DNA from: a virus
Strand: one strand, 5' to 3'
DNA length: 64,000 nucleotides
IMG/VR virus record: IMGVR_UViG_3300046787_000206
Coordinates: 1 to 64,000 of that record
Part shown: positions 1 through 64,000 of the stretch, piece by piece
How positions within the stretch are numbered: the stretch's first letter is position 1
How the letters are laid out: the number at the start of each line of letters is the position of its first letter
Made by a program: the position numbers and the translations under genes
The notes under the pieces: generated by a model
What the model was told of the DNA's origin: nothing
Database searches by the model: none
The model's input: the letters and a program-made list of their open reading frames with translations, nothing else

Positions 1-467
1 AAAAATTCTTCCAAATGCTTCTTTTCGAGCAAAACTGCCACCGCAGCGTTGATTCCGAGCTTAAATTCGTCAGAAAATTCGTCTCCGACTTCAACAAGCT
101 GCTCTTGGAGAATCTCATAGTCAGGTTCGGCACCTTTTAAGTCGTTAATCAGGTTAATTAGGCCATCTTCGGTGAACTTGACTTCGAAGCTAGCCCGACC
201 ATTAGCATCAACAGTCATCGTGAACGACTTAGCCACCGAATTGAAGAGGTCTTTGGCTACATCTAAGTCAAGTGAGGTCAACTTAGGCTTTTTAGCTATC
301 GGAGGATTGCTGTTTATCCAATTTTTCCACGTGTCGTGGTCCACTACGCTCTTGTTGCTCAGGTTTAGGTGCATATGAGTGCCTGAAGAAGGCTGCTTTG
401 AGCCAGGGTGGACATCTTGGCCCTTGTGAGCCGATTTGAAGGGTGGGAACTCCATGCGTTTTCTCAT
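1..467 (-). CDS. Hypothetical protein, 3' end runs off window (MRKRMEFPPFKSAH...)
   Basis: Manually translated open frame from ATG at 467 to the window edge (155 codons, no stop); TTGACA-18-TACCCT promoter ends 6 nt before the ATG. Confidence 0.7.
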   Translation of the reverse strand, partial: MRKRMEFPPFKSAHKGQDVHPGSKQPSSGTHMHLNLSNKSVVDHDTWKNWINSNPPIAKKPKLTSLDLDVAKDLFNSVAKSFTMTVDANGRASFEVKFTEDGLINLINDLKGAEPDYEILQEQLVEVGDEFSDEFKLGINAAVAVLLEKKHLEEF

Positions 468-473
468 AAATCC

Positions 474-503
474 AGGGTACAGGGGCGTTTTACGGGTTGT
501 CAA
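474..503 (-). promoter_or_regulatory. Sigma-A-like promoter for a leaderless leftward transcript
   Basis: TTGACA (503-498), 18 nt spacer, TACCCT (479-474), ATG 6 nt downstream. Confidence 0.55.
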
Positions 504-566
504 GGGGCGATTAAGGGTAAAATTGGCCTCGTCGGGAAAAAATGCCTCGTCGTCGGATAGGAACTC

Positions 567-785
567 ATGGCACAGAATAACTTTGGTCCAGGTTGGGCTG
601 CACGTGCTGTTCGAGCATCTAACAAGCGTAAGGCTGCTAAGCCAGCGTTGCCTGTGAAGAACCCTATCCAGTTTCCTGAGCCTACTGAGCCAGTTGAGCA
701 CAATGAGGGCATCTGGTGCCCCCAGAAGTGTGGCCAGAAGATTACAGGCAGTATTGTCGCTCACTTGACCGAGAAGCACTCATAA
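567..785 (+). CDS. Small protein with C-terminal C2H2-like zinc motif
   Basis: CPQKC...HLTEKH; AGGA RBS; TAATG coupling to next gene. Confidence 0.65.
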   Translation: MAQNNFGPGWAARAVRASNKRKAAKPALPVKNPIQFPEPTEPVEHNEGIWCPQKCGQKITGSIVAHLTEKHS

Positions 786-1102
786 TGGCTGACCGTAATT
801 CTAACTTTAGGGACAGTGCCCTGTATCATGGCACATCCCACCCATTTGAAATTGGCGACATCATCGAGCCTCGCCACATCGAGCCTACCAACCCTTATAA
901 CCGACCATCTGACGCTAAAGCTTGGGCAACCCCAAATGCTGATGCTGCGTTCTCTTTTGGCAGTAGACGCACAGGAAAGGCCGCCAAGGTGTTCCAGGTA
1001 GCTCCAATCGAGCCTTCTGAGCCGAAGTATTTGAATGACGACCCTAACTCAGGTCAGGTCTACAGCAAAAAGGGCTTCAAAGTAGTCAAGAGGGTCAAGT
1101 AA
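785..1102 (+). CDS. Arr-like (rifampin ADP-ribosyltransferase fold) NAD-dependent ADP-ribosyltransferase
   Basis: LYHGTS, GDIIEP, WAT, VFQVAP, DDPN, VYS..FKVV motifs follow the Arr order; start moved to ATG 785 (TAATG overlap). Confidence 0.65.
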   Translation: MADRNSNFRDSALYHGTSHPFEIGDIIEPRHIEPTNPYNRPSDAKAWATPNADAAFSFGSRRTGKAAKVFQVAPIEPSEPKYLNDDPNSGQVYSKKGFKVVKRVK

Positions 1103-1422
1103 TGGGCGCAAATAACGCAGACTTTAATGGGTTGAGCTTCGAGTACGACAAAATCGGCAGTTTGCACTATCTAGAAGCCCAAAAAGGCGGAGAAGTAGTT
1201 GGCAAGCTTAACTGGGCCCACCCAAGCGGTAACGTGACAGGTATTCACGTCCCAAAGGAGCACCGCCGTCAGGGCATCGCCACTGCTCTATATAACGAGG
1301 GCAACCGCCTATCAGCTACTCGAGGCATCCCTAAGCCGAAGATTACTAATGACCGCACTAATGACGGCGAAGCTTGGTCTCGCAGTCTGGGAATTAGGCT
1401 TCCTAAAAATAAAAATCTTTAA
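1102..1422 (+). CDS. GNAT-family acetyltransferase
   Basis: IHVPKEHRRQGIATALY acetyl-CoA motif A. Confidence 0.8.
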   Translation: MGANNADFNGLSFEYDKIGSLHYLEAQKGGEVVGKLNWAHPSGNVTGIHVPKEHRRQGIATALYNEGNRLSATRGIPKPKITNDRTNDGEAWSRSLGIRLPKNKNL

Positions 1423-1427
1423 CACAC

Positions 1428-1455
1428 TTGACAACATGTGGAAAGTTATTAAACT
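1428..1455 (+). promoter_or_regulatory. Sigma-A-like promoter of the ncRNA/tRNA island
   Basis: TTGACA (1428-1433), 16 nt spacer, TAAACT (1450-1455); predicted start about 1461. Confidence 0.6.
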
Positions 1456-1462
1456 TGATACC

Positions 1463-1545
1463 ACTACAGATGCGTCTTCTCCTTTCTGTCGTTTGTAGTT
1501 GTTTGGTGAACAGCGGCCCCAAGTCCCCCCTTCGCTTGGGGCCGT
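1463..1545 (+). ncRNA. Putative two-hairpin sRNA with pyrimidine/C-rich loops (6C-RNA-like)
   Basis: Stem ACTACAGATG/CGTTTGTAGT with loop containing CTCCTTTC; stem GCGGCCCCAAG/CTTGGGGCCGT with loop TCCCCCCTTCG; begins at the predicted TSS. Confidence 0.45.
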
Positions 1546-1554
1546 ATCACCTAA

Positions 1555-1634
1555 GGGCCTGAAATGGTGTCGATTGCTTCTCAAAGCCGCTAGTCGGAGG
1601 AAGTAAGACCACAGTTCGATTCTGTGCAGGTCCA
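1555..1634 (+). ncRNA. ssrA: Minimal tmRNA: tRNA-like domain only, no mRNA-like domain
   Basis: Acceptor GGGCCTG/CAGGTCC with G3.U70 and A discriminator; stemless D-loop AAATGGTGTCGA; helix 2 TTGCTTCT/GGAAGTAA; GAC linker; T-arm CACAG-TTCGATT-CTGTG. Confidence 0.8.
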
Positions 1635-1704
1635 CGATGGGAGAGGCAAGACAGAGGGCTCTGAATACAGGGCGTGGCTGTCCAACTCTCTCCTCATCAC
1701 CAAA

Positions 1705-1776
1705 TGCCCGCTGGCGCAATGGCAGCGCAAGAAGCTGTTAACTTCGAGGTTCCTGGTTCGAGTCCAGGGCGGGCAG
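1705..1776 (+). tRNA. tRNA-Asn(GTT), CCA not encoded
   Basis: Cloverleaf TGCCCGC/GCGGGCA, anticodon loop CTGTTAA, T-loop TTCGAGT. Confidence 0.92.
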
Positions 1777-1855
1777 CTATAGAAGTCCCCTTCTTCTATA
1801 CGGCTCGGTACTCATGCCGTCAAATGAGTATCCGTACCAGATGCGAGTTCTGGAA

Positions 1856-1935
1856 GAGTCGATGGTGTAACGGCAGCACATCTCCCACTGACGAGTGGAC
1901 AAAGAGAAGGTACGGGTTCAAATCCCACAGACTCA
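1856..1935 (+). pseudogene. Degenerate tRNA-like element with anticodon loop replaced by a hairpin
   Basis: GAGTC/GACTC acceptor, D-arm GTGT-AACGGCA-GCAC, T-loop GGG-TTCAAAT-CCC; TCTC/GAGA encloses CCACT-GACG-AGTGG instead of a 7-nt loop. Confidence 0.55.
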
Positions 1936-2090
1936 CTCAAAGGAATGCTCTGAACAAGTGTTCCTGCGATGTATCACTACTGAAACCTATCCCTGTGGAA
2001 GCATCATACGAAGGCGTTCAGGCTGATGGAGATTGCTCTGCGACCCCACTAGGTAGTGACAGCTGGCAGGCTTACCCGTGGCCAGCACAT

Positions 2091-2166
2091 GCCTCCTTAG
2101 CTCATCTGGTAGAGTGCCTCACTTGTAATGAGGATGTGGCGGGTTCAAGTCCTGCAGGAGGCTCCA
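2091..2166 (+). tRNA. tRNA-Thr(TGT)
   Basis: Cloverleaf GCCTCCT/AGGAGGC, anticodon loop CTTGTAA, encoded CCA. Confidence 0.95.
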
Positions 2167-2267
2167 GTCTGTCAATGGATAGCGTGACTGAACGTGTACT
2201 ACGGACCATTGGCCCTGAAGATGAGCAGGTTAGGGTAGCACCCTTACACAAAACAGCCTCATCACAT

Positions 2268-2342
2268 GTCGGAGTAGAGAAGTTCGGTTATCTCGCCAGC
2301 CTCATAAGCTGGAGCTCGCAGGTTCAAATCCTGCCTCCGCCT
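2268..2342 (+). tRNA. tRNA-Met(CAT), U2.C71 mismatch, CCA not encoded
   Basis: Anticodon arm CCAGC-CTCATAA-GCTGG, T-arm GCAGG-TTCAAAT-CCTGC; Met vs Ile2 not resolved. Confidence 0.88.
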
Positions 2343-2583
2343 CGACTTACCCCTGCGGTTCGTAACTGTTCAGCACCTCGCAAGAGACTAAGTGGTAAGC
2401 AATGCCTGTAGGGCTGACTCTGGGATGAGTATGTCCAGGAGCGATTACAGGTAAAACTAGCTCCTCTTCATCTTTCGGGATTGATTAGGTTTAGTAGTAA
2501 CAACAGGTTAGACCTCGCTTCTGCAGAAGTAAGCTGACCTCCCGACAGTCGGGCGTGTGTAGACAACGATAGGTTCGCTCCAA

Positions 2584-2669
2584 GGAAGCACGCCGAAGTA
2601 GGAGAGTCGGGGCGGTCTGTAAAACCGTTGGGTGCACCTGAGTGGGTTCAAATCCCTCTGCTTCCACCA
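2584..2669 (+). tRNA. tRNA-Tyr(GTA), long variable arm
   Basis: GGAAGCA/TGCTTCC acceptor, GCGGT-CTGTAAA-ACCGT, encoded CCA. Confidence 0.92.
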
Positions 2670-2822
2670 ACAGCGGAACCCTTCGCACATCTAACCAGTG
2701 TGCCTACAGTTCTGCTGGGCCCACATCTGTTCGTACGGAGTGGTGCTCCCTTGGTCCTGCAGGACCTTGTCGGGGTGTGGGTTAGCCAGAGTAGCCGAGC
2801 ATTTGCCACGGGCTCTGGGTAT

Positions 2823-2896
2823 GTCGGTAAAGTGTTACGGTAGCACGGCGGTCTCCAACACCGCAAGCCCAGGTTCGACTCCTGGTACCCTCGCCA
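2823..2896 (+). tRNA. tRNA-Trp(CCA), two acceptor-stem mismatches
   Basis: GCGGT-CTCCAAC-ACCGC, CCAGG-TTCGACT-CCTGG, encoded CCA; acceptor GTCGGTA/TACCCTC. Confidence 0.85.
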
Positions 2897-2897
2897 A

Positions 2898-2972
2898 TCC
2901 CCATTCGTCTAATTGGCAAGACGCTAGTTTCTGGTGCTGGTTATCGAGGTTCGAGTCCTTGGTGGGGAGCCA
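2898..2972 (+). tRNA. tRNA-Gln(CTG)
   Basis: TCCCCAT/GTGGGGA acceptor, anticodon loop TTCTGGT, encoded CCA. Confidence 0.92.
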
Positions 2973-2975
2973 ACA

Positions 2976-3092
2976 CCCCAGAACCGTCCCTGTAATGCTT
3001 CAAAAGTATCAACTGAATGATACTTTTGAAGTATCGGTCAAACGGCTGGGGTTTTGCACCAGTACGATTGTTTAAGACGATAAACAATCGTA
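2976..3092 (+). repeat. Two long inverted repeats closing the RNA island
   Basis: ATGCTTCAAAAGTATCA/TGATACTTTTGAAGTAT inside CCCCAG...CTGGGG; TACGATTGTTTA/TAAACAATCGTA (3063-3092). Confidence 0.8.
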
Positions 3093-3112
3093 AGGACAAT
3101 AAGGAGTAATAC

Positions 3113-3487
3113 ATGTCGAAGAAAAAAGATAAGAGAATCGCCCATGCCGAAATGGTATGGGAGCGTGAGCAACTGCAGGCTGCCCTGGCAGTAGAGAAGA
3201 TTGACAAGTCCCTCTTTGTTATTGAAGAGTATAAAGACGAGCTAACTGACGAGCAGATTGAGAACATCCGCCTTCAGGTTCAGAATCAGCGTACAGAGAT
3301 TGAGAAGTTCCTGATGGCCGCTAGGGACAAGTTCGCAGCAAAACTGAATGAGTACAACCTTGAGGCTGTAATTGCCGACAGGCACGGCCTGGACCTCTCT
3401 AAGGCCCGTTCTATGACCCTTGACGAGGTTGTGGAGTCACGCATGGCCAGCGGCAACTTCGTTAAAGTGGATATTGAGGACCTATAA
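3113..3487 (+). CDS. Hypothetical coiled-coil protein
   Basis: AAGGAG RBS, 124 aa ORF. Confidence 0.75.
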   Translation: MSKKKDKRIAHAEMVWEREQLQAALAVEKIDKSLFVIEEYKDELTDEQIENIRLQVQNQRTEIEKFLMAARDKFAAKLNEYNLEAVIADRHGLDLSKARSMTLDEVVESRMASGNFVKVDIEDL

Positions 3488-3660
3488 TGCCTACCTATGA
3501 ATTTACCTGCCTAGAGTGTGATGACACTATCGAGCAATTCTTTCCTATTACCCAGAAGGACCACACCCTACTTTGTGAGAAGTGTGGAAATAAAAGAAAT
3601 AAAGTTTTGGGCGTAGGAGCCGTGAATTTCAAGGGGAATGGCTGGGGACACCAAGCCTAA
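3487..3660 (+). CDS. FmdB-like zinc-ribbon protein (57 aa, not in ORF track)
   Basis: MPTYEFTCLEC...CEKCG...VNFKGNGW; TAATG coupling. Confidence 0.85.
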   Translation: MPTYEFTCLECDDTIEQFFPITQKDHTLLCEKCGNKRNKVLGVGAVNFKGNGWGHQA

Positions 3661-3678
3661 TCCTTGTTAACAAGTTGA

Positions 3679-3709
3679 GACCCTAGTACTTATGTGCTAG
3701 GGTCTTTTC
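3679..3709 (+). terminator. Intrinsic terminator
   Basis: GACCCTAGTAC/GTGCTAGGGTC then TTTT. Confidence 0.65.
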
Positions 3710-3786
3710 TACAACTGAATATCGTGCGAAAAAGCTCGTACAAGAAACGACCCCAGTACTAACGTAAGGAAAGGTAAGGTCGCCTA

Positions 3787-4353
3787 ATGAAAAAGCTCAT
3801 TGCAATTGGTGCGTTTGCACTAGTAATGACAACCTGTAGCTCACCAGCTATCGGAGACCCAGGAACTAGTGCAGTAGTTCACCAGCAGGTAGAAAGGCCT
3901 GCAAATCTATTGAAACAAGCAGCCGAAGCCAGGGTAAACCTAATTCGTACTGCAGCATTAACAAGTAACACCAAAAAAGTAAACACAGTAATTAGCCAAC
4001 TCAAGGGCCGAGTTCACAAGACTCGGTATGTGTTCAGTGGCGCTACTCCATCAGGATGGGACTGTTCAGGTCTTGTCATGTGGGCGTATGAACAGCTTGG
4101 CGTTAACCTTGAGCACCGTGCGTCTAAACAGCAATCTGCTGGAACAAAGGTGAAGTCTCCTAAAGCTGGAGACATTGTGGTATTCACCTATAACGGAAGC
4201 AAATCCGCTTATCACACTGGAATCTATCTAGGTCCAGACACTATGATTCACGCTGGTGGTGGAAAGGGAGATAGCACGTCTATCGTCTCTATCAGCAAGT
4301 TTGCGGGCAAGTATAGTAAAGTAAGCTATAACCGCATCATCCAAACAATCTAA
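3787..4353 (+). CDS. Secreted NlpC/P60 peptidoglycan endopeptidase
   Basis: Signal peptide; WDCSGL, HTGIYLG, MIHA catalytic motifs. Confidence 0.92.
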   Translation: MKKLIAIGAFALVMTTCSSPAIGDPGTSAVVHQQVERPANLLKQAAEARVNLIRTAALTSNTKKVNTVISQLKGRVHKTRYVFSGATPSGWDCSGLVMWAYEQLGVNLEHRASKQQSAGTKVKSPKAGDIVVFTYNGSKSAYHTGIYLGPDTMIHAGGGKGDSTSIVSISKFAGKYSKVSYNRIIQTI

Positions 4354-4361
4354 GGAACATA

Positions 4362-4817
4362 TTGGGAAAACCATTTAGTCAAAAACTCTATGACAAAAAT
4401 GACGATGCAAAGTTTCAAGTAATTGACTGGCTCAATTCTGGTGACTGGGACTCAGGGGTAAACCCTGACCAGTACGGAATTGATGTTCTGGGCACCTACG
4501 AAGATACCGAAGCAATGTTTGAAGTAGAAGTAAAGCACAACTGGAAGGGACCTAGATTCCCGTACAATGAGGTACATTGGCCAGCACGCAAACTGAAGTT
4601 CGCAAAGCTAGAAGGCAACGTCTTCTTTGTTATGTTGAATCATGAGCGCAGTCATGCACTAGTAGCTAAGGCTACTGATGTTCTGGCCTCTGACATTGTA
4701 GTTAAGGCAACGAAGTACACTGCTTCTGAGGAGTTCATAGAAGTCCCTAAGAGCAAGTGTCGCTTCTTCTCCTTTACTCCAGTTGAAGGTGGGCTCACAC
4801 CAAAAGACATACTCTGA
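4362..4817 (+). CDS. Putative PD-(D/E)XK nuclease-fold protein
   Basis: IDVLG...FEVEVK motif. Confidence 0.55.
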   Translation: MGKPFSQKLYDKNDDAKFQVIDWLNSGDWDSGVNPDQYGIDVLGTYEDTEAMFEVEVKHNWKGPRFPYNEVHWPARKLKFAKLEGNVFFVMLNHERSHALVAKATDVLASDIVVKATKYTASEEFIEVPKSKCRFFSFTPVEGGLTPKDIL

Positions 4818-4834
4818 TATATTAATTAAGTAAA

Positions 4835-4867
4835 TACTCCCCCACGCAGCTTAGGCGGTGGGGGAGT
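4835..4867 (+). terminator. Hairpin terminator
   Basis: ACTCCCCCAC/GTGGGGGAGT then TGTCTTTTT. Confidence 0.6.
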
Positions 4868-4891
4868 TGTCTTTTTGTCATACTAGAAGCT

Positions 4892-5077
4892 ATGAGTAAT
4901 CCACTAAGTGCAGCGCAGATGGCTTCAGAAGCCAAGAGCACGGGCACAGTCAACGCCCAAGGGCAAACAAAAGCTATCGGCTCTAAGGAGTACGAGCTTG
5001 GCGTAGACAGGCCTGTAGGAGAAGAGAGCTACCTTCCTACTGAAGGCATTAAGCCAGGAAGCACTACGGGCTACTAA
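4892..5077 (+). CDS. Hypothetical protein
   Basis: 61 aa; TAATG coupling to next gene. Confidence 0.65.
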   Translation: MSNPLSAAQMASEAKSTGTVNAQGQTKAIGSKEYELGVDRPVGEESYLPTEGIKPGSTTGY

Positions 5078-5385
5078 TGATTAACCGTAACGTATCCTCT
5101 ACCCAGGCTAACGGCATGATGGGTGGACCTCGAGGTAAGAAGGGCACTTACCTAATGGGAAATCTAGCAGAAACTAGCGGAACAACATATGGTGGTCAGG
5201 GCCTTGGATGGTACTGGCAGGGATACCCGTCTGTAATTGGCGGAATGACCGAATACGACCCATCAGCACTCATGCCAGGCTCCAATATGGAGGCTGTCCG
5301 ACAGAGCGAAGTATCTACTAGCAAAGTTGGCGGAGGAGCTGCCCAGGCAGAAGTACCCGACTACGGTGGCACTGCCGCTTATTAA
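5077..5385 (+). CDS. Hypothetical protein
   Basis: 102 aa, coupled. Confidence 0.65.
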   Translation: MINRNVSSTQANGMMGGPRGKKGTYLMGNLAETSGTTYGGQGLGWYWQGYPSVIGGMTEYDPSALMPGSNMEAVRQSEVSTSKVGGGAAQAEVPDYGGTAAY

Positions 5386-5438
5386 ACCGTTTTAATTCGT
5401 TACAAAATATGGGGAACTCAACTTAGATTGAGGATGTA

Positions 5439-5708
5439 ATGAGACTTTTTGGAAATGTAATTATGCGCATTGTTGCGACGTTTGTCGCATCTGCGCTAGG
5501 CGTCATCGGGGCTGGCGCTATTGGTGGCGTGCCTATCTGGGCCGCTGCAATGATGGGCGGAATCTTGGCCGTAGCCAAGGTAGTAGAACTACTAGCCCTG
5601 GCATTCCTTGAAGACGGCAAGCTTACACTTGCCGAAATCAACGCTGCTTTCCGTCAGACTATTGCGCTGAAGAACGTGACCGAAGAAGAGGAGAAGCTGA
5701 AAAAATAA
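5439..5708 (+). CDS. Two-TM membrane protein, holin-like
   Basis: Two hydrophobic helices; GKLTLAEINAAF resembles GTLDAQDIANAF of 8552..8944. Confidence 0.6.
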   Translation: MRLFGNVIMRIVATFVASALGVIGAGAIGGVPIWAAAMMGGILAVAKVVELLALAFLEDGKLTLAEINAAFRQTIALKNVTEEEEKLKK

Positions 5709-7861
5709 TGAGAACCCTGCGCTTATTCGCAGCACTATTCGTAGCATTCGGTTCCTTATTTTTCGCCACTCCCGCACACGCCACAACTCTTGAAGAGTCC
5801 CAGGCAGCACTAGCTGCTGGACAGCAAGAGGTAATTGACGCTACTCAAGCCAAGTTTGACACTGCTGCGCTTGTAGCGTCCGCCAGTCAAGATGTCACGG
5901 ATGCCCAGGCTGCCTACGACACAGCTCACGCTGCAAAGCTTGCAAGTGCAGTAATAACGCCTGCCGTTACTACTTCTGTGGCTCAAGAGCAGGTTATTAA
6001 CGGAACCTTTGACACCGCAAATAACTGGTCAAACATTGGCATGGGGTCGCCTTCTACAGTTCTTAACTCCAACATTGCCCGTGTCTACAACGGAGTGCTC
6101 GTAGGCTCTTACATCTACAACTTTATGTCCCAAACTGGGGCCTTTCCATCCCCAGTTAGGCAAGTTACATTCTCGTATGACATGTCTAACAACAACAATA
6201 ACGATGGAAACCGCCCACAGGCAGATGGCTACCGTGTAGAGTTTCGTACCTATAACGCTGCGGGTCAGCGCCTAAACTACTACAACACTGGCGACCGTGC
6301 AGACATCTTTGGCTGGACGCACTTTACCGCTACCTACACCCTGCCAGATGATGCTGTACGTTGGGACATCGGATTCCGTCTGGTGGACAACGGGTACTGG
6401 AATGGTAACTTCGCTGGAAGCCTAGACAACGTCAGCTTGATTGCTGGGGTAACTACCACTATTCCCGCTGTAACTACTTACGGTGAGACAGAGACTGCCG
6501 CAGATGTTGCGGCTCAAACTGCGCTCACTGTGGCACAGCTTGCTTATAGCTCTGCTGTGGCAGCCGATAATACTGCTCAGGCACGCCTAGACGCCGCTGT
6601 AGCAGCCCTTCCAGGACTAGAGGCGGCAGTTGTTGCGCTGACCCCTGTTCCAGCCCCAGAGCCTACCACAGAGCCTACTCCTACCCCGACTCCTGAGCAG
6701 CCTTGGTGGGCTCAGGAAAATGGTGAGGGAGAAACGGTAACTATCACAGCGCCTGCTGGATGGCAGTTCTACTCCGTGCGGGCATGGTACGGCTCCCCGA
6801 CCGATGCAACTTGTGGTGCAGACGTGTCTTCCGCTCTCGGTGCGCTAATGATTGGTCAAAGCACAGTAACGGTTGCTTTGGATAACGGTACGTTTGGAGA
6901 CCCTTGCGGGGGCGTAGTAAAAGTTACTCGTCTGACTTGGTCAATAGTCTTGAGCCAGCCAGTAGTGCCAGTTGAACCAACGCCAGAACCAACCCCGCAA
7001 CCAACAGTTGAGCCAAGTCCAGCCCCAACAGTGGACCCACAACCCCCAGTGGTGGTAGAACCAACACCAACACCAGAGCCAAGTCCCGAGCCTTCACCAA
7101 TCCCGACCACAGAACCCACCCCAGAACCAACACCAACACCAAGCCCAGCACCTGCACCGTCTCCTTCTCCAGAACCTACTCCTGAGCCTACACCAACACC
7201 TAGCCCTACGCCAGAGCCTACAATAGACCCAGCTCCTACACCGACACCTGAACCGACACCAACTGAAGAGCCAACTCCAACTCCTACCCCTGAGGAGACT
7301 GTTGAACCAACCCCTGAGCCTACCCTTCCACCTGAGGAAGAGCCAGCACCTGCACCTGCGCCGAGCGAGGAACCTGTTGTCGAGCCAAAGCCGAATGAGC
7401 CTGAACCGACACCAGAGCCAAAGCCGAGCCATCCCACCGAAGAATCCTCCGTTGCCCTAATCGAAGACCTCTCTTCGGTTGCTCCTGAGAAGCTTTCGGA
7501 TGCTCAGGTGGAGCAGCTTGTAGAAGCAGCTCTCGTAGTGTTTGAGACTGCTGCACAGGGCTCTCCTGAGTACGAGCAGGCACTAGAGGCATTGGCTGTA
7601 GCTGCTCAGGCAGACGACGAAGAGCTGCCAGCAGAACTAGCCGCTATCCCACTACTGGGTGATGTTGCTGGAGCGGCTCTGGAGTTCTTCAACGACCTAG
7701 GTAACCTAGGTGCTGACATGTCTCCTAAGGAGCGTGCCAAGGCCGAGAAAACTATCGTGGGTGCCGTCATCGTCGGTCAGGTAGCATCTATGGCTACTGC
7801 AGCCGCTGGGGCAGCCGCAGCCTCTGCATCATCCTCCTCCTCAACTAGAAAGATAAAGTAA
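5708..7861 (+). CDS. Exported surface protein: signal peptide, carbohydrate-binding-like domain, SUEL/Gal-lectin-like domain, Pro/Thr/Glu stalk, C-terminal hydrophobic segment
   Basis: AHA signal-peptidase site; WYGSPTDATCG...FGDPCGGVVK; long PEPTP repeat. Confidence 0.7.
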   Translation: MRTLRLFAALFVAFGSLFFATPAHATTLEESQAALAAGQQEVIDATQAKFDTAALVASASQDVTDAQAAYDTAHAAKLASAVITPAVTTSVAQEQVINGTFDTANNWSNIGMGSPSTVLNSNIARVYNGVLVGSYIYNFMSQTGAFPSPVRQVTFSYDMSNNNNNDGNRPQADGYRVEFRTYNAAGQRLNYYNTGDRADIFGWTHFTATYTLPDDAVRWDIGFRLVDNGYWNGNFAGSLDNVSLIAGVTTTIPAVTTYGETETAADVAAQTALTVAQLAYSSAVAADNTAQARLDAAVAALPGLEAAVVALTPVPAPEPTTEPTPTPTPEQPWWAQENGEGETVTITAPAGWQFYSVRAWYGSPTDATCGADVSSALGALMIGQSTVTVALDNGTFGDPCGGVVKVTRLTWSIVLSQPVVPVEPTPEPTPQPTVEPSPAPTVDPQPPVVVEPTPTPEPSPEPSPIPTTEPTPEPTPTPSPAPAPSPSPEPTPEPTPTPSPTPEPTIDPAPTPTPEPTPTEEPTPTPTPEETVEPTPEPTLPPEEEPAPAPAPSEEPVVEPKPNEPEPTPEPKPSHPTEESSVALIEDLSSVAPEKLSDAQVEQLVEAALVVFETAAQGSPEYEQALEALAVAAQADDEELPAELAAIPLLGDVAGAALEFFNDLGNLGADMSPKERAKAEKTIVGAVIVGQVASMATAAAGAAAASASSSSSTRKIK
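6958..7440 (+). repeat. Degenerate PEPTP-coding low-complexity repeat
   Basis: About 160 codons of P/T/E/S repeats. Confidence 0.9.
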
Positions 7862-8049
7862 TGAAGAAACTATGGAAAGGCGTCGTCACTGTCGTCCGTG
7901 ACATCATCGACCAGGCTTGGACCCTCCTTGGAATGGTCGTGGCTTGGTTGGTTTTAGAGGGTTCAGCACGAGATGTTGTTGGTAACCTTATTGTCATAAC
8001 GCTATTTATTTGGGTCATCACATACCGACTACGCAACCCTAAAGAATAA
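7861..8049 (+). CDS. Small two-TM membrane protein
   Basis: 62 aa hydrophobic; TAATG coupling. Confidence 0.7.
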   Translation: MKKLWKGVVTVVRDIIDQAWTLLGMVVAWLVLEGSARDVVGNLIVITLFIWVITYRLRNPKE

Positions 8050-8066
8050 CTAGACTAAGGATTATC

Positions 8067-8549
8067 ATGGCTTTTACTCCATGGAAACTACCATTCCCTG
8101 AAAAAAAGGTAACAGAACACTACGGTGAGATGAGTGACTTCCGTAAGAAAAACAAAATGCAGCCTCACTCGGGTACTGACTGGGCACAGCCTGGTGGGAC
8201 CAAGATTCCAGCCGTAGGTAACGGCCGAATCAAGTTTGTCGGAGAATCTAAGATTCTCGGTAATGTAATCGTCCAGTCTATTGCCGATAAAGAAGGCAAC
8301 ATCTGGTACATCGGTTACTGCCACCTGCAGAAGGTTCCAACTCTCAAGGTTGGCGACCCAATCAAGGTTGGCGAGACTATCGGTCTTGTCGGAACCACTG
8401 GCTCTGCATCTAGCGGAAACCACCTTCACGCCACCGCTAGCCGCAAGGTTAAGGGCGTATTTGGTGTCACCACTGACAAGGTTGACCTTGTCAAGCTAAC
8501 TAACAAGAACTCAACCCCTGTAGCTCCTGCTGCTGGAAAGGTGGCTTAA
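8067..8549 (+). CDS. M23 peptidase, probable endolysin
   Basis: HSGTD, YCHL and HLH zinc motifs; flanked by membrane proteins. Confidence 0.88.
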   Translation: MAFTPWKLPFPEKKVTEHYGEMSDFRKKNKMQPHSGTDWAQPGGTKIPAVGNGRIKFVGESKILGNVIVQSIADKEGNIWYIGYCHLQKVPTLKVGDPIKVGETIGLVGTTGSASSGNHLHATASRKVKGVFGVTTDKVDLVKLTNKNSTPVAPAAGKVA

Positions 8550-8551
8550 TA

Positions 8552-8944
8552 ATGAAGCCTCTAGTAAAACAGATTATCGCTCGTGCGATTGGTCTCCTGT
8601 TCGCAACCTTCTTCGCTGGTACTGGTGTTGGTGCAATTGCTACCAACGGTGACTGGGTACTAGGTTCACTTATCGGTGTTGGTTCAGCATTCGCTGTTGT
8701 ACTAACTACTATCGGTGTAACCCTTGCTTGGTCAGGTACTCTTGACGCACAGGACATCGCTAATGCGTTTCGAGCCGCTGTGGCTAAAGCCGCAGAAGGA
8801 AACGAAAACCTCGAAGCAGCCTTGAAGGTTGAAGAGGACGGGGACTTCACTTTCGAAGACGTCAACTGGGATTCAGATGACGAACTAGACGGTGAAGACG
8901 ACGACGACGACGCCCTAGTAACACCAGGCGAAGACGCCAAGTAA
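8552..8944 (+). CDS. Holin-like membrane protein with acidic tail
   Basis: Two TM helices directly after endolysin. Confidence 0.65.
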   Translation: MKPLVKQIIARAIGLLFATFFAGTGVGAIATNGDWVLGSLIGVGSAFAVVLTTIGVTLAWSGTLDAQDIANAFRAAVAKAAEGNENLEAALKVEEDGDFTFEDVNWDSDDELDGEDDDDDALVTPGEDAK

Positions 8945-9126
8945 TGATTCCACGTAAGGTCGCAGTACCGAACAACCGTCAATCGGTTGCTTCGGTCACT
9001 GCGCCTTATCGAGGTGCTGCGTATGACAAAGCACCTAGCAATAAGCCATCGGTCCTAAGTTGGGCACAGGCAGGTCGCCAGAACTCGGAAGGGTTCGGTG
9101 GAGGCCGTCTTATTGGAGGAAAATAA
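8944..9126 (+). CDS. Hypothetical protein
   Basis: 60 aa; TAATG coupling. Confidence 0.6.
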   Translation: MIPRKVAVPNNRQSVASVTAPYRGAAYDKAPSNKPSVLSWAQAGRQNSEGFGGGRLIGGK

Positions 9127-9283
9127 GAACTACAGTTACTGCCCATAAAAGGAGTGTGCCTGTATCTCCGAAGACCCGCAGCTTTCGAGCTAGCGGGTCT
9201 TTGGAGTTTTTGGCCAACCAGTGTAGGAAAGTCATGAATAAAGTGCAGAGTAATGCTGCGGAACCAAAAATCAACGTAAGCAT
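9110..9283 (-). CDS. Small antisense two-TM membrane protein (57 aa)
   Basis: MLTLIFGSAALL...LLLWAVTVVLIFLQ; TATAGT box 6 nt before ATG 9283. Confidence 0.6.
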   Translation of the reverse strand: MLTLIFGSAALLCTLFMTFLHWLAKNSKDPLARKLRVFGDTGTLLLWAVTVVLIFLQ

Positions 9284-9345
9284 ACTATGACTATACACGA
9301 ACAATAGCGGACAATTAGAAGAGTTTATTTTCTCTAGGAGTCTTT

Positions 9346-9696
9346 GTGGACCAAACCCTCGCAGCCATCCTTGGCACTAGTACGCTAATCGTTGCTATCA
9401 CTGGGGCACTACTGGGCCTTCGAAGCATAATCCTTCCTGTATGGAAGCGCTTCAAGTTGTTCATGGACAAGTGGGACATGTTCATGACGGACTGGGAGGG
9501 GGAGCCTTCACGCAAGGGGCGTGGACGAGTTCCTGGAGTTATGGAGCGCTTAAATAAACTAGATGGTGAGCTCAGCCATAATGGAGGTTCCTCCATAAAA
9601 GACGCTGTAAAGCGGATTGAGACCAAACTAGTCGAGATTGATGAGAGACTAGAAGAAGGCACACGTCGCTTCGAACAGATTGAGAAGAGCAAATAA
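9346..9696 (+). CDS. Membrane-anchored coiled-coil protein typical of actinophage lysis regions
   Basis: N-terminal TM; HNGGSSIKDAVKRIE motif. Confidence 0.7.
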   Translation: MDQTLAAILGTSTLIVAITGALLGLRSIILPVWKRFKLFMDKWDMFMTDWEGEPSRKGRGRVPGVMERLNKLDGELSHNGGSSIKDAVKRIETKLVEIDERLEEGTRRFEQIEKSK

Positions 9697-10226
9697 TGGA
9701 CGGTAGACCATACATCATTCCTTCTAAGGGAATCGATGCCCCAAGTCTTTCAAAGACTAACTATGGCGAGAAGCTGGGCGGCAAGATTAAGAAGGGCATG
9801 ACTGTCCTAGCCAAGGCGCACGCTGGAGACGTCAAGGAACGTAAAGCCAAAGCTGTTGCTCACGCCAAGAGCGTGGAGTTTTTGGCTAGTGCAGACGCAC
9901 GTGGGCAGATGGAGCGTAGCGGTAAAGCAGCGCCTCAGTACAAATCTTCTAAGATTAACCAGCCTCACCTAGATGCTAAAGCTGGCCTTGATAAAGCTAA
10001 GTCAAATGCTAGTAGCTTTCCTTCATCACCTATGGTGAACCGACCTAGTGGTGGCTCACCAGTCATCTCTTCTTATGGAAAGAACTCCCGAGGTCGCCGT
10101 GTAGTAGCTCCACAGGGAGCTCCAGGGGCCGCAACTGCTAAGCGAGTTCCTAAGCGAGCGACAGGTACGTTTGCTCCACGACCAGGCCACGGAGGCCAAA
10201 GCGGAGCCCAATTCCGTTCTTTGTAA
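9696..10226 (+). CDS. Basic hypothetical protein
   Basis: 176 aa K/R-rich, coupled. Confidence 0.65.
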   Translation: MDGRPYIIPSKGIDAPSLSKTNYGEKLGGKIKKGMTVLAKAHAGDVKERKAKAVAHAKSVEFLASADARGQMERSGKAAPQYKSSKINQPHLDAKAGLDKAKSNASSFPSSPMVNRPSGGSPVISSYGKNSRGRRVVAPQGAPGAATAKRVPKRATGTFAPRPGHGGQSGAQFRSL

Positions 10227-10285
10227 TTAGCCTTACAAATTGACGAAAATACGTCAAGCTCGTATTAGAACTTAAGGAGTTAATC

Positions 10286-10555
10286 ATGGCCACATGCGCA
10301 AACTGCACTAACACAGCGCTATACACATACCAGGTAACCGAGGACTTCGGCATTGACTACTGTCAGTACCACCTACCTACTTTCCTGTCTAAGCTAAAGT
10401 ACACAGGGGCTTTGAAGCCTAAGGCTGTAGAACCTGTGGTTGAGGTCAAGGCTCCGAAGAAGAAGTCTTCAACACCAGTTGTTGAAGAGCCAGTTGTTGA
10501 AGAAGCCCCAGTTGTTGAGGTTGCTCCAGCAGAAGAGGCTCCAGTAGGCGAATAA
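10286..10555 (+). CDS. Hypothetical protein with N-terminal Cys/His motif
   Basis: CANC...YCQYH; AAGGAG RBS. Confidence 0.7.
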   Translation: MATCANCTNTALYTYQVTEDFGIDYCQYHLPTFLSKLKYTGALKPKAVEPVVEVKAPKKKSSTPVVEEPVVEEAPVVEVAPAEEAPVGE

Positions 10556-10797
10556 TGCCTATTGTACGCAAGTTTGCCGTACAGGGACACGCAGTTCCTC
10601 ACGGCTACCAACGACCACTCGGACCATTCCCAGCAGAGATTTTAAGACAATCTCCTGTTGTATATGAGAACTCCGAACACACCGACTCCTTACACGAAGC
10701 ACTAGACGATGTACGCATGTTTCGATGCAGAGATTGTCGAGATGTACTGTACGAGGATGAGCTCGACCTTCACGTATGTGAGGACGAGGAAGAATAG
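10555..10797 (+). CDS. Zinc-finger-like hypothetical protein
   Basis: CRDC...HVC. Confidence 0.7.
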   Translation: MPIVRKFAVQGHAVPHGYQRPLGPFPAEILRQSPVVYENSEHTDSLHEALDDVRMFRCRDCRDVLYEDELDLHVCEDEEE

Positions 10798-10847
10798 ATT
10801 TCCCCGTGCACGGGAAAGTTACAAATCACTCTAGAGAAAGATAAATC

Positions 10848-11288
10848 ATGGCAGTAAATGAAAACGGAAACCTCGTCGATGACGCAGGTAACGTAGCTGT
10901 TGACTTCGTGTGGGGAAACTTCCCACTACAGCCAAACGACGTACGTGTTGAGAACGGTGGAGCAGTCCTAGACTTCGCACTTGACAACCACGTAATCGCA
11001 GAAGCTGGATGGAACGGCTACCCACTGTACACCCCAAACACTGACGGCGAGTTTGTGTCGGGAGTTGCTTACGCAACCGTACCTAACCTAGTTGGCAAGA
11101 CTGAGGCTCGTGCAACCGCACTCCTAGTTGACGCTGGCCTAGTTATCGGAACCGTAACTACCACCGCTACTGGCGCAACCGCTGACAACAACGGCAAGGT
11201 TAAGACCCAGTCTATTGCCGCTGGTGCTGACAGCATCGCCCTAGGCACCGCAGTTAACGCAGTTCTATACGCTTACGTAGCTCCGTAA
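10848..11288 (+). CDS. PASTA-domain protein
   Basis: VPNLVGKTEARATALLVDAGL...GKVKTQS PASTA pattern. Confidence 0.75.
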   Translation: MAVNENGNLVDDAGNVAVDFVWGNFPLQPNDVRVENGGAVLDFALDNHVIAEAGWNGYPLYTPNTDGEFVSGVAYATVPNLVGKTEARATALLVDAGLVIGTVTTTATGATADNNGKVKTQSIAAGADSIALGTAVNAVLYAYVAP

Positions 11289-11294
11289 TAACTA

Positions 11295-12023
11295 ATGGCT
11301 ATTCCAGCTGGGCCGTCTAACTCCTCAAGTAGATACATGTCGAAAGAGGAGTTAGCGGCGCAGACTGGGGGCATCCTCTCCAACAACCCAGGCCTTAGCT
11401 ACGACCGTAGAACTAGTCAGGGGCGTGCAGCAGGACGTGTGTTTAACGATGTGCTCAGTGAACTAGATATTAAGACTGGCCTCCAAGGTGCAGGCGATTT
11501 TTACTATGGGGAGCAAAAAGGCTACGGAGTACAGGAAGAGCTAGAAAACGATAGCAACCTTCCAACCTTTGTAGAGTATGACATCCCTACATCTTCCACT
11601 AACTACAGCCGTCCACGTACAGTAGCCGCTGGGTATGACCCAAGCCGTGAGACCTTGACTGTAGTCTTTCGTGATGGAACAGTGTACAACTACTATCAGA
11701 TTACTAAAGAAGAATGGCTAGCGTTCTATGCCTCATTCTCCAAAGGTAAGCACTGGCTAAACTCTAAAAACTCTAAGCAGTCTTACGATGGCGTGTTCCT
11801 CGACCGACCACGTGGTGATGCAGACGTCGCTAACTTAGACCCACGAATTCTAGAAGCTATCTATAGAGTAGCTAGAACAACACAGATTCTTCAGACCAAG
11901 GTTACTCACACAAAGCTTCAAGCCCGCCCGATTACCGCTAAGGTCGGTAAGACCTACGCAGGGCAGAACCCGTCAAGAGGCGGAACCAACCCCTTCAAAC
12001 AACGCAAACCACGCAGTAAATAG
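11295..12023 (+). CDS. KTSC-domain protein
   Basis: GYDPSRETLTVVFRDGTVYNYYQI...SKGK. Confidence 0.75.
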   Translation: MAIPAGPSNSSSRYMSKEELAAQTGGILSNNPGLSYDRRTSQGRAAGRVFNDVLSELDIKTGLQGAGDFYYGEQKGYGVQEELENDSNLPTFVEYDIPTSSTNYSRPRTVAAGYDPSRETLTVVFRDGTVYNYYQITKEEWLAFYASFSKGKHWLNSKNSKQSYDGVFLDRPRGDADVANLDPRILEAIYRVARTTQILQTKVTHTKLQARPITAKVGKTYAGQNPSRGGTNPFKQRKPRSK

Positions 12024-12029
12024 GAACAC

Positions 12030-12350
12030 ATGCCCAAGGTACACAACATCGGAAAAAAACACTTCGTACAATACTTCAGACTTCCAGCTGACTGGAAGGG
12101 CAAGTTTATGGTCCGTGGAGAGACGCAAGAAATTGAAGAACCCTTTCGCACTTCTAATCCACTTATGCTGAGACTTCCGTTTTATAGGGTATTAGTCTTG
12201 GGTAAGTGGACTGGCTACCAGCCAGATGAGGAAACCGCACTCAGCAGTGCGATGCAAGGACGGGTACTAAAAGATGAAGATTTTCAAGAAGGCTGGACAG
12301 CCCCAGCGTACAAAACTCCAAACGAGGATATCTGGGATTGGGACGTCTGA
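12030..12350 (+). CDS. Hypothetical protein
   Basis: 106 aa ORF. Confidence 0.65.
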   Translation: MPKVHNIGKKHFVQYFRLPADWKGKFMVRGETQEIEEPFRTSNPLMLRLPFYRVLVLGKWTGYQPDEETALSSAMQGRVLKDEDFQEGWTAPAYKTPNEDIWDWDV

Positions 12351-12510
12351 GCTCGTAATTTGGGCCGAGAACTCCCTCTCTGAGATTGGCCGCAACGTTG
12401 CAGGCCTTGGAGAAAAAACCTTTGAACGATACGCAGAGGCTGAGATAGCTGCTGAAGCACTGCTCGCTATCTGCCAGGAGCTAAAGAAACGGTCATCAGA
12501 TGTTCTCTGA
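12274..12510 (+). CDS. Hypothetical protein upstream of terminase
   Basis: Helical 78 aa ORF fills the gap; 77 bp overlap with previous gene. Confidence 0.55.
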   Translation: MKIFKKAGQPQRTKLQTRISGIGTSELVIWAENSLSEIGRNVAGLGEKTFERYAEAEIAAEALLAICQELKKRSSDVL

Positions 12511-14101
12511 GAATGAAGAATACGAAGAAGACGATAAGTTCGAGGAGATTACTCCCGAATACTTCCAAGAAGAGCATGAGTCTCCTCTACCTGAAGACGA
12601 CACGGATGACGTTGACGAGCTTACTCAGGAATTTGTAAATAGGCTTATAGATAAGCTGTTTACTTTCATGGAAGTTCTGGTAGGCCACAAACTTCACCCA
12701 TACCAAAAGCCGTTGTCTAGGCGCATCATGGAGTCTGTAATCATTGGTGACGGCCAGGAAGTCACAGCTCTTGCGGCTCGTCAGTCAGGTAAGTCAGAGG
12801 TCATTGCTAATACAGTAGCCACGTTGATGATTATGCTTCCTATTCTGGCAAAGATGTACCCAGAGCTACTAGGAAAGTTTAAGAACGGCCTATGGGTAGG
12901 TTTGTTTGCCCCTACAGAAGGCCAGGCAGAAACCCTGTTCTCTCGTACCGTTACTCGTCTCACTTCTGAGGCAGCTCAAGCTATTCTCCAGGACCCTGAG
13001 ATTGACGACGTTGCCGCCAAGATTGCTGGAGTTACCAAGACAGTAAAGCTCAAGCGCCTTGGCTCTACTATGACCATGATGACGGCCAACCCTCGTGCAA
13101 AGATTGAGTCTAAGTCTTTCCACCTTGTAGTTATCGATGAGTGCCAGGAAGCTGATGACTTTATTGTTAACAAGTCAATCGCTCCGATGATGGCGTACTA
13201 TGCGGGAACCATGGTTAAGACTGGTACCCCTACAACTTCTAAGAACAACTTCTATAAGTCTATTCAACTTAACAAGCGCATCCAGACGGGTAGAGGAAAG
13301 CGTCAGAACCACTTCCAGTGGGACTGGCGTGAGGTCGCAAAGATTAACCCAGACTATGCAACTCACATTAAGAAAGAGATGCTTCGTATCGGAGAGGACT
13401 CTGATGAGTTTCAGATGTCGTACAACTGCAAATGGCTTCTTGAACGAGGTATGTTTATTACGTCTGGCCTCATGGATGAGCTTGGTGATACTAGTCAAGA
13501 GCTTGTCAAAGTCTGGCACAAAACTCCAGTTGTTGTCGGAGTCGACCCTGCTCGAAAGATGGACTCCACAGTTGTCACGGTGGTATGGGTTGACTGGGAC
13601 CGTCCTGATGAGTTCGGCTATTTCGACCACCGTATCCTCAACTGGCTGGAACTACAGGGCGACGACTGGGAAGAGCAGTACTTCCAGATAGTCAACTTCC
13701 TGTCTAACTATGACGTACTGGCTGTCGGAGTAGACGGTAACGGTGTCGGTGACGCAGTAGCTCAGCGACTCAAGATTCTTCTCCCTCGTGCAGAAGTAGT
13801 GGCTGTGACCTCGTCTCCTACAGAGCAGTCTAAGCGCTTCAAGCATTTGCAGGCACTCATTCAGCGCCGTTCACTATCCTTCCCGTCACACGCTAAGACC
13901 CGTCGTCTTCGTGTATGGAAGCGGTTCTATCAGCAGATGACTGACGCTGAGATTCAGTACAAGGGACCGAACTTTATGGTCGCTGCCCCTGACGAGGCTT
14001 ACGCTCACGATGACTTCGTTGACTCGCTGTCAATTGCCTGCTCTCTAACGCAGGAGCTGGTAATGCCGTCGGTAGAAGTTTCTTCGAATGTTTTCTTTTA
14101 G
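12500..14101 (+). CDS. terL: Terminase large subunit
   Basis: ARQSGKS Walker A, VVIDE Walker B, TGTP, GVDPA nuclease, HDDFVDS. Confidence 0.96.
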   Translation: MFSENEEYEEDDKFEEITPEYFQEEHESPLPEDDTDDVDELTQEFVNRLIDKLFTFMEVLVGHKLHPYQKPLSRRIMESVIIGDGQEVTALAARQSGKSEVIANTVATLMIMLPILAKMYPELLGKFKNGLWVGLFAPTEGQAETLFSRTVTRLTSEAAQAILQDPEIDDVAAKIAGVTKTVKLKRLGSTMTMMTANPRAKIESKSFHLVVIDECQEADDFIVNKSIAPMMAYYAGTMVKTGTPTTSKNNFYKSIQLNKRIQTGRGKRQNHFQWDWREVAKINPDYATHIKKEMLRIGEDSDEFQMSYNCKWLLERGMFITSGLMDELGDTSQELVKVWHKTPVVVGVDPARKMDSTVVTVVWVDWDRPDEFGYFDHRILNWLELQGDDWEEQYFQIVNFLSNYDVLAVGVDGNGVGDAVAQRLKILLPRAEVVAVTSSPTEQSKRFKHLQALIQRRSLSFPSHAKTRRLRVWKRFYQQMTDAEIQYKGPNFMVAAPDEAYAHDDFVDSLSIACSLTQELVMPSVEVSSNVFF

Positions 14102-14182
14102 CCTGACATACCCCCTGTAAATACCTCACACTAATTAGTGGAAATAGTCGACTTTTCCATCTCTAATTTTAAGGAGTCCCCC

Positions 14183-14578
14183 ATGGGTCTAGCCCCAGCA
14201 CCTCAGTTCCCTGAGAAGGCACCACAGGCTTACGAGCGCAAGATGGCATCAAACGTTGAGCGCCGTGGTCCACTACGTTTCGAAGAGGGTGTCGCTACTG
14301 ACACTGACGTTCCAAACGACTTCCAGGTTGGCGTACAGAACGGCTTTGCAGCCGCTGCTGGTCGCCCAAACCGCAACGCTCCAGTATGGCAGAAGCCTGC
14401 TGCTGAGACCCTATCTGAGCGTGCTCACGTAGGTTCAGCTTCATGGATTGAAGCACCAACATTCCTTGGTGAGTTCTCACACGGCTCGTTCTCACAGAAC
14501 GCAGAGCAGACTGTTGAGACCAAGGTTGTTTCGGGTGGACGCACTCAGCGTCTAAACCCAACAGTCGTAAACGACTAA
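14183..14578 (+). CDS. Hypothetical protein between terminase and portal
   Basis: AAGGAG RBS before ATG 14183; highly biased codons. Confidence 0.75.
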   Translation: MGLAPAPQFPEKAPQAYERKMASNVERRGPLRFEEGVATDTDVPNDFQVGVQNGFAAAAGRPNRNAPVWQKPAAETLSERAHVGSASWIEAPTFLGEFSHGSFSQNAEQTVETKVVSGGRTQRLNPTVVND

Positions 14579-14593
14579 TTAACTGTTTAGCAA

Positions 14594-14629
14594 CCCAACC
14601 TCACTCTTACTTTATAGAGTGGGGTTGGG
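14594..14629 (+). terminator. Hairpin (terminator or processing site)
   Basis: CCCAACCTCACTCT/AGAGTGGGGTTGGG. Confidence 0.5.
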
Positions 14630-14651
14630 TGTTAACAGTAGAGGAGTTCTG

Positions 14652-14954
14652 ATGGCAGACACGCCAGTTAACGAAAAGCTATACGCAATGGTTGTTGCGC
14701 AAGCTAAGGCTAAGTACACAACTTACCCATCCCCAGGTGCCTCGCACTGGGTTCACCGCCGCTATCTAGAGCTAGGCGGTCGTTTTGAAGACACCTCTGA
14801 GATTTCTCGCAAAGAGAAGCTTGTTAAGCGCATGATGGAAAACCGTATGCTAGAAAAGCGTGGACACGGTGACCACAGTGCTAAGAACGACGAAAAAAAG
14901 CACAAAGAGCGTACAGGTTACGACAAGGACAAGAAGAAGCACGGGGATAAGTAA
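14652..14954 (+). CDS. Hypothetical protein with basic tail
   Basis: GAGGAG RBS before ATG 14652; coupled to portal. Confidence 0.7.
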   Translation: MADTPVNEKLYAMVVAQAKAKYTTYPSPGASHWVHRRYLELGGRFEDTSEISRKEKLVKRMMENRMLEKRGHGDHSAKNDEKKHKERTGYDKDKKKHGDK

Positions 14955-16675
14955 TGTCTTTTATGGACTTCTCCCCGCCGTCATACCGTGCGGCGTCATC
15001 TGACTTAACTATCTCCATCTCTCCACTAGGTCTTGTAGAGCTAGCTGATGAAGAGTTTGAGGTCCACGGTCCTCGTCTAAACCGCTACTCCCTAAACTGG
15101 GCCATGTATCTTGGCCACCACTGGGGATACCGCCGTGAGCAGGGCGAAATGCAAATCTCGGTTAACTACTACCGTGCATTCCTTGACTACATGGCTCGCT
15201 TTACTTTTGGTAATGGAGTCCACTTCCGTTCTCCTAAGGCCACTGAGGCTATCGTTCCTGCACGTCTAGAGCGTGTTTGGGAGATTGACAACGACAAGAA
15301 GAAGATTCTTCTTGAGATGGCACAGACTGGTGGAATCACTGGTGACGTATTCGTAAAGATTGCGTACGAAGAAGCATGGACTGACTCTATCGGCCGCTTC
15401 CACCCAGGCCGTGTTCGCATCCTTCCTTTGAACTCAGCATTTGCCTTCCCTGAGTTCCACCCACACGACCGTACTCGTCTTCTTAGATTCAAGCAGAAGT
15501 ACCGTTTCTGGGGAACCTCTCTTGAAGGTACCCGTCAGGTGTTTACTTACACCGAAATTCTTACCGATGACATCATCGAAGAGTACATCAACGACGAGCT
15601 GATTGACTCACGTCCAAACCCACTAGGCTTGATTCCTGTCGTTCACATCCCTAACATCCCTGTAGCGGGCTCTCCATGGGGATTGTCTGATGCACACGAT
15701 ATTATTTCTATTAACCGTGCATACAACGAAATCGCTACTGACGTTGCAGACATCATTAACTACCACGCTTCTCCTGTTACCGTTATTGTCGGTGCTAAGG
15801 CAGCGAACCTCGAGAAGGGCGCTAAGAAGGTCTGGGGAGGTCTACCTAAGGATTCACAGGTATTCAACCTAGAAGGCGGCTCAGCGGGCCTTGCAGGGGC
15901 TATGCAGTACCTGCAAATGCTTAAGATGTCGATGCACGAGCTCATGAACATCCCTGAGACTGCACTTGGCCAGGCCCAGCCTATTTCTAACACTTCTGGT
16001 GTTGCTCTTTCTATTCAGTTCCAGCCTCTAATGAACCGTTGGACTCAAAAGATTGCTCAGTACGGTGCGGGCCTAGAGAAGATTAACGAGCTTGTCTTGC
16101 TTAACCTTGCTGTTAAAGAGCCAGAGACTTTCGCATACGACCCTGAGAAGGACGGTCCACTGGATGAGGGCAACCTAACCCAGCTAGACCCTAACGACCC
16201 TCTGACATTCGTTACCTTTGCTCACTTCCCACAGCCACTTCCACTAGACAAGATTGTTCTTTTGAACGAGCTTCAGCAGAAGATGACTATGGGTCTTGAA
16301 TCTAAGGAAGGCGCTCTACGTGCTCTTGGTGAAGAGTTCCCAGAAGAGAAGCTCGCAGAGATTCGCCAGGAACTTATCGAAGATGCTGAGTCAGAAGGTT
16401 CGTTGAACCTAGTACGAGTGCAGATTCAAAAGCAGATTATGGACATGACTGGCTTTATGGCTGGTCCTGACGGAACTGCAACTCCTATCGACCCAATGAT
16501 GATGGGTGATGGAGACGTTCTAGGAGATGGTCAACTAGGTGCTGAAGGCACAGACCCTGACGCTGCGACAGTAGCTCAGGAAAACCTTCAGGCCGAGGAC
16601 TCAATCCGACAGACTTTGGTTGACGGCGCTTACGGGACTCAAACCCCGTCTAGGCGTGCAGTTGATAAAGAATAA
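14954..16675 (+). CDS. Portal protein
   Basis: 573 aa; NPLGLIPVVHIPN...WGLSD, SGVAL portal motifs; synteny. Confidence 0.92.
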   Translation: MSFMDFSPPSYRAASSDLTISISPLGLVELADEEFEVHGPRLNRYSLNWAMYLGHHWGYRREQGEMQISVNYYRAFLDYMARFTFGNGVHFRSPKATEAIVPARLERVWEIDNDKKKILLEMAQTGGITGDVFVKIAYEEAWTDSIGRFHPGRVRILPLNSAFAFPEFHPHDRTRLLRFKQKYRFWGTSLEGTRQVFTYTEILTDDIIEEYINDELIDSRPNPLGLIPVVHIPNIPVAGSPWGLSDAHDIISINRAYNEIATDVADIINYHASPVTVIVGAKAANLEKGAKKVWGGLPKDSQVFNLEGGSAGLAGAMQYLQMLKMSMHELMNIPETALGQAQPISNTSGVALSIQFQPLMNRWTQKIAQYGAGLEKINELVLLNLAVKEPETFAYDPEKDGPLDEGNLTQLDPNDPLTFVTFAHFPQPLPLDKIVLLNELQQKMTMGLESKEGALRALGEEFPEEKLAEIRQELIEDAESEGSLNLVRVQIQKQIMDMTGFMAGPDGTATPIDPMMMGDGDVLGDGQLGAEGTDPDAATVAQENLQAEDSIRQTLVDGAYGTQTPSRRAVDKE

Positions 16676-16799
16676 CTAACTATTAGTTAGTTTTAGCGAG
16701 ACAAGTAATCCGTTATACGGTGAACTTATTTCGTAACAAGTGATAGGTCATGTGGCACTAATTCGGAAAACGACCAAGAGAATGAAAAGAGAATAGGTT

Positions 16800-17588
16800 A
16801 TGCCTAACAAGGAAAACAACGAAGAGGTCACCCTAGAGGTAGCCGAAACCGCAGCCCCTTCGATGGACGCATTCAATGCAGCCGCTGAGGACGCAAGCAC
16901 CAATACTGGAAAGTACACTGCTGAGGACATTGCTAAGGCACGTCAGCAGGAGAAATCAAAGGTATACAAGACTGTAGAGAACCTACAGGAGGAGCTCGCA
17001 ATTCTTCGTCAGAAGGAAGCGGAGCGTGAAGCAAAGGAATCAGAACGCAAGGCAGCTCGTGTTGCCCGTGAAGCTGAAGCCGCCGCAGAGCGCAAGAAGC
17101 AGGAAGAAGCCGAACTTGAGGTTCGTGACCTTCTTTCTAAGAAAGAGCAGGAGTGGCAGTCCCAGCTTGAGGCCGAGCGTCTTGAGCGTGAAAAGGCTTT
17201 CGCCCTACTACAGCGTGAACGTGACTTCCAGGAGCTATCGGCTTATCGCCAGCAGCGACTAGAGGCAGTACGTAACGATATTGTTCCAGAACTTATTGAC
17301 CTGGTTTCTGGTAACGACAAGGACGAGATTGAGAAGAGCATCGAAGACCTCAAGACTCGTTCATCAAAAATCTTCGATTCTGTTGCGCAGGTTGCACAGC
17401 AGAGCCGTAAGGAAATGGTGGGAACCCGTGTAACGGTTCCTTCCTCTGGACCCCTCGACAACGATTCGGCCTCGAACCCATATTCTCCTAACGACATTGC
17501 AAACATGTCTATGGAGGATTATGCAAAGCAACGCTCAAAGCTTTTGGGCAACACTAACCGTGGTGGACAGGGATTGTTCGGTAACTAA
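16800..17588 (+). CDS. Capsid scaffolding protein
   Basis: Charged coiled coil directly before MCP; MSMEDYAKQR C-terminus. Confidence 0.8.
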   Translation: MPNKENNEEVTLEVAETAAPSMDAFNAAAEDASTNTGKYTAEDIAKARQQEKSKVYKTVENLQEELAILRQKEAEREAKESERKAARVAREAEAAAERKKQEEAELEVRDLLSKKEQEWQSQLEAERLEREKAFALLQRERDFQELSAYRQQRLEAVRNDIVPELIDLVSGNDKDEIEKSIEDLKTRSSKIFDSVAQVAQQSRKEMVGTRVTVPSSGPLDNDSASNPYSPNDIANMSMEDYAKQRSKLLGNTNRGGQGLFGN

Positions 17589-17624
17589 CCTACCTAACCT
17601 AACGCTCTTGAAAGGAGCAACCTA

Positions 17625-18749
17625 ATGGCGTCAGCTATTACAGGTTCGGGCCAGCTTGCTGGAGCCCCTACCGCATACTCAGGCAGCAACTCACAGCTGT
17701 CACAGGCAATTCAGACTATCTGGTCAAAGGAAATCCTATTCCAGGCAATGCCAATCCTTCGCTTCGAGCAGTTCGCTGTTAAGAAGACTGAACTTGGTGT
17801 AGCTCCTGGTCTACGTGTTAACTTCCTACGTTACAAGAACTTCGCAGTGGACGCTACTCCACTAACCGAAGGTGTACGTATGACCACCAACGCACTTACT
17901 GCTGAGCAGATTGCAATCACCGTTGCTGAGCACGGTTATGCTGTTGCTGTTTCGGAGCTTCTATTGAACGCTTCGTTCGACGACATCATGGCTTCAGCTT
18001 CACGCCTTCTAGGTCGCCACATGGCACAGTACCTAGACATCCAGGCACGTGACACTCTATCAGCTGCTACCTCAGCTACCTTCGGTTACAACCGTTCAGG
18101 TATCTCAGGCGGCGCTTTCACCAACTACGACGAGGGTGTTGTCGGTACCTCGATTGCTGACCTAGACGGTAACCACAAGCTTACCACTGGTGCAATCAAG
18201 GACTCAGCACTGGTTCTTGCTTCAAAGAACATCCCTCGCATTGGTGAGACCTACGTTCAGTTCATCCACCCTAAGCAGTCACGTGACCTTCGCTCGAACC
18301 CAGAGTTCATCGAAGTAACCAAGTACGCTGCTCCAGGTAACTTCATGCTAGGTGAAATCGGTCGTCTATACGACGTCGTCTTCATCGAGACCACTCAGGT
18401 CAAGAAGTTGGCTGCTAACGGCACCTACACCACCTCTTCTCTAGTTGGCGCTCCATCGTCACAGACCTCAGTTCCAGTGCTTCCAAACACTGGTCGTGGT
18501 CAGGGTGGAAACCCAGAGAACACCTCAGAAGCTACTGGTTACCTAACCTCGGCTACTGGCAACACTGCTGATGTCTACGAGTCAATCATGATTGGTGACA
18601 ACGCATTCGGACACGCTATCTCGCTTCCAGTTGAGCTTCGTGACGGTGGTGTTCTTGACTTTGGTCGTGAGCACGCACTTGCATGGTACTCAATCTGGGG
18701 TCTAGGTATCATCACCGACCAGGCTATCAACAAGGTTTACACCAACTAA
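17625..18749 (+). CDS. Major capsid protein
   Basis: 374 aa; IHPKQSRDL, GEIGRLYDVVFIET, DFGRE motifs; GAAAGGAG RBS; strongest codon bias. Confidence 0.93.
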   Translation: MASAITGSGQLAGAPTAYSGSNSQLSQAIQTIWSKEILFQAMPILRFEQFAVKKTELGVAPGLRVNFLRYKNFAVDATPLTEGVRMTTNALTAEQIAITVAEHGYAVAVSELLLNASFDDIMASASRLLGRHMAQYLDIQARDTLSAATSATFGYNRSGISGGAFTNYDEGVVGTSIADLDGNHKLTTGAIKDSALVLASKNIPRIGETYVQFIHPKQSRDLRSNPEFIEVTKYAAPGNFMLGEIGRLYDVVFIETTQVKKLAANGTYTTSSLVGAPSSQTSVPVLPNTGRGQGGNPENTSEATGYLTSATGNTADVYESIMIGDNAFGHAISLPVELRDGGVLDFGREHALAWYSIWGLGIITDQAINKVYTN

Positions 18750-18767
18750 TAGCCAAAACCTCGTGAA

Positions 18768-18793
18768 GGGGGCGGGGCTTCGGCCCCGTCCCC
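18768..18793 (+). terminator. GC hairpin after MCP
   Basis: GGGGCGGGGC-TTCG-GCCCCGTCCC; no U tract. Confidence 0.55.
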
Positions 18794-18831
18794 AACACAA
18801 ACAAACAACCTAATACAAGGAAGAAAATATC

Positions 18832-19212
18832 GTGGCAACTAAACCAACTAGTCCTCAGGACATGACAGGCCGTGCAGCAGAGCTTGCGGCAAAGCAGAAC
18901 GCAGAAGAGCTAGCAAAGCGCAAGGATGAGATTTCAATCTCACGTGCAGCTGAGAAAGAGCTCCTAGAGACAGCAGTCTTCGACCCTAAGAACCCAGAGA
19001 AGCCAATCTTGATTGACGAGATTGAAGAGCTGGGCGTATCGGTCAAAAACGACAAGGTAGTAATCCGTACTATTGCTGACATCGAAGATATGACTTACGG
19101 CGTCATCAATGGCACCCCACAGTCATACACTTTCAAGTCAGGTCAGAAGTACTCGGTTCCTCGTGACCTTGCAGCGTACCTAGAAAACCTAGGTTACATC
19201 TGGCGACAGTAA
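18832..19212 (+). CDS. Hypothetical head-associated protein
   Basis: 126 aa after MCP. Confidence 0.7.
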   Translation: MATKPTSPQDMTGRAAELAAKQNAEELAKRKDEISISRAAEKELLETAVFDPKNPEKPILIDEIEELGVSVKNDKVVIRTIADIEDMTYGVINGTPQSYTFKSGQKYSVPRDLAAYLENLGYIWRQ

Positions 19213-19225
19213 TCGCCCCATAAGC

Positions 19226-19273
19226 TGTCCGTCCTGCTGGCACCCGCCCTCCTCCCAGCAGGACGGACTTTTT
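19226..19273 (+). terminator. Intrinsic terminator with C-rich loop
   Basis: GTCCGTCCTGCTGG/CCAGCAGGACGGAC then TTTTT. Confidence 0.8.
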
Positions 19274-19336
19274 GCGTTTGGGCTGTATTTACACGCAGTA
19301 TAAGAGAACATAAATAAGTAAGATTACGGAGGATTT

Positions 19337-20395
19337 GTGGCTACACTAGCTAACCTTGTTGATAAGGTCCGACTTGAGCTCGGAGACCTTGGCAAGTCGT
19401 TCGTCGTTCAGTTCGTAGCTGATGGCAGCACAAACCGATTCAACATCCACTACTCTCCATTAGACGCTGCTGGCGTATTTGTTTGGAAAAACGGCATCGA
19501 TATCTCTACTACAGTTTCAGTAGAAGAGTCTACTGGAGTAGTTGTTTTTGACACCGTACCTGTAGAGGGCGACGAGATTACCGTAAGCGGTAACTACTTC
19601 CGTTACTTCACAGCAGCAGAGCTACAGAGCATCGTTCAGACAGCTTTTGACCAGCACGCTTCGGGTCACACTACTTCCCTGGGAGCGCAGCTAACCCTAG
19701 CTAACCTTCCAGTTATTGAAGACTACGCAGTCGTTATTCACGCAACAGTCCACGCACTATACACCCTAGCTACCGACGCCTCGTTTGACATCGACATCGC
19801 TGCTCCAGACGGAGTAAGCATTCCTCGTTCAGAACGTTACCGTCAGCTAATGGACATGGTTGCAGCCCGCCAAACCCAGTACAAGGAGCTTTGTGTACAG
19901 CTCGGTATTGGTATGTACAAGATTGACGTATTCAACCTACGTCGTATCTCTAAGGCTACTGGCCGCTACGTTCCTGAGTACAAGCCTCAAGAAGTAGACG
20001 ACCGCAGCTACCCACAGCGCACGCACAAGCCTGCACCTACTTATGGAGACAAGGAAAGTCCTTGGCCTACTGAAGCTGGCGACCTAATCGCTTACCAGGG
20101 ACGTTCTTGGACAACGTCGATTGATTTTGCAGGAGACTATACTGGCATGGCTTTCATTGCCAATCTCCTGACTCAGCGTGGCAGTGTACATGTTATCCAA
20201 AATATTAATTTAGTCGTTGACGACAATGGGGATGGAACGTACACTGCCACCCTATCTTTGACCAGAGACCAGACCTTGCGTTTGGCTGGTCGAGTTTACT
20301 GGTCTCTATCTACAGTAAATACTGAAACCGAAGAGAAGATTGAAATCTTAGGTGGAAGCTTCTTCACCCAGCGTGTTAGTGAGGCTATCCTCTAA
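19337..20395 (+). CDS. Probable head-to-tail adaptor
   Basis: LVDKVRLELGD, YFTAAELQS adaptor-like motifs; synteny. Confidence 0.6.
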   Translation: MATLANLVDKVRLELGDLGKSFVVQFVADGSTNRFNIHYSPLDAAGVFVWKNGIDISTTVSVEESTGVVVFDTVPVEGDEITVSGNYFRYFTAAELQSIVQTAFDQHASGHTTSLGAQLTLANLPVIEDYAVVIHATVHALYTLATDASFDIDIAAPDGVSIPRSERYRQLMDMVAARQTQYKELCVQLGIGMYKIDVFNLRRISKATGRYVPEYKPQEVDDRSYPQRTHKPAPTYGDKESPWPTEAGDLIAYQGRSWTTSIDFAGDYTGMAFIANLLTQRGSVHVIQNINLVVDDNGDGTYTATLSLTRDQTLRLAGRVYWSLSTVNTETEEKIEILGGSFFTQRVSEAIL

Positions 20396-20751
20396 TGCCT
20401 ATCAATCCAAATTCACCTATTCTTCCAGAGATGGACATTGCTCTGCTTTCTGGAACGGGACAGTTTGTCCCAAACAGCCCTGGATACCCAGAAGTAGATA
20501 TTACTCTCCTTCCTGGAGTTCCTGGGCAGCGCATGGACTACACGCTACTGCCTACATTGGTAGCGTTCACATACACCCAGTCAGCAGCAGCATCCACATG
20601 GAACATCACACATAACCTACACTTCAAACCTAACGTAACTGTTTTTGACAGTTCGGGCGGCATGGTTGAAGGAAACATCGTTCATCTAACAGATAACTCC
20701 CTAACAATCAGTTTCTCTGCGCAAATCAGTGGAACCGCCACCCTATCATGA
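20395..20751 (+). CDS. Virion structural protein
   Basis: WNITHNLHFKPNVTVFD motif typical of phage fibre/decoration domains. Confidence 0.6.
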   Translation: MPINPNSPILPEMDIALLSGTGQFVPNSPGYPEVDITLLPGVPGQRMDYTLLPTLVAFTYTQSAAASTWNITHNLHFKPNVTVFDSSGGMVEGNIVHLTDNSLTISFSAQISGTATLS

Positions 20752-21191
20752 CAGTCAAAAATGGATTGTGGAAAAAAACTGGGGTAAAAGTCTGCCCAGT
20801 CTGCTCTACAGAAAAATCTGTGGAAGAGTTCAAGTTGAACACTTCAGGAGTGCCTGGATGGTGCAAACCTTGTACTACGGAAAAAATGCGGGGCTATCAA
20901 GCAGCACGTCGTTCTGAGAATAAAGAGCGACTAGCTGACTGGAATCGTAAAACTAGATACAACTTAACACCAGAAGAATACACATACATGGTCATAGAGC
21001 AAGGCGGCAAGTGCGCCATCTGTAAGGACGTCTCAGATGGACTTTGCGTTGACCACGACCACAACACAGGTGAGGTTCGAGGACTTCTTTGCCGTAAATG
21101 CAATACGGGAATAGGAATGCTACAAGACAACCTGGAAAATCTTAAAAATGCAGTGGCTTACCTAGCCCAAACACAAGAAAGTAGAAACTGA
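20748..21191 (+). CDS. Endonuclease VII-family (HNH) nuclease
   Basis: QGGKCAIC, VDHDHNTGEVRGLLCRKCNTGIG; N-terminal CxxC pairs. Confidence 0.92.
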   Translation: MTVKNGLWKKTGVKVCPVCSTEKSVEEFKLNTSGVPGWCKPCTTEKMRGYQAARRSENKERLADWNRKTRYNLTPEEYTYMVIEQGGKCAICKDVSDGLCVDHDHNTGEVRGLLCRKCNTGIGMLQDNLENLKNAVAYLAQTQESRN

Positions 21192-22471
21192 TGTCACGTA
21201 GTTTCCTCACAAGCCTCAATCTAAACAAGAATGAGCTTCTAAATGCACGCATCCAAAACCTAGCCACTCCTCCTAGCAGCCCTGCAATTGGTCAGGTTTA
21301 CTACGACACCACTCTTGGCGCTCTTCGCCAGTTCAATGGAACTGTATGGAAGACCTACACCAAGGCTGGCGACATCGTCAATGACGATATCGCAGCAGGT
21401 GCCGCAATTGCTTTGTCAAAGCTTGCTACTGACCCACTAGCTCGTGCTAACCACACTGGGACTCAGCCAGCTTCTACTATCTCTGACTTTGACACTCAGG
21501 TCCGTACCAGTGCCCTAAACCAGATGACTGCACCTACTGCAGACGTCTCGTTGAACAGCCACAAGATTACTAACCTAGCAACTCCTACTACGGGCACTGA
21601 CGCTGCTAACAAGCAGTACGTTGATGACGCTGTAGCAGGGTTGACCTGGAAAGATGCAGTAAATCTTCTAGCGGGCAGCAACGTTGCCCTTTCTGGCTCT
21701 ACTGGAACTCTAGTTATTGATGGGCACTCAGCCCTAACTCAGGCTCATGGGGAAGGCTACCGCCTACTCTTGATTGGCCAAAACACTGTTTCTGAAAATG
21801 GTATCTACGTATACGCAGACAACGGCTCTACTTATACCCTGAGCCGTCCTGCTGACGCAGACACTCCTGCAGAGCTAGTCGGAACCTCTGTATTCGTTAT
21901 GGAAGGCGCTACATACGGCACCTCGTCATGGGTACAGTCAAACCACTACATCACCTCTTTTGCTAACCAGAGCTGGGTACAGTTCAACGGTGCTTCACAG
22001 ATTACCGCAGGTACTGGTCTAAGTAAGAACGGCAACACACTAGATGTAAACGGAACTGCTAACCGTATTACCGTTGGTGTCGACTCTGTAGACATTGCAT
22101 CTACTTACGTAGGTCAGACATCAATCACCACTCTCGGAACTATCACTGCTGGTACCTGGAATGGTACTGACGTTGCAGTTGCAGACGGTGGTACTGGAGC
22201 TTCTACCGCAGCTGGTGCAAAGGCTAACCTAGGCTTCACTACTAAGTTTGCAGGAAACAACCCTCTACTAACTCAGGTTAGCGGTTCGGTTTCTTGGGAA
22301 ATCACCCACACCTGCAACAGCGAAGACGTTGTAGTCCAGCTCCGTGAGCGTGCTACTGGTAACACTGTAGAGGTAGACGTGTCTATCGTTGACTCTGACA
22401 CAGTGGTTCTTGCTTGGGTATCTTCAGGAAACGTTCTTGCTGACACCTACCGTGTAGTTGTTGTAGGTTAA
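21191..22471 (+). CDS. Fibre/decoration structural protein
   Basis: KITNLATPTTGTDAANKQYVD, ENGIY, ADGGTGASTA fibre motifs. Confidence 0.7.
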   Translation: MSRSFLTSLNLNKNELLNARIQNLATPPSSPAIGQVYYDTTLGALRQFNGTVWKTYTKAGDIVNDDIAAGAAIALSKLATDPLARANHTGTQPASTISDFDTQVRTSALNQMTAPTADVSLNSHKITNLATPTTGTDAANKQYVDDAVAGLTWKDAVNLLAGSNVALSGSTGTLVIDGHSALTQAHGEGYRLLLIGQNTVSENGIYVYADNGSTYTLSRPADADTPAELVGTSVFVMEGATYGTSSWVQSNHYITSFANQSWVQFNGASQITAGTGLSKNGNTLDVNGTANRITVGVDSVDIASTYVGQTSITTLGTITAGTWNGTDVAVADGGTGASTAAGAKANLGFTTKFAGNNPLLTQVSGSVSWEITHTCNSEDVVVQLRERATGNTVEVDVSIVDSDTVVLAWVSSGNVLADTYRVVVVG

Positions 22472-22494
22472 TAACCTAACCCTAAGGATTAAGT

Positions 22495-22986
22495 TTGTCT
22501 AGGAAATTCCTCTCCCCAATCAACCTGACGCATGGCGCTACCCTGCCTGCGTCGGGAAACATTGGTGACCTGTTTTACAAGTCTGACGAACTTAAAATCT
22601 ATGTCTATGACGGCATCTCTTGGGTAATTGCCCAAGGAGCCTCTTCTGGCGGAGGAGGTGGCGTAACTGTTTCAGCTACGGTACCTGCCTCTCCAGCCGA
22701 AGGAGACTACTGGTTTGACTCAACTACCACCAAGAGCTACATCTTCTACGACAGCTACTGGATTGAAGTCGGTTACTCAAGCAGCGGCTTTATGGTCTCT
22801 GCTACGGCTCCGACATCACCTTCTGTAGGAGATACCTGGTTTAACAGTACTAGTGGACAGTTCTTTATCTATTATGACTCTTATTGGGTGGAGCTCGGTG
22901 CGGGTCCTCAGGGCCCTCAAGGTCCAGCAGGTCCAGCAGGTGCTGCTGGCGTCGTCACTAACTACATTCACCCGTTCTTTTTCTAG
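22495..22986 (+). CDS. Fibre-like protein with GDxWF..YDSYWxE repeats and short collagen repeat
   Basis: Repeated module; GPQGPQGPAGPAG. Confidence 0.7.
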   Translation: MSRKFLSPINLTHGATLPASGNIGDLFYKSDELKIYVYDGISWVIAQGASSGGGGGVTVSATVPASPAEGDYWFDSTTTKSYIFYDSYWIEVGYSSSGFMVSATAPTSPSVGDTWFNSTSGQFFIYYDSYWVELGAGPQGPQGPAGPAGAAGVVTNYIHPFFF

Positions 22987-22995
22987 GAGACAGAC

Positions 22996-23322
22996 ATGGC
23001 AACCACATACAAAGTTTTCGGTCAGGCTAACCCTTCGGCTACTACTGCGACGACTCTTTACACCGTCCCTGCCGCTACTCAGGCAATTGTCAATAACTTG
23101 ACTATCTGTAACCAGGGTGCCGCTGGCACTTTCCGTGTCGCTGTTCGTCCCGCTGGAGCCACTTTGGCTGCGCAGCACTACCTAGCGTACGACACCCCTA
23201 TTGCTGCTAATGACAGCATCACTCCTGGATTCACAATTTCTATGGGGGCTACTGACGTCCTTACTGTTTACGTATCTACTGCAAACATGAGCATCACCGC
23301 TTCTGGGGTAGAGCTGACCTAA
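22996..23322 (+). CDS. Small beta-rich structural protein
   Basis: TTLYTVPA...; similar to 24479..24838. Confidence 0.65.
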   Translation: MATTYKVFGQANPSATTATTLYTVPAATQAIVNNLTICNQGAAGTFRVAVRPAGATLAAQHYLAYDTPIAANDSITPGFTISMGATDVLTVYVSTANMSITASGVELT

Positions 23323-24167
23323 TGAAATACTCGTCGTCTATTCAGCGCTCCAGTATAAAGACCTTTGTCAGGTCGGTGAACTCACGGGGTGCTTTTGTGC
23401 CTGTTCCACCTGTAGTTACTGGTGGGACACTGACCTCAGACTCAACCTATTACTACCGCACTTTTACTGGTAACGGGAACCTAGTGGTCTCTAACTCCAA
23501 TTTAACGGCAGATGTACTCATTGTTGCTGGTGGTGGCGGAAGTGGTAACGGTAACGGAAGCGGTTACGAGGCTGGTGCTGGTGGTGCTGGTGGAGTTATC
23601 CAACTCACATCACAAAGCATCTCTACGGGAACATTTGCAATTGCTATCGGTGCTGGAGGTGGCGGCGCTGTACAGGGCACAAATACTACTGCGCTATCTT
23701 TGTCTGCCGTTGGTGGAGGTTATGGCGCTAGCGGAAACACCACAGGTGGTGCTGGTGGTTCTGGTGGTGGTGGCGCTCACCCTTCTACTGCTGGTGGTGC
23801 TGGAACAGCTGGACAAGGTTATGCGGGCGCAACTCCATCAAAGACATCATCAGGTGGTGGTGGTGGTGGAGCCGCAGAGCCAGGAAATACCGATGGCCCA
23901 GGCTCAGGTGGAGACGGAATTCTCTGGCTAGACGGCAACTATTATGGCGGCGGTGGTGCTGGAAACCAGGCTGCAGATGGAATTCAAGGAACACCTGGAC
24001 TGGGTGGTGGTGGCTCCTGCTCAACTAGCCTAAATGCTGCTGCAACAGCGGGAACGGCAAATACTGGTGGCGGTGGCGGTGGCCCACTAAACCAAAACGG
24101 TGGCGCTGTTGCTGGTGGTTCTGGAATTGTTATTGTTCGTTATCTAAAGACAGCGGTGGCAGCATAA
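23322..24167 (+). CDS. Glycine-rich domain protein (copy 1)
   Basis: LIVAGGGG...NTGGGGGG...GGSGIVIVRY. Confidence 0.8.
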   Translation: MKYSSSIQRSSIKTFVRSVNSRGAFVPVPPVVTGGTLTSDSTYYYRTFTGNGNLVVSNSNLTADVLIVAGGGGSGNGNGSGYEAGAGGAGGVIQLTSQSISTGTFAIAIGAGGGGAVQGTNTTALSLSAVGGGYGASGNTTGGAGGSGGGGAHPSTAGGAGTAGQGYAGATPSKTSSGGGGGGAAEPGNTDGPGSGGDGILWLDGNYYGGGGAGNQAADGIQGTPGLGGGGSCSTSLNAAATAGTANTGGGGGGPLNQNGGAVAGGSGIVIVRYLKTAVAA

Positions 24168-24475
24168 TGGCAGCGATTGATTTTCCTAACTCCCCAACAG
24201 TGGGTCAGGCACTCACCGTAGGTGGTAAAACTTGGGTATGGGACGGGGTCACCTGGAACGCCAAGACAACACTAACTCGTGCTGTGTCTGATACCGCACC
24301 TACTTCTCCTGTGACTGGTGACGAGTGGTTCAACTCTGCTACTGGTCGTTTGTACACTTACTACGACTCTTATTGGGTTGAAATTGGCGCTAGTGTTGCT
24401 GGTGCTACTGGTCCAGCAGGTGCAACCCCAACCGCTGGAAAAATCATTGCTATGTCGATTGTCTTTGGAGGATAA
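24167..24475 (+). CDS. IDFPNSPT-domain fibre protein
   Basis: MAAIDFPNSPT plus YDSYWVE module. Confidence 0.7.
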   Translation: MAAIDFPNSPTVGQALTVGGKTWVWDGVTWNAKTTLTRAVSDTAPTSPVTGDEWFNSATGRLYTYYDSYWVEIGASVAGATGPAGATPTAGKIIAMSIVFGG

Positions 24476-24478
24476 TAA

Positions 24479-24838
24479 ATGACTGCACCTAACATCGTAA
24501 ACGTAACAGCTATTACTGGAAAAACTTCAGTTCTTCTGCCTACTACAACTGCGACGGACATTGTGGCAAATGCCAGCTCGTCTTCTACTTTGGTAAAGAT
24601 TAACTCTCTTGTTGTCGCAAATGTTAACGGCACCTCAGCAGCTACTATCACAGCGTCTATTTATCGCTCGTCTACTGAGTACAAAGTCGCCCACGTAATT
24701 TCAGTACCTGCTGGTGCAACATTAATTGTTCTAGATAAGGCTTCTCAGATTTATCTAGAAGAAGGTGACTCTCTTCGTTTGACCGCATCAGCAAACTCGT
24801 ACCTAAGTGCGGTTTGCTCGTATGAAATAATCGCCTAA
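24479..24838 (+). CDS. Small beta-rich structural protein
   Basis: MTAPNIVNV...IYLEEGDSL. Confidence 0.7.
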   Translation: MTAPNIVNVTAITGKTSVLLPTTTATDIVANASSSSTLVKINSLVVANVNGTSAATITASIYRSSTEYKVAHVISVPAGATLIVLDKASQIYLEEGDSLRLTASANSYLSAVCSYEIIA

Positions 24839-25836
24839 TGACTAAGAGTCACGCAGGTATAGGAAACTACATAGGTGCCCTTGGTTCCTATGCTACTGGT
24901 GGAAACTTTACACTTAGGTCCGCCCAACAGTTAGCGACTTCGGGTAGCTGGGGAAACATTCAGATTACTGGTGTGCAGTACCTGGTCATTGCTGGTGGTG
25001 GCGGTGGAGGTGCCTTTGGTCAAGGTGGTGGAGGCGGTGCTGGAGGTTACCGTTCATCAGTTACTGGTGAAGCTTCGGGAGGCGGAGCTTCTGCGGAGAG
25101 CACGATTACGCTACTATCTGGCCAGCAGTACACGGTTACCGTTGGTGCTGGAGGTGCTGGGGGTAGCACGGATGGGTCAGTAGGAACTACTGGGAGCTCA
25201 TCTGTACTGGCAACTATAACCTCCCTCGGTGGTGGTGGTGGTGGCTCTGGAGCAAATACTGGCCTAACTGGTGGTTCTGGTGGTGGTGGTGGTGGTGCCA
25301 ACGGTGGTGCAGGAACATCGGGTCAAGGTTACCGAGGCGGTAATCAGACTGGCGCTGGCGGAAGTAACTACCCTTACACCTGGCGTACTGCTGGCGGTGG
25401 CGGTTCTGGTGGCCAAGGTGCTGACGGAAGCTACGACTCTGGTGGCCGTACAGGTGGTGCGGGAACTACTTCAAGTATTACTAGCTCCTCAGTAACTCGT
25501 GCTGGTGGTGGAGGTGGTTCTGGTAGCCCTAACTCTACTGGTGCAGGTCAAGCAGGTGGCGGTGACGGAGCTAAGGTAGGTGAGCCGTTTGCTTGCTGTA
25601 ACTCTAACGCTACTGCAGGAACTGCAAACACTGGCGGCGGTGGCGGCGGTGGTGGTAACTACAACTATGACCGAACAGCTAACCTAGTAGGCCAAGCAGG
25701 TGGTTCAGGAGTCGTAGTACTTAGGTACTCAACTTCATTTCCAGCAGCGGCTGCTACAACTGGCTCCCCAACGTACACCGTATCTGGTGGTTACAGAATC
25801 TACCAGTGGAACGCCTCTGGCTCTATAACTTGGTAA
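24838..25836 (+). CDS. Glycine-rich domain protein (copy 2)
   Basis: YLVIAGGGGGG...GGSGVVVLRY. Confidence 0.8.
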   Translation: MTKSHAGIGNYIGALGSYATGGNFTLRSAQQLATSGSWGNIQITGVQYLVIAGGGGGGAFGQGGGGGAGGYRSSVTGEASGGGASAESTITLLSGQQYTVTVGAGGAGGSTDGSVGTTGSSSVLATITSLGGGGGGSGANTGLTGGSGGGGGGANGGAGTSGQGYRGGNQTGAGGSNYPYTWRTAGGGGSGGQGADGSYDSGGRTGGAGTTSSITSSSVTRAGGGGGSGSPNSTGAGQAGGGDGAKVGEPFACCNSNATAGTANTGGGGGGGGNYNYDRTANLVGQAGGSGVVVLRYSTSFPAAAATTGSPTYTVSGGYRIYQWNASGSITW

Positions 25837-25866
25837 CAAAAATTATTTAGAAAGTATTGGTGCAAG

Positions 25867-26649
25867 ATGCCGAATGGTGGAATTATAGGCCCAGCTAATG
25901 CCATCAGTGGCGGTGTAGCAAGAGGAATTTGGAGACTAGAGGAAGAGTACTCTGCTATTAAGGCAGCTACTTGGCCAATGCCGTTCTCTATAATCACCTC
26001 AGGATTGATTTTAAACTTAGATGCGGGGAATACGGCCTCGTATCCAGGTTCAGGAACTACCTGGACTGACCTAAGCGGGAATGGGTACCACGGAACCCTA
26101 GTTAATGGGCCCACGTACAGCTCCTCGGGGAGCGGCAGCATTGTTTTTGATGGGATTGACGACTACGTTTCTGGAACCCTGCCTTCGACCGCTGTAACCA
26201 ACATCACTCTTCAGGGCTGGGTAAACGTACAGCCTGGTCGTAAAGGTCCGTTCTTTCGTTTCGGCAGCAATAACGGAGGCTATTCTATCGGTCAGGGCTC
26301 GTCCTACTACACTCAAACAGGGCAAGAGATTGTAATACTGTTCTCGGCTATACGATGGATAAGCACAGGCGTTAACTGGGATACTGGTTGGCAAATGGTT
26401 ACTCTGGTGTTGGATTCGTCAGGTATCCCTAGCGCCTATAAAAATGGTACTTTAATAGGTAGTTACTCAGGGGCAACCTCTAGTGCGCCATCGGGGTCTT
26501 ACGAGCTCGCTAGAGTAATTGGTGATGAGCCAGGAGGCGGTGGACCTTGGACAGGTAACGCATCAACCTTTTGGGCGTATAACCGAGCGTTATCTTCTAC
26601 GGAAATTACTCAAAACTTCAACACAACTCGTGGCCGCTTCGGTATCTAA
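25867..26649 (+). CDS. LamG/concanavalin-like lectin domain protein
   Basis: GLILNLDAGN..SYPGSGTTWTDLSGNG, YNRALS..EITQNF. Confidence 0.8.
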   Translation: MPNGGIIGPANAISGGVARGIWRLEEEYSAIKAATWPMPFSIITSGLILNLDAGNTASYPGSGTTWTDLSGNGYHGTLVNGPTYSSSGSGSIVFDGIDDYVSGTLPSTAVTNITLQGWVNVQPGRKGPFFRFGSNNGGYSIGQGSSYYTQTGQEIVILFSAIRWISTGVNWDTGWQMVTLVLDSSGIPSAYKNGTLIGSYSGATSSAPSGSYELARVIGDEPGGGGPWTGNASTFWAYNRALSSTEITQNFNTTRGRFGI

Positions 26650-26690
26650 GTAGCCCAATAAAACTTTTAGTAAGAAGGTAAAATCGACTT

Positions 26691-27929
26691 ATGGCTATTG
26701 ACTTTCCTAACTCCCCAACAGCAGGGGATACTTATACCGTAAATGGTAAGACTTGGTCTTACACGGGCTCCCGTTGGGAGAATGTAGTCACGTCTTTAAC
26801 AAAGGCCGTAAGAAATGTCAGCGCAGACACTGCGCTAGCCTCTGGCGATAAAAACCAAATCGTTAGATTTACAGGCTCTTCTGCTCAGACTCTTACAGTA
26901 AACAATGTTTTGTCTGCAGGAGACTCCACTAGTGTATTTCAGGATGGCACGGGAGCAGTAAATCTTACTGCTGGCTCTGGCGTGACTCTGATGAGCCCAG
27001 CTACGTTTGCTACCAGAAAACAATACTCTAAAGTAGACATTAACTGCGTAGCGTCGGGCCAATACCGACTTTCAGGAGACCTGGTCACTGGTGCTACCGT
27101 AACTGGCGGAACACTGACCTCAGACTCAACCTATTACTACCGCACTTTTACTGGTAACGGCACGCTTCTAGTTGAAAATGCTGGATTGGCTGTAGACATT
27201 CTTGTCATCGCTGGCGGAGGCTCTGGTGGTGCTGGAACTGGTGGTGGTGGTGGTGCTGGTGGTCTAATTAACATCTCAGGTTACCCACTTACCGCATCTT
27301 CATACACAGTAACTATTGGTGCTGGTGGCACAAATGACTCGGTAGACATCGGAACCTCTGGAGTTAACACCACCGTTAGTAACGGGGCCAGAACCCTTAC
27401 TGCTCTAGGTGGCGGTTACGGTGGTTCCTCTGAAACTGGGTCACCTGGACCAACTTTCAACGCTGCAAGTGGTGGCTCAGGCGGTGGTGCCCAAGGATAC
27501 TACGCTGGAAACACTACTCCAGGCTCGGCAACACAGCCGTCTACAACTAATGACGGCGTAGCAACTTACGCTACTACAGGTTTTGGTAACGCTGGAGGCT
27601 CTCCAAACACAATTCCACAAGGCCACTCTGGTGGTGGTGGTGGTGCTGGTGCCGCAGGTGCTAACGGAACTACGGGTGCTGGTGGTGCGGGTCTACAGCT
27701 AAGCATCTCAGGAACTGCTCAATGGTATGCAGCTGGAGGTTCTGGTGGCGCAAACGGAACAACTTCAACAAATGGCATAGGTGGTTACCACGTATCTCCT
27801 AGCGGCACCGCAGGTGCCACTAACACAGGCTCAGGTGGCGGTGGTGGATACGGTCACGCTGACGGATTTGGTGGCGCTGGTGGTTCTGGAATCGTTATTG
27901 TTCGCTACCTCAGAACGGCGGTTGTATAA
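26691..27929 (+). CDS. IDFPNSPT-domain plus glycine-rich domain protein (copy 3)
   Basis: Modular fusion; TAAAAT box 6 nt upstream (leaderless). Confidence 0.8.
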   Translation: MAIDFPNSPTAGDTYTVNGKTWSYTGSRWENVVTSLTKAVRNVSADTALASGDKNQIVRFTGSSAQTLTVNNVLSAGDSTSVFQDGTGAVNLTAGSGVTLMSPATFATRKQYSKVDINCVASGQYRLSGDLVTGATVTGGTLTSDSTYYYRTFTGNGTLLVENAGLAVDILVIAGGGSGGAGTGGGGGAGGLINISGYPLTASSYTVTIGAGGTNDSVDIGTSGVNTTVSNGARTLTALGGGYGGSSETGSPGPTFNAASGGSGGGAQGYYAGNTTPGSATQPSTTNDGVATYATTGFGNAGGSPNTIPQGHSGGGGGAGAAGANGTTGAGGAGLQLSISGTAQWYAAGGSGGANGTTSTNGIGGYHVSPSGTAGATNTGSGGGGGYGHADGFGGAGGSGIVIVRYLRTAVV

Positions 27930-28528
27930 TGGCTATTGATTTTCCTAACTCCCCAACGCTAAACCAAACGCACTCAGTATCTGGTCGCACATGGACTTGG
28001 AACGGCACTACCTGGGATACTCAAACAGCCGCTGCTGGTAAATACCTTGTATCTGATACGGCCCCATCTAGCCCTACTACTGGAGATTCGTGGTTTGACT
28101 CCGTTTCAGGTAAGTTCTTCATCTACTACGACAGTTACTGGGTAGAGTTCGGCACCTCTTCAGGGCCTACTGGAGCTGCGGGCACTAACGGTACCAATGG
28201 AACTAACGGTACCAATGGTGTTGATGGAGGCTTTAACTCAGCACAGACTATAGACAGCAAGTCTGCTGCTTATACCCTTGTATCTGGTGACGCTGGCAAA
28301 CTGATTACCAACTCGGCTGCGGTCACCATTACTGTGCAGGGACTGTCTGTAGGTCAGCAGGTTGACTTCTTGCAGACTAACGCCTCGCAGTTTACGTTTA
28401 CCGCAGGTGCGGGTATGACTTTGGTGTCTAAAGGCTCAAAGCTAAAGACCTCCGCCCAATACTCCCCTGCAACTATTAAGTGCATCGCTACTAACTCATA
28501 CGTTCTTATCGGAGACTTGGCTGCGTAA
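27929..28528 (+). CDS. IDFPNSPT-domain fibre protein with GTN repeat
   Basis: YDSYWVE module, GTNGTNGTNG, ...VLIGDL C-terminus. Confidence 0.75.
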   Translation: MAIDFPNSPTLNQTHSVSGRTWTWNGTTWDTQTAAAGKYLVSDTAPSSPTTGDSWFDSVSGKFFIYYDSYWVEFGTSSGPTGAAGTNGTNGTNGTNGVDGGFNSAQTIDSKSAAYTLVSGDAGKLITNSAAVTITVQGLSVGQQVDFLQTNASQFTFTAGAGMTLVSKGSKLKTSAQYSPATIKCIATNSYVLIGDLAA

Positions 28529-28989
28529 TGGCTTGGTCTGCAGGATTAGTAGGTGCCGCAGGGGCTAGTTTAACCAACCTTGTAGTATTTGACGCTACAA
28601 CGGGCCCTAATAGCTCCGTCACTGGTGGCTGGCACTATGAGCACTGGGATGGTGGAACCCAGGTTTCTATTGGAACAAGCTCCACTGCGGTGTACACCTA
28701 CGCACCATACTGGTCTAACGGTGCTGCGGTTGCCAATAACAACATTGACACTACTGGCGCTGTCTCAGTCACAGTAGAAGTTGAAGGTAACGCAGCTTCG
28801 TATGGATACGCTGGTGTGAGCTTCCCTGGTGGAGGAATCACGGTCGTTGCTGACGGAAGCATAAACAGCCGTCCTAGGACAACCTTAACGGGGGCGGTAA
28901 CTAACGGTGGTGTTGGAAAGCTTAACTTCTGGGCCGCTAACACCTATAACTACTGCTACCTCTACAAGGTAGTAATTAACTATGTTTAA
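28528..28989 (+). CDS. Beta-rich hypothetical protein, possible receptor-binding domain
   Basis: 153 aa, aromatic-rich, coupled. Confidence 0.6.
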   Translation: MAWSAGLVGAAGASLTNLVVFDATTGPNSSVTGGWHYEHWDGGTQVSIGTSSTAVYTYAPYWSNGAAVANNNIDTTGAVSVTVEVEGNAASYGYAGVSFPGGGITVVADGSINSRPRTTLTGAVTNGGVGKLNFWAANTYNYCYLYKVVINYV

Positions 28990-29035
28990 ACTCAATAACT
29001 TCTGTAAAATGAAGACAATCTAAGGAGAAACAACT

Positions 29036-29386
29036 ATGGCTCACTGGGCTGAACTTGATGAAAATAACGTCGTCCTACGGGTACTAGTAGGAGACAACAA
29101 CGACCCTAATGGTGACGAAGGTTACCAGTGGTTGGTTGACAACCTTGGTGGAACCTGGGTTAAGACCTCGTACAACGCTACTATCCGTAAGAACTACGCA
29201 GGTATCGGCTACGTCTTTGATGAAGAGCGTGATGCGTTTCTTCCTCCTAAGCCATACGATTCATGGATTCTAGACGAAGAGACTGCTCGCTGGTACGCCC
29301 CTGTAGAACGCCCTGCCGATGACGGCTTCTACGAATGGGATGAAGAGACCCTTAGCTGGGTAGCTTTTGAGGCCCCTGCGGTATAG
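29036..29386 (+). CDS. Fibre-associated protein (MAHWAELD type)
   Basis: KTSYN..RKNYAGIGY..D.ERDAF.PPKP motif; AAGGAG RBS. Confidence 0.75.
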   Translation: MAHWAELDENNVVLRVLVGDNNDPNGDEGYQWLVDNLGGTWVKTSYNATIRKNYAGIGYVFDEERDAFLPPKPYDSWILDEETARWYAPVERPADDGFYEWDEETLSWVAFEAPAV

Positions 29387-29406
29387 TCGCAGGGTAAACT
29401 TGTTAC

Positions 29407-29730
29407 ATGCCCGCTATTGACTTTCCTAATGACCCTACCGCAGGGCAGGCCTTTACCTCTAACGGTAAGACTTGGATTTGGAGCGGAAGCATTTGGGCAC
29501 TCCGTACCACTACCGCTCAGCTAACTGCGTATGACATTGCCGTTAACAACGGTTTTGTGGGCACCGAAGCTCAGTGGCTAACTTCTCTTAGAGGGGCTAC
29601 GGGAGCTACGGGCGCTGCTGGGCCTCAGGGCCCTGCAGGAAACCTGTACGGTAATCTTGACGGTGGAGCGTCTAACAGCACTTACGGCGGGCTTACAGCC
29701 ATCTCTGGCGGAAACTGGAACGGTGTCTAA
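29407..29730 (+). CDS. IDFPN-domain protein with collagen-like repeat
   Basis: AYDIAV.NGF.GTE.QWL.SL.G, GATGATG; leaderless TAAACT box. Confidence 0.75.
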   Translation: MPAIDFPNDPTAGQAFTSNGKTWIWSGSIWALRTTTAQLTAYDIAVNNGFVGTEAQWLTSLRGATGATGAAGPQGPAGNLYGNLDGGASNSTYGGLTAISGGNWNGV

Positions 29731-30302
29731 TGGCAGTTCAAATACAATGGCGTCGTGATACAGCAGCTAACTGGACTGCTAACAACCCTACTCTTGCTCA
29801 GGGTGAACCTGCTTACGAGACCGACACAAACAAATTCAAGATTGGTAACGGCTCAACCGCTTGGAACTCTCTTGCTTACGGCGGCCTTTCAGGCGTAATG
29901 AACAGCCCAATCATTACAGGTGCGGGACAAGAAACTATCGCAATTCGCCCCGTATCATTTGCTGGTTCAAATGTCGACTTGTCATATGGGGCGGTCCACT
30001 ACTTCATATCAAATGCCACGGCTAATGGCGCTATAAACATTCGTTATAGCTCCACCGTTTCTCTAAACTCTTTTATGGCAGTCAATACCTCTGTGTCTAT
30101 CATCCTGGACATCACTAACGGTTCAACTGCTTACTACCCGACTAGCTTCACTATCGACGGTACTTCTGTAACCCCTAAGTGGAACGGTGGCACAGCCCCT
30201 ACTAGTGGAAACGCTTCTTCTATTGACCGCTACGCAATCACTATCGTGAAGACAGCCTCAGCAACTTATACCGTATACGCAACTCAAGTTAAATTCGCCT
30301 AG
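29730..30302 (+). CDS. Protein with Mtd N-terminal-like domain
   Basis: IQWRRDTAANWTANNPTLAQGE..YETDTNKFKIGNG.TAWNSL.Y. Confidence 0.8.
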   Translation: MAVQIQWRRDTAANWTANNPTLAQGEPAYETDTNKFKIGNGSTAWNSLAYGGLSGVMNSPIITGAGQETIAIRPVSFAGSNVDLSYGAVHYFISNATANGAINIRYSSTVSLNSFMAVNTSVSIILDITNGSTAYYPTSFTIDGTSVTPKWNGGTAPTSGNASSIDRYAITIVKTASATYTVYATQVKFA

Positions 30303-30311
30303 GAGTAACAC

Positions 30312-31670
30312 ATGCCATTTTTGGGTGTCGCTGGTCTTGGCGGACTTTTTGCGTTTCTGAAAGCTGAATCAAAGCCAACTGATGTATTTGGTGGGGTTCT
30401 TTCTGAAGACTCAACTTATTTTTATCGTACCTTTCGTGGCAGCGGCTCTTTTACAGTAACTGGAGGAACTCTGGCTGCTGATGTGCTTGTTATCGCAGGC
30501 GGTGGTGGCGGTCAGGGTGGCGGCGGCGGCGCTGGAGGCCTTCAAGGATTCCTTTCTCAAAAGTTAACTCCGACTTCGTACACAGTTACTGTTGGTTCTG
30601 GTGGCGCTAATAACGCATCAGGAACTAATTCTCAGTTTGGTAGTTTGACCGCATCTGTAGGTGGCGGCTATGGCGGTTCATGGCAGCAAGCATCGGGTGG
30701 TTCTGGCGGTTCTGGTGGAGGTGGTGCTGGTACACAAAACTCTAGCAATGCTACTGGTGGCGCTGGAACTGCTGGCCAAGGAAACGTAGGTGGTGGCGGT
30801 TGGACTGGAGGCGCTTCTCCGCTTGGTGGTGGCGGTGGTGGTGGTGCGGGCAGTGCAGGAACAACTGCTACTAGCACAACTGGTCAACCAGGCGGAAACG
30901 GTGTAGCCACGTACTCTTCTTGGCATACTGCTACTGGTACAGGGGTATCGGGATACATCGCTGGTGGCGGTGGCGGTGGCGGTTCAGCCGCAGGTTCTGC
31001 GGGCGGCTCTGGCGGTGGCGGTACAGGTAACTATGGCTCTCCTACTGCAGGTGCAAGTAATACAGGCTCAGGCGGTGGAGGTTCCTATACTGTTAGTGGA
31101 GGTGCTGGAGGTTCTGGTATTGTCATTGTGCGCTATGAAAAAACAGCTGTGCAAGCGTCTACTAGTGCTTATGAGCTTATTGGAACTATTTCTCTAACCT
31201 CTGCACAAACGTCAGTAACTTTTTCTGGAATTCCTGGTAGCTATAAGCACCTGCAGGTAAGGATGCTAACTAGAAGTGATTTTGGTAGCACAAGCGACGC
31301 TCTGAATATACAAGTAAATGGAGATACAACTGCTTCATATAGCCGCCACTGGCTTGAAGGTAACGGCTCTAGTGTTGGCGGATTTGTTGACACCTCTGCC
31401 ACTAAAGCCTGGCTGGGCCGAACTGTTGCGGATGGAAATACAGCAAATGTTTACACTCCCTGGATTGTCGACATTTTGGACTACGCACAAACAAATAAAA
31501 ATACCACGATACGCAGCTTTAGTGGCAATGTGGTAGGCACAATTAACTATGTGACATTTGCATCGGGGCTTTGGTATAAAACACCTGCGGTTACATCGTT
31601 GACATTCTTAAACAATACTGGTGGATATAAATCTGGTTCACGCTTTTCACTTTATGGGATACGAGGTTAG
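30312..31670 (+). CDS. Glycine-rich domain (copy 4) fused to a C-terminal beta-sandwich (..FSLYG) domain
   Basis: Two recognisable modules. Confidence 0.8.
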   Translation: MPFLGVAGLGGLFAFLKAESKPTDVFGGVLSEDSTYFYRTFRGSGSFTVTGGTLAADVLVIAGGGGGQGGGGGAGGLQGFLSQKLTPTSYTVTVGSGGANNASGTNSQFGSLTASVGGGYGGSWQQASGGSGGSGGGGAGTQNSSNATGGAGTAGQGNVGGGGWTGGASPLGGGGGGGAGSAGTTATSTTGQPGGNGVATYSSWHTATGTGVSGYIAGGGGGGGSAAGSAGGSGGGGTGNYGSPTAGASNTGSGGGGSYTVSGGAGGSGIVIVRYEKTAVQASTSAYELIGTISLTSAQTSVTFSGIPGSYKHLQVRMLTRSDFGSTSDALNIQVNGDTTASYSRHWLEGNGSSVGGFVDTSATKAWLGRTVADGNTANVYTPWIVDILDYAQTNKNTTIRSFSGNVVGTINYVTFASGLWYKTPAVTSLTFLNNTGGYKSGSRFSLYGIRG

Positions 31671-31673
31671 TCC

Positions 31674-32171
31674 ATGGCAGACGCATTAGTACAGTTGGCT
31701 ACTATCACCCTTACATCTGCGCAGTCTTCGGTGGTGTTTTCTAACATACCTACAAATGGATTTAAGGATTTACACCTTGTCTGTAAGCTGGGAGTATCTA
31801 GCGCCAACGGTGGTGGATTTATTTTTAATAATGACACTACTAGTGGAAACTACTCTTGGGTTCAAATGCTTGGTAGTGGCTCGTCTACCTTATCTAACTC
31901 AGGTGCTCTAGCTAACAATAGTATGGCTATTTCACCAAACTACAACTTACCTACATCTTTAAGTTTAAATTTTACAATGGACATTATGGATTACTCTGCG
32001 ACTGATAGACATAAGACTATGATTTGGCGAGCAGACGACGCAGCTCAAAATACCCTAGCGATTGTTGGGCGCTGGGCAAGCACGAATGCCATTACTAAAA
32101 TTGACTTGTCAGCTAACGTCACTACCTGGCTTGCTGGAAGCACCTTCTCTTTGTACGGAGTAGTAGCGTGA
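31674..32171 (+). CDS. Stand-alone ..FSLYG beta-sandwich domain protein
   Basis: Paralog of domains in both flanking genes. Confidence 0.75.
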   Translation: MADALVQLATITLTSAQSSVVFSNIPTNGFKDLHLVCKLGVSSANGGGFIFNNDTTSGNYSWVQMLGSGSSTLSNSGALANNSMAISPNYNLPTSLSLNFTMDIMDYSATDRHKTMIWRADDAAQNTLAIVGRWASTNAITKIDLSANVTTWLAGSTFSLYGVVA

Positions 32172-33565
32172 GTTATACCTTAATTTCTACACAGACTGTC
32201 GGAGCTGGTGGAGCTGCAAGCATTGATTTTACAAGCATTCCTCAGACTTACACTGATTTGATTGTTGTCTTTTCTCTACGAGGAACAGTGTCTGCGGGAG
32301 TTAGCAACGTAAAGCTTACATTTAATGGTTCAACAACAGGCTATTCTGGTAGAACACTTATGGGCTTTGGCTCTGGAGCAGGTTACTCTGAAACAAACGT
32401 TGACCAGTATTCAACTCCGTGGCCTTTTATCAATCTTTATGCCAATGTCGGCAGCACATCTACAGCCAGCACCTTTTCAAATGGTTCACTATTAGTGCCT
32501 AATTATACGGGAAGCGCTAATAAGTCTGTAAGCATCGATTGGGTAAATGAGACTAATGCGACTGCAGCTTGGTCTGGTATTAACGCAGGGCTCTGGTCTA
32601 ACACCTCAGCAATTACCTCACTCAGTCTCGGTGCCTACTCTGGAAACTTTGTGCAATACTCAACCGCATCACTTTACGGTATAAACCGTATTCCTACAGC
32701 TACTCTAGGAACTACTCCTACAGTTGACTACCTGGTAGTCGCTGGTGGAGGTACTGGCGGAGGCTATGTAGGTGGTGGCGGTGGAGCTGGCGGTCTTCTA
32801 ACTGGTTCGGCTTTTTCCGTTGCTTCAGGCTCACCTATTACCATCACCGTAGGTGCGGGTGGTGCAGGTGGCGCTGGCTCGGTCAGCAATGGTAGCAGCT
32901 CTACCTTCAGCTCAGTAACTGCCGTTGGTGGTGGACGTGGTGGTCAGGGTGGTGGCGGTGGCCAAGGTCCCGCAACCTCTGGTGGTTCAGGCGGTGGTGG
33001 TGGTTCGTCTACAGCTTCACCATCGACGCTGGTTGGTGGTGCTGGAACTTCTGGTCAAGGATTTGCTGGCGGTAATTCTGGAGGCATGGGTGGCTCGTAT
33101 CCATCTGGTGGTGGTGGTGGAGCTGCTGCAGTAGGAGTATCTCCAGCATCGACTAGTACAGGCGGTGGAAACGGTGGGGCGGGTGCAGTTAGCACTCTTA
33201 CTGGTACTACTATGTACTACGCAGGTGGTGGCGGTGGAGCTAACTCTAACGCTAGCGTTTACTTGCCTGGAACTGGTGGTCTTGGTGGTGGAGGAAATGG
33301 TGCACTGCATAGCAACGCCGATGGTTCGGTGGTTACTCCTGCTACAGCTGGACTAGCAAACACTGGCGGTGGCGGCGGTGGCGGAGGCTCTGCGGTCGGT
33401 AGTGGTAGCTCAAATACTTCTCTAAGTGGTGGTTCTGGTGTGGTTATTATCCGCTACCCAGATACTTACAACCCACCTTCAGCTACTACAGGTTCCCCAT
33501 CTGTCAAGTACATCAATGGTTACAGGGTGTATACCTGGACCGCATCTGGTTCAATTACTTTCTAG
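32168..33565 (+). CDS. ..SLYG domain fused to glycine-rich domain (copy 5)
   Basis: Same modules as 30312..31670 in reverse order. Confidence 0.8.
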   Translation: MSYTLISTQTVGAGGAASIDFTSIPQTYTDLIVVFSLRGTVSAGVSNVKLTFNGSTTGYSGRTLMGFGSGAGYSETNVDQYSTPWPFINLYANVGSTSTASTFSNGSLLVPNYTGSANKSVSIDWVNETNATAAWSGINAGLWSNTSAITSLSLGAYSGNFVQYSTASLYGINRIPTATLGTTPTVDYLVVAGGGTGGGYVGGGGGAGGLLTGSAFSVASGSPITITVGAGGAGGAGSVSNGSSSTFSSVTAVGGGRGGQGGGGGQGPATSGGSGGGGGSSTASPSTLVGGAGTSGQGFAGGNSGGMGGSYPSGGGGGAAAVGVSPASTSTGGGNGGAGAVSTLTGTTMYYAGGGGGANSNASVYLPGTGGLGGGGNGALHSNADGSVVTPATAGLANTGGGGGGGGSAVGSGSSNTSLSGGSGVVIIRYPDTYNPPSATTGSPSVKYINGYRVYTWTASGSITF

Positions 33566-33575
33566 GAGATAAATA

Positions 33576-33809
33576 ATGACTGAAATTCTAACTAAGGCCG
33601 TATGGAATGGCGACACTGGCGAGACTGAGATTGTCCCGCTTAGTGCAGAAGAGCTAGCTCAGCGTGAGCTGGACATCGCTGCTGCAGCTACTGCAGAAGA
33701 AGAGCGTTTAGCGGCTATTGCTGCTGAAGAGCTCGCTAAGGCTGATGCTATTGCTGAGCTAAAGGCTCTAGGCCTAAGCGACGCTGCTATCGCAGCCCTT
33801 ACTAAATAG
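33576..33809 (+). CDS. Small helical protein, possible fibre assembly factor
   Basis: LKALGLSDAAIAAL C-terminus; AGGAG RBS. Confidence 0.65.
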   Translation: MTEILTKAVWNGDTGETEIVPLSAEELAQRELDIAAAATAEEERLAAIAAEELAKADAIAELKALGLSDAAIAALTK

Positions 33810-33855
33810 GCTTACCTGGCTGCAGGTAGGAACACAAAACCCCGACAAGGTTAAG

Positions 33856-33887
33856 GTAATGGCCCCGTTTAATTATGGGGCCATTAC
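33856..33887 (+). terminator. Hairpin
   Basis: GTAATGGCCCC/GGGGCCATTAC. Confidence 0.55.
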
Positions 33888-33946
33888 TCATTTAGCCCGC
33901 AATCTACCCTGCGATAAGGGAAAATAGAACTCTACGGAGGTTTCTC

Positions 33947-35278
33947 TTGCCAGGTTCAGTAAAAATTAGTGGTGCTCAGCGCACTGTCGCTGCCCCTTAC
34001 GTAAAAGTAAATGGTACTTGGCGTACTGCAAGCATTGCTTACACTAAGGTAGCTGGAACTTGGCGTCAGTGGTATGCCGCTAGCATTACTGATGACTTTA
34101 ACCGTGCAGATGCAGCTTCCCTTGGGACCGTAAGTAACGGAGTTACCTCCTGGACAAATACTAGAGGCACATGGGCAATCGTATCCAATGCTGCTGTTGG
34201 TTCTGGAACTACTCCGCTAGCCTCTGTAACTAACCCGCTGCAGTCTTCTAACTACGAGCTAAAGCTAGACCTACCGTCTGGCTCAGGCTCAGGCCTTGCC
34301 TTCTGGGTGACAGACGCAGACAACTGGTACGGCGTAGTAAGCGGAGCTACAAGCACAACTACTTACTCTTGCCCTAATGGCGGAACACTATCAGGCACTA
34401 CCTGTAGTGGTACCAGTACCTATGCGGCTAGCTCTTCTACTACCACTGTCTCAGACCCTATGTACTACAGCTGTCCATCAGGCGGCTCACTAAGCGGCAC
34501 TACTTGTTACACCACCAGTACTTATGGCGCTCAGATTAACTGTTCTGGCCCGTACTACTACAACCCTGGCGGCTCTAGTACCTACAACGCAGGCCCAGCA
34601 ACCTACAGCGGCGATACCTTTGCTAAGTCTAGCGGCGGCAATTGCGCTAACTGCAGTTCAGGCCAAAACTGTTACAGCGGAGGCTGCTACAACCGTGGGT
34701 ACTACTGGTGTCCTGGTGGCGGTGTCGCTATTAACATGGACTGCTACATAACTACCACCACTCCTGCAGGGTGCAGTTCTGGTAGCCAAGGCACCCCTTG
34801 TGGTAGCGGTTGCTACAGCTACAGCTACAGCTGCCCATCTGGCGGAACTCTAAGCGGCAGCACCTGTACTGCTAACGGCTCGTACTCAGCACAGGCTAAT
34901 TATCCAACTCACCAAGAGACCACTTACTCTTGCAACTCTGGGGACACTCTTAACGGGACTACCTGTACTCACCCATTCTCGTACTCAGCCACTGGCACCA
35001 CCGTTTACGATTACTTCTACAAGGTAGTTCGCATGGCTGCTGGAACCCTGTCTACTTTGGTTCAGTACACAACTCCATCAAGAGTTGCTAGTCTTAAAGT
35101 ATCCACCTCTAATAGCTCTATTACAGCAGTTGCCTACACGGGAGCAGCTCAGACAGGTACTGTTATAACAAATAGTTATACAGCTACGTCTCCTGCTCTT
35201 ACAGCGGTTGCTGGAATTGTTGGAGTAGGAGCTGGGTACCAATCAAGCAACACCGTGGATAACTTCAACCTTAAGTAG
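33947..35278 (+). CDS. Cysteine-rich fibre-like protein with YSCPSGGTLSGxTC repeats
   Basis: 18 Cys, four clear repeats; GGAGG RBS before TTG. Confidence 0.75.
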   Translation: MPGSVKISGAQRTVAAPYVKVNGTWRTASIAYTKVAGTWRQWYAASITDDFNRADAASLGTVSNGVTSWTNTRGTWAIVSNAAVGSGTTPLASVTNPLQSSNYELKLDLPSGSGSGLAFWVTDADNWYGVVSGATSTTTYSCPNGGTLSGTTCSGTSTYAASSSTTTVSDPMYYSCPSGGSLSGTTCYTTSTYGAQINCSGPYYYNPGGSSTYNAGPATYSGDTFAKSSGGNCANCSSGQNCYSGGCYNRGYYWCPGGGVAINMDCYITTTTPAGCSSGSQGTPCGSGCYSYSYSCPSGGTLSGSTCTANGSYSAQANYPTHQETTYSCNSGDTLNGTTCTHPFSYSATGTTVYDYFYKVVRMAAGTLSTLVQYTTPSRVASLKVSTSNSSITAVAYTGAAQTGTVITNSYTATSPALTAVAGIVGVGAGYQSSNTVDNFNLK

Positions 35279-35284
35279 GACTAC

Positions 35285-35443
35285 ATGGAACCTGTAAAAA
35301 TCGAAGACCCAAAAGAACGATACGAAATCTGCAAGTCTTGCCCTGAATTCTTTAAGCCAACCAGACAGTGCCGTGAGTGCATGTGCTTCATGTCGGTAAA
35401 GACTAAAGTACACGAGGCTACTTGCCCACTAGGAAAATGGTAA
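35285..35443 (+). CDS. Small six-Cys protein (52 aa, not in ORF track)
   Basis: ERYEICKSCPEF...QCRECMCFM..KT.....TCPLGKW. Confidence 0.8.
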   Translation: MEPVKIEDPKERYEICKSCPEFFKPTRQCRECMCFMSVKTKVHEATCPLGKW

Positions 35444-35448
35444 CCAAT

Positions 35449-35748
35449 ATGGACTACACACTAATCCGCACTGCACACGGCCCAGCTGTTCTAGGAGATG
35501 GAGAGGTTCTCTTCCTCAACCAGTTCCAGCAGCTAGTTGACTATATTGATGCTGACCCTAACTTCCTGGAGAATGCCAAGAAGTTTGTTTCAGATGAGAT
35601 TCGTCAGCTAGGTAACGACATCGCTGATAGTTTCTACAAGCCAGTGCTTGGAGGAGACCTTACTCAGCTATTGCACATGTATTTGAACTCGGTACAGCTT
35701 ATCGCTCAGCTAGAGCACAACTTTATCCCGAGTCTGCAGCACCGCTAG
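35449..35748 (+). CDS. Hypothetical protein
   Basis: Start reassigned to ATG 35449. Confidence 0.65.
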   Translation: MDYTLIRTAHGPAVLGDGEVLFLNQFQQLVDYIDADPNFLENAKKFVSDEIRQLGNDIADSFYKPVLGGDLTQLLHMYLNSVQLIAQLEHNFIPSLQHR

Positions 35749-35760
35749 AAAGGTTCCCAC

Positions 35761-36336
35761 ATGCGTGGAGGTAACGAAGGAAGCGATAGAAGTAGTCGCT
35801 TCGGCATGGACTACGAAGCTAAGTCTATCTACGAAGGTATGGCCGAAGAGCTTGGTGGTACCGTAGGCGTAGATGTTGACTGGTTCCGTTGGCAAGAATA
35901 CTGGCTAGACGATAATTATGTTGATGTCGTAGATGACATCTATGATGTATCTAGCTCAGAGCCTGGCAAGGGCCGCCGATGGATGCTTCCATTTAAGATG
36001 CCTGCAATCATGGCGCAGTTTATTCGTGGTAGTAACATCATGAACGAACGTGGTTTCTACGTAGCTGACACCCTGCGCCTAGTACTAAACGTAGGCGACG
36101 TACAGCGCCTAGTTCCTGGTTTGATTACCGATTCAAACACGCACATTAAAGATAGAATAATCTACCGTGGTGAAGTCTTTACTCCTACACGAGTTCTACC
36201 TCGTGGAGCTTTTGGTTACAAGTTTGCTGTCGTAACTATCGACTGCAACCAGGTAAACCCTGAGGAACTAGTGAACGACCCACAATTCACTAAGTACGCA
36301 TCGTTCCCTAAGACAGAGCGCAGAAATGCCGTTTAA
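35761..36336 (+). CDS. Probable head-tail connector (stopper-like) protein
   Basis: KDRIIYRGEVF pattern; synteny. Confidence 0.55.
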   Translation: MRGGNEGSDRSSRFGMDYEAKSIYEGMAEELGGTVGVDVDWFRWQEYWLDDNYVDVVDDIYDVSSSEPGKGRRWMLPFKMPAIMAQFIRGSNIMNERGFYVADTLRLVLNVGDVQRLVPGLITDSNTHIKDRIIYRGEVFTPTRVLPRGAFGYKFAVVTIDCNQVNPEELVNDPQFTKYASFPKTERRNAV

Positions 36337-36451
36337 GTCCCTAGCTCAGATGCGTCTGATGTACTCTAAAAATCCTAAGATGGCCAAAGAGTGGGCATCT
36401 AAGACCCCCAATATTAAATCTCTACCAGAAAAGGCAAGTAAGAATGGCTGA
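36326..36451 (+). CDS. Small basic protein (MPFKSLAQ..., 41 aa)
   Basis: Manual ORF overlapping both neighbours. Confidence 0.65.
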   Translation: MPFKSLAQMRLMYSKNPKMAKEWASKTPNIKSLPEKASKNG

Positions 36452-36746
36452 AAAGAAAAAGGAAACCTCTAAGAAGGACCCTCGTCTAGCCCGTGCTGGA
36501 GTTACTGGATACAACAAGCCTAAGCGTACGCCTGGGGCCGCAAAGTCACACGTAGTTGTGGCTAAGGAAGGTGACCAGATTAAGACTATCCGCTTTGGTC
36601 AGCAGGGCGTATCAGGCTCTCCTGAGAAGAAGGGCGAGTCTGAGGCATATCGCAAGCGCCGTGAATCATTCAAGGCTCGTCACGCCAAGAACATCGCTAA
36701 GGGAAAGATGTCAGCTGCTTACTGGGCTGACAAGGTTAAGTGGTAA
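36444..36746 (+). CDS. Small basic protein
   Basis: IRFGQQG...RRESFKARH...SAAYWA. Confidence 0.75.
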   Translation: MAEKKKETSKKDPRLARAGVTGYNKPKRTPGAAKSHVVVAKEGDQIKTIRFGQQGVSGSPEKKGESEAYRKRRESFKARHAKNIAKGKMSAAYWADKVKW

Positions 36747-36940
36747 TGGCTGAGAAGAAAAAGGCTACTAAGTCTAAGGTCAACGAGGCAGGCAACTACA
36801 CTAAGCCTGGTCTTCGTAAGACTATTTTTAACCAAATCAAAGCTGGCTCTAAAGGTGGCGACCCAGGTGAATGGTCTGCCCGTAAGGCCCAGCTTCTCGC
36901 TGCTGAGTATAAGAAGCGTGGCGGAGGATACAAGGACTAA
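36746..36940 (+). CDS. Small basic protein
   Basis: GEWSARKAQLLAAEYKKRGGGY; TAATG coupling. Confidence 0.75.
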   Translation: MAEKKKATKSKVNEAGNYTKPGLRKTIFNQIKAGSKGGDPGEWSARKAQLLAAEYKKRGGGYKD

Positions 36941-37185
36941 TGGCTAAAGCAAAGTCCCAACAGTCTTTAGATAAGTGGACAGACGAGAAGTGGAAGACCT
37001 CCGACGGTAAGCCGTCTAATGGTAAGAAGCGGTATCTTCCTGAAAAGGCCTGGGAGAACTTGAGCCCTGCTGAGAAGAAGGCTACGAATGCCGCTAAAGC
37101 TAAGGGCAATAAGAAGGGTGAGCAGTTTGTAGCTCAACCTAAGAAGATTGCCAAGAAGACTGCCGCCTATAGAAAGGCAAAGTAA
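36940..37185 (+). CDS. Small basic protein
   Basis: QQSLDKWT..KW...RYLPEKAW. Confidence 0.75.
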   Translation: MAKAKSQQSLDKWTDEKWKTSDGKPSNGKKRYLPEKAWENLSPAEKKATNAAKAKGNKKGEQFVAQPKKIAKKTAAYRKAK

Positions 37186-37478
37186 TGACAGTACCTGTAG
37201 GAACCCGCAAGAAGTTCGGGCCATACAAAGGCTCCGCTCAGAATGGTGGGCGTGAAATCTACGTCTGGAAGACCAAGACCAAAGATGGCTGGAAGACCGA
37301 GTCAAGCAACAAGGCTCGTGTAGACCACGAAGAAAATACTGGCCGTAAGCTGCCTAAGAATGTTGATGTTGACCACAAGGACAACAACAAGAAGAACGAC
37401 TCTAAGGGTAACCTTAGAGCCATGTCACACGGCAAGAATGTTGCTAAGGAAAACAAGCGTAGAGCAGGTAAAAAGTAA
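37185..37478 (+). CDS. HNH-motif basic protein
   Basis: DVDHKDNNKKND...NLRAMSHGKN. Confidence 0.7.
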   Translation: MTVPVGTRKKFGPYKGSAQNGGREIYVWKTKTKDGWKTESSNKARVDHEENTGRKLPKNVDVDHKDNNKKNDSKGNLRAMSHGKNVAKENKRRAGKK

Positions 37479-37609
37479 TGGCTGAGAAGAAGAAACCAAC
37501 AGTACCTAAGCTGCCTGAGCTACCTAAGCTCAAGAATCCAGCTATGGCCCGTGACCAAAGACTGTCTGTCCGTAAAGCTAACTCTCAAGGAAAGAAGAAA
37601 AGCAAATGA
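37478..37609 (+). CDS. Small basic protein (43 aa)
   Basis: Manual ORF, TAATG start, ATGA end. Confidence 0.6.
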   Translation: MAEKKKPTVPKLPELPKLKNPAMARDQRLSVRKANSQGKKKSK

Positions 37610-37650
37610 ACGAATGTAAGTGCGAAAACTGTAAGTGCGGTAAGAACTAA
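37606..37650 (+). CDS. 14-aa Cys-rich micropeptide MNECKCENCKCGKN
   Basis: Coupled at both ends (ATGA, TAATG). Confidence 0.55.
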   Translation: MNECKCENCKCGKN

Positions 37651-37964
37651 TGGCGGGTAAGCCCGCCTTCCTCAAGGGCAAGTACACTGAGGAAAAGGAC
37701 AAGAAGAAGGATGCCCAGATGACCAAGGGCCTAACCCCAGCTGAGAAGCGTAAGTTTGAGGCTGAGGACAAGAAGCACGGCGACAAGAAGAAGCCTAAGA
37801 CCATGGCTGAAGACAAGAAGATTGACGCCAAGATTATCAAGGGCATCAAGAAGCACTCAGCTCACGAGAAGGCTGAAGGCAAGGCTGGCGAGAAGCGTGA
37901 GAAGGCTGCGTGTTCATGCGGCAAGTGCGCATCATGTAAGGGCAAGAAAGCAGGAAAGAAGTAA
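37650..37964 (+). CDS. Lys-rich protein with C-terminal CSCGKCASC
   Basis: 104 aa, coupled. Confidence 0.7.
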   Translation: MAGKPAFLKGKYTEEKDKKKDAQMTKGLTPAEKRKFEAEDKKHGDKKKPKTMAEDKKIDAKIIKGIKKHSAHEKAEGKAGEKREKAACSCGKCASCKGKKAGKK

Positions 37965-38134
37965 TGGGTACTCCAATTTATGACAAGATGGTAGCCGAGC
38001 GTTCAGCTAAGAAAGCTGCGGCTTCGAAGCCTGCTCCTAAGGCAAAGCCTGTTACTAAGAAAGCCGCTGCTGCTGCGAAGCCTGCCCCTAAGGCAAAGCC
38101 TTTAAAGGCAAAGAAGTCTCCAGGTAGTTATTAA
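37964..38134 (+). CDS. K/A/P-rich histone H1-tail-like protein (56 aa)
   Basis: KKAAASKPAPKAKP repeated twice. Confidence 0.65.
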   Translation: MGTPIYDKMVAERSAKKAAASKPAPKAKPVTKKAAAAAKPAPKAKPLKAKKSPGSY

Positions 38135-38153
38135 CTCAACACAAACAAAGTTT

Positions 38154-38178
38154 AGCCCTGCTTTTTGCAGGGCTTTTC
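38154..38178 (+). terminator. Intrinsic terminator
   Basis: AGCCCTGC/GCAGGGCT then TTTCTTT. Confidence 0.65.
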
Positions 38179-38258
38179 TTTATCCTTAGAGGTGTAGTAA
38201 CCGTGCGGAAACTACCTAGCTTTTGCTAGACCCTGCGCCTGTAAAAAGGATTTTGCTG

Positions 38259-38468
38259 ATGCCTCCTGCAAACTTTAAGCCCTGGTGGGAACAAGTTGCA
38301 AATTTTGAGAATGGACAAGACCAAGAAGAGTTTCTTCGTGGTGTCTACCAAGGTTTGACTACTAGTCGCCCTGCCCAGCGCCAGTCCTATCTTATGGGTC
38401 TAGTCGCAGGCTACAAAAACAGGAAGTTCGCACAGCCAGAATCTTTTACAGGTAAGCCTAAGCAGTGA
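38259..38468 (+). CDS. Hypothetical protein
   Basis: AAGGA RBS before ATG 38259. Confidence 0.6.
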   Translation: MPPANFKPWWEQVANFENGQDQEEFLRGVYQGLTTSRPAQRQSYLMGLVAGYKNRKFAQPESFTGKPKQ

Positions 38469-38776
38469 AGCACTTCACCAACTCAGTAATCAAAGCAGCC
38501 CACACTGCGGCATCTCAGATGACCGCAGATATTCGTGCGTCTGCTTTGGCGAAGGGCTGGCACCCTGATGTCGTAGACAACATGCAGGTCAAGTACCACG
38601 AGGGTACTTTTAAAGTAGACATTCACCCAGACTACAAGGACCGTGCCTTCACTCACGAGTACGGCAATGAGTCTACCCGTCCTACCGCCGTTCTCCGTAA
38701 CCACGAAGGTCAGACTCACAAGTCTGAGCAGGTATTCGCTAAGAGCCTAAAGTCACACCTTGGAGGTAAGCTATGA
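38465..38776 (+). CDS. Neck/tail completion protein (HK97 gp10-like)
   Basis: HEYGN..TRP..VLR motif. Confidence 0.55.
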   Translation: MKHFTNSVIKAAHTAASQMTADIRASALAKGWHPDVVDNMQVKYHEGTFKVDIHPDYKDRAFTHEYGNESTRPTAVLRNHEGQTHKSEQVFAKSLKSHLGGKL

Positions 38777-39420
38777 CCTTTATTCTTTCAGAGGACAAGG
38801 CTCTTCGACAGAAGCTACAGACTATTACTGTAACTGACCAGAAGGCCGATGCAGAAGACACTCCACGACAGGTGGGCGTATGGTTTGGCCAGCCTGACCA
38901 AGAGCTACGCCCTCAGTCATACCCTTACATCACTATTGACCTAGTAAATGTGCAGCGTGACCCAGTTCGTGAAATGCGCTCAGACTTCATGGCACCTACT
39001 TACCTACAGCCAGAGAATCTTGCGCCTAACCAAAAGTTCATTGCTTCTGAGCTCGTGCCAGTGAGCTTGACCTATCAAGTAACTACCTACGCACGTAACC
39101 CTCGCCATGACCGACAGATTATCAGTCAGCTTCTTGGTCGAGTTCTACCTATTAGATTTGGCACCCTTGACGTGGATGACAACACCATCCGACGTTTGGA
39201 TGTCGTAAATATCTCTAAAAGAGATATGACTGAGCAGGCAAAACGCTTGTTCATGAATGCAATTACAGTGCAGGTTTCAAGTGAAATCACACTGGGAACA
39301 CTACAGAACATCTATCAGGTTCTAGAAGTACACATCGACAATCCTACCGACGTACGTGCTGGTGGCCACCCTGGCGACCCGTACTTCGAAGGTCTTGGTC
39401 CGACTATTATCACGGAATAA
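38773..39420 (+). CDS. Tail terminator-like protein
   Basis: YPYITIDL, PVSLTYQVT; precedes sheath. Confidence 0.6.
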   Translation: MTFILSEDKALRQKLQTITVTDQKADAEDTPRQVGVWFGQPDQELRPQSYPYITIDLVNVQRDPVREMRSDFMAPTYLQPENLAPNQKFIASELVPVSLTYQVTTYARNPRHDRQIISQLLGRVLPIRFGTLDVDDNTIRRLDVVNISKRDMTEQAKRLFMNAITVQVSSEITLGTLQNIYQVLEVHIDNPTDVRAGGHPGDPYFEGLGPTIITE

Positions 39421-39462
39421 TTCGTAACCCTTAGAAATAATCAACCTAGTTAGGAGATACCA

Positions 39463-40971
39463 ATGACGTATGAACGTCCTGGCGTTTACATTAATGAGCG
39501 CCTACTTCCTGCTCCAATCGCTTCAGCTGGCTCAGCAAATGCTGCTGGTGCGGTTATCGGAGCTTTCGGTCAGGGCCCTGAGGCTGTAACCCGTGTCACT
39601 TCGTGGTACGACTTCGTAAAGAAGTTCGGTGGCTACAACGCTATCTACCCTGCAACTTTCGGTATCGGCATGTTCTTCCAGAATGGCGGAAGTGAACTTT
39701 ACGTTCGCCGCATTCTTGCTGACGACGCTGTAGCTGCAAGCGCATCAATTCCAAAGGCTGTTGGCTCAGGTACCGTAGGTACCGTTACTTCCAAGGACCG
39801 TGGAACTGATGGTAACAACCTACGCATTCAGCTAACCGCTGCTTCTCGTGCAGGTTACTACAACCTAGTTGTTTACAAGGAAACCGTTGCTGGAACTGGT
39901 TCAAACGTTGCTAACGACGTTGTACTAGAGCAGTTCAACAACCTAGTAGTAGACAACGTACTTTCGTCAGACTACGCTGCCACTGTGGTTAACCAGAGCT
40001 CTCTGTACATCACTTTGACCATCACTGACTCAGTAAACGCACCTGCAACCTCAGTTGTACCTCTTACTGGTGGAAGCAACTCGACTAGCTCAACTGCTCC
40101 AACAGCTGTTGACTACACTGCTGCTTTGGCTGACTTCGAGACCCTTAACCGCCCTCTAGTAATCTTCTCTCCAGAAGTTGTTTACTACTTGGGTGAGGCT
40201 GACGGTCAGGACGTCCAGAACGCAATGATTGAGTGGGCTGCACTTAACAACAGCTTCGCTGTAGTAGACACTGCTGCAGACCTAACTGTTGCTGCTGCTC
40301 TTTCATACGCAGCAGGACTAACCAAGTCTAGCCACGGTGCTGCTTACTACCCACAGGTCTACATCTCAGACCCAGTAGGTCGTAGCTCATCTGCTCTACG
40401 TAAGGTTGGTGTTGCTGGTGCAGTTGCTGGTCTTTACCTACAGACCGACAAGACAGTTGGTCCATTCAAGGCTCCAGCTGGTGTTTACGCAAGCATCCGT
40501 GGTGCCGTAGCTCTAGAGCGTTCTTTGTCAGCTACTGACCTAGACGACCTAAACAGCGCAGCTGCTCCATTGAACGCAATCCGTAACCTTCCAGGTGCTG
40601 GCGTTGTTTCTATGGGTGCTCGCACACTTCTTCAAGATGGAACCGCAAACCGCTACGTCAACATGCGTCGTTCTTTGAACTACATCAAGAAGGAAGTAAA
40701 CGACATCTCTACCTTTGCATTGTTTGAGAACAATGACGAGCGTCTATGGGGTCGTCTACGTGCAGTAATCGGCAACTTCCTAAACGACTACCGCAACCAG
40801 GGCGGTCTCCGTGGAGACACTCCTGCGCTTGCTTACTACGTGAAGATTGACGCTGAGAACAACACCGTTGACTCAATCGCTAATGGTGAAGTACACATCG
40901 AAATCGGTGTAGCTCTACAGTACCCTGCTGAGTTCATCGTAATTACCCTCAGTCAGAAGACTGCAGTTTAA
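39463..40971 (+). CDS. Tail sheath protein
   Basis: RPGVYINE, FKAPAG, MGARTL, YVNMRR, LFENND, PAEFIVI. Confidence 0.95.
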   Translation: MTYERPGVYINERLLPAPIASAGSANAAGAVIGAFGQGPEAVTRVTSWYDFVKKFGGYNAIYPATFGIGMFFQNGGSELYVRRILADDAVAASASIPKAVGSGTVGTVTSKDRGTDGNNLRIQLTAASRAGYYNLVVYKETVAGTGSNVANDVVLEQFNNLVVDNVLSSDYAATVVNQSSLYITLTITDSVNAPATSVVPLTGGSNSTSSTAPTAVDYTAALADFETLNRPLVIFSPEVVYYLGEADGQDVQNAMIEWAALNNSFAVVDTAADLTVAAALSYAAGLTKSSHGAAYYPQVYISDPVGRSSSALRKVGVAGAVAGLYLQTDKTVGPFKAPAGVYASIRGAVALERSLSATDLDDLNSAAAPLNAIRNLPGAGVVSMGARTLLQDGTANRYVNMRRSLNYIKKEVNDISTFALFENNDERLWGRLRAVIGNFLNDYRNQGGLRGDTPALAYYVKIDAENNTVDSIANGEVHIEIGVALQYPAEFIVITLSQKTAV

Positions 40972-40990
40972 CCCGAAGGAGCTATAGACA

Positions 40991-41611
40991 ATGGCAACTA
41001 TTATCAATAACCGCTCAACTCTTGAGACTGACCCGATTAGAAACTTCCGATTCCTCGTGACTTTCAAGCCAATCGGTGGCGGTAGCTGGCTAGCAAATGC
41101 GCCTAAGAACGTAACTGTTGGCTTTACCTCAGTCTCAGGTCTGTCAGTAACCACTGACTCAATCCCTTACCGTGAAGGTGGCTATAACACCACTGTCCAC
41201 CAGATTCCTGGACAGACCACCTTTGCTCCAATCACCCTTCAGCGTGGTGTAGTACTAGGTACTTCACAGCACTGGGACTGGATGCGTAAATTGTTCGCAA
41301 CCGTACAGGGCGGTACCAACCGCACTGCTGGTGAGAACTTCCGCTCTGACATTGAGATTAAGGTGCTATCACACCCAATCCCAGGTTCAGCAGGTAGCGA
41401 AAACTCAACTATTGCTGGAGCATCTGCTGGAGATGACCACGTTGCAATGCGTTTCTACGTATACAACGCATGGCCAACCTCAGTAGCGTACTCTGACCTT
41501 AACGCAGGTGACAACGCTATTTTCGTAGAGCAGCTAACTCTAGTTCACGAAGGTTTCGACGTTAACTGGGCTACTGACCTAACTAAGGCAAACGAAGCAA
41601 AAGAATTCTAA
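40991..41611 (+). CDS. Tail tube protein (T4 gp19-like)
   Basis: DPIRNFRF, GFTSVSGL, YREGG, ITLQRG, NAWP. Confidence 0.92.
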   Translation: MATIINNRSTLETDPIRNFRFLVTFKPIGGGSWLANAPKNVTVGFTSVSGLSVTTDSIPYREGGYNTTVHQIPGQTTFAPITLQRGVVLGTSQHWDWMRKLFATVQGGTNRTAGENFRSDIEIKVLSHPIPGSAGSENSTIAGASAGDDHVAMRFYVYNAWPTSVAYSDLNAGDNAIFVEQLTLVHEGFDVNWATDLTKANEAKEF

Positions 41612-41635
41612 GACAGAATCTAAAAGGAAAATAAT

Positions 41636-42451
41636 ATGGCTACTACAACAACGATTAAAGCTGCAACTAACCCAGGTCTTGCAAACGACCTAATTAAAAA
41701 GGCTACTGCAGAAAAACAACAAACCGTACAACCTGCTGAGATTACCCCTCCTTCGGACACATTGGTGCTCCTCCCTGCTGGCTATGTAACAGACAGCGGG
41801 GAGGTCATCAATACCGCAGAGGTACGTGAGCTCACTGGACGAGATGAAGAAGCAATTGCAAAGAACCCTGCCACTGGTAAGGCTCTAGCAACCATCCTCT
41901 CTCGTGCAGTGGTTTCCGTAGGTCACCTAAAAGCAACCGATGAAATCCTTGACCGCCTACTTGCAGGAGACCGAGACGCACTGCTTCTTGGAATCTACAA
42001 GGCAACTTTTGGCAAGACTGCCAAGATTCTGTCTTACTGCATGGGATGTCAGGACGACAAAACTGTAGAAATCGACATTGACCAGGACATCACTACCAAG
42101 GCCCTAGTCAACCCTCTTACTGACCGCCACTTCGTTGTGAGCGGAAAGCACGAGTATGAAGTAAGCCTCCCAGATGGACGTATCCAGCGAGAGATTACTA
42201 CTAACACAGACAAGACTGTGGCAGAGCTAACGACTTTGCTACTAGAGCGAACCATTACTTCAATTGATGGTTCACCTGTTTACAGCAAGACCCAGGTGCA
42301 GAATATCGGCATCATGGACCGTCGTTTGATTGGCGAAGAACTAGCCAATCGTGCTGTAGGCCCACAGTTAGAAAATCTAGAGGTCTCTTGCCCAGACTGC
42401 GATGGAAAGGTAGAAGTTCCGATTAATTTCGGCACTTTGTTTCGATTCTAA
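41636..42451 (+). CDS. Tail assembly chaperone/hub-like protein
   Basis: VRELTGRDEE, two CxxC pairs; between tube and tape measure. Confidence 0.7.
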   Translation: MATTTTIKAATNPGLANDLIKKATAEKQQTVQPAEITPPSDTLVLLPAGYVTDSGEVINTAEVRELTGRDEEAIAKNPATGKALATILSRAVVSVGHLKATDEILDRLLAGDRDALLLGIYKATFGKTAKILSYCMGCQDDKTVEIDIDQDITTKALVNPLTDRHFVVSGKHEYEVSLPDGRIQREITTNTDKTVAELTTLLLERTITSIDGSPVYSKTQVQNIGIMDRRLIGEELANRAVGPQLENLEVSCPDCDGKVEVPINFGTLFRF

Positions 42452-42605
42452 CGTAGCGGGGTATCATCACCTCATGACCCAGTGGTCAGCCATAGCTAAG
42501 TACTTTACTGGCTGGTCACTAGATGAAATTAAAGAGCTCAGCCCGAGAGAAAGATTTAACTGGTTAGAGATAATCAGAGAGTCTAAAGGAATAGTAAGGA
42601 AGTGA
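42441..42605 (+). CDS. Chaperone C-terminal extension (+1 frameshift product, or independent ATG 42474)
   Basis: GWSLDEIKELSPRERFNWL; +1 frame open across TTT CGA. Confidence 0.65.
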   Translation, partial: FDSNVAGYHHLMTQWSAIAKYFTGWSLDEIKELSPRERFNWLEIIRESKGIVRK

Positions 42606-42606
42606 C

Positions 42607-45162
42607 ATGGATTTTGACCCAACCCTAAAGGGCGTATCCAAGGACCTCGAAAAGATTGTTTCTCTCCTCGGCAAATGGAGCGACATCAACAAGCGTGTTG
42701 CCGAAAGCACTAAGAAGGTTGTTCAAAGTGCTAACGGTGACGGCAAGATTGGTGTAGGAACTAACCGCATGATGGATGGCGCTATGGCGTCGTTCAGCGG
42801 TCTTGGCGACCAGTACAAACCTACCCGCAACTTGTTGCAGGCAGCAATGCCTTCAGCAAGTGCGGGGAAGGTCGCCATGGTCACTTCTGCTATTGGAAAT
42901 GCTCCGCAAATCCTTGGTGGAATGAACCAAATGATGCCTGACGTAGGCGAGACGTTTAACCGTATGCGTACGTCGTACAGCGCTCAGGTAGCTGGAGGAT
43001 TTGCCAGCCGAAAGATGTTTGAGTCTGCTACATTTAGCGCAATTGGGCAGAACAACCAGACTGGCCTTAACTCTGATGTACAGACTGGCCAGTACCTTGT
43101 AGGTAGAGGAATGAGCATTGGCTCTTCCACATTCAACCAGACACTTAAAACTGTCGGTGGAGTCTCGCAGTTCATGGGCATGTCTAACCAGGCTGCGGGA
43201 GCTGCCGTTGAAGGCCTGAGCTCAGGAGCTGGTTCTGCTGGTCTCCTTAAGAACTTTGGAATCTATACTGGAAATCCAGCTACTGGAGAATCTCTAAGTC
43301 CTAATCAGATTATCCAGCAAATTAAAGGCCGCTTGACTCAAGGTCGAGGAAAGTACACTACTGCAGACGTCCAGGACTCTCTACGTAAGGGTTCTCTTGG
43401 AGTAACCCTCCAGAACAGTGGACTTACTCCTGACCAGCAGTCAATGGTTGTTGCTGGACTTATGGGTGACGCAACAGACTCTACTACTGGCTCGATTGAC
43501 TTCGACAGCCAGGAATCAATGAGTGCTGCGTCTAAGAAACTTGGCGGTAACCCAGACCAGCCATTCATGAAGATTTTTGGTTCTCAGAACAAGGCCATGG
43601 GCAAGGCTGAGGACGCCTACGCAGCTGGCGCAGACGTAGCCGCTGCGAGCCTCACAGCCCTTAACGAGGCTGCTGGAACACTTGCACAGACATTCGGTGG
43701 CCTTACTGCAGCTATGGCCGTATTCGGCGGCGCACAGGTAGGTCAGGGAGCCATGAGCTTGCTCGGCGGAGCTGGTAATGTTGGCGCTACTGGCCTAATG
43801 AGCAAATATGGCGGAAAGCTCGGTGGCGCTGCTGGCGGAGCGGGTGGAATTGGCGGTATGCTCGGAAAGGCTGGCGGAGTTCTGAAGGGGGCTGGAGCAG
43901 TCGGTGGAGCTATTGGTGTTGGAGTAAATGCCATGAGCGCTTACGACAGTGCTAAGCAGGGCGCTGATGGTTGGAGTGTCGCAGGAAGTGCTCTAAGCGG
44001 AGCTGCTAGCGGTGCTTTAATGGGCGCAACTATCGGAAGTATCATCCCTGGTGTTGGAACCGCTGCTGGTGCCATTGCTGGAGGAATTATTGGCGCTGGA
44101 GCTAGCCTAATTGGCTCTTCTATGGGTGGTGCAGAACACGATGCTGCTGCGGGCACTGGAGCTGGTGGTGGACGTGCGAGCCTTATGGGCGGCGGATACA
44201 CAGGTGTTGGTGGTGGCGATAGCCAGGTAAACGGAACTAGCACCAAGCCGTTCCGCCTAGCTGTACCAGTTCGTAAGAACACTACCCCTACAGCTACCTT
44301 CGGACAAAAGGAGTATCAGGGCCAGACTCTATGGCCTAACGGCCACAACGGTGTTGACTACCCAGTAGGAGAAGGCACCCCAATCTACGCCTCGGCTGAT
44401 GGAGAGGTCTCCTTTGCTGGAGGAGGCCAGGGAGCTCAACTGGGTTTCCACATTATGATTAAGCACCCTAACAGCCCTGGCGGAAACATGCACACCGTGT
44501 ATGCTCACTTGAGCTCCGTCCAGGTTACCCAGGGACAGCAAGTTATGGCTGGCAGCCTAATCGGTCTTTCTGGAAAATCGGGTACCAAGATTACTGGTGC
44601 CCACTTGCACTTTGGTTTGTGTAGAAACGGAAACACCGCAAACTCACTTGACCCAGCCCCTTACATGGGTGGCGCAGTTCCCGCCAACACTCAAGAGGAT
44701 ACAGGACCAGCAGCAGCGGATTCTAACGCAGCAGCAGCTTCTGGAAGCGCTGGCAGCGGTACTGGAGCTATGTCTACCTCTCGTGACAGCCTTCCTGCCG
44801 CAAACGTTATCGGAAGCTCAGTGACATCTGGTGTATCAGGCATCTCTGGCAGCGCAACAACAATTGCAGGATTGATTGGTAGTAGCGGAGGCTCTACTGC
44901 TGGCGGAAGCATGTACGACGTTCCTGACGGAGCTGGTGCTGGTGGCGACAGCATGGCTGCTGGCGTTGCTGAAAGCTACGCTGGCTCTGGGGTTAGCTTG
45001 TCTTCCATGTCTGGTCGCAAATCATCTGGAGGTGGCGGTAACAACGTCACTATTAATCTGACCATTGGGCAGGCCTCTGAGGCAGAGGCCAGAAGGTTTG
45101 CAAAGCTAGTCAAGGGAATGCTTGAAAGCGAAGAACAACTTATGAGAGTAGGACGTGCGTAA
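42607..45162 (+). CDS. Tape measure protein with M23 peptidase domain
   Basis: Gly/Ala-rich with glycine zipper; HNGVD, YAHL, HLHF. Confidence 0.85.
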   Translation: MDFDPTLKGVSKDLEKIVSLLGKWSDINKRVAESTKKVVQSANGDGKIGVGTNRMMDGAMASFSGLGDQYKPTRNLLQAAMPSASAGKVAMVTSAIGNAPQILGGMNQMMPDVGETFNRMRTSYSAQVAGGFASRKMFESATFSAIGQNNQTGLNSDVQTGQYLVGRGMSIGSSTFNQTLKTVGGVSQFMGMSNQAAGAAVEGLSSGAGSAGLLKNFGIYTGNPATGESLSPNQIIQQIKGRLTQGRGKYTTADVQDSLRKGSLGVTLQNSGLTPDQQSMVVAGLMGDATDSTTGSIDFDSQESMSAASKKLGGNPDQPFMKIFGSQNKAMGKAEDAYAAGADVAAASLTALNEAAGTLAQTFGGLTAAMAVFGGAQVGQGAMSLLGGAGNVGATGLMSKYGGKLGGAAGGAGGIGGMLGKAGGVLKGAGAVGGAIGVGVNAMSAYDSAKQGADGWSVAGSALSGAASGALMGATIGSIIPGVGTAAGAIAGGIIGAGASLIGSSMGGAEHDAAAGTGAGGGRASLMGGGYTGVGGGDSQVNGTSTKPFRLAVPVRKNTTPTATFGQKEYQGQTLWPNGHNGVDYPVGEGTPIYASADGEVSFAGGGQGAQLGFHIMIKHPNSPGGNMHTVYAHLSSVQVTQGQQVMAGSLIGLSGKSGTKITGAHLHFGLCRNGNTANSLDPAPYMGGAVPANTQEDTGPAAADSNAAAASGSAGSGTGAMSTSRDSLPAANVIGSSVTSGVSGISGSATTIAGLIGSSGGSTAGGSMYDVPDGAGAGGDSMAAGVAESYAGSGVSLSSMSGRKSSGGGGNNVTINLTIGQASEAEARRFAKLVKGMLESEEQLMRVGRA

Positions 45163-46514
45163 TGGCCGATAGTCTACAAGACAATCTACGAAAGCTTAAA
45201 GCTGCGGGTGCTAAGAACGACTTGGTAGCAGCGTCTACTGACGCACGAGTTAAGCAAGCACAGTACTACCAGGTTCAGCCGCAGATTAATCAGCTCAACA
45301 TACAATTGCAGCAGTATCAGGATAGTAAGGTTGCTTCTGACAACACTGTACAGAACTACAATGCGCAAATTGCAGTGGCAGCCACTCCAGAAGAGAAGGC
45401 AGCACTAATCTCGGCGCAGGCCCCATACATACAGGCTTCAGGAGTATGGAAAGAAGCTATCGATGTGCTAAACAAGTACATCGGAGAAGTAAAGGCCAGC
45501 AATCGACCTCTCAAAAAAGAGACTCTGGCTAAGTTCGATAAATACATGGCTTCTGCTCCGCTTAAGACCATCATTAGAAATGATGTACCACAGATTAAGT
45601 ACAATGTGGGCAGCGTTAGAGAAGCCTACTTTAGTGGTAAAGAAGAGTTTATGGACGAACTCTCACCGCAGCCTGGAAACACCCCTGTCCAAGTCCGAAA
45701 TGCTGTGAACTTGTGGGCTGGAGGTAAGGCAAACAAGGGTATGATTCAAACCTGGACGCCTCCTTCTACTAACATCGGAATGAACGGGTCAGAGACCCCA
45801 GACATGATTGGTAAGCAGACCGCTCTGCGAGAGCCTCACGGGTTCCAGTTCCAGTACAATCCAACTAACATTTCTATGAGCTATCTAGGAAGTCCCTCGG
45901 TAGATATTACTTACCTAGCAAGCGGTAAAGACAAGTTTAACTTCATGGGAACTGGAGCGACTCAGAGCACCATTGGTTTCCAGATTTTGTTGAACCGAGT
46001 GTATGACATGAAGTACTACACCCCTGGCGGAAAGCTTCTTCCAAGCGCAAAGAACATATACTCTCCTCGTCAGCCAGATGAGGCTGAGCAAAAAGAGATT
46101 TATAACAAGGGCACCATGTACGACCTCGAGTTCTTGCTGCGCACACTTCTCGGAATAACTATGCCTAGCTACATGCGTGGCGGGGAGACTGCTGATATGG
46201 GCTTCGTGGCCGCTGTCCCAGTAGAGCTGCACTTGGGGCAGAGCCTTCGTTATTTGGTTTGGATTGGTGGCCTGACAGTAAATCACGTACTATTCAACGA
46301 GCGCATGGTTCCGCTATTCAGTACAGTCGATATTAGCTGTAACCGTATGCCTGACTTTGCTGCACTTAAAAGCGATAGTAACCCTGTGGCAAAGCTTGAT
46401 GCTAATGGAATGGCTGATGCCATGCAAAGAAACAAAGACGCTGCAGCTGACTTCCTTAAGGGACGAAATGGCAAGAGTACGTTTGTTAGCGCTAGTGACG
46501 CTACTGATAGCTAA
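45162..46514 (+). CDS. Baseplate/tube-initiator-like protein
   Basis: FQFQYNPTNIS motif; synteny. Confidence 0.6.
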   Translation: MADSLQDNLRKLKAAGAKNDLVAASTDARVKQAQYYQVQPQINQLNIQLQQYQDSKVASDNTVQNYNAQIAVAATPEEKAALISAQAPYIQASGVWKEAIDVLNKYIGEVKASNRPLKKETLAKFDKYMASAPLKTIIRNDVPQIKYNVGSVREAYFSGKEEFMDELSPQPGNTPVQVRNAVNLWAGGKANKGMIQTWTPPSTNIGMNGSETPDMIGKQTALREPHGFQFQYNPTNISMSYLGSPSVDITYLASGKDKFNFMGTGATQSTIGFQILLNRVYDMKYYTPGGKLLPSAKNIYSPRQPDEAEQKEIYNKGTMYDLEFLLRTLLGITMPSYMRGGETADMGFVAAVPVELHLGQSLRYLVWIGGLTVNHVLFNERMVPLFSTVDISCNRMPDFAALKSDSNPVAKLDANGMADAMQRNKDAAADFLKGRNGKSTFVSASDATDS

Positions 46515-46528
46515 GGAAGGTAACTAAC

Positions 46529-46804
46529 TTGATTTATACCGATAGCCGATACGCTAGTGGATTAATTTTTAAAGCGTACGACTCTAGAAAAGAGCAGTAT
46601 TCTGCGACTGTTCTCAGGCAGTTTCCTATTCAATCATCAGGGTTTTACCACTATACATGGACAGAACGAGACCGAATTGATGAGGTTGCACAGGAGTTTC
46701 TTGGCTCTGCATCATTCTGGTGGGTAATTATGGATTTCAATCCTGAGGTAATCGACCCATTTGATATTCCATTGGGAACAGTAATAAGGATTCCTAGTGT
46801 ATAG
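46529..46804 (+). CDS. LysM-like baseplate protein
   Basis: DRIDEVA.EFLG...WWVIMDFNP....P..IP.GTVIRIP. Confidence 0.8.
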   Translation: MIYTDSRYASGLIFKAYDSRKEQYSATVLRQFPIQSSGFYHYTWTERDRIDEVAQEFLGSASFWWVIMDFNPEVIDPFDIPLGTVIRIPSV

Positions 46805-48089
46805 CACCTCTTTTAAAAACTATAAGAGTACTGATTTTGAGATTGTGTTTCCTACGTTACCTGGATTTGACACAAAACCAGTTCAGGTAGACCTTCATCA
46901 GGGTGCGTATAAGCACGACATCATGCTAGTTCAGTTTCCTCAGGTAAGTGCTTTTTGGTTCAAGAGCCTTAATACTGGCGTACCAGTAATCTTTAGATGG
47001 TCTCAGGGAATACTTAAGAGGTCTTGGCAAGGATATGTGCATTCTGTATCTAAGAGTGTTGCTGGTCAACGTGATGCTCCATTTGAGCTAATGCTTATCG
47101 GTGCATCGATGCCTTTGAAAAACAGAGTTCAGAGAACCTTTAGAAATAAGACCATCCCGGAAGTGGCTGCTTTGATTGCTAGGGAGTTTAACTTGGCGTT
47201 TAGCATAGACGCTCATCCTAGACGCTTCTCTTACTTGGCTATCTCAGGGGAATCCTACTGGGAATGGCTATGTAAGTACGCACAGCAAATTGGCTACCAC
47301 GTATATGTGGACAACGCCACTCTGTTCTTTAAAAAAATAGATAACATACTTGATGAACGGTCTAAAGACGTAGCCATTATGAGTATGGCTTCTCCAGCTT
47401 TACCTATCAATAACCATCTTGTGGATAGAACTCTGTACAACTTTAAGGTTACTAACGGTGACTATATTGAAGGTACCGATGAAACTAGGGCCAATAAAGT
47501 AGTGTCGGGAGTAAACCCAATTACTAGCGCTCAGGTAACGTCTGTATACAGCCCTCGAGCTGTTGGAAAAGCTGTTAGGACCCAGCCTAAGGCCGTAATC
47601 TTTGATGACTATAAAACTGACTTAGTCTCTAACGATACCTCAGCCACAAAGGCAAATGCAGAAGGCTCGGCTTTGATGGCTAAAATGAACCTGCCAGCTA
47701 AGGTATTGGGTCAAGGAGACCCACGACTATCCCCATACTCTCTTGTGCAAATCACTGGTACTGGCGAACAAACCGATGGGTTCTGGGTCGTTAAAAACGT
47801 TAAGCACACTTTTGGTCGTGGAAGAAGCTACGACGTTGAGATTGACGTACTCAGTGATGGATTTGGCCCTAATGCCGTCAGCTCGTTTAGAGCTGGAAAC
47901 GCAACTAAAATTGGGATAATTGATGTAGACGCCATACTAGCTTCAGATGTGCCAACAACTAACGTAAGTAGAGTTGCTGCCACTATAAAGAACAAGCTTC
48001 CAATAATCATGGAGCAAGCAGTATCTTTTGAAGACAACCCAGTTATGTGGCAAGCAACATACGTGAGTCGGGAAGGATGCTGTAACTAA
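46797..48089 (+). CDS. Baseplate hub protein (gpD/gp27-like)
   Basis: ESYWEWL, GDPRL.P, DGFWVVKNVKH. Confidence 0.8.
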   Translation: MYSTSFKNYKSTDFEIVFPTLPGFDTKPVQVDLHQGAYKHDIMLVQFPQVSAFWFKSLNTGVPVIFRWSQGILKRSWQGYVHSVSKSVAGQRDAPFELMLIGASMPLKNRVQRTFRNKTIPEVAALIAREFNLAFSIDAHPRRFSYLAISGESYWEWLCKYAQQIGYHVYVDNATLFFKKIDNILDERSKDVAIMSMASPALPINNHLVDRTLYNFKVTNGDYIEGTDETRANKVVSGVNPITSAQVTSVYSPRAVGKAVRTQPKAVIFDDYKTDLVSNDTSATKANAEGSALMAKMNLPAKVLGQGDPRLSPYSLVQITGTGEQTDGFWVVKNVKHTFGRGRSYDVEIDVLSDGFGPNAVSSFRAGNATKIGIIDVDAILASDVPTTNVSRVAATIKNKLPIIMEQAVSFEDNPVMWQATYVSREGCCN

Positions 48090-48505
48090 TGGCTATAACG
48101 TCGAAACTAGAGTCAGCAGTGTCACTGCCGTTTGCCCTAGACGCATACGGAAATGTAAAAAAGACCTATGACCAATCCAAGATTTGGGCAGATAGAGTAC
48201 ACACAGTTATAGGTACTCTTAAAAAGGAAAGAGTCATGATTCCTGGATTTGGCACAGACATGCCAGGAAGCCTGTTTGAGACTCAGACCGTTACTGAAGA
48301 CATCATTAAACGAGAAGTTTTTAGTGCATTTGTTAACCATCTTGAGCAGCTAACTTTAGACAGTGTCGAAGTAGTCTTTGATGAGTACAACGACGCTATC
48401 ACAGCGGAAATAACTTACAGCCTTCCTAACCAGGAAAAGCTTATGACCACAATCGGTGTGGCAACAATTTCAGGAAACAAACTTATCGGTGAGGAACAAA
48501 TATGA
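48089..48505 (+). CDS. Baseplate wedge protein (gp25-like)
   Basis: T..KERVMIPGFG. Confidence 0.85.
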   Translation: MAITSKLESAVSLPFALDAYGNVKKTYDQSKIWADRVHTVIGTLKKERVMIPGFGTDMPGSLFETQTVTEDIIKREVFSAFVNHLEQLTLDSVEVVFDEYNDAITAEITYSLPNQEKLMTTIGVATISGNKLIGEEQI

Positions 48506-50355
48506 CCGCTGGAGTAAACCCAACACCACTATCCGTCGACTACACCAGTCGTGATTACTACGCCCTTCGTAATGACTTGATTACTCGTATGAAGAGCAGA
48601 CTCAGCGACTGGACTGGGGATGACCCAGCCGACTTTGGTCTAGCTATCATTGAGAGCTTTGCTTACATGGGTGACCTAATCAACTACTACATCGACCGTG
48701 TAGCAAACGAATCATTGATTGGAACAGCTACTCAGCGTCAGAGCATCATCAATATTGCTAAGACCTATGGATACTCTCCTTCAGGCTATCGTGCTGCGTA
48801 CATAGGCGTAGAGTTTAGCAATAGCGGAACTGTTGCTTACCTGGTACCTAAGGGAACTCAGCTTACTGCCAACGTTGCGTACAACGACTCTGTAGTTCAG
48901 GTACTCTTTACTACGTTGAGTGATGCAACAGTTCTTCCTGGGGACATCACTGAGGTTCAAGCTATCCAAGCAGAAGACATTTCTACTCGTGTTGAAAATT
49001 ATGACGCCAACCTAAGTGGTGAAAGACTAGGTGCTTCTGACGGTCAGCCAGACCAACAGTTTACTCTAAGTGAAAACAGGGTGGTGGATGACTCTGTAGA
49101 GGTCTGGGTTAAGAATGGAAACGTCTACGAAAAGTGGACCTCTGTTACCCACCTGACTGACTATGGACCAAAGGATTCTGTTTACCACCTTACTACTGAC
49201 TCTAACAACTATGTTTGTGTTAACTTTGGTGACGGTATCTCTGGAGCCATCCCTCCTAAGGATTCGGTTATCCGTGCTGTTTACAACAAGGGTGGCGGAG
49301 TAGTCGGTAACATTCCAGAGCGTTCGGTTCTAGACATCCACCAGCTATTCGACGTAGATGTCAACTTAGAGTATGAAATCCGTACTTACGTCACCGCAGC
49401 GGCTTCTTCCAAAGGTGCGGGAGGTACGGACCCTGAGGACAACGACAGCATCCGTAAGAATGCTCCACGTCTTCTAACCGCCCTTAATCGTGCAGTGTCT
49501 CTAAAGGACTTCGGCACTTTGGCTCTGGCAGTATCTAACGTAGGTAAGGCCAGCTCAGATGCTGCTATCTGGAACTCAGTTACCGTGTACATTGCTCCTC
49601 AGCAAACCTCTACTAGCTCGGATTTGTATCCAGGATACAACGGTACTCCTAACGTTATTGGGAACCTAACCCCATCATTCCTAGCTATGCAAGAGGCAGT
49701 AAAAAGCTATCTGAGTGACAAAGTTCAGATTGGGGCATCAGTAACTGTAAGCCCACCTACTTACGTACCAGTGGCTACGACTATTGAGTACACAAAGAAG
49801 CCTGGATACACTGCTGAAAAAGTAGAGGCTAACATTCGTTACGCTATTGCTAATACCTTCTCTTACAACGACATCGAGTTTGGTCAGGTAATCAGTGCTG
49901 AAGAAGTCGAGTCTCGTCTTCGTTACACTGATGGAGTAGCGACTCTTCGCCTTAAGTACTTGTACCGACTTGCTAGCGGAGTTATGAGCCGCTCAGTTCT
50001 AGTTGGAGCTAAGAATGAAATCTTTTCATTCAGCGACGGTGACGTAACTATTGATGAGCTATCGTCTGACTCTCTACTAGCAGCTACTACGGGACTTGTA
50101 AGCAGTACTGGTGCATTGAACCCTGCGTTCGTGCCTACTTTCTACAACTACAACATTACGTCTACCACAGCGACAATTACTTTGACACCTACTAGCGCAA
50201 CTGCTGGCCAGATTATCACAGTAAATGGAACTGTGGCTACTTCTGGTAGCGCAGTCACCATCAATACTCCTACAGGACTAACAGTAGTTACTGTGACAGT
50301 CCTTGCAGCTGATGGAATTACTAACACTACCTACGTAGTCAACATCACTCGATAG
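48502..50355 (+). CDS. Baseplate J/gp6-like wedge protein with C-terminal beta-sandwich
   Basis: DYTSRDY, FGDG..GAIP, GGTDPE, RAVSLKDF. Confidence 0.9.
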   Translation: MTAGVNPTPLSVDYTSRDYYALRNDLITRMKSRLSDWTGDDPADFGLAIIESFAYMGDLINYYIDRVANESLIGTATQRQSIINIAKTYGYSPSGYRAAYIGVEFSNSGTVAYLVPKGTQLTANVAYNDSVVQVLFTTLSDATVLPGDITEVQAIQAEDISTRVENYDANLSGERLGASDGQPDQQFTLSENRVVDDSVEVWVKNGNVYEKWTSVTHLTDYGPKDSVYHLTTDSNNYVCVNFGDGISGAIPPKDSVIRAVYNKGGGVVGNIPERSVLDIHQLFDVDVNLEYEIRTYVTAAASSKGAGGTDPEDNDSIRKNAPRLLTALNRAVSLKDFGTLALAVSNVGKASSDAAIWNSVTVYIAPQQTSTSSDLYPGYNGTPNVIGNLTPSFLAMQEAVKSYLSDKVQIGASVTVSPPTYVPVATTIEYTKKPGYTAEKVEANIRYAIANTFSYNDIEFGQVISAEEVESRLRYTDGVATLRLKYLYRLASGVMSRSVLVGAKNEIFSFSDGDVTIDELSSDSLLAATTGLVSSTGALNPAFVPTFYNYNITSTTATITLTPTSATAGQIITVNGTVATSGSAVTINTPTGLTVVTVTVLAADGITNTTYVVNITR

Positions 50356-50360
50356 GAATC

Positions 50361-51197
50361 ATGAGCCACTCAAGAGAACACGGTAGGTTCTACGGGACCT
50401 ACCGTGGAATCGTATTTGACAACAGGGACCCGTCTAACCTGGGTCGCCTGCGAGTCACTATACCTCAGCTCCTTGGCTCTACTCCGACTGAGTGGGCCTG
50501 GCCTAAAGAAACCTCTTATCTAAAACCTGAAAAGCCACCCGTAGGTCAGGGTGTGTGGATTGCGTTTGAAGGTGGAGACCCACTATTCCCTGTATGGATT
50601 GGTACGTTCGGAAAGAACAACCAAGATAACAAGCCGCTGTATCTAAAACCACTTGATAACTCAGAAGACATTTCAGATGTAACTGACCTTCTCGCACTTA
50701 ACAACAGCGATAGAGAAGTAGACGTTACTCAAACACTGCTGAACATTGCTAGAAACCGTTACTACGGGTCGTTTTACAGCACAGCCTCACAGACAGCTGT
50801 GCTGGCAAACTCAGCGTATGCGGTGCCACTTAACGTAGTAGATGCAGCAAATGGAATAAGTCTTGTAAACGGAAACACTGTTCGGATAGAGCACAATGGC
50901 GTATACAACATGGCTTTCTCCATCCAGTTTGCTGCAAGCAATAGCTCAGAACACACAGTGAACATTTGGCTTAGACACCAGGGCGTAGACGTCCCATTCT
51001 CAGCATCTAGAATCTTGTTTAAGGGCCATACGATTGCTGCTTGGAACTTCTTCCTAACCAACGATACTGAGCCACAGGATTGGCAGCTCATGTGGTCTTG
51101 TGGAACCGCAGATGCGGTGTCAATCTCTACTATCGCCGCATCAGGACCTGTGCCAGAAATTCCTGGAGTCATCATGACGGTCAACAAAGTCAGGTAG
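50361..51197 (+). CDS. Baseplate spike (gpV/gp5 OB-fold) with extra C-terminal domain
   Basis: YRGIV.DN.DP..LGRLRV.IP, GVWIAFEGGD. Confidence 0.85.
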   Translation: MSHSREHGRFYGTYRGIVFDNRDPSNLGRLRVTIPQLLGSTPTEWAWPKETSYLKPEKPPVGQGVWIAFEGGDPLFPVWIGTFGKNNQDNKPLYLKPLDNSEDISDVTDLLALNNSDREVDVTQTLLNIARNRYYGSFYSTASQTAVLANSAYAVPLNVVDAANGISLVNGNTVRIEHNGVYNMAFSIQFAASNSSEHTVNIWLRHQGVDVPFSASRILFKGHTIAAWNFFLTNDTEPQDWQLMWSCGTADAVSISTIAASGPVPEIPGVIMTVNKVR

Positions 51198-51257
51198 TTG
51201 AGCCAGTAACTGGAGGGCAAACCAGAGAAAATAGAAGTTGAAACTTAAGGAGCCGAG

Positions 51258-52055
51258 ATGGCAGCTAGATACCCAAGCGCAGCAATGCAGTTTGACTATC
51301 GTCAAAATGTCACAGACCTAATTCAGGCGCAAGATGTTAACGTCCTTTATGACGAGGCGATAGCTGTAGGTACCGTACTTGGCCTTACCCCTAACGTAAG
51401 CGACACCTGGGGCAGCGGCTCATTTGTCTCTACAACTACTTCTTGGACTACTGTAAAGGCTCGTCTACAGAACATCGAATACGGAGTATTCACCGCATTT
51501 AACAGCCGTGTAAAGACTGACGGTGGAAGCACCATTACTCCAGGAGCAGTGGGAACCAAGGGCCTAGTAATCAAGGCACAATCTGGACAGACCGCTAACC
51601 TGTTCGAGTCTCAGGCCTCAGGCTCAACTACAGCTGTAACAGCAATCAATAGCTCGGGTGTTTTGTACCACAATGGAGCTGTAGTAGCTACTTTGAGCAA
51701 CGCAGAAACTTTGAGCAACAAGACTCTTTCTAGCTCGGTTATTAGCGGCTCTACTAATACCTTCTCAAACATTCCAGTAGCAGCAGTAATCACCTCTGGA
51801 ACCACAAACATTCAGCAGTATGTAGATGCCAAGGCCAACATCTTCTGGCAGACTTCAGCACCTACCAGCCCTAAGGATGGCGACATCTGGGTTGACAGTG
51901 ACTCGACTCCTAGCGCATTCGATGCTACCTCGTTCCTAACCGCAACAAGTCCATCAGTCACTACTGGCTTTGGTTACCGACGAATTACAGCATCTACCTC
52001 AGCACCACTTTCATCTGACGGAGCAGACGGCGACGTCTGGCTTCAGTATATCTAG
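51258..52055 (+). CDS. Tail fibre-like protein
   Basis: AETLSNKTL, APTSPKDGDIW, GADGDVWLQY. Confidence 0.65.
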   Translation: MAARYPSAAMQFDYRQNVTDLIQAQDVNVLYDEAIAVGTVLGLTPNVSDTWGSGSFVSTTTSWTTVKARLQNIEYGVFTAFNSRVKTDGGSTITPGAVGTKGLVIKAQSGQTANLFESQASGSTTAVTAINSSGVLYHNGAVVATLSNAETLSNKTLSSSVISGSTNTFSNIPVAAVITSGTTNIQQYVDAKANIFWQTSAPTSPKDGDIWVDSDSTPSAFDATSFLTATSPSVTTGFGYRRITASTSAPLSSDGADGDVWLQYI

Positions 52056-52064
52056 GAGATATAA

Positions 52065-52382
52065 ATGGCAAAATACGCATACGTATGGAACTCAGCAACA
52101 TCTTCGTGGGAGTCTCTGGCTACTCAGCTTCCTAAGGTACCTGTTGCCACCAAGTCTGGCTCAGAAAGTGTAGCTATTACAGCTAACCCAACGACCAGCA
52201 CCATCTCCTTGGGAAGCGGCACGTTCACTATTGCCCCACTAATCTTTACTCAGCTGACTTCAACAGCTGGAGTGACTATTTCAGTTACTGCAAAAACCAC
52301 AACAAGTTTCACTGTTTCAATTGCTGGCCAGACCAGCGGCACAGCTACTTTTGACTGGTTCGCAGTACAGCAGACTGCATAG
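52065..52382 (+). CDS. Small fibre-tip-like beta protein
   Basis: KTTTSFTV...FDWFAV. Confidence 0.6.
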   Translation: MAKYAYVWNSATSSWESLATQLPKVPVATKSGSESVAITANPTTSTISLGSGTFTIAPLIFTQLTSTAGVTISVTAKTTTSFTVSIAGQTSGTATFDWFAVQQTA

Positions 52383-52394
52383 GAGTAACTTCTC

Positions 52395-54398
52395 TTGACT
52401 AGGTATAGTAATGCCAATTATCAGGAAGCTTACTATGGAGATAATTCTTCAAAGCTAACTAACTCCGTAGAGCCACTTTACTCAGTAGCTACCAGCTACT
52501 CTTCTGTTAGCTTGTCTTGGTCTTCTCCTAAGGGAGCTAATACAGAGTTTATTGCTTTGAGACTAGTTCGAAATCAAGACGCATACCCAGAGACCGAGGA
52601 AGACGGTGCAATCATCTGGAGCTGGAGAGGCGAAGTAAGTCTCGACACTTCATTTGAAGACGGTGTTCAGTACAATGAGATTCCGCTATCAGCTGGCCGT
52701 TACGTGTACTACACCATGTGGCTACAGAAGATGGATAGCTCTTGGGCTGAGGCTGGAACATCATTTACTCTTTTGCCAAAAGCTCACGGAACCGCAGGCG
52801 CTCCAGGAGAGCAGCTACTAACTACGCACGACAAATTCATGGACCTTCTTCCTCGTATGTACACTTCAGCGAGCCAGAGCCCACTAGATGAGGTAGATAC
52901 TGAATCTACTCTTTACAAGTTCTTGTCTGCCATGTCGTTTACGATGGATGAGCACCTTACCTTCATCGACCTGCTACTACCAGACGCATCTGGTCGCTAT
53001 TCAAACCCAGGACTTCTAGTAGCTCAAGCAGACCAGTTCGGCATTACTCAGAGCACCTCACAGGTGTCTAAGAGTGAGAAGCGAATGGTTCGTGAAGCCC
53101 TTTACACTTACAGCCGAAAAGGCACTCTAAAGTCGCTAAGTACTTTAGTAGAGAGTGTTACTGGATTTGCTCCAACAATTACGTTGAGCCCAAACCTTAT
53201 TCTGACTAATCAGGACAGCACGTTCCACGGAAGCACTGGTTCTTGGCTGGCTGTGGGTGACTGCGTCATTTCTCACACAAATACCGTGTACCCACCGACT
53301 ACTGAATCTCTTGCTATCGACATGAACTACACAGGCAAAGTAGTAGTAGCTACAGCTGGTGCAAAGATTGTAAATGGAGAGTTCTCTCCTACCCACTACG
53401 GTGTACCTGTACAGCCTGAGACTGAGTACTCATTCACTGGTTACGTGCAGAAAAGCACTACTTCTGGAAATGTCACGCTAGCCATTAAGTGGCACGATTT
53501 TAATGGAGCAGTCATCAGCACGTCTGCTGGCACCGCAAGTTCAGCAACCACTTCGTGGTCAAAAAAGACGGTTACAGCAACCTCTCCTGTAGGAGCTGTT
53601 TATGCCAGTATCTCGATTACGTTTGCTGCTGCTGGAACTTACTACCTAGACATGCTACAGCTTGCTGTGTCCTCTGTCCTTGAGTTTAATGAAGCTCGTG
53701 GAGTTCGAATTTTCTTGAACCCTAAGAAGTCTAACTACCTAGAAAACCCGTCGTTCTTCCCTACAGTTGACACCGATGATACCGACTGGATGCTCAACGG
53801 AGTTGCTCCTGTATCAGGCAATTTTGTAACTCCTACGACGCTCACTGGAATCTACGATGGCTCTCACATGCTTGAGTTTACCATCCCTAACTCACTTACT
53901 TCTCATAGTGAGCCAGGGATGCAGCCAGCTTTTTACACGTTCTCTATTTATGCGAAGGCGTCTGGACCTCGACCATTCGCAGTCACTTTGTCTGCACTAG
54001 ATGCTACTACTGCAGCGGTTCTAGCCACTAAGACTGAAACAGTGACTGTGACCACATCATGGGAACGGTACCAAGTTACCCTCGATGCTTCTTCAGTTCC
54101 TGCTGGATTTAAGATGTCGGTAGAGTTCAACAATACTTGGAGTTCGTCTGCAACGATTAACGTAGATGCTGCTCAGCTAGAGCAGTCTTACTCCGCAACA
54201 GACTACTTCGACGGAAACATCGCTACTGCTGGAGCTGTGTGGGAAGGTCTTGAGGACGACTCTCCCTCTCACCTTTACCCAGGAAAGACTGTAAAGATTC
54301 CTCGTCTGGTACGAGAGGTCTACAACAGCCTCCCAATTAATACTCCATATTCAATTGAATTGTACGGTTCAGAACCTGCGATTGGATTTACGAAGTAA
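52395..54398 (+). CDS. Baseplate/tail protein (P2 I-like core plus carbohydrate-binding-like domains)
   Basis: LLPRMY, YSRKGT, DAAQLE...TDYFDG. Confidence 0.7.
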   Translation: MTRYSNANYQEAYYGDNSSKLTNSVEPLYSVATSYSSVSLSWSSPKGANTEFIALRLVRNQDAYPETEEDGAIIWSWRGEVSLDTSFEDGVQYNEIPLSAGRYVYYTMWLQKMDSSWAEAGTSFTLLPKAHGTAGAPGEQLLTTHDKFMDLLPRMYTSASQSPLDEVDTESTLYKFLSAMSFTMDEHLTFIDLLLPDASGRYSNPGLLVAQADQFGITQSTSQVSKSEKRMVREALYTYSRKGTLKSLSTLVESVTGFAPTITLSPNLILTNQDSTFHGSTGSWLAVGDCVISHTNTVYPPTTESLAIDMNYTGKVVVATAGAKIVNGEFSPTHYGVPVQPETEYSFTGYVQKSTTSGNVTLAIKWHDFNGAVISTSAGTASSATTSWSKKTVTATSPVGAVYASISITFAAAGTYYLDMLQLAVSSVLEFNEARGVRIFLNPKKSNYLENPSFFPTVDTDDTDWMLNGVAPVSGNFVTPTTLTGIYDGSHMLEFTIPNSLTSHSEPGMQPAFYTFSIYAKASGPRPFAVTLSALDATTAAVLATKTETVTVTTSWERYQVTLDASSVPAGFKMSVEFNNTWSSSATINVDAAQLEQSYSATDYFDGNIATAGAVWEGLEDDSPSHLYPGKTVKIPRLVREVYNSLPINTPYSIELYGSEPAIGFTK

Positions 54399-54407
54399 AC
54401 TGTCCCT

Positions 54408-54677
54408 ATGGACACATTAATCGACATCATTATTTCGGGAATCGCTGTCAGCTTCATTGTTGAGTACCTAATCATGGTAACTGGCGGCCTATTCAATGCT
54501 CGAATCGTACGAGCAATTCTAACCCTACCCTTAAGCGCAATTGCCTGTTGGTATCTGGATATCTTCGGATTTGAGCTAATTGTTGCTGCGCCCGCTTCCG
54601 CTTTCCTATCTCTTGCTGCTACACTTCTTGTGAATCGACCTACAGAAGTTACGCAGGTCGTTTCACGACGACGATAG
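54408..54677 (+). CDS. Small multi-TM membrane protein
   Basis: Three hydrophobic segments; leaderless TAAACT box. Confidence 0.7.
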   Translation: MDTLIDIIISGIAVSFIVEYLIMVTGGLFNARIVRAILTLPLSAIACWYLDIFGFELIVAAPASAFLSLAATLLVNRPTEVTQVVSRRR

Positions 54678-54684
54678 AGGGCAA

Positions 54685-55704
54685 ATGCAAGTTCCAGAAG
54701 AGGTGTTAGACAAAGGTCTGACACCTAGGCAGTATTTCCTGCTCGCTCACCTATACCGCAACGTTGACCGTTGGGGTGAAGTTCACCTAACTTCAGAAGA
54801 GCTAGAGCAGTTGACTAACACTAGTCGCACGACCGTTTGGCGTGACATGACTGTTCTGGAAGACCTTGGTTTGGTAGACACTTATCGCACTAAACGAAAC
54901 TACGGCAAGCTACACAAGAACGTGTATAAGCTAATCTCACCATGTTTCCAGCCAGAAACATTGCCCGAAGAACCATGTTTCACACCAGAAACATCGGAGC
55001 CTGAGGGTAAATCTCTATGTTTCCCGCCAGAAACATCAACAGCTGACCAAGGTAGTCATAAGCTATTAACTACTACTACAGTTAAAGAATTAAATACTTC
55101 GTATTTAATTTACACCGACGCCCCTGGCGTCGTTGTCAAAAAGAAATCTAGGAGGGAGAATAAACCTATGAACAAATGGCAAGACGATGATGACATCGGC
55201 GGATTCGGACTACTGGAGGGTGAAGTTCCTGCAGCACAGCGCCAGAAGCCTGTGAGCAAGAGGGACCCTAGGACTCGTGTAAACCGTCCACAGCATGAAT
55301 GGACTGCACAGGATGTAGCCTCAGAGTTTGCTGCACGGATGTACGACAAGGTCCGTGGAGTACCGAACCTGGTGAACGTTGGAAAGTTGGCAATCATCAT
55401 TGCCAGCTATCGCAAAAAGTATGGGCTAACTCCGTTGCTGGAACTGGACGTCTTGGACATGATGATGTCTGACGACCGCCGTATCGGAAGCATCAAGAAG
55501 CAGCCAACGGACGCTTACAAGATGTTTTTGAAGATGCTCGCAACCCACAACCAGAAGGCCGTTCAGAATCTCGGGCTAGAGAATCTTGACTCACCGACCG
55601 TAGACGAGTATGTTTATGCTTCAGACGGAAAACGTTTCGATAACTCGATGTTTGGTCGCAAGGCCATGAAGAGTTACGAAGAACAACTAGGGACAAACGC
55701 ATGA
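54685..55704 (+). CDS. HTH replication initiator-like protein
   Basis: N-terminal wHTH (SRTTVWRDMTVLEDLGLV); precedes DnaC-like ATPase; contains iterons. Confidence 0.7.
   Translation: MQVPEEVLDKGLTPRQYFLLAHLYRNVDRWGEVHLTSEELEQLTNTSRTTVWRDMTVLEDLGLVDTYRTKRNYGKLHKNVYKLISPCFQPETLPEEPCFTPETSEPEGKSLCFPPETSTADQGSHKLLTTTTVKELNTSYLIYTDAPGVVVKKKSRRENKPMNKWQDDDDIGGFGLLEGEVPAAQRQKPVSKRDPRTRVNRPQHEWTAQDVASEFAARMYDKVRGVPNLVNVGKLAIIIASYRKKYGLTPLLELDVLDMMMSDDRRIGSIKKQPTDAYKMFLKMLATHNQKAVQNLGLENLDSPTVDEYVYASDGKRFDNSMFGRKAMKSYEEQLGTNA
54942..55110. repeat. Putative replication origin: three palindromic iterons plus AT-rich inverted repeat
   Basis: ATGTTTC-N6-GAAACAT at 54942, 54975, 55017; AATTAAATAC-TTC-GTATTTAATT at 55088-55110. 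Confidence 0.7.
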
Positions 55705-56426
55705 CTTACAAACTAGAAGGGCTGACGCCAATCAAGCGTCACTGGCTATCAGCCAACTCCAACATCCCTCACCGCTTCCTGGGCCTAGAGCCTAGCGACA
55801 TCGCAGAGGACGTTGGCTCGTTCCCACCAGAGATTAACTACTGGCTAGACACAGTGCTGTCTGGCAAGGTAATTAAGAACCAGGGCGGGCTGGGCACCAC
55901 AGGCGTAGGTCTGCTCTTCGCAGGACAACCAGGCCTAGGCAAGACAACCCACGCTGTAACGACGCTCATGGAGCTCGTACGCCGTCTGCCAGACAACGCC
56001 AAGGAGATGGCAAACATCTTCAAGTACAGCCTTGAGGACCTCAGCCTAAACGCTCGACCAATCTACTACTTGACTTACCCAGAGTTCCTGAGTCTTAAGA
56101 AGTCTCAATTCGACGCTGACGAGGATACCAAGCGCAAGCTGTTCCTTCAGGTCGAAGGTCTCCATGGGCGTGCCACAGAGGACCGAATGAATGTCCGTGT
56201 GTTGGTTCTAGACGACCTAGGAAAAGAGCACACATCAGACTTTAATGACGCTTCATTTGACGAGGTGCTGCGAGCACGATACGATAAAGGCTTACCGACA
56301 ATTATCACGACTAACAAGAATCGTGATTCATGGGCAGGGCAATACGGTAAGGCTATGGGGAGTTTCGTATACGAAGCGTTCCAAAGTGTGTCTATTATTG
56401 GAGAGGATTTGAGGACGGGCAAATGA
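55701..56426 (+). CDS. dnaC: DnaC/IstB-like ATPase (helicase loader)
   Basis: GQPGLGKT, LVLDDLGKE, RY...LPTIITTN. Confidence 0.88.
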   Translation: MTYKLEGLTPIKRHWLSANSNIPHRFLGLEPSDIAEDVGSFPPEINYWLDTVLSGKVIKNQGGLGTTGVGLLFAGQPGLGKTTHAVTTLMELVRRLPDNAKEMANIFKYSLEDLSLNARPIYYLTYPEFLSLKKSQFDADEDTKRKLFLQVEGLHGRATEDRMNVRVLVLDDLGKEHTSDFNDASFDEVLRARYDKGLPTIITTNKNRDSWAGQYGKAMGSFVYEAFQSVSIIGEDLRTGK

Positions 56427-56731
56427 AAGGTTTAGACATGGATATTAAGTGGCGTACAGTGCAATTCTTTATGTCATTGGAAGGCATCTCAGAAGTTGAG
56501 GTAGACGCAGACAACCCACAGAAGGTTCGCTGCTCCTGCACTCAGTTCAACAACTCAGGTCGCTGCAAGCACAGCAAGTTCATCAAGAAGCAGATGGATG
56601 AGAATGATGGTCACTACAACATTCAAATTCCAGCTAACGTTACTGACGAAGAGGCAATCGCAGCAATCGGTAGCCCAGAGGCATTCCGCAGTTTCATCTT
56701 GAAGTACGCCAAGGTAGAAGTAATTGATTAA
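56423..56731 (+). CDS. SWIM zinc-finger protein
   Basis: CSC..F.....CKH. Confidence 0.8.
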   Translation: MKGLDMDIKWRTVQFFMSLEGISEVEVDADNPQKVRCSCTQFNNSGRCKHSKFIKKQMDENDGHYNIQIPANVTDEEAIAAIGSPEAFRSFILKYAKVEVID

Positions 56732-57140
56732 TGGAGACATCTCTAACGAGACCCCTCCACGCATCATTGTAGTAATTGACGTTGTAGTTCAGGCAGAGGT
56801 CGAAGAGACAAAGAAGCTTCTTCGCTCTGTGTCTGAACGCAAAGTCTCAAAACTTAAGAACGCACAGCTATCTCATCTGTGGAACCTATCTTTCAAGTAT
56901 GGGCTTTCGGTGGAACTGGCTGCTTTCCAGAGCGAACTTTGGACGCAGACCCACCTAGATAACTTGATGGATAAGTTAGACCGTCGAGGGGGAAATCCCT
57001 TCAACTACGCAGAGCTGTACAATGACATCGAAGATTTCATTGGAGAATTGCCTTATAGGACAAACCTAAAAGGCGTGGTAGATTTACGAGAACGGGTAGC
57101 ACGTTACGGTTCCTGGGGAATCGAACTAGACAACCTATAA
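56724..57140 (+). CDS. Hypothetical protein
   Basis: 138 aa ORF in replication operon. Confidence 0.7.
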   Translation: MINGDISNETPPRIIVVIDVVVQAEVEETKKLLRSVSERKVSKLKNAQLSHLWNLSFKYGLSVELAAFQSELWTQTHLDNLMDKLDRRGGNPFNYAELYNDIEDFIGELPYRTNLKGVVDLRERVARYGSWGIELDNL

Positions 57141-57155
57141 AGATTAGAGGGCATC

Positions 57156-58439
57156 ATGGCAGCGGACAACGAGTACCGTTTAGTCAGTAAGGTCATTAGC
57201 GACCGCAACATCATTCCTGTGCTTGAGCGAGGAATTAAGGACGACTGGATTGTAGACGACGACTTGCGTCGTATCTGGAAGTTCGTTCGTGAGCACTACG
57301 TAAACTACCGTGAAGTTCCTACGGCAGTTACTGTTAGCGACCACTTCCCTAACTTTAAAGTCCTTAAGGTCGAAGACACAATCGACTACCTTATCGACAC
57401 TATGGTTGCCTTCCGCCGTAACCTACTCACTCGTAATGGTGTACAAGATGTTGTACAAATCATGGCGAAGAACGACCACGAGGCAGCCCTGCTCGAACTG
57501 AGCAAGATTGTCACCGTAGTCAATGACCAAGGTGTCATCGGCACTACCCACCTAGATGTTACCCAGGACCCAGATAAGTTCTGGGAGGACTACACCAGCA
57601 TCCAGAATCACAAGCTTCTGGGGGTACCTACAGGTTTCAAGAACATCGATGAGGCAACAGCTGGTCTGCAAGGCGGACAGCTAATCACAGTGATTGCTCC
57701 ACCTAAGACTGGTAAGTCGCAGATTAGCCTCCGCATTGCTGCCAACTGTCACGAAGCAGGAATGGTGCCAATGTTCCAGTCCTTCGAAATGAATAACCAC
57801 GAACAGTCTCAGCGCTATCTATCCATGACTGCGCACATTTCTAGCAACAACTTGCGTCGTGGAAAACTAGACAAAGAAGAAGAGCGCCGTCTAAAGGACC
57901 GCATCGAAGACCTGAAGGAAGAACAGCCTTTCCACTTCGTGGACGCAGTCAACGGTCTGACTATTGACTCTCTAATGGCTAAGGCAGAGCAGCTAAAGCC
58001 AGACGTACTATTCGTTGATGGTGTGTACCTTATGTTGGACCAGGTTACTGGTGAGGCCAACACCCCGCAGGCTCTGACTAACATTACTCGTGGCTTGAAG
58101 CGTGTCGCACAGCGCCTGAACATCCCTGTAATTATTTCTACCCAGACTCTCCTATGGAAGATGAAGGGCGGAAAGGTTTCTGCTGACTCAATCGGTTACT
58201 CATCATCATTCTTCCAGGACTCAGACGTAATCCTAGGGCTAGAGCCAGTAGAAGAAGACCCTAGTGTTCGTCTGCTTAAGGTAGTTCAGGCACGTAACTG
58301 CGGTCCAGCAGAGGCTCCATTGACTTGGAACTGGGACACTGGTTGCTTCCACGATGAGCCAGACCCAATCACTGGCGCTGGAACTTGTACTTTCTGCAGC
58401 CCTGCCACTGCTTCATTCCCGAATGCGCCACGTCTATGA
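57156..58439 (+). CDS. dnaB: DnaB-like replicative helicase
   Basis: GVPTGF, APPKTGKS, SFEM, LFVDG, QDSDVILG. Confidence 0.93.
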   Translation: MAADNEYRLVSKVISDRNIIPVLERGIKDDWIVDDDLRRIWKFVREHYVNYREVPTAVTVSDHFPNFKVLKVEDTIDYLIDTMVAFRRNLLTRNGVQDVVQIMAKNDHEAALLELSKIVTVVNDQGVIGTTHLDVTQDPDKFWEDYTSIQNHKLLGVPTGFKNIDEATAGLQGGQLITVIAPPKTGKSQISLRIAANCHEAGMVPMFQSFEMNNHEQSQRYLSMTAHISSNNLRRGKLDKEEERRLKDRIEDLKEEQPFHFVDAVNGLTIDSLMAKAEQLKPDVLFVDGVYLMLDQVTGEANTPQALTNITRGLKRVAQRLNIPVIISTQTLLWKMKGGKVSADSIGYSSSFFQDSDVILGLEPVEEDPSVRLLKVVQARNCGPAEAPLTWNWDTGCFHDEPDPITGAGTCTFCSPATASFPNAPRL

Positions 58440-59425
58440 TGATTGATGTCCTAGAGGTCATTGAAGCACTTGGCCTAGATTACTCGGAACACGGTCACGA
58501 GGCTAACGCCCTATGCCCACAGCACTTGCAGCGAACAGGTAAGTCTGACAACTCACCGTCTTGGTGGATTAACCTCGACACGGGACAGCACATCTGTTTC
58601 TCTTGTGGGTACAAGGGCAACATTCTACAACTAGTCTGTGACATTAATGAGTTCTACCTAAAGAACTGGGGAGACACCTACTCCTACGACTACGCTACTG
58701 CGGAGACCTGGCTAGGCAATGTATCCCAGATTCCTATGGAGCAGCTAGAGGAGATGCTGTCAAAGCTTCCTTCTTACGTAGGGGCTGTGCCGAAGCCACT
58801 AGATATGTCGGAGTCACGCCTTGCTGTTTTTGTGGAGCCACCTCAGTCTGCTCTTGACGCAAGAAACCTGACCCCAGAAGCTTCGGCAGAGTACAGCCTT
58901 TTGTGGGACGCCCCTAAGTCCACATGGATTCTTCCGCTTCGTGAGCCTCACTTCAACCGACTAATGGGATGGCAGGAGAAGGGGACTGTGCACCGCACTT
59001 TCTTTAATCGCCCACCAGGACTCCAGAAGTCAAAAACCCTATTTGGAATCGAGAACCAAAATGAGCATCTGGCTATTGTTGTTGAATCTCCTCTTGATTG
59101 TGTTCGTATTGCTTCCGCTGGTATTCATGGCGCTGTGGCTACTTGCGGCGCATCTCCTTCTGAGGAGCAAATCAAGCTCCTCCGATACTCGCAGAAGATT
59201 GTAGTAGCGTTCGACAACCCAGCAATCGATAAAGCAGGAGAAAAAGCCTGTAAAGCAATGCTAGACTGGGGACGTAAATACGGTCTTAATCTCTTCTACT
59301 TCAACTATGGTAGTAGTAGTAAAAAAGACCCAGGAGACATGACTGATGAAGAGATTCTCTGGGGTATTGAGAATGCCAAACCATCAGTACTTGGAGAACT
59401 AGCCTATGTTCAAGGGAACGCTTAA
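58436..59425 (+). CDS. dnaG: DNA primase (CHC2 zinc finger plus TOPRIM)
   Basis: CPQH...CFSC; VVESPLD, AFDN, KDPGD; start set at ATGA overlap. Confidence 0.9.
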   Translation: MMIDVLEVIEALGLDYSEHGHEANALCPQHLQRTGKSDNSPSWWINLDTGQHICFSCGYKGNILQLVCDINEFYLKNWGDTYSYDYATAETWLGNVSQIPMEQLEEMLSKLPSYVGAVPKPLDMSESRLAVFVEPPQSALDARNLTPEASAEYSLLWDAPKSTWILPLREPHFNRLMGWQEKGTVHRTFFNRPPGLQKSKTLFGIENQNEHLAIVVESPLDCVRIASAGIHGAVATCGASPSEEQIKLLRYSQKIVVAFDNPAIDKAGEKACKAMLDWGRKYGLNLFYFNYGSSSKKDPGDMTDEEILWGIENAKPSVLGELAYVQGNA

Positions 59426-60974
59426 GCCTTATCAGGTCGAAGCCGTCGAAAAGATGGTGGAGAAAAAGAGCATTCTCGTAGCATACGAGATGGGTCTAGG
59501 TAAGACTCCTATGACAATCGCTGCCGTAGAGGCTTTGCGAGATGCGGGCCAGACTAACGGAACCACGCTAGTGCTTTGTCTTGCCAGCCTTAAGTACCAA
59601 TGGCAAAAAGAAATCCTGAAGTTCAGCGACTCTACTGTAGAGGTCATCGACGGCACCAAAGCTCAGCGAGCTAAGCAATACGATGAGTGGGATACTTTCG
59701 ATTATGTAGTTATGAACTACGAGCAGGTTGTCAACGACTGGGAGATTATCAAGGCCAAGCATCCTGTCGCCATCATCTGTGACGAGGCTACAGCTATTAA
59801 GGGGTTCAAGGCTAAGCGAGCAAAGAAGGTAAAGGAGCTCGCTAAAAGTATTCCCATTAGGTTTGCTCTAACAGGAACCCCAATCGAGAACGGTAAGCCT
59901 GAAGAGGTGTTCTCCATCATGCAGTTTGTTAATCCTAAAGTACTTGGCCGCTTTGACTTGTTCGATAAGGCGTTCATCGTTCGCAATCACTTCGGTGGAG
60001 TACAGCGATACAGGAACATCCCCACCTTACACAAAGCTCTGATGGATTACACGGTCCGTAAGTCTCAGAAAGATGAGGATGTAAAGCCCTATCTACCAGA
60101 CGCTGTTTATCGTGAGCCGCTCATCATCAGCTTGGATTCGAAGTCCCAGCGTCTATACAACCAGATTGCTCTAGACCTTCAAGAGCTTCTATCAGAAGCC
60201 AGCGAAGCATTTGGAAGTAACTTCAATCTTGCTGCACACTACGGTCAGACCTATGACCCAGGCGACCCAGCCAACCAGATGCGTGGAGAAATTATGTCTC
60301 GCATCTCCGCATTGCGTATGTTGTGCTCAGGTCCAAACCTGTTGAAAATTAGTCACGACCTATTTGAGGGTCACACAGGTAAAGGCAGTGCGTACATACA
60401 CTCTCTAGGAGAGCTAGTGGAGGACGTCACTAAGAACCCTAAACGAGACGCTTTAATCTCGTATCTATCTGACCATTTAGGCATCGACGAATCCTACAAA
60501 GCTGTAGTATTTTCTTCCTACTTAACATCGGTCTACGACATTGTTTCCGAGCTCGCTGCCAAAGGCATCGAAGCGGTTGCATATACAGGAGAAATGAATG
60601 CTAAACAAAAAGAAGAAGCCAAAGTCAAATTTCAGACTACAGCTGCTTGTAGGGTACTTGTTAGTAGTGATGCTGGTGGATACGGTGTGGACCTTCCTCA
60701 AGCAAACTTGCTTGTCAATTATGACCAGCCTTGGTCTTCTGGCCTCGCTGTCCAGCGAAACGGACGAATCAACCGTACGTCGTCCACGTGGGAAACAATA
60801 ACCGTACAAGACATCCTTGTAAAAAATTCCATTGAACAGCGTCAGTATGATATGCTCAAGCAAAAGGGCAACGTTGCAGGAGCAATTCTCGACGGCGCTA
60901 ACATTAATGAAAAAGGTGGAGTAGACTTAACAGTCGGAAGTCTAATGAACTTCCTCACCAATAAACTAATCTAG
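59406..60974 (+). CDS. SNF2-family helicase
   Basis: EMGLGKT, CDEA, LTGTPIEN, QRNGRINR. Confidence 0.93.
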   Translation: MFKGTLKPYQVEAVEKMVEKKSILVAYEMGLGKTPMTIAAVEALRDAGQTNGTTLVLCLASLKYQWQKEILKFSDSTVEVIDGTKAQRAKQYDEWDTFDYVVMNYEQVVNDWEIIKAKHPVAIICDEATAIKGFKAKRAKKVKELAKSIPIRFALTGTPIENGKPEEVFSIMQFVNPKVLGRFDLFDKAFIVRNHFGGVQRYRNIPTLHKALMDYTVRKSQKDEDVKPYLPDAVYREPLIISLDSKSQRLYNQIALDLQELLSEASEAFGSNFNLAAHYGQTYDPGDPANQMRGEIMSRISALRMLCSGPNLLKISHDLFEGHTGKGSAYIHSLGELVEDVTKNPKRDALISYLSDHLGIDESYKAVVFSSYLTSVYDIVSELAAKGIEAVAYTGEMNAKQKEEAKVKFQTTAACRVLVSSDAGGYGVDLPQANLLVNYDQPWSSGLAVQRNGRINRTSSTWETITVQDILVKNSIEQRQYDMLKQKGNVAGAILDGANINEKGGVDLTVGSLMNFLTNKLI

Positions 60975-60981
60975 GAGAGCA

Positions 60982-61110
60982 ATGGCTAAGGGAAAGGGCG
61001 GAGCACCAGCTCCTGCCAGCAAAAGCAACGACCGCCAAAATGGCAAGGCTTCTAAGAAGCACCCAAAAACTTTTGACGCTACCAAGCGTCGTCTAGTGAG
61101 CGTGAAATAA
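60982..61110 (+). CDS. Small basic protein (42 aa)
   Basis: AGGAG RBS; TAATG coupling. Confidence 0.6.
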   Translation: MAKGKGGAPAPASKSNDRQNGKASKKHPKTFDATKRRLVSVK

Positions 61111-61550
61111 TGGCAAACCGCATTGACGAAGAAATTAACGTAGCAGACCCTAACGACCCTGCAAGCCAGATTCGTGAGTATGTAAAGCTAAAGGCAACAG
61201 AGTCAGTTCTAAAGGCTCGTGCAGAAGAACTTCGTGTCACCATCTTTGCACGCATGGAAGAGGCTGGCTACGAAGATGACAAAGGCAACATTCAGCTAGA
61301 CCTAGACCAGCCAGTAGATGGTGTGGTTCGTCTTGAGAAGCAGCGCCGTGCTACCCGAAAGCTCAACGAGCCTAAGGCAGAAGAGATTCTTACAGCACTA
61401 GGTATTTACGATGAAGTATTCGTAATGAAGCCAGTGCTTGACGAAGACGCTCTAATGGCCGCATACTTTGAAAACAAGATTACTGAAGAGCAACTTGACG
61501 AGATGTTCCCAACCAATGTAGTCTGGGCACTACGAGTTCTTAAGAAGTAA
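61110..61550 (+). CDS. Hypothetical protein
   Basis: 146 aa ORF. Confidence 0.75.
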   Translation: MANRIDEEINVADPNDPASQIREYVKLKATESVLKARAEELRVTIFARMEEAGYEDDKGNIQLDLDQPVDGVVRLEKQRRATRKLNEPKAEEILTALGIYDEVFVMKPVLDEDALMAAYFENKITEEQLDEMFPTNVVWALRVLKK

Positions 61551-61552
61551 TC

Positions 61553-62038
61553 ATGGCAGGTATGCGAAGCGAAGACGAAATCCTCAAAGCCTTTGAGGGT
61601 CTAGACCGTGTACCTGGCTCGAAGCAACCACGTCGTCCGTCTACCGAAGAGGCAGACAAGCGCCGTGCAAAAGCCATGGGTGAGTCTAACGGATGGGATG
61701 CAAATCCAATCATCAAGACTCTCCGTGGGGTAGAGACCGAAGTGTTTACAATTGCCGCTCTTGCAGCTGCTCTTGAAAAGCAAGTCGTAACTATCCGACT
61801 CTGGGAAAAAAAGGGATATATCCCAATTGCTCCCTACCGTTTGCGTTCTAAGAGTCTTAATGGTAAAAAAGTAAATGGTAATCGTGTTTACACACGAGAG
61901 CTAATTGAAATTACCGTTGAAGAGTTCAACAGGCGTGGACTTTTAGGTTCTGCTCGTGTAGAGTGGAATCAGCTGGAGGACCTAACAGAAGTTCTAGTAA
62001 CTCGCTGGAAGGAAGCCCTGCAACCCCGAGAGCAGTAA
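61553..62038 (+). CDS. MerR-like HTH DNA-binding protein
   Basis: FTIAALA.....VTIRLWEKKGYIP...RVYT. Confidence 0.75.
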   Translation: MAGMRSEDEILKAFEGLDRVPGSKQPRRPSTEEADKRRAKAMGESNGWDANPIIKTLRGVETEVFTIAALAAALEKQVVTIRLWEKKGYIPIAPYRLRSKSLNGKKVNGNRVYTRELIEITVEEFNRRGLLGSARVEWNQLEDLTEVLVTRWKEALQPREQ

Positions 62039-62078
62039 TGCCTCATTACCGATAGAGAGCCGTAGGCCTCATTACCGA
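62028..62078 (+). promoter_or_regulatory. Tandem bulged-hairpin repeat upstream of SSB gene
   Basis: GAGAGCAGTAATGCCTCATTACCGA and GAGAGCCGTAGGCCTCATTACCGA. Confidence 0.6.
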
Positions 62079-62091
62079 AAGAAGATACACC

Positions 62092-62754
62092 ATGGCAATT
62101 AACCGCCCATCAGTCGACGCAGACAACTACATGGTAGAAGACAGCGAAGACATCGCACCAAAGCACGGAACCACCGTTCAGGCTGGTTGGGGTGCAGCAG
62201 CTGCAGCCCTAAAGCCAAAGGAGAAGTCAACCGACTACCCTAACGACTTCCGCATCAGCGAGCAGGCTCAGCTTGTCCGCTTCCTAGAGGCAGAGCCATT
62301 TGCTGTCTACGAACTGCACTGGATTGACGCTATCAAGGAAGGCAAGCGTTCGTTTGTCTGCCTAGGTGACGAGTGCCCACTTTGCACCGTTGCTGGTGAC
62401 AAGCCACGTGCTAAGTTCGCTTTCAACGTTCTAGTCGCTAGCGACGAGAACCCTTCAGTACAGATTCTCACTGCGCCACCTTCATTCGCACGCCAGCTAC
62501 AGGCAGCGAACGAGGACCCACGCCGTGGTCCATTGACCAAGTACTACTGGTCAATTTCTCGCCAGGGTTCAGGCCCACAGACACAGTACACTTTGGACCG
62601 TGTCCGTGCCACTGACTTGGCGGAGGACTGGGAGCTTGACGCTGAGGAGCTAGACGCTGCATCAGAAGGTGCAGCACTTTACGACACCAGTGCCGTCTAC
62701 GTTAGCCCATTCGAAGACGTACTAAAGGTTGCTCGTACTCTAGTTTCTGCATAG
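62092..62754 (+). CDS. gp32-like single-stranded DNA-binding protein
   Basis: LVRFL, HWI..., CLGDECPLC zinc motif, ISRQGSG..TQY. Confidence 0.75.
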   Translation: MAINRPSVDADNYMVEDSEDIAPKHGTTVQAGWGAAAAALKPKEKSTDYPNDFRISEQAQLVRFLEAEPFAVYELHWIDAIKEGKRSFVCLGDECPLCTVAGDKPRAKFAFNVLVASDENPSVQILTAPPSFARQLQAANEDPRRGPLTKYYWSISRQGSGPQTQYTLDRVRATDLAEDWELDAEELDAASEGAALYDTSAVYVSPFEDVLKVARTLVSA

Positions 62755-62766
62755 TCACCACCCACC

Positions 62767-62816
62767 GTATAGGGAGCCAGAGTTTTTCCCCCCTAGTTTT
62801 CTCTGGCTCCCTATAC
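62767..62816 (+). terminator. 16-bp hairpin with six-C loop
   Basis: GTATAGGGAGCCAGAG/CTCTGGCTCCCTATAC, loop TTTTTCCCCCCTAGTTTT. Confidence 0.55.
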
Positions 62817-62835
62817 CCATCTCTTAGGGCATAAA

Positions 62836-64000
62836 TTGAATATCATCACCACCAAACAGCAGCTGGACGAATTTGTCGCTGCATACTCTAAAGTAGACGC
62901 CTTTGCATGGGACGTCGAAACTATTGGCGAAGACCGCCTTTACCCAGTCATTAACGATGTCTGCTGGATTTCTTTTGCGACCGAAGGACGTGTAGACGTC
63001 ATTCCTATGGGCCACCCTAATGGAGACTTTGAGTCCTGGGATAAGCCACTGCTACTAGAGGGCCAGCGCCGTCTAGCAGCGGGCAAAGAACTTACTGACG
63101 CACACTACTCAAAAGCTGAGAGCAAGTGGACCGCTAAGTTCGGTCCTGCACCAGAGCAACTACTTCCTGGAGATGTCTTTGCTGCAATCAAACCAATTAT
63201 GTTTGGCCCTGCACTAAAGATTGCGCACAACGCTAAGTTTGACCTTAAGTCTGTAGCTAAGTACTACAAGGGACAGGTTCCTGCTAAGCCACACTTTGAC
63301 ACTCTTATGGCTGCCTTCATCATCAACAACCAGAACAAGCACGCACTAGGACTAGCCGCCTGTGTGAAGCGTGAGTTGGGAATTGACGTAGAAAAGGGCG
63401 TGGGAGAGAACGTTGCCCTGCACTCTTTCGGAGATGTAGCGAAGTACTCAGGCATCGATGCTGAGGTCACCTGGGAGCTCTACAAGGCCTTAGCGCCAAA
63501 GATTACTGGTAGCCTCACTAAGGTCTGGAAACTCGAAACTGACGTACTTGCAGCCCTCTGCGACATGGAATTGACGGGTGCCTACATTGACCAGGACGCT
63601 CTAGAAATTCTGGCTGAGGAAATCTCTGCGGGTAAAGAAGCAGCGGAAGCTAAGGCATACAAGATTGCTGGAAAAGCTTTTGCTATTAACTCAGTACCAG
63701 CTAAGCAGAAGCTTTTGTTTGGTGTAGAAGACGGTGCGGTCAAGGCTCGTCTAAAGCCAAACCCTAAGTTCAAAAACGTACTCACCCCAAAGGGACTAGA
63801 TGTTTACCGTGCAGGAGAAGACCTCACCGAAGCTCACTTCTCTTGCTCTGCAGACGCTCTAGAGTACTACCGTGGTAAGGATGAGCTAGTAGACGCTCTA
63901 CTAGAGTATGCGGACTTGAACAAGCTGATGACTACCTATGTAACTCCATACACTGGTGGAACCGTGACTCGCACCACGAACGGAAAAATCACACAGACTG
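62836..64000 (+). CDS. polA: Family A DNA polymerase, N-terminal part (runs off window)
   Basis: TTG start; exonuclease motifs WDVET, AHNAKFD, YSGIDA; MELTG..ID. Confidence 0.88.
   Translation, partial: MNIITTKQQLDEFVAAYSKVDAFAWDVETIGEDRLYPVINDVCWISFATEGRVDVIPMGHPNGDFESWDKPLLLEGQRRLAAGKELTDAHYSKAESKWTAKFGPAPEQLLPGDVFAAIKPIMFGPALKIAHNAKFDLKSVAKYYKGQVPAKPHFDTLMAAFIINNQNKHALGLAACVKRELGIDVEKGVGENVALHSFGDVAKYSGIDAEVTWELYKALAPKITGSLTKVWKLETDVLAALCDMELTGAYIDQDALEILAEEISAGKEAAEAKAYKIAGKAFAINSVPAKQKLLFGVEDGAVKARLKPNPKFKNVLTPKGLDVYRAGEDLTEAHFSCSADALEYYRGKDELVDALLEYADLNKLMTTYVTPYTGGTVTRTTNGKITQT

Follow-up and report, generated by a model that had tools for sequence, protein, structure and literature searches.

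The island described here lies within the 94,962-nt genome of an uncultured phage; the window, that is the whole stretch of DNA analysed, covers 64,000 nt of this genome, and the island occupies 1.6 kb of it (Table 1). The promoter that a preliminary description of the sequence had placed ahead of the island was recovered, and no second promoter-like site was found on the + strand inside the island. At the distal end, a long hairpin followed by UUUU forms a predicted terminator, and segment 2973-3092 reached z -8.5 against dinucleotide shuffles. No homologue of the 5' leader (1460-1552) turned up among about 35 related islands; at locus L003, an unrelated hairpin occupies the leader position ahead of the tRNA-like domain.

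ARAGORN identified six tRNAs, which cover 460 of the 1632 nt of the island (28%, and thus less than one third, as previously proposed). In the whole genome, tRNAs are confined to these six. Five of the six annotated tRNAs reached the RF00005 gathering score of 29 bits, while tRNA-Tyr is an ARAGORN call. The tRNA-Trp and tRNA-Gln genes share about 75% identity with the equivalent gene pair of mycobacteriophages D29 and L5 (blastn, GenBank phages). Apart from the degenerate element at 1856-1935, no spacer matched RF00005, even at E up to 10. In related islands, the tRNAs are spaced by 0-3 nt, with additional discrete gaps of 124-186 nt. Since the tRNAs otherwise lie so close together, these long gaps are taken as discrete inserted cassettes. 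Genes resembling HNH/HTH homing endonucleases recur near such tRNA arrays. Our favored description, held with some reserve, is that of a single tRNA operon of an uncultured phage, kin to actinobacteriophages, together with separate small-RNA genes resembling tRNA cassettes.

The earlier statement that these 1.6 kb hold no credible ORF was confirmed, as no SD-led ORF clear of tRNA overlap was detected within the island. Two coding readings were rejected: the frame at 1674-2411 (245 aa) runs across three tRNAs, the frame at 2698-3075 also overlaps tRNAs, and neither had a Pfam match. Coding was rejected also because homologues of module A, the RNA described below, differ by indels of 1, 2 and 19 nt. 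An AUG at 2026 in module A was dropped as the start of a tag-like ORF, given that it has no SD and that the end of the frame is not conserved.

Table 1. Features of the island and helices of module A, in order of position (MFE: minimum free energy prediction; z: versus dinucleotide shuffles).
Feature	Positions	Strand	Evidence
Sigma-70-like promoter	1428-1455	+	TTGACA-16-TAAACT, 10/12 matches
5' leader, hairpins 1460-1501 and 1505-1551	1460-1552	+	MFE -40.5 kcal/mol
tRNA-like domain, alanine-type, mini-tmRNA type	1553-1635	+	12-sequence alignment
Three-tier long hairpin between tRNA-like domain and tRNA-Asn	1639-1693	+	z -3.4; 0.4% of genome windows as stable
tRNA-Asn(GUU)	1705-1777	+	ARAGORN, Rfam
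Spacer, three small hairpins, lineage-specific	1778-1855	+	MFE
Degenerate tRNA-like element, enlarged anticodon arm	1856-1935	+	Rfam tRNA 22.7 bits, E 0.09
Module A, conserved structured RNA	1937-2090	+	covariance model R1, pair changes
Module A, P0	1937-38/1968-69		
Module A, P1, loop CUGAACA 1950-56	1942-49/1957-64		
Module A, P2	1974-80/2053-59		
Module A, P3	1995-98/2046-49		
Module A, core helices, loop GUUCAG 2016-21	2001-03/2034-36, 2009-10/2027-28, 2013-15/2022-24		
Module A, P5	2062-67/2081-86		
tRNA-Thr(UGU), CCA encoded	2091-2166	+	ARAGORN, Rfam
Spacer, hairpins 2171-2215 and 2220-2263	2167-2267	+	z -1.3, -2.0; 14-17% of genome windows as stable
tRNA-Met(CAU)	2268-2343	+	ARAGORN, Rfam
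Module B, closing stem CUUACC/GGUAAG, inner hairpin, CUC-GCAA-GAG tetraloop hairpin	2346-2399	+	one homologue
184-nt spacer including 2424-2472	2400-2583	+	36% of genome windows match 2424-2472 in stability
tRNA-Tyr(GUA), long variable arm, CCA encoded	2584-2669	+	ARAGORN
Three adjoining stable hairpins 2671-2717, 2719-2783, 2787-2818, tRNA-Tyr to tRNA-Trp, lineage-specific	2671-2818	+	
tRNA-Trp(CCA) and tRNA-Gln(CUG), 1 nt between	2823-2972	+	ARAGORN, Rfam
Compound intrinsic terminator, long hairpin then UUUU	2975-3056	+	predicted structure

The preliminary description had divided nearly every spacer into self-contained structured modules, with boundaries picked by eye. All of the stem pairs that it named exist, and at the coordinates it gave. 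Folding was assessed against dinucleotide shuffles (z-scores) and against genome windows of matching length from the same phage. In the shuffle test, 1639-1693 and 2671-2717 (z -5.3) alone were clearly outstanding; 1942-1964, 2787-2818 and 2220-2263 were marginal, and six modules had z > -1.7, so that folding beyond chance was confirmed for some modules only. Among genome windows, 1639-1693, 2062-2086, 2671-2717 and 2719-2783 ranked in the top 1%, whereas 13-46% of windows equalled 2171-2215, 2220-2263, 2351-2413, 2424-2472 and 1974-2059 in stability. The best-supported element, 1974-2059, folded no better than shuffles (z +0.16). Therefore, discarding modules that fold like shuffled sequence, as had been suggested, would have been misleading. 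Thermodynamic z-scores thus fail as a filter here.

Three hairpins that had been described as separate modules, 1942-1964, 1974-2059 and 2062-2086, proved to be parts of one RNA, module A, which measures about 153-170 nt across loci. The family, described by model R1, is defined by a P1 hairpin with loop UCUGAACAA, a P2-closed core with an invariant 40-nt block, a P5 hairpin and flanks at tRNA borders. The window copy displayed every helix and matched the model over its full length (133 bits, E 9e-28). Changes on both sides were observed in 17 of 35 pairs, and 98.7% of cells were paired versus 27-48% with slid partners. Pairs were counted on an alignment fitted to R1, which biases the counts; this bias is mitigated by the slid controls and by the covariation of P1 on a plain, unfitted MAFFT alignment. 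Compensatory changes span five module A helices, and invariant and variable G.U pairs place the RNA on the tRNA strand. The 40-nt core is invariant across the phage records. The P1 loop (CUGAAC) and the core loop (GUUCAG) may pair with each other, a proposed contact that would lock the three helical domains; as both loops are invariant, covariation cannot support it.

The R1 search of IMG/VR phage contigs recovered 12 loci with 11 distinct sequences (133-193 bits), in the window and 11 further contigs. At all 12 loci, module A is bordered on both sides by a tRNA or tRNA-like element and takes up the whole interval; the gap length equals the R1 match length at each locus, and the flanking tRNAs vary. 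At L119, a different element, consisting of an acceptor and a T-arm, precedes module A at the site matching 1856-1935. Module A is single-copy per genome. It is carried by two of nine records that are at least 90% complete, and also by four other records with no detected terminase homologue, which are 20-86% complete. No match to module A was obtained in Rfam 15 (window and two other module A loci, E up to 10), by blastn against 50,697 GenBank phage records, or with its exact core pattern in GTDB species genomes, and it is absent from Streptomyces phages BRock, LuckySocke and pSt2308. For the window and loci L104, L116, L119 and L107, Rfam 15 returned only tRNAs and noise, both at the gathering score and with E relaxed to 10. 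No protein family is common to the neighborhoods of all module A loci; recurrent neighbors are HNH/HTH endonuclease-like, 2OG-Fe oxygenase, Hsp20 and PNKP-phosphatase genes. Judging from these comparisons, module A is an uncatalogued RNA family that appears to move as a cassette between tRNAs of phages sharing no detectable terminase.

The first element after the leader is a tRNA-like domain of 83 nt, with a 7-bp acceptor stem containing G3.U70, a T-arm, a discriminator A without CCA, a stemless D-loop-like strand and a short, 3-bp-capped helix 2. When 12 sequences were aligned with plain MAFFT, 99.6% of cells were paired and double changes were found in 14 of 20 pairs. The G.U pair is invariant in all 12 sequences, the acceptor stem and T-arm covary, and compensatory changes occur in four helices. 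These changes, like those in module A, require selection on pairing. The hallmarks of the tRNA-like domain of tmRNA (G3.U70, acceptor and T-arm, stemless D-loop) are all present, and the likeness to tmRNA (RF00023) also extends to the discriminator A and the helix 2 stub. In contrast, the element has no mRNA-like domain: resume codon, tag ORF and pseudoknots are absent. It is not permuted, the phage genome has no SmpB gene, and ARAGORN found no tmRNA in this genome. Elements of 81 nt in BRock, LuckySocke and pSt2308 align to 1553-1635 and scored 57-64 bits on RF00023 (cut-off 47, model positions 1-374), while the window copy stays below the threshold. Blastn of the domain against GenBank phages returned tRNA similarity or nothing, and its exact core pattern gave 0 matches in GTDB species genomes. 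In relatives, about 3 nt separate the domain from the next tRNA.

A non-coding, tRNA-free region of G010, the sole phage record recovered in a scan with the module B core, shares 92% identity with module B over 60 nt. The four differences between the two sequences include one compensatory pair (C-G to A-U) and one G-C to G.U change. The closing stem proposed earlier for 2351-2413 is lost in this homologue, and the conserved unit is 2346-2399. By comparison of these two sequences, module B is probably a conserved structured non-tRNA RNA. Taken together, the alignments indicate that at least three non-tRNA elements of the island are conserved elsewhere: the tRNA-like domain, module A and module B. 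Thus, the island does contain self-contained structured RNAs, but the proposal that nearly every spacer is a module is too strong: comparative support extends to the tRNA-like domain, module A and, probably, module B, while the other hairpins had no homologue in the islands compared and half of them are thermodynamically ordinary. Covariation was found in module A and in the tRNA-like domain.

Hairpins 2671-2717, 2719-2783 and 2787-2818, a series that starts 1-2 nt past the CCA of tRNA-Tyr, gave z-scores of -5.3, -1.7 and -2.3 (whole spacer -2.35) and ranked in the top 0.8%, 0.7% and 1.7% of genome windows, respectively. The whole spacer 2344-2583 had z +0.26, and its part 2400-2583 showed no sign of unusual stability or of conservation. 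The 1639-1693 hairpin is missing from relatives. None of the other seven or eight hairpins had a homologue in the roughly 35 islands, a set more distant than the nearest relatives (neighbor protein 93-94% identical); these missing homologues may reflect the reach of the search. A metagenome scan for relatives returned one, at 56%. Neighbor genes of the island had no match among GenBank phages, and blastn of the whole island against the same collection detected tRNA similarity only. A scan of IMG/VR anchored on tRNA-Tyr gave 0 matches; a single loops-only match to 2671-2717 in IMG/VR was attributed to chance, its N positions being non-complementary. The tRNA islands of BRock, LuckySocke and pSt2308 have tRNAs alone in common with the window. 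As lineage-specific insertions, hairpins 1639-1693, 2171-2263, 2424-2472 and 2671-2818 are best interpreted as structures for precursor stability or processing, or as decaying cassettes, and not as conserved RNA genes.

Non-tRNA RNAs have precedents in phage tRNA regions. RNAC and RNAD of T4 (PMC3014915) are small non-tRNA RNAs within a phage tRNA cluster and on the same transcripts, as predicted from sequence for module A. They differ in phage lineage and probable host phylum, and module A differs from them in size, in its three-domain fold and in showing no sequence similarity (blastn word 11, GenBank phage collection). GOLLD and ROOL (RF03087) are phage or prophage RNAs often found beside tRNA islands (PMC12286853, PMC5737381). 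They too are conserved, covarying phage RNAs within or adjoining tRNA islands, and may share transcripts with the tRNAs. However, their lengths run from 580 to more than 800 nt and they assemble into multimeric cages, whereas module A measures 153-170 nt and falls short of the >500-nt criterion; Rfam searches of the window and two other module A loci, run to E 10, matched neither family. YrlA-type Y RNAs (RF02553) are tRNA-mimicking small RNAs of actinobacteriophage tRNA regions. The ends of Y RNAs pair together, unlike those of module A, and RF02553 had no match in the window. The TROVE domain (PF05731) of Ro60, the protein partner of Y RNAs, was absent from this genome and four other records with module A or B (G000, G010, G011, G025 and G026), while control genomes were positive.

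Since module A directly adjoins tRNA or tRNA-like borders at every locus, release by tRNA-processing enzymes is the natural inference. RNase P would cut at the 5' border of the tRNA downstream of module A, and RNase Z or an equivalent would cut on the other side, past the discriminator of the tRNA or tRNA-like handle that precedes it. In this phage, the degenerate element 1856-1935 is the proposed 5' processing handle. The two cuts would free an RNA of roughly 154 nt. It could then act in trans in the infected cell, where its most likely role would be to occupy a host protein or RNA. A tentative extension, which we consider possible but the less probable outcome, is that module A represents a class of trans-acting phage RNAs not described before. 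Such an RNA would be compact and held in shape by the loop-loop contact, would mature through host tRNA enzymes, would spread as a cassette between unrelated phages and would be devoted to a specific task in infection, for example sequestration of a host defense or translation factor, or catalysis.

The broader proposal that nearly all inter-tRNA spacers are functional self-contained small RNAs, acting jointly as a decoy, sponge or anti-defense cocktail, appears unlikely. The translation-takeover role proposed earlier is likewise speculative. All of its stems exist, four further hairpins rank in the top 1-2% of genome windows, 2671-2717 reached z -5.3 against shuffles, and the long gaps of relatives are discrete insertions. 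Moreover, all three elements that could be tested comparatively proved real, so that thermodynamic ordinariness is no argument against the rest. However, the other spacers have no homologue in the related islands, the Streptomyces phage islands or directed IMG/VR scans, and five modules are matched by many ordinary windows. In addition, relatives function with spacings of 0-3 nt, which indicates that spacers as such are dispensable.

We give a similarly low probability to a cis role of module A and the other hairpins in maturation of neighboring tRNAs, as nuclease entry sites, exonuclease blocks or self-cleaving ribozymes, with no function once released. The direct contact of module A with tRNAs and the hairpins starting just past tRNA-Tyr would fit this role, and theta (minimal HDV-like) ribozymes, small structured RNAs directly beside phage tRNA genes, provide a precedent (PMC10879173). 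Yet most tRNAs of such arrays mature without this kind of element, module A is present once per genome, and its 40-nt invariant core and three covarying domains exceed the needs of a nuclease site. No Rfam ribozyme matched at E up to 10, and no HDV-type family matched in the window. A theta/HDV-like ribozyme was defined as P1-P2-P3-P1'-P4-P2' starting at a cleavage site that directly follows a tRNA 3' end, J4/2 holding the catalytic C; this nested double pseudoknot was absent at every tRNA 3' border, and the 14 topological matches lay below most shuffles (11-72). Module B also differs from theta ribozymes, as its 5'-most strand pairs with its 3'-most strand. Still less probable is that the spacers are debris, that is decayed tRNA genes and scars of recombination between mobile tRNA cassettes, with module A conserved through recent horizontal spread and not through selection on the RNA. 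The visibly degenerate tRNA at 1856-1935, the restriction of most spacers to this genome and the recurrence of homing-endonuclease-like genes near such arrays are in its favor. The compensatory changes already contradict it for both module A and the tRNA-like domain, and spacers other than 1856-1935 do not match the tRNA model at E 10.

The usual view of phage tRNA clusters is limited to a supply of tRNAs for codon usage or anti-defense. The present operon also holds discrete, covariation-supported non-tRNA RNAs, which act like mobile cassettes and would be excised by the tRNA maturation machinery. An invariant 40-nt core across records sharing no detectable terminase implies a strongly constrained interaction. 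If module A does act in trans alongside a tag-less mini-tmRNA and module B, phage tRNA arrays could be general launch pads for accessory RNA genes. The tag-less tRNA-like domain is present, unannotated, in the cultured Streptomyces phages BRock, LuckySocke and pSt2308, which provide a laboratory system for that part. In LuckySocke, a cultured relative, a gene for a Ro-like protein lies within the tRNA island.

The preliminary description had presented 1461-3092 as an operon with a single promoter, a minor share of tRNAs and no credible ORF, in which eleven spacer hairpins form self-contained RNA modules. Checks of promoter, terminator, tRNAs and ORFs indicated that the anatomy of the island is indeed as described. 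No second promoter-like site was found on the + strand inside the island, which ends in a compound hairpin. ARAGORN detected six tRNAs (Asn, Thr, Met, Tyr, Trp and Gln); together they make up 28% of 1461-3092, and the genome contains no others. The spacers contain no SD-led ORF free of tRNA overlap. A coding reading of the long frames 1674-2411 and 2698-3075 was rejected, as both cross tRNAs and have no Pfam match. The first one (245 codons, GTG start) crosses tRNA-Asn, module A (1937-2090), tRNA-Thr and tRNA-Met; it is spurious because non-triplet indels separate the homologous regions and no Pfam match was obtained, but might nonetheless be annotated by a gene caller. Immediately upstream of the promoter lies a gene for a small GNAT acetyltransferase (1102-1422, Pfam E 5e-5); in the contig stretch L005, a similar gene precedes a single tRNA-Asn.

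All the stem pairs claimed for the spacers were found in place. Their stability was assayed against 300 dinucleotide shuffles per module and against same-length windows from the + strand of the phage itself. Two hairpins were clear outliers from the shuffles, namely 1639-1693 (z -3.4) and 2671-2717 (z -5.3); 1942-1964, 2787-2818 and 2220-2263 were marginal, and six claimed modules scored z +0.2 to -1.7. Hairpin tiling beyond chance was borne out only partially. Compared to own-genome windows, 1639-1693, 2062-2086, 2671-2717 and 2719-2783 were in the top 1% of stability, and 13-46% of windows matched 2171-2215, 2220-2263, 2351-2413, 2424-2472 and 1974-2059. The six true tRNAs scored z -0.1 to -1.6 against dinucleotide shuffles; therefore folding energy cannot settle the question either way.

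Features of the island and related elements in other phages and contig stretches (L-handles).
Feature	Location	Strand	Remarks
Promoter-like site	1428-1455	+	TTGACA-16-TAAACT, 10/12 matches
Island end	2975-3052	+	compound long hairpin then UUUU; region 2973-3092 z -8.5
Module A P1			hairpin; invariant loop UCUGAACAA
Module A P2			closing stem, 7-9 bp (TCACTAC/GTAGTGA)
Module A P3			inner helix
Module A core			40-nt block, identical in all members
Module A P5	2062-2086		hairpin; variable apical insert
81-nt tRNA-like element, LuckySocke	OR725497.1 17977-18057 (L133:1501-1581)		unannotated gap between tRNA-Val and tRNA-Ser
81-nt tRNA-like element, BRock	KX925554.1 97140-97220		Rfam tmRNA match
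81-nt tRNA-like element, pSt2308	PV588686.1 33356-33436		Rfam tmRNA match
Recurrent non-tRNA gap family, 138-164 nt	L122:7801-7964, L124:5367-5530, L115:5063-5200		flanks tRNA-Trp
Recurrent non-tRNA gap family, 124-130 nt	L122:8037-8160, L124:5165-5294		flanks tRNA-Trp

When the island DNA was searched against 20 related virus records, spacers matched as well as tRNAs. In the phage record G011, a stretch 84% identical to window 1976-2082 sits between tRNA-Asn and tRNA-Gln, and 11 more IMG/VR stretches were retrieved with the core pattern of module A. A covariance model of this module matched 12 loci, one per record (11 distinct sequences, 133-193 bits). In the alignment used for pair counting, which was fitted to this model, 98.7% of cells are paired, compared to 27-48% after shifting the partners by 1-3 columns, and 17 of the 35 pairs display changes on both sides, across P0, P1, P2, P3 and P5. 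In a MAFFT alignment not fitted to the model, P1 already displays six covarying pairs. The RNA lies on the strand of the tRNAs, as shown by its G.U pairs, both invariant and variable. According to the alignment, the proposed modules 1942-1964, 1974-2059 and 2062-2086 are parts of one RNA. Module A had no match in Rfam 15 or in GenBank phages, and was absent from the Streptomyces phages BRock, LuckySocke and pSt2308 and, searched by exact core pattern, from GTDB species genomes. We consider module A to be a well-supported new RNA family.

The P1 loop CUGAAC (1950-1955) is exactly complementary to the loop GUUCAG of a small core hairpin (2016-2021), and no member deviates from either sequence. 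The two loops may thus contact each other, within one molecule or between molecules, although covariation provides no test of it because neither loop varies. An AUG within the invariant core opens a frame of 7-8 codons (window 2026-2052) without SD. All members share its first five codons (MEIAL), whereas its end varies; the frame probably results from conservation of the RNA itself.

At nine loci, module A occupies an inter-tRNA gap of 167-170 nt, and the model match spans the whole gap within ~1 nt. In the window and in the contig stretches L104 and L119, a shorter form, with 151-154 nt matched, occupies the gap within 1-2 nt. The flanking tRNA pairs vary (Gly/Trp, Gly/Leu, Arg/Trp, Asp/Trp, Met/Ile, Asn/Met, Arg/Leu, Asn/Gln). 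The module always starts with CUCRRA, directly after the upstream discriminator, and stops 3-5 nt past P5, where the following tRNA begins. In the window and L119, the upstream neighbor is no true tRNA but a tRNA-like element keeping acceptor stem and T-arm. Acceptor/T-arm minihelices are usable by RNase P and RNase Z; the degenerate element of the window (1856-1935) may therefore be a retained processing handle. Among the records searched, module A was present in two of the nine that are at least 90% complete, and no homologue of the terminase of this phage was found in four other module A records (20-86% complete). No protein family accompanied module A at all loci. A PNKP (polynucleotide kinase-phosphatase) phosphatase-domain gene, reminiscent of tRNA repair functions, recurs close to module A-bearing tRNA arrays (L122:5907-6374, - strand; homologues in L117, L123 and L125).

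An exact-anchor scan located the tRNA-like domain (1553-1635) in nine IMG/VR contigs, and related records provided further copies. The domain adjoins tRNAs in nearly all contigs, mostly ~3 nt apart; two loci have no nearby tRNA. On a plain MAFFT alignment (n=12), 99.6% of cells are paired and both-side changes occur in 14 of 20 pairs, the third acceptor pair being G.U in 12/12. The 81-nt elements of BRock, LuckySocke and pSt2308 match the Rfam tmRNA model (57-64 bits, cut-off 47) over positions 1-374, that is, with both ends present and the middle missing, and can be aligned with the domain of the window. Judged from their sequence, these elements of cultured phages are tag-less tRNA-like domains. 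The phage does not encode SmpB. The domain at 1553-1635 is conserved and tag-less, in agreement with a separate earlier claim of a tag-less mini-tmRNA.

The related complete phage G010 carries a stretch 92% identical to window 2340-2399, within a 720-nt region devoid of ORF and tRNA (L107:1260-1982, - strand) that gave no Rfam match. The conserved unit, module B, covers 2346-2399 and is closed by the stem CUUACC/GGUAAG. Four differences separate the two sequences, among them a compensatory change of one pair (C-G to A-U) and a change that keeps another as G.U. The closing stem 2351-2358/2406-2413 proposed for module 2351-2413 is not supported, because the window and G010 diverge beyond 2399. 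Its GCAA-tetraloop hairpin lies within the conserved unit. These two sequences are suggestive of a conserved element, probably the third of the island. The G010 region also holds an orphan T-arm-like hairpin (GCTAAGTTCGATTCTTAGT) and a strong terminator.

For spacers 1456-1552, 1636-1704, 1778-1855, 2167-2267, 2400-2583 and 2670-2822, a search of ~297 kb of related sequence at E up to 5 gave no homologue, and neither did the Streptomyces phage islands. Neither a tRNA-Tyr anchor scan nor a loops-only scan for 2671-2717 returned anything real. The hairpin at 1639-1693 has been inserted: where relatives have a tRNA beside the tRNA-like domain, the two mostly lie ~3 nt apart. The remaining spacer elements may be RNAs specific to this lineage, structures for processing or stability, or decaying cassettes. 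In related islands, neighboring tRNAs are separated by 0-3 nt; where gaps are long, they form discrete blocks (124-186 nt). Besides module A, two small gap families recur next to tRNA-Trp and may represent additional cassette RNAs. Immediately downstream of the tRNAs, a related contig has a thioredoxin gene (L003:5695-5998), and one is also found within the LuckySocke tRNA island (L134 gene 56); the islands of L003, L107 and L115 are flanked by Hsp20 genes.

Module A and the tRNA-like domain cannot be pure debris, given their compensatory changes. A cis-acting role, as ribozyme or in processing, is weakened: no nested HDV-like topology was found at tRNA borders, no Rfam ribozyme matched, and most tRNAs in such arrays have no such neighbor. 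A Y-RNA/Ro60 system is not supported here, with no YrlA match and no TROVE-domain protein in the genome of the window; the cultured relative LuckySocke has a Ro-like RNA-binding protein gene inside its tRNA island (gene 37, L134:2166-3752). Other non-tRNA RNAs are known from phage tRNA regions: T4 RNAC and RNAD, of unknown role (PMC3014915), GOLLD and ROOL near tRNA islands (PMC12286853, PMC5737381) and theta ribozymes (PMC10879173). Module A shares their arrangement, but no sequence or model match to them.

Altogether, a single tRNA operon holds module A, the tRNA-like domain and, as a probable third element, module B, all three embedded as cassettes; their function and processing are inferred. 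The initial observation is partly confirmed and its interpretation partly supported, the established finding being narrower and firmer.

The IMG/VR source record comprises 94,962 nt (completeness rating 99%), the window being its first 64 kb. Near the right genome end, 91406-92620 and 93059-93952 are two stretches of 0.9-1.2 kb each without an ORF of at least 80 codons. All large genes are on the + strand, and terminase, portal and major head protein are recognizable. The head protein belongs to a family found in at least 600 IMG/VR contigs and displays ~60% identity to its counterparts in BRock, LuckySocke and pSt2308. The tRNA Trp-Gln pair is ~75% identical to that of the mycobacteriophages D29/L5. 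Given these two similarities, an actinobacterial host is likely.

Follow-up and report, generated by a model that had tools for sequence, protein, structure and literature searches.

Two families of bacterial small RNAs (sRNAs) come closest in design to the RNA element described here. The first is 6C of the Actinobacteria (Rfam RF01066; B11 in mycobacteria), which is encoded by a chromosomal stand-alone gene and, like the element, consists of adjacent hairpins with C-rich loops on stable stems. The 6C loops, with six conserved cytosines, pair with G-rich ribosome-binding sites (RBS) independently of a chaperone (PMC6486639). The second family comprises the cuckoo or alpha-r14 sRNAs of the Alphaproteobacteria (CcsR1-4 and NfeR1), in which two to four adjacent hairpins have variable stems and an anti-Shine-Dalgarno (anti-SD) motif in every loop (PMC4615179). 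The cuckoo RNAs are as close an analogue of the element as 6C, the likeness being one of design and not of descent. In actinobacteria, the anti-SD CCUCCU is located within the terminal 11 nt of the 16S rRNA (PMC12274833). Two further points of comparison are cellular and have no sequence relation to the element, for which release and stability are predicted. First, spacer RNAs of tRNA operons, such as 3'ETS-leuZ of E. coli, are processing by-products that are able to persist and to act in trans. Second, 5'-terminal stem-loops, such as those of the ompA, ermC and aprE leaders, stabilise bacterial RNAs against 5'-end-dependent RNases. To our knowledge, the sRNAs of actinobacterial phages are essentially unstudied.

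The element is located in a window of 64,000 nt, which represents the first 64 kb of one IMG/VR virus record of 94,962 bp with a completeness rating of 99%. The capsid protein of this phage is ~60% identical to those of the Streptomyces phages BRock, LuckySocke, Alone3 and GiJojo, so that the host is probably an actinobacterium and the host phylum is probably that of 6C, whereas it differs from that of the cuckoo RNAs. Closer capsid relatives were found on more than 600 uncultured IMG/VR contigs, several of which are ~90 kb long and carry terminal repeats. Positions 1-583 of the window and 94364-94962 of the genome form an imperfect end repeat with blocks of 117 nt (98%) and 299 nt (92%) separated by a non-matching stretch; both copies contain a leftward TTGACA-18 promoter-like site.

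Fold and loops of the two-hairpin element

On the plus strand, the minimum-free-energy fold of positions 1463-1545 consisted of two hairpins with a mini-hairpin in between (Table 1). Its energy was -32.5 kcal/mol, compared with -19.4 ± 2.7 kcal/mol for shuffled sequences (z -4.94; 1 of 200 shuffles equally good). The reverse strand folded more weakly (-25.8, z -2.1), and the two G.U pairs of hairpin 1 are possible on the plus strand only. A minus-strand reading was rejected because of this weaker fold and because no start codon follows the SD-like word there. Part of the linker is able to pair with positions 1505-1509, which would lengthen hairpin 2. The coordinates and both loop sequences of the double hairpin were exactly those given in the preliminary description. 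A real RNA element on the plus strand was borne out by the fold (z -4.9), and its loop sequences proved to be conserved on changing stems in the related leaders described below.

Table 1 Features of the element, its surroundings and a candidate target (nt positions in the window)
Feature	Position	Strand	Remarks
Sigma-70/sigma-A-type promoter	1428-1455	+	TTGACA-16-TAAACT; 10/12 consensus matches
Hairpin 1	1463-1499	+	10-12 bp including two G.U; loop UCUUCUCCUUUC; extreme 5' end of the predicted transcript
Polypyrimidine loop tract, 13 nt	1475-1487	+	Within hairpin 1; contains CUCCUUUCU
GU-rich spacer with 5-bp mini-hairpin	1500-1512	+	GUGAA common to the related leaders L122 and L117
Hairpin 2	1513-1545	+	12-bp GC-rich stem; loop CCCCCCUUC with C6 run; no U-tract after it
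Linker, 9 nt	1546-1554	+	Runs to the predicted RNase P cleavage site
tRNA-like (tmRNA-TLD-like) RNA, ~80 nt	1555-1634	+	Covariation-supported; its 5' end bounds the leader
Capsid-gene RBS, GAAAGGAG	17610-17617	+	7 nt before ATG at 17625; exact complement of the hairpin-1 loop core

Within the hairpin-1 loop, CUCCUUUCU is a stretch that we take to be a 9-nt match to the 3' tail of actinobacterial 16S rRNA (nine of the last ten bases), the bases beyond CCUCCU being presumed. Polypyrimidine runs of at least 13 nt occur only three times on the plus strand of the genome, and CTCCTTTCT occurs once in all of its 94,962 bp.

Membership of the 6C family, as the 6C-like label of the preliminary description would suggest, did not hold up against the covariance model. 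RF01066 aligned with positions 1500-1550 at 17 bits, compared with a gathering cut-off of 47 bits (E 4.9 in a search of 261 nt and 0.42 in a search of the genome); the second 6C hairpin, with its outer stem and C6 loop, aligned with hairpin 2, and the first 6C hairpin was deleted. An Rfam scan over 6 kb gave no 6C match at E ≤ 10, and the homologous sequences L122, L120 and L125 gave none at the same threshold. Based on this score, the single aligned hairpin and the homologues without a match, 6C membership was rejected. In addition, the two C-run loops of 6C were not found together: in the window, C6 is present in hairpin 2 only, L122 has CCCC, and L117 and L006 have no such run. Compared with 6C, the hairpin-1 loop of the element is a U/C tract copying the anti-SD and not a C-run, and the element is phage-encoded, as the leader of a tRNA operon. 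Similarly, the motif CCUCCUCCC, which occurs in every loop of the cuckoo RNAs (PMC4615179), is found in neither UCUUCUCCUUUC nor CCCCCCUUC, and an Rfam match was lacking as well. The element carries YCCUUUCU instead, and its two loops are non-identical.

Order of promoter, element and stable-RNA genes

The promoter is located downstream of the end of a GNAT-family gene (1422), and its position places the predicted transcription start at ~1460-1463, at the foot of hairpin 1. About 7 nt separate the element from the promoter and 9 nt from the tRNA-like RNA, the first nucleotide of which is G1555. Small adjacent genes at 786-1102 and 1102-1422 of the window, and at 626-1400 of the related sequence L008, have similar N-termini (MGANN.., MADRN..); one of them has a weak GNAT match, and they resemble a paralogous family of small phage proteins.

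The tRNA-like RNA comprises an acceptor stem, a T arm and a covarying long helix that replaces the anticodon arm, and a tag-coding part is absent. It resembles the tRNA-like domain of tmRNA, because it combines an acceptor stem and a T arm with the absence of an anticodon arm. Among 15 variants, 97.9% of the cells were paired, 12 of the 22 pairs were changed on both sides, and the G3.U pair of the acceptor stem was invariant; in related phages, this RNA is 80-88% conserved. At 1555, neither ARAGORN nor Rfam made a call. Six tRNAs follow, up to position 2972. The spacers of this array are unusually long and structured. The 314-nt gap between tRNA-Asn and tRNA-Thr contains a sub-threshold tRNA-like match (1856-1935; 22.7 bits, cut-off 29), and directly 3' of tRNA-Asn an 8-bp hairpin with the loop UCCCCUU is found (1778-1800), the top of which (AAG-UCCCC..UUC) resembles that of hairpin 2.

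On one and the same strand, the element is hence preceded by a promoter and followed by the first RNase P substrate, with both a transcription start and a cleavage site predicted, and it is very probably the 5' external spacer, or transcribed leader, of a phage non-coding RNA operon. Since the tRNA-like RNA at 1555 heads a tRNA array, the element is considered an operon leader and not a demonstrated free-standing sRNA gene. No intrinsic terminator was called at 1463-1554, and no U-run follows position 1545. A leader RNA would thus have to obtain its 3' end through RNase P cleavage at the tRNA-like RNA. The tRNA operon of BRock (NC_048650.1) has a similar layout, with a TTGACA-17-TATAAT promoter, a short 5' hairpin and the first tRNA, but its leader contains just one hairpin, with 7 bp and a loop of 3 nt, and it has neither a polypyrimidine or C-rich loop nor a tRNA-like mini-RNA.

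Given its place close behind the promoter, at the start of an untranslated operon of 1.6 kb, the double hairpin could also represent a cis-acting leader for processive antitermination (cf. HK022 put, rrn boxA/boxB/boxC and lambda nut), which would protect RNA polymerase against Rho and against hairpins throughout the operon; the pyrimidine tract and the GU-rich spacer presumably recall boxA and boxC. Such a function is very improbable, as it would make no sense in the related leader L094, where the unit of the hairpin ends at a terminator ~90 nt further on, and as the spacer is not conserved in L006.

Leaders of related phages

For comparison, 19 distinct variants of the leader plus RNA were assembled from IMG/VR and metagenomes by anchoring on the tRNA-like RNA, and 16 of these were checked for a promoter. 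Leader arms were compared directly and no covariance model was used, since MAFFT misaligned the four leaders. In 12 of the 16 variants, G1 of the tRNA-like RNA is preceded by a TTGACA-type promoter at a distance of 38-99 nt; L006 has a promoter of the same type. A strong hairpin ended 2-9 nt before G1 in 10 of the 12 promoter-bearing leaders. In most relatives, the -35 box is part of the final codons of the upstream gene, which encodes an Hsp20. Directly 5' of the phage Hsp20 gene itself, a conserved structured sequence was seen in L006 (1750-1838) and L007 (4900-5012); two words common to both, one close to the 5' end of this sequence and the other close to the start codon, are able to pair. 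The structure possibly acts as an RNA thermometer or as a leader.

The core of the hairpin-1 loop, CCUUUCU, is kept in five lineages (the window and four others) on stems that are unrelated or compensating. Double-hairpin leaders were found in L122 (hairpin-1 loop UUCUUCUCCUUUC, hairpin-2 loop CCCCUUCU), in L117/L120 (hairpin-1 loop containing CCCCUUUCUU) and in L006 (hairpin-1 loop containing UCCCUUUCUU), each lineage having stems of its own. In L094, a lone hairpin with CCUCCUUUCU in its loop precedes only a tRNA-like RNA of ~85 nt, which is followed directly by the terminator. Across the lineages, loop identity extends over 9-13 nt, compared with an arm identity of ~45%. Between the window and L122, the hairpin-1 loop is identical at 12 of 13 positions and the arms at 7 of 15 and 9 of 16. 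Between the window and L117, 79 of 80 positions of the tRNA-like RNA are shared, whereas the leaders are strongly different except for the loop core. In the stem of hairpin 2, the window and L122 differ at 5 of the 12 pairs, with three double-sided and two single-sided changes, none of which disrupts the pairing; conservation of the hairpin-2 loop is confined to these two. As the loop core is kept on changing stems and hairpin 2 covaries with that of L122, the leader loops appear to be under sequence selection. A variable loop on conserved stems would have spoken against the element as first described; the opposite was found, the loops being kept while the stems change. These natural variants, with swapped stems and conserved loops, form a ready mutational series.

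All differences in the loop tract between lineages are C/U exchanges, so that pairing with purines is retained, and the pyrimidine tract is uninterrupted over 13-20 nt. The same property, an unbroken tract that varies by C/U exchange only, would suit a protein-binding site or a decoy, for instance for ribosomal protein S1, Rho or a MazF-type endoribonuclease attacking the 16S 3' tail. The link of the element with a tmRNA-like RNA, another ribosome-related mimic, favours this explanation too, and actinobacterial MazF toxins that remove the anti-SD exist (PMC12274833). It is improbable all the same: the MazF-mt11 site CACCU occurs in the linker of the window but is absent from the leaders of the relatives.

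The polypyrimidine double-hairpin design is, as far as these sequences go, lineage-restricted. A polypyrimidine loop precedes the tRNA-like RNA in only 4 of the 16 promoter-checked variants, in addition to L006, and in the other leaders the hairpin is missing or its loop is purine-rich or of the UUCG type. Of 50 related records scanned for the two-motif pattern, 49 lacked it and the remaining one was the contig of L006 itself, and megablast and blastn found no leader homologue in cultured phages. Exact-pattern scans of IMG/VR returned only unrelated contigs for the hairpin-2 stem and tRNA-Asn patterns, the contig of L006 alone for the promoter-plus-start pattern, and eight matches for the loop-1-plus-GUCCCC pattern, all of them chance-like (antisense of gene starts). 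A second type of hairpin occurs ~20-45 nt before the tRNA-like RNA in L101, L110 and L111; its purine-rich loop, GCAGGAAACG, is conserved and its stem covaries (GGGGAC/GUCCCC versus GGGUAC/GUACCC).

L006 lacks the tRNA-like RNA and retains the promoter and hairpin 1, and its hairpin 2 has a stem of 19 bp with UUUU directly behind it. Judged from the sequence, this arrangement of promoter, seed hairpin and terminator is that of an sRNA gene, and its occurrence without the tRNA-like RNA hints that the leader is perhaps worth keeping for its own sake. The terminator-like hairpin 2 of L006 is also in line with the original proposal of an independent 6C-like sRNA gene that has a 3' end of its own and would silence SD-led host mRNAs while leaderless phage genes escape, as are the alignment of hairpin 2 with the outer stem and C6 loop of the second 6C hairpin and the action of 6C through C-rich loops (PMC6486639). 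This proposal has little probability, given the 17 bits versus 47, the deleted first 6C hairpin and the homologues without a match (L122, L120 and L125); moreover, a U-tract after hairpin 2 is absent from the window, L122 and L117, and most phage genes are SD-led. The designation as a free-standing sRNA gene is not supported, since the element is flanked by a promoter and the leading RNA gene of an operon and since three of the four double-hairpin relatives lack a terminator U-tract.

A purely cis-acting structural leader is the other explanation suggested by this comparison, since 10 of the 12 promoter-bearing leaders have a hairpin at the leader position, with very different loops. The hairpins would then cap the 5' end and prevent mispairing with the tRNA-like RNA and the tRNAs, the loop would have no specific partner, and the 3' end of read-through mRNA from the upstream GNAT operon would possibly be protected after RNase P cleavage. 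The plain 7-bp leader hairpin of BRock, the pyrimidine-rich loops of other long intergenic hairpins of the genome, including the clear terminator at 19227-19268, and the stabilising effect of the 5'-terminal stem-loops of ompA, ermC and aprE all agree with this explanation. We consider it rather unlikely, because loops are normally the least constrained part of such structures, whereas here they are the part that is best kept across five lineages with unrelated stems.

Possible targets and mode of action

The hairpin-1 loop core is the exact complement of the RBS of the capsid gene (Table 1), as had been noted before, and the only other copy of the loop 8-mer in the genome is the antisense of this RBS. 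The capsid RBS is therefore a possible target, to judge by complementarity. This complementarity is not specific to the leader, because, of the phage SD sites, GAAAGGAG also matches the anti-SD of the ribosome itself most strongly. RNAduplex comparison of both loops with the whole phage genome revealed no extended target at translation starts beyond ordinary SD complementarity. Among 133 crudely predicted phage genes, ~65% carry an SD that pairs with the anti-SD at -6 kcal/mol or better, the capsid gene having the strongest. Given this share of SD-led genes, the phage itself would not escape an anti-SD mimic, and the idea that leaderless starts protect its genes has to be dropped.

A leader that is released by RNase P and also acts as an anti-SD riboregulator is the explanation that we prefer, tentatively and at somewhat less than even confidence for the statement as a whole; a mode of action through an anti-SD or C-rich loop is plausible. 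Transcription from the promoter would start at ~1460-1463, so that hairpin 1 would form at the very 5' end, and RNase P would cut at G1555, freeing a two-hairpin RNA of ~95 nt with a 5' triphosphate. The terminal hairpin would shield both the leader RNA and its precursor from 5'-end-dependent RNases. Hairpin 1 would expose the 13-nt tract copying the 16S rRNA 3' tail and hairpin 2 the C-run, through which the freed leader may pair with purine-rich, SD-type sequences. It would thus work like the 6C and cuckoo RNAs, being a member of neither family. Several observations stand against a riboregulator: the loop is found in only 4 of 16 leaders and in L006, BRock has no such loop, 49 other related records lack the two-motif pattern, the hairpin-2 loop is kept in the window and L122 only, and no extended phage target was found. 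In addition, a general anti-SD mimic must compete with ribosomes and would hit the SD-led genes of the phage itself.

If the loops do act, the leader would represent a phage riboregulator in an actinobacterial host that copies the anti-SD of the ribosome and arises as a by-product of tRNA-operon processing. If they have no partner, the locus would still be a clean example of the start of a stable-RNA operon in ~90-kb freshwater or soil actinophages, and it would caution against taking hairpins with C-rich loops for 6C homologues. The physical link with a mini-tmRNA-like RNA suggests a phage RNA block aimed at the translation apparatus of the host. An extended form of this idea, which we regard as distinctly improbable, is that the anti-SD-mimic hairpin and the mini-tmRNA-like RNA constitute one module imitating two RNAs that interact with the ribosome, namely the 3' tail of the 16S rRNA and the tRNA-like domain of tmRNA. 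This module would manipulate host translation or ribosome rescue, or would serve as a decoy for an anti-SD-directed defence nuclease (MazF-type).

Elsewhere in the genome, two intergenic hairpins have long C-rich pyrimidine loops. The one at 62767-62816 (16 bp) is without a T-run, and the one at 19227-19268 (14 bp) is followed by a T-run and forms a terminator after the capsid-region genes.

What the first reader, a model, noticed from the sequence alone, without database searches (positions are those of the whole stretch)
1555..1634. 80-nt mini-tmRNA lacking the tag-coding domain
Seen: all tmRNA tRNA-like-domain hallmarks (G3.U70 plus A73 alanine identity, stemless D-loop ending GGTGTCGA, GAC linker, T-arm), but helix 2 is capped by only about 17 nt (CAAAGCCGCTAGTCGGA) instead of roughly 270 nt of pseudoknots and tag ORF. 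It is not permuted. Known: the TLD is sufficient for AlaRS charging and SmpB binding; a TLD-only ssrA relative is reported from mycobacteriophage DS6A, so there is a rare precedent of unclear function. Inference: it titrates host SmpB and blocks trans-translation, or enters stalled ribosomes without adding a degradation tag. A vestigial frame GCT AGT CGG AGG AAG TAA (ASRRK*) runs through the cap, but its stop lies inside helix 2.
Basis: partly seen in the sequence, partly recalled or inferred. Interest (0 to 1): 0.9.

Follow-up and report, generated by a model that had tools for sequence, protein, structure and literature searches.

The report
Phage tag-less mini-tmRNA gene
This 95-kb phage carries a real 80-base gene for only the alanine-accepting, tRNA-like end of the bacterial ribosome-rescue RNA (tmRNA); one such RNA was known from mycobacteriophage DS6A, and it proves to belong to a large, conserved and mostly unannotated phage family that probably diverts or blocks the host's rescue-and-tagging system.

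Summary
Window 1555-1634 (+) has a 7-bp acceptor stem with G3.U70 and A73, a stemless D-loop (UGGUGUCGA), an 8-bp helix 2 closed by 17 nt, a GAC linker and a T-arm. CCA is not encoded.

ARAGORN and Rfam do not call it, but it is not chance. Pattern scans found over 100 distinct 75-82-nt homologues in viral contigs and 39 more in metagenomes. Nineteen of 23 pairs covary (93.9% of cells paired against 61.8% shuffled).

A model built only from metagenomic members scores the window copy at 77.8 bits (E 4e-21). The same models hit the published DS6A "TLD-only" tmRNA and unannotated spots in Streptomyces phages BRock, LuckySocke and pSt2308, the window phage's nearest cultured relatives. Rfam's tmRNA model passes its threshold on four family members, though not on this copy.

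G3.U70 (38/39) and A73 (39/39) stay fixed when sampling ignores the acceptor stem. No tag frame is conserved; the "vestigial ORF" stop is just helix 2. The cap is itself conserved: an A-rich loop plus a 3-4-bp hairpin.

Function (competition with host tmRNA for SmpB and stalled ribosomes) is inferred. This scan has reported the family before on other DNA.

The parts
1428..1455 (+). sigma-70-like promoter (TTGACA-16-TAAACT) that probably drives the RNA island: leader hairpins, mini-tmRNA, then six tRNAs
   Evidence: 10 of 12 consensus matches; consensus match only. A similar TTGACA...TAAACT site precedes the tRNA cluster in relative L025.
1555..1634 (+). whole mini-tmRNA gene (TLD-only, 80 nt up to discriminator A73; CCA not encoded)
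   Evidence: R1 99.5 bits; R2 77.8 bits, E 3.9e-21; single copy in the 94,962-bp genome
1555..1561 (+). acceptor stem, 5' strand GGGCCUG (G3 of the G3.U70 alanine identity pair at 1557)
   Evidence: Family: G1-C72 and G2-C71 invariant, G3.U70 in 38/39 acceptor-independent members; pairs 4-7 covary.
1562..1573 (+). stemless D-loop AAAUGGUGUCGA (GG and UCGA conserved, as in tmRNA)
   Evidence: The Rfam tmRNA consensus aligns GG..UUCGAC here in family members.
1574..1581 (+). helix 2, 5' strand UUGCUUCU
   Evidence: all 8 pairs show double (compensatory) changes across the family; first pair C-G in 69 and U-A in 21, with no mismatch
1582..1598 (+). cap: A-rich 5' internal loop (CAAAG), 3-bp hairpin CCG-CUAGU-CGG, then A
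   Evidence: 71 of 90 cap-independent members have helix 2 + 5' loop + capping hairpin. AAAG is the commonest loop, and the hairpin covaries (CCG/CGG, CCC/GGG, CCA/UGG, CUG/CAG). DS6A has AAAACCGCACGCGG.
1607..1609 (+). GAC linker between helix 2 and the T-arm
   Evidence: matches GGAC of the Rfam tmRNA consensus
1610..1626 (+). T-arm CACAG-UUCGAUU-CUGUG
   Evidence: 100% of cells paired, 4 of 5 pairs with double changes; partial Rfam hits to permuted and beta tmRNA models
1627..1634 (+). acceptor stem, 3' strand CAGGUCC (U70 at 1631) and discriminator A73 (1634)
   Evidence: A73 in 39/39. C follows A73 in 87/90 members; full CCA is encoded in 21/90; here CGA.
1705..2972 (+). co-oriented tRNA cluster downstream (Asn, Thr, Met, Tyr, Trp, Gln), probably on the same transcript
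   Evidence: In relative L107 the tRNA-Asn gene starts 4 nt after the element.

Best explanation
Window 1555-1634 is a functional gene for a DS6A-type 'TLD-only' (CDS-less) tmRNA. It is the tRNA-like domain of tmRNA with helix 2 closed by a short conserved cap, and it has no pseudoknots, resume codon or tag frame.

Shown: the structure, the family, the conservation of the alanine identity set and the absence of a conserved ORF.

Inferred: it is transcribed with the phage tRNA cluster from the promoter at 1428-1455 and trimmed by host RNase P and 3' processing enzymes. Host enzymes add CCA and host AlaRS charges it with alanine (G3.U70, A73, G2-C71). Host SmpB binds it at the D/T-loop elbow. 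As Ala-TLD.SmpB.EF-Tu it competes with host tmRNA for SmpB and for stalled, mRNA-free A sites. Because it carries no template, stalled chains receive at most alanine instead of the proteolysis tag. The phage would thus divert or block host trans-translation tagging during infection.
For: Identity
- Two covariance models hit the element. R1 includes the window copy. R2 was built only from 54 metagenomic matches (39 distinct sequences) of the other subfamily and gives 77.8 bits, E 3.9e-21.
- The same models hit the published DS6A TLD-only element at JN698994 28478-28557 (66 and 63.9 bits).
- Rfam RF00023 (tmRNA) scores family members L060, L128, L092 and L130 at 65.1, 62.5, 57.2 and 51.8 bits. 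Its gathering score is 47. Model positions 1-374 are aligned with about 300 interior positions skipped.
- The 3' ~30 nt of a family member (L058) are 94-97% identical to annotated full-length tmRNAs of Streptomyces and Mycobacterium phages. Streptomyces phage Forrest tmRNA has the same acceptor stem, GGGCCUG/CAGGUCC.

Structure
- 93.9% of cells are paired against 61.8% in shuffles and 38-53% in slid controls. Nineteen of 23 pairs show compensatory changes.
- Between the window and its relatives, substitutions fall in paired columns and keep the pairing. In L059, 15 pairs changed and none broke.
- Syntenic relatives L107 and L112 keep the RNA at 88-90% nt identity while flanking proteins are only 30-60% identical.

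Chargeability is under selection
- With a search pattern that does not touch the acceptor stem, G1-C72 is 39/39, G2-C71 39/39, G3.U70 38/39 and A73 39/39.
- U on the 3' strand at other acceptor positions mostly pairs with A.

No template
- Only 14/90 members have a GCN codon with an in-frame stop.

Host factors needed
- The phage genome has no SmpB and no full tmRNA.

Published function
- A DS6A-like TLD strongly inhibits E. coli tmRNA (Mao et al. 2009, as cited in PMC4131195 and PMC11915505).
- A TLD fragment with SmpB enters ribosomes and supports template-free polyalanine synthesis in vitro (Shimizu and Ueda 2006, as cited in PMC3929946).
Against: - There is no expression, processing, charging or SmpB-binding data for this RNA or for any non-DS6A member.
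- The window copy itself does not reach Rfam's tmRNA threshold. The best results are 18 bits to permuted tmRNA and 16 bits to beta_tmRNA, for the 3' half only.
- Several fairly close relatives of the phage lack the element (L006-L027), so it is dispensable.
- The published inhibition worked whether or not the RNA could be charged. A pure SmpB sponge is therefore sufficient in E. coli, and ribosome entry is not required by the data.
- The conserved cap has no explanation in this model.
- No translation-related gene is a recurrent neighbour.
Confidence: 0.55

Rival explanations
1. Pure SmpB (and AlaRS) sponge. The RNA acts off the ribosome by sequestering host SmpB, so host tmRNA is destabilised and not delivered. 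Charging and ribosome entry are irrelevant.
For: Hudson et al. [quoted passage not shown] The D-loop and T-loop elbow, where SmpB binds the TLD (PMC3929946), is the most conserved part of the family.
Against: The alanine identity set (G3.U70, A73, G2-C71) and C74 are almost invariant, although every other stem position has turned over. A sponge has no need for an AlaRS identity pair that SmpB does not contact.
Confidence: 0.22
2. Beneficial tag-less rescue factor. Ala-TLD.SmpB frees ribosomes stalled on degraded host or phage mRNAs, raising rescue capacity for the phage. It accepts the nascent chain, possibly adding several alanines without a template. Release would then follow by drop-off with peptidyl-tRNA hydrolase, or by ArfB-type factors.
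For: A TLD fragment with SmpB supports template-free polyalanine synthesis in vitro (PMC3929946). CDS-less tmRNAs persist with SmpB in jakobid mitochondria and some plastids, where they are thought to still help with incomplete mRNAs (PMC11915505). Chargeability is conserved.
Against: No release mechanism is encoded by the RNA. No peptidyl-tRNA hydrolase, ArfB or SmpB gene recurs next to it. In E. coli the DS6A-like RNA inhibited tmRNA function rather than replacing it (PMC4131195).
Confidence: 0.15
3. Not a trans-translation factor. Instead it would be one of three things: a tRNA-shaped processing signal (RNase P/Z punctuation) for the polycistronic RNA island; a decoy for host tRNA-targeting defences; or an alanine donor for a non-ribosomal reaction.
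For: It sits at the head of a tRNA cluster, after a promoter and leader hairpins. Eighteen of 90 family members lie within 500 nt of a tRNA gene.
Against: 67 of 90 loci have no tRNA gene at all, and one lineage carries the gene between the prohead protease and major capsid genes. A cutting signal needs neither G3.U70/A73 nor the tmRNA-specific D-loop. There is no anticodon loop for anticodon nucleases to target.
Confidence: 0.06
4. Decaying remnant: a pseudogene left by deletion of a phage tmRNA, or an attP-type fragment of host ssrA, with no function.
For: Close relatives of the phage lack it, and tRNA gene fragments occur in the same slot in L025.
Against: Compensatory evolution in all four helices across more than 100 sequences. 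88-90% nt identity where flanking proteins are 30-60% identical. Both halves of the acceptor stem are present. No integrase is adjacent. The length is conserved at 75-82 nt.
Confidence: 0.02

Closest known systems
TLD-only (CDS-less) tmRNA of Mycobacterium phage DS6A (tmRNA Website tmID 11587 / Phage__Mycobacterium.9; Mao et al. 2009, cited in PMC4131195 and PMC11915505)
   Same: Same family by covariance model: DS6A 28478-28557 scores 66 bits with R1 and 63.9 bits with R2. Both are 80 nt with G3.U70, A73, a stemless GG..UCGA D-loop and a short helix 2. Both caps share one plan, an A-rich loop plus a CCG/CGG hairpin (DS6A AAAACCGCACGCGG, window AAAGCCGCUAGUCGG). Neither has a tag frame.
   Different: DS6A is a 60.6-kb temperate mycobacteriophage, and its element lies between gp33 and a DNA pol III gene, not in a tRNA cluster. 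DS6A has a CAC rather than GAC linker and a C-G rather than U-A first pair in helix 2. Only DS6A-like RNA has experimental data.
Unannotated homologues in Streptomyces myophages BRock (KX925554 97143-97220), LuckySocke (OR725497 17977-18054), pSt2308 (PV588686 33356-33433), GiJojo and Alone3
   Same: Same RNA family: BRock, LuckySocke and pSt2308 score 56.8-61 bits with R1 and 82-91 bits with R2; GiJojo and Alone3 were matched by BLAST only. In BRock and LuckySocke it lies inside a tRNA cluster. These phages are the nearest cultured relatives of the window phage: large terminase 50-52% aa identical, contractile-tail gene set and about 50% GC.
   Different: They belong to the GGUUUCGAC...GGAC subfamily. 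The window copy has AAAUGGUGUCGAUU...UAAGAC. Neither the records nor the BRock genome paper annotate the element.
Full-length one-piece tmRNA (Rfam RF00023), including phage copies such as Streptomyces phage Forrest (tag ANSNFALAA*)
   Same: Acceptor stem, D-loop, GAC linker, T-arm and UCCA end align to the model's TLD. Forrest tmRNA has the identical acceptor stem, GGGCCUG/CAGGUCC.
   Different: No pseudoknots, resume codon, tag ORF or stop: about 300 model positions are missing. The window copy does not reach the gathering score.
CDS-less organellar tmRNAs (jakobid mitochondria; ~65-bp genes in Mallomonadaceae plastids; PMC11915505)
   Same: Natural tmRNA derivatives reduced to the tRNA-like domain that coexist with SmpB. 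They pose the same open question of how release occurs without a stop codon.
   Different: They are organellar, vertically inherited and act as the cell's own rescue RNA. This one is phage-borne and acts alongside an intact host tmRNA. No Rfam mt-tmRNA hit was listed at E <= 10.
Synthetic TLD fragments used in vitro (Shimizu and Ueda 2006; Bessho et al. 2007; Neubauer et al. 2012; all as cited in PMC3929946)
   Same: Acceptor, D-loop and T-arm with a short capped helix 2. These fragments bind SmpB, enter the ribosomal A site with EF-Tu and support template-free polyalanine synthesis.
   Different: The laboratory constructs are closed by a UUCG tetraloop. The natural family keeps a specific A-rich loop plus hairpin cap of unknown role.

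Membership tests
DS6A-type TLD-only (CDS-less) tmRNA | 7-bp acceptor stem with G1-C72, G2-C71, G3.U70 and discriminator A73 | tested here: met
   Sequence. Conserved in 38-39 of 39 acceptor-independent homologues.
DS6A-type TLD-only (CDS-less) tmRNA | Stemless D-loop with GG..UCGA, (G)GAC linker, 5-bp T-stem with GUUCRANUC loop | tested here: met
   T-stem 100% paired with covariation.
DS6A-type TLD-only (CDS-less) tmRNA | Helix 2 closed within a few tens of nt; no pseudoknots and no conserved tag frame | tested here: met
   33 nt lie between UCGA and GAC. Only 14/90 members have a GCN codon with an in-frame stop.
DS6A-type TLD-only (CDS-less) tmRNA | Significant match to a family covariance model that also recognises DS6A | tested here: met
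   R2, built without the window's subfamily: window 77.8 bits (E 3.9e-21), DS6A 63.9 bits. R1: DS6A 66 bits.
DS6A-type TLD-only (CDS-less) tmRNA | Alanylation by AlaRS, SmpB binding, inhibition of tmRNA function | not testable with these tools
   Published only for a DS6A-like RNA in E. coli (PMC4131195, PMC11915505).
tmRNA proper (Rfam RF00023) | Score at or above the Rfam gathering score (47 bits) | tested here: not met
   The window copy gets no RF00023 hit (one search gives only 13 bits, at tRNA-Tyr). Family members L060, L128, L092 and L130 do pass, at 51.8-65.1 bits.
tmRNA proper (Rfam RF00023) | mRNA-like domain: resume codon, tag ORF ending in a stop, pseudoknots | tested here: not met
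   The gene is only 80 nt; no frame is conserved across the family. It is therefore filed as a TLD-only derivative, not as a tmRNA.
Permuted two-piece tmRNA (RF04321, RF01849-51) | Acceptor piece (T-arm, 3' acceptor strand) encoded upstream of the coding piece (5' acceptor strand) | tested here: not met
   The 5' and 3' halves are in standard order. Only partial 3'-half matches of 16-18 bits, below the gathering scores of 47-84.
tRNA (RF00005) | D-stem, anticodon stem with a 7-nt anticodon loop | tested here: not met
   No ARAGORN call and no RF00005 hit even at E <= 10. There is no D-stem or anticodon loop in the sequence.
Mitochondrial CDS-less tmRNA (Rfam mt-tmRNA) | Match to the Rfam model | tested here: not met
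   No such hit among matches listed at E <= 10 against all 4227 families. Lower-scoring matches of the same clan that overlap are not listed.

The most novel reading that the evidence does not exclude
The phage mini-tmRNA is not merely an inhibitor. It may act as a template-free alanine-tailing device. Successive Ala-TLD.SmpB.EF-Tu complexes would enter the empty A site of stalled ribosomes and add a short C-terminal alanine run, as TLD fragments do in vitro. The conserved A-rich-loop/hairpin cap would control ribosome transit or release. This would be a phage-encoded, RNA-based analogue of RqcH/NEMF Ala-tailing, and it would re-route the fate of stalled proteins during infection.
Probability: 0.12. 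Interest if true: 0.85.

Novelty: new member of a known kind. Interest (0 to 1): 0.5.

Why it matters
Why some phages carry tmRNA-related genes is an open question. The only described tag-less form, from DS6A, has been treated as a curiosity.

This window's gene belongs to a large, structurally constrained family that standard annotators (ARAGORN, Rfam thresholds) miss. The family is present in cultured Streptomyces and Mycobacterium phages, where it can be deleted and assayed.

The alanine identity set is strictly retained although the RNA has no template. That argues the RNA is charged and meets the ribosome. The family is therefore a natural system for asking three things:
- what happens after trans-peptidation without a resume codon (the same puzzle as in organellar CDS-less tmRNAs);
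- whether phages gain by switching off proteolysis tagging;
- whether the conserved cap marks an unknown contact.

In practice, phage annotation pipelines should add a model for this RNA.

Tried and rejected
Mis-specified patterns
- Two early patterns had wrong spacing: 5 N instead of 4 after GAC, and 9 N instead of 8 before TCCA.
- One search returned only chance hits in coding DNA and in a tRNA-Asn gene.
- One search found L028-L030 by luck, because that element has a bulged acceptor stem.
- again used 5 N after GAC. It returned 12 loci, three of which (L031, L032, L040) were the first canonical members found.

Standard detectors
- ARAGORN and Rfam (gathering and E-value modes) give nothing, or only partial 3'-half hits, on the window copy.
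- BLAST of the element against cultured phages found only a T-arm match to a tRNA-Trp gene.

Relatives found through neighbouring proteins
- Relatives found through the 717-aa protein and through the GNAT gene (L006-L027) do not carry the element.
- L025 has a tRNA-Asn 5'-half fragment in the equivalent slot.

Ideas rejected
- A tag ORF.
- A degraded tRNA-Ala: there is no D-stem or anticodon arm, and the D-loop is tmRNA-specific.
- An attP or ssrA 3' fragment: both halves are present and covary, and no integrase is adjacent.

Searches without result
- Guilt by association: recurrent neighbours are capsid, prohead protease, portal, WhiB, a DnaB-like ATPase and endonuclease VII. None is translation-related.
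- The cap was not found in the full-length tmRNA of Streptomyces phage Forrest.
- Mao et al. 2009 is not held and is cited only through PMC4131195 and PMC11915505.
- Literature searches found no paper describing a widespread phage TLD-only family.

Complex prediction was not used, because it does not take RNA.

Full report
**What is there.** The window is the first 64 kb of a 94,962-bp IMG/VR virus record estimated 99% complete. Its proteins mark a contractile-tailed phage: large terminase, portal, tail sheath, baseplate wedge and a DnaB-like helicase. The large terminase is 50-52% identical to those of Streptomyces myophages BRock, pSt2308, GiJojo, LuckySocke and Alone3.

- acceptor stem GGGCCUG/CAGGUCC with G3.U70, and discriminator A;
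- a 12-nt stemless D-loop ending UGGUGUCGA;
- an 8-bp helix 2;
- a 17-nt cap that contains its own CCG/CGG hairpin;
- a GAC linker;
- T-arm CACAG-UUCGAUU-CUGUG.

CCA is not encoded. The gene lies 100 nt downstream of a good sigma-70-like promoter (1428-1455). It lies 71 nt upstream of the first of six co-oriented tRNA genes.

ARAGORN and Rfam at gathering threshold call nothing here. In E-value mode only the 3' half gives weak matches to permuted and beta tmRNA models (8-18 bits). The thermodynamic MFE is a different fold (the TLD fold is -23.6 against -27.2 kcal/mol). The case therefore rests on comparative evidence.

**Finding homologues.** Phage relatives found through two neighbouring proteins lack the element. 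Degenerate pattern scans were decisive, after two of my patterns turned out to be mis-spaced (see Tried and rejected).

One scan of viral contigs required only GG..UCGA, GAC, the T-loop and UCCA. Filtering for a complementary acceptor strand left 96 distinct elements, 90 of them 70-83 nt. ARAGORN called none of them as such; at L053 alone a 343-nt tmRNA call overlaps the element.

A covariance model from 13 of them (R1) recovered 98 strong hits and produced alignment A6.

A second scan, of metagenome contigs, required only the D-loop, the AAAGCCGC cap and GGAC, and nothing in the acceptor stem. It returned 113 loci, of which the 80 listed were searched; 54 passed R1, giving 39 distinct sequences. 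A scan of prokaryote genomes gave about 11 strong hits, mostly on MAG contigs.

**Structure is under selection.**
- On A6, 93.9% of cells form standard pairs, against 61.8% in shuffles and 38-53% when partners are slid.
- Nineteen of 23 pairs show changes on both sides. The covariation score is 0.739 against 0.161 (0 of 500 shuffles reach it).
- All 8 pairs of helix 2 and 4 of 5 T-stem pairs covary.
- The first pair of helix 2 is C-G in 69 members and U-A in 21, with no mismatch. The window belongs to the U-A subfamily (GAUU...UAAGAC).
- Between the window and its nearest relatives, almost all differences fall in paired columns and preserve pairing. In L059, 27 of 32 differences are in paired columns, 15 pairs changed and none broke.
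- L107 and L112 are syntenic with the window. They share the NlpC/P60 gene, the C-terminal part of the 717-aa protein, the M23 peptidase and others, at 30-60% amino-acid identity. The RNA is 88-90% identical.

**It is a tmRNA tRNA-like domain of the DS6A type.** Model R2 was built only from the metagenomic members, none of which belongs to the window's subfamily. It scores the window copy at 77.8 bits (E 3.9e-21), the only hit in the window. One caveat: those members had been collected with R1 as a filter.

R1 and R2 also hit Mycobacterium phage DS6A at 28478-28557 (66 and 63.9 bits). That is the element listed as "TLD only" on the tmRNA Website (PMC4131195, PMC11915505). It has the same cap (AAAACCGCACGCGG).

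The models further hit unannotated intergenic spots inside the tRNA clusters of BRock and LuckySocke, and a spot in pSt2308. These are the window phage's nearest cultured relatives. BLAST adds GiJojo, Alone3, Shaeky and Riptide.

Rfam's tmRNA model RF00023 passes its own gathering score (47 bits) on four family members, at 51.8-65.1 bits. One of them, L130, is in the window's subfamily. The alignment covers model positions 1-374 with about 300 interior positions skipped.

The 3' ~30 nt of a family member (L058) match annotated full-length tmRNAs of about 200 Mycobacterium and Streptomyces phages at 94-97%. Streptomyces phage Forrest tmRNA has the very same acceptor stem as the window copy.

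The window copy itself fails the RF00023 threshold. With no mRNA-like domain it is not a tmRNA proper, so I file it as a member of the TLD-only derivative family.

**No tag.** Only 46 of 90 members have a GCN codon after the A-rich loop, and only 14 of those reach an in-frame stop. It is a by-product of structure.

**Alanine identity.** In the acceptor-independent sample, G1-C72 and G2-C71 are 39/39, G3.U70 is 38/39 and A73 is 39/39. Positions 4-7 have turned over freely. At those positions a 3'-strand U usually pairs with A, not G. C follows A73 in 87 of 90 members, and a full CCA is encoded in 21.

It also bears on mechanism. SmpB contacts the elbow rather than the acceptor stem (PMC3929946), so retention of an AlaRS identity pair implies that charging matters.

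**The cap.** In the cap-independent sample, 71 of 90 members fold as helix 2, then a 5' internal loop, then a 3-4-bp hairpin, then 1-2 nt. The loop is A-rich in 54, and AAAG is the commonest form. The hairpin covaries (CCG/CGG, CCC/GGG, CCA/UGG, CUG/CAG, GCG/CGC). A few AT-rich members replace it with a plain 12-nt loop. I found no counterpart in the Forrest tmRNA, and its role is unknown.

**Context.**
- The phage has one copy, no full tmRNA and no SmpB. It must therefore use host factors.
- Across the family, 18 of 90 elements lie within 500 nt of a tRNA gene, but 67 loci have no tRNA gene at all.
- Recurrent neighbours are structural or replication genes and WhiB (capsid 13 loci, DnaB-like ATPase 12, WhiB 11, prohead protease 10). 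None is translation-related.
- The WhiB neighbours and the cultured hosts point to actinobacteria for many members. The window phage's own host is not established.

**Mechanism (inferred).** Three published results bear on it. A DS6A-like TLD strongly inhibits E. coli tmRNA whether or not it can be charged (Mao et al. 2009, via PMC4131195 and PMC11915505). SmpB bound to the TLD mimics a whole tRNA. A TLD fragment with SmpB supports template-free polyalanine synthesis (PMC3929946).

Combined with the conserved chargeability, the most likely mechanism is that the RNA is processed, CCA-tailed and alanylated, then bound by host SmpB and EF-Tu. It would then compete with host tmRNA both for SmpB and for stalled ribosomes. 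Stalled chains would escape the degradation tag.

The rivals are a pure off-ribosome sponge, a beneficial tag-less (possibly Ala-tailing) rescue factor, a processing or decoy module, and a dead remnant. The last is excluded by the covariation.

**Novelty.** The kind is known from DS6A. This is a new member. The library searched holds no paper describing the family's breadth, its conserved cap or its presence in BRock-like Streptomyces phages.

Earlier follow-ups in this scan reached the same family-level conclusion on other genomes. I consulted them only after my own analysis, and they agree with it.

Noticed in passing
window 1500-1550 (+): Strong hairpin (GGCCCCAAG...CUUGGGGCC) with a C-rich loop, just upstream of the mini-tmRNA. 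It gives a weak match to actinobacterial 6C RNA (RF01066, 17 bits against a gathering score of 47, E 5). It could be a leader or processing hairpin.
   Followed up: no
window 1640-1695 (+): Long hairpin (GGGAGAG...CUCUCUCC) fills the spacer between the mini-tmRNA and tRNA-Asn. In relative L107 this spacer is only 4 nt, so the hairpin is not conserved with the element.
   Followed up: partly
window 2551-2669 (+): Rfam tmRNA model gives a 13-bit sub-threshold match over the tRNA-Tyr region; probably only tRNA-like similarity.
   Followed up: no
window 716-1422 (+): A GNAT acetyltransferase ORF (1102-1422, Pfam 5e-5) lies directly upstream of the RNA island. Its 78%-identical homologue in L025 is followed by an extra ORF (L025:1840-2357, not annotated here) before the tRNA cluster.
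   Followed up: partly
L025:2950-3013: In this relative, the slot before tRNA-Asn holds a fragment resembling the 5' half of a tRNA-Asn gene folded into a hairpin, instead of a mini-tmRNA. This is evidence of rapid turnover of tRNA-like modules.
   Followed up: partly
L069:4759-4837, L120:4566-4644 and about 10 more loci: In one phage lineage the mini-tmRNA gene sits between the prohead protease and major capsid protein genes, on the same strand. That is inside the late structural operon rather than with tRNAs.
   Followed up: partly
L143:5-81 and L143:1317-1392: One viral contig carries two copies of the mini-tmRNA 1.2 kb apart (39.9 and 63.1 bits with R1).
   Followed up: no
L053:2976-3318: ARAGORN calls a 343-nt tmRNA whose 3' end coincides with an 82-nt TLD-only-like element. 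It may be a full-length gene with an internal second 5' half, or a miscall.
   Followed up: no
L011:6087-6155: A 69-nt tRNA-like gene not called by ARAGORN, in a relative's tRNA cluster. It has a D-arm and a T-arm but an odd, short anticodon region (R1 only 19.8 bits), so it is not a TLD.
   Followed up: no
L408:366-633 (Streptomyces phage Forrest tmRNA): This full-length phage tmRNA shares its acceptor stem (GGGCCUG/CAGGUCC) with the window's mini-tmRNA, and both its acceptor stem and its T-stem with many other minis. This hints that the minis arose from actinophage tmRNAs.
   Followed up: partly
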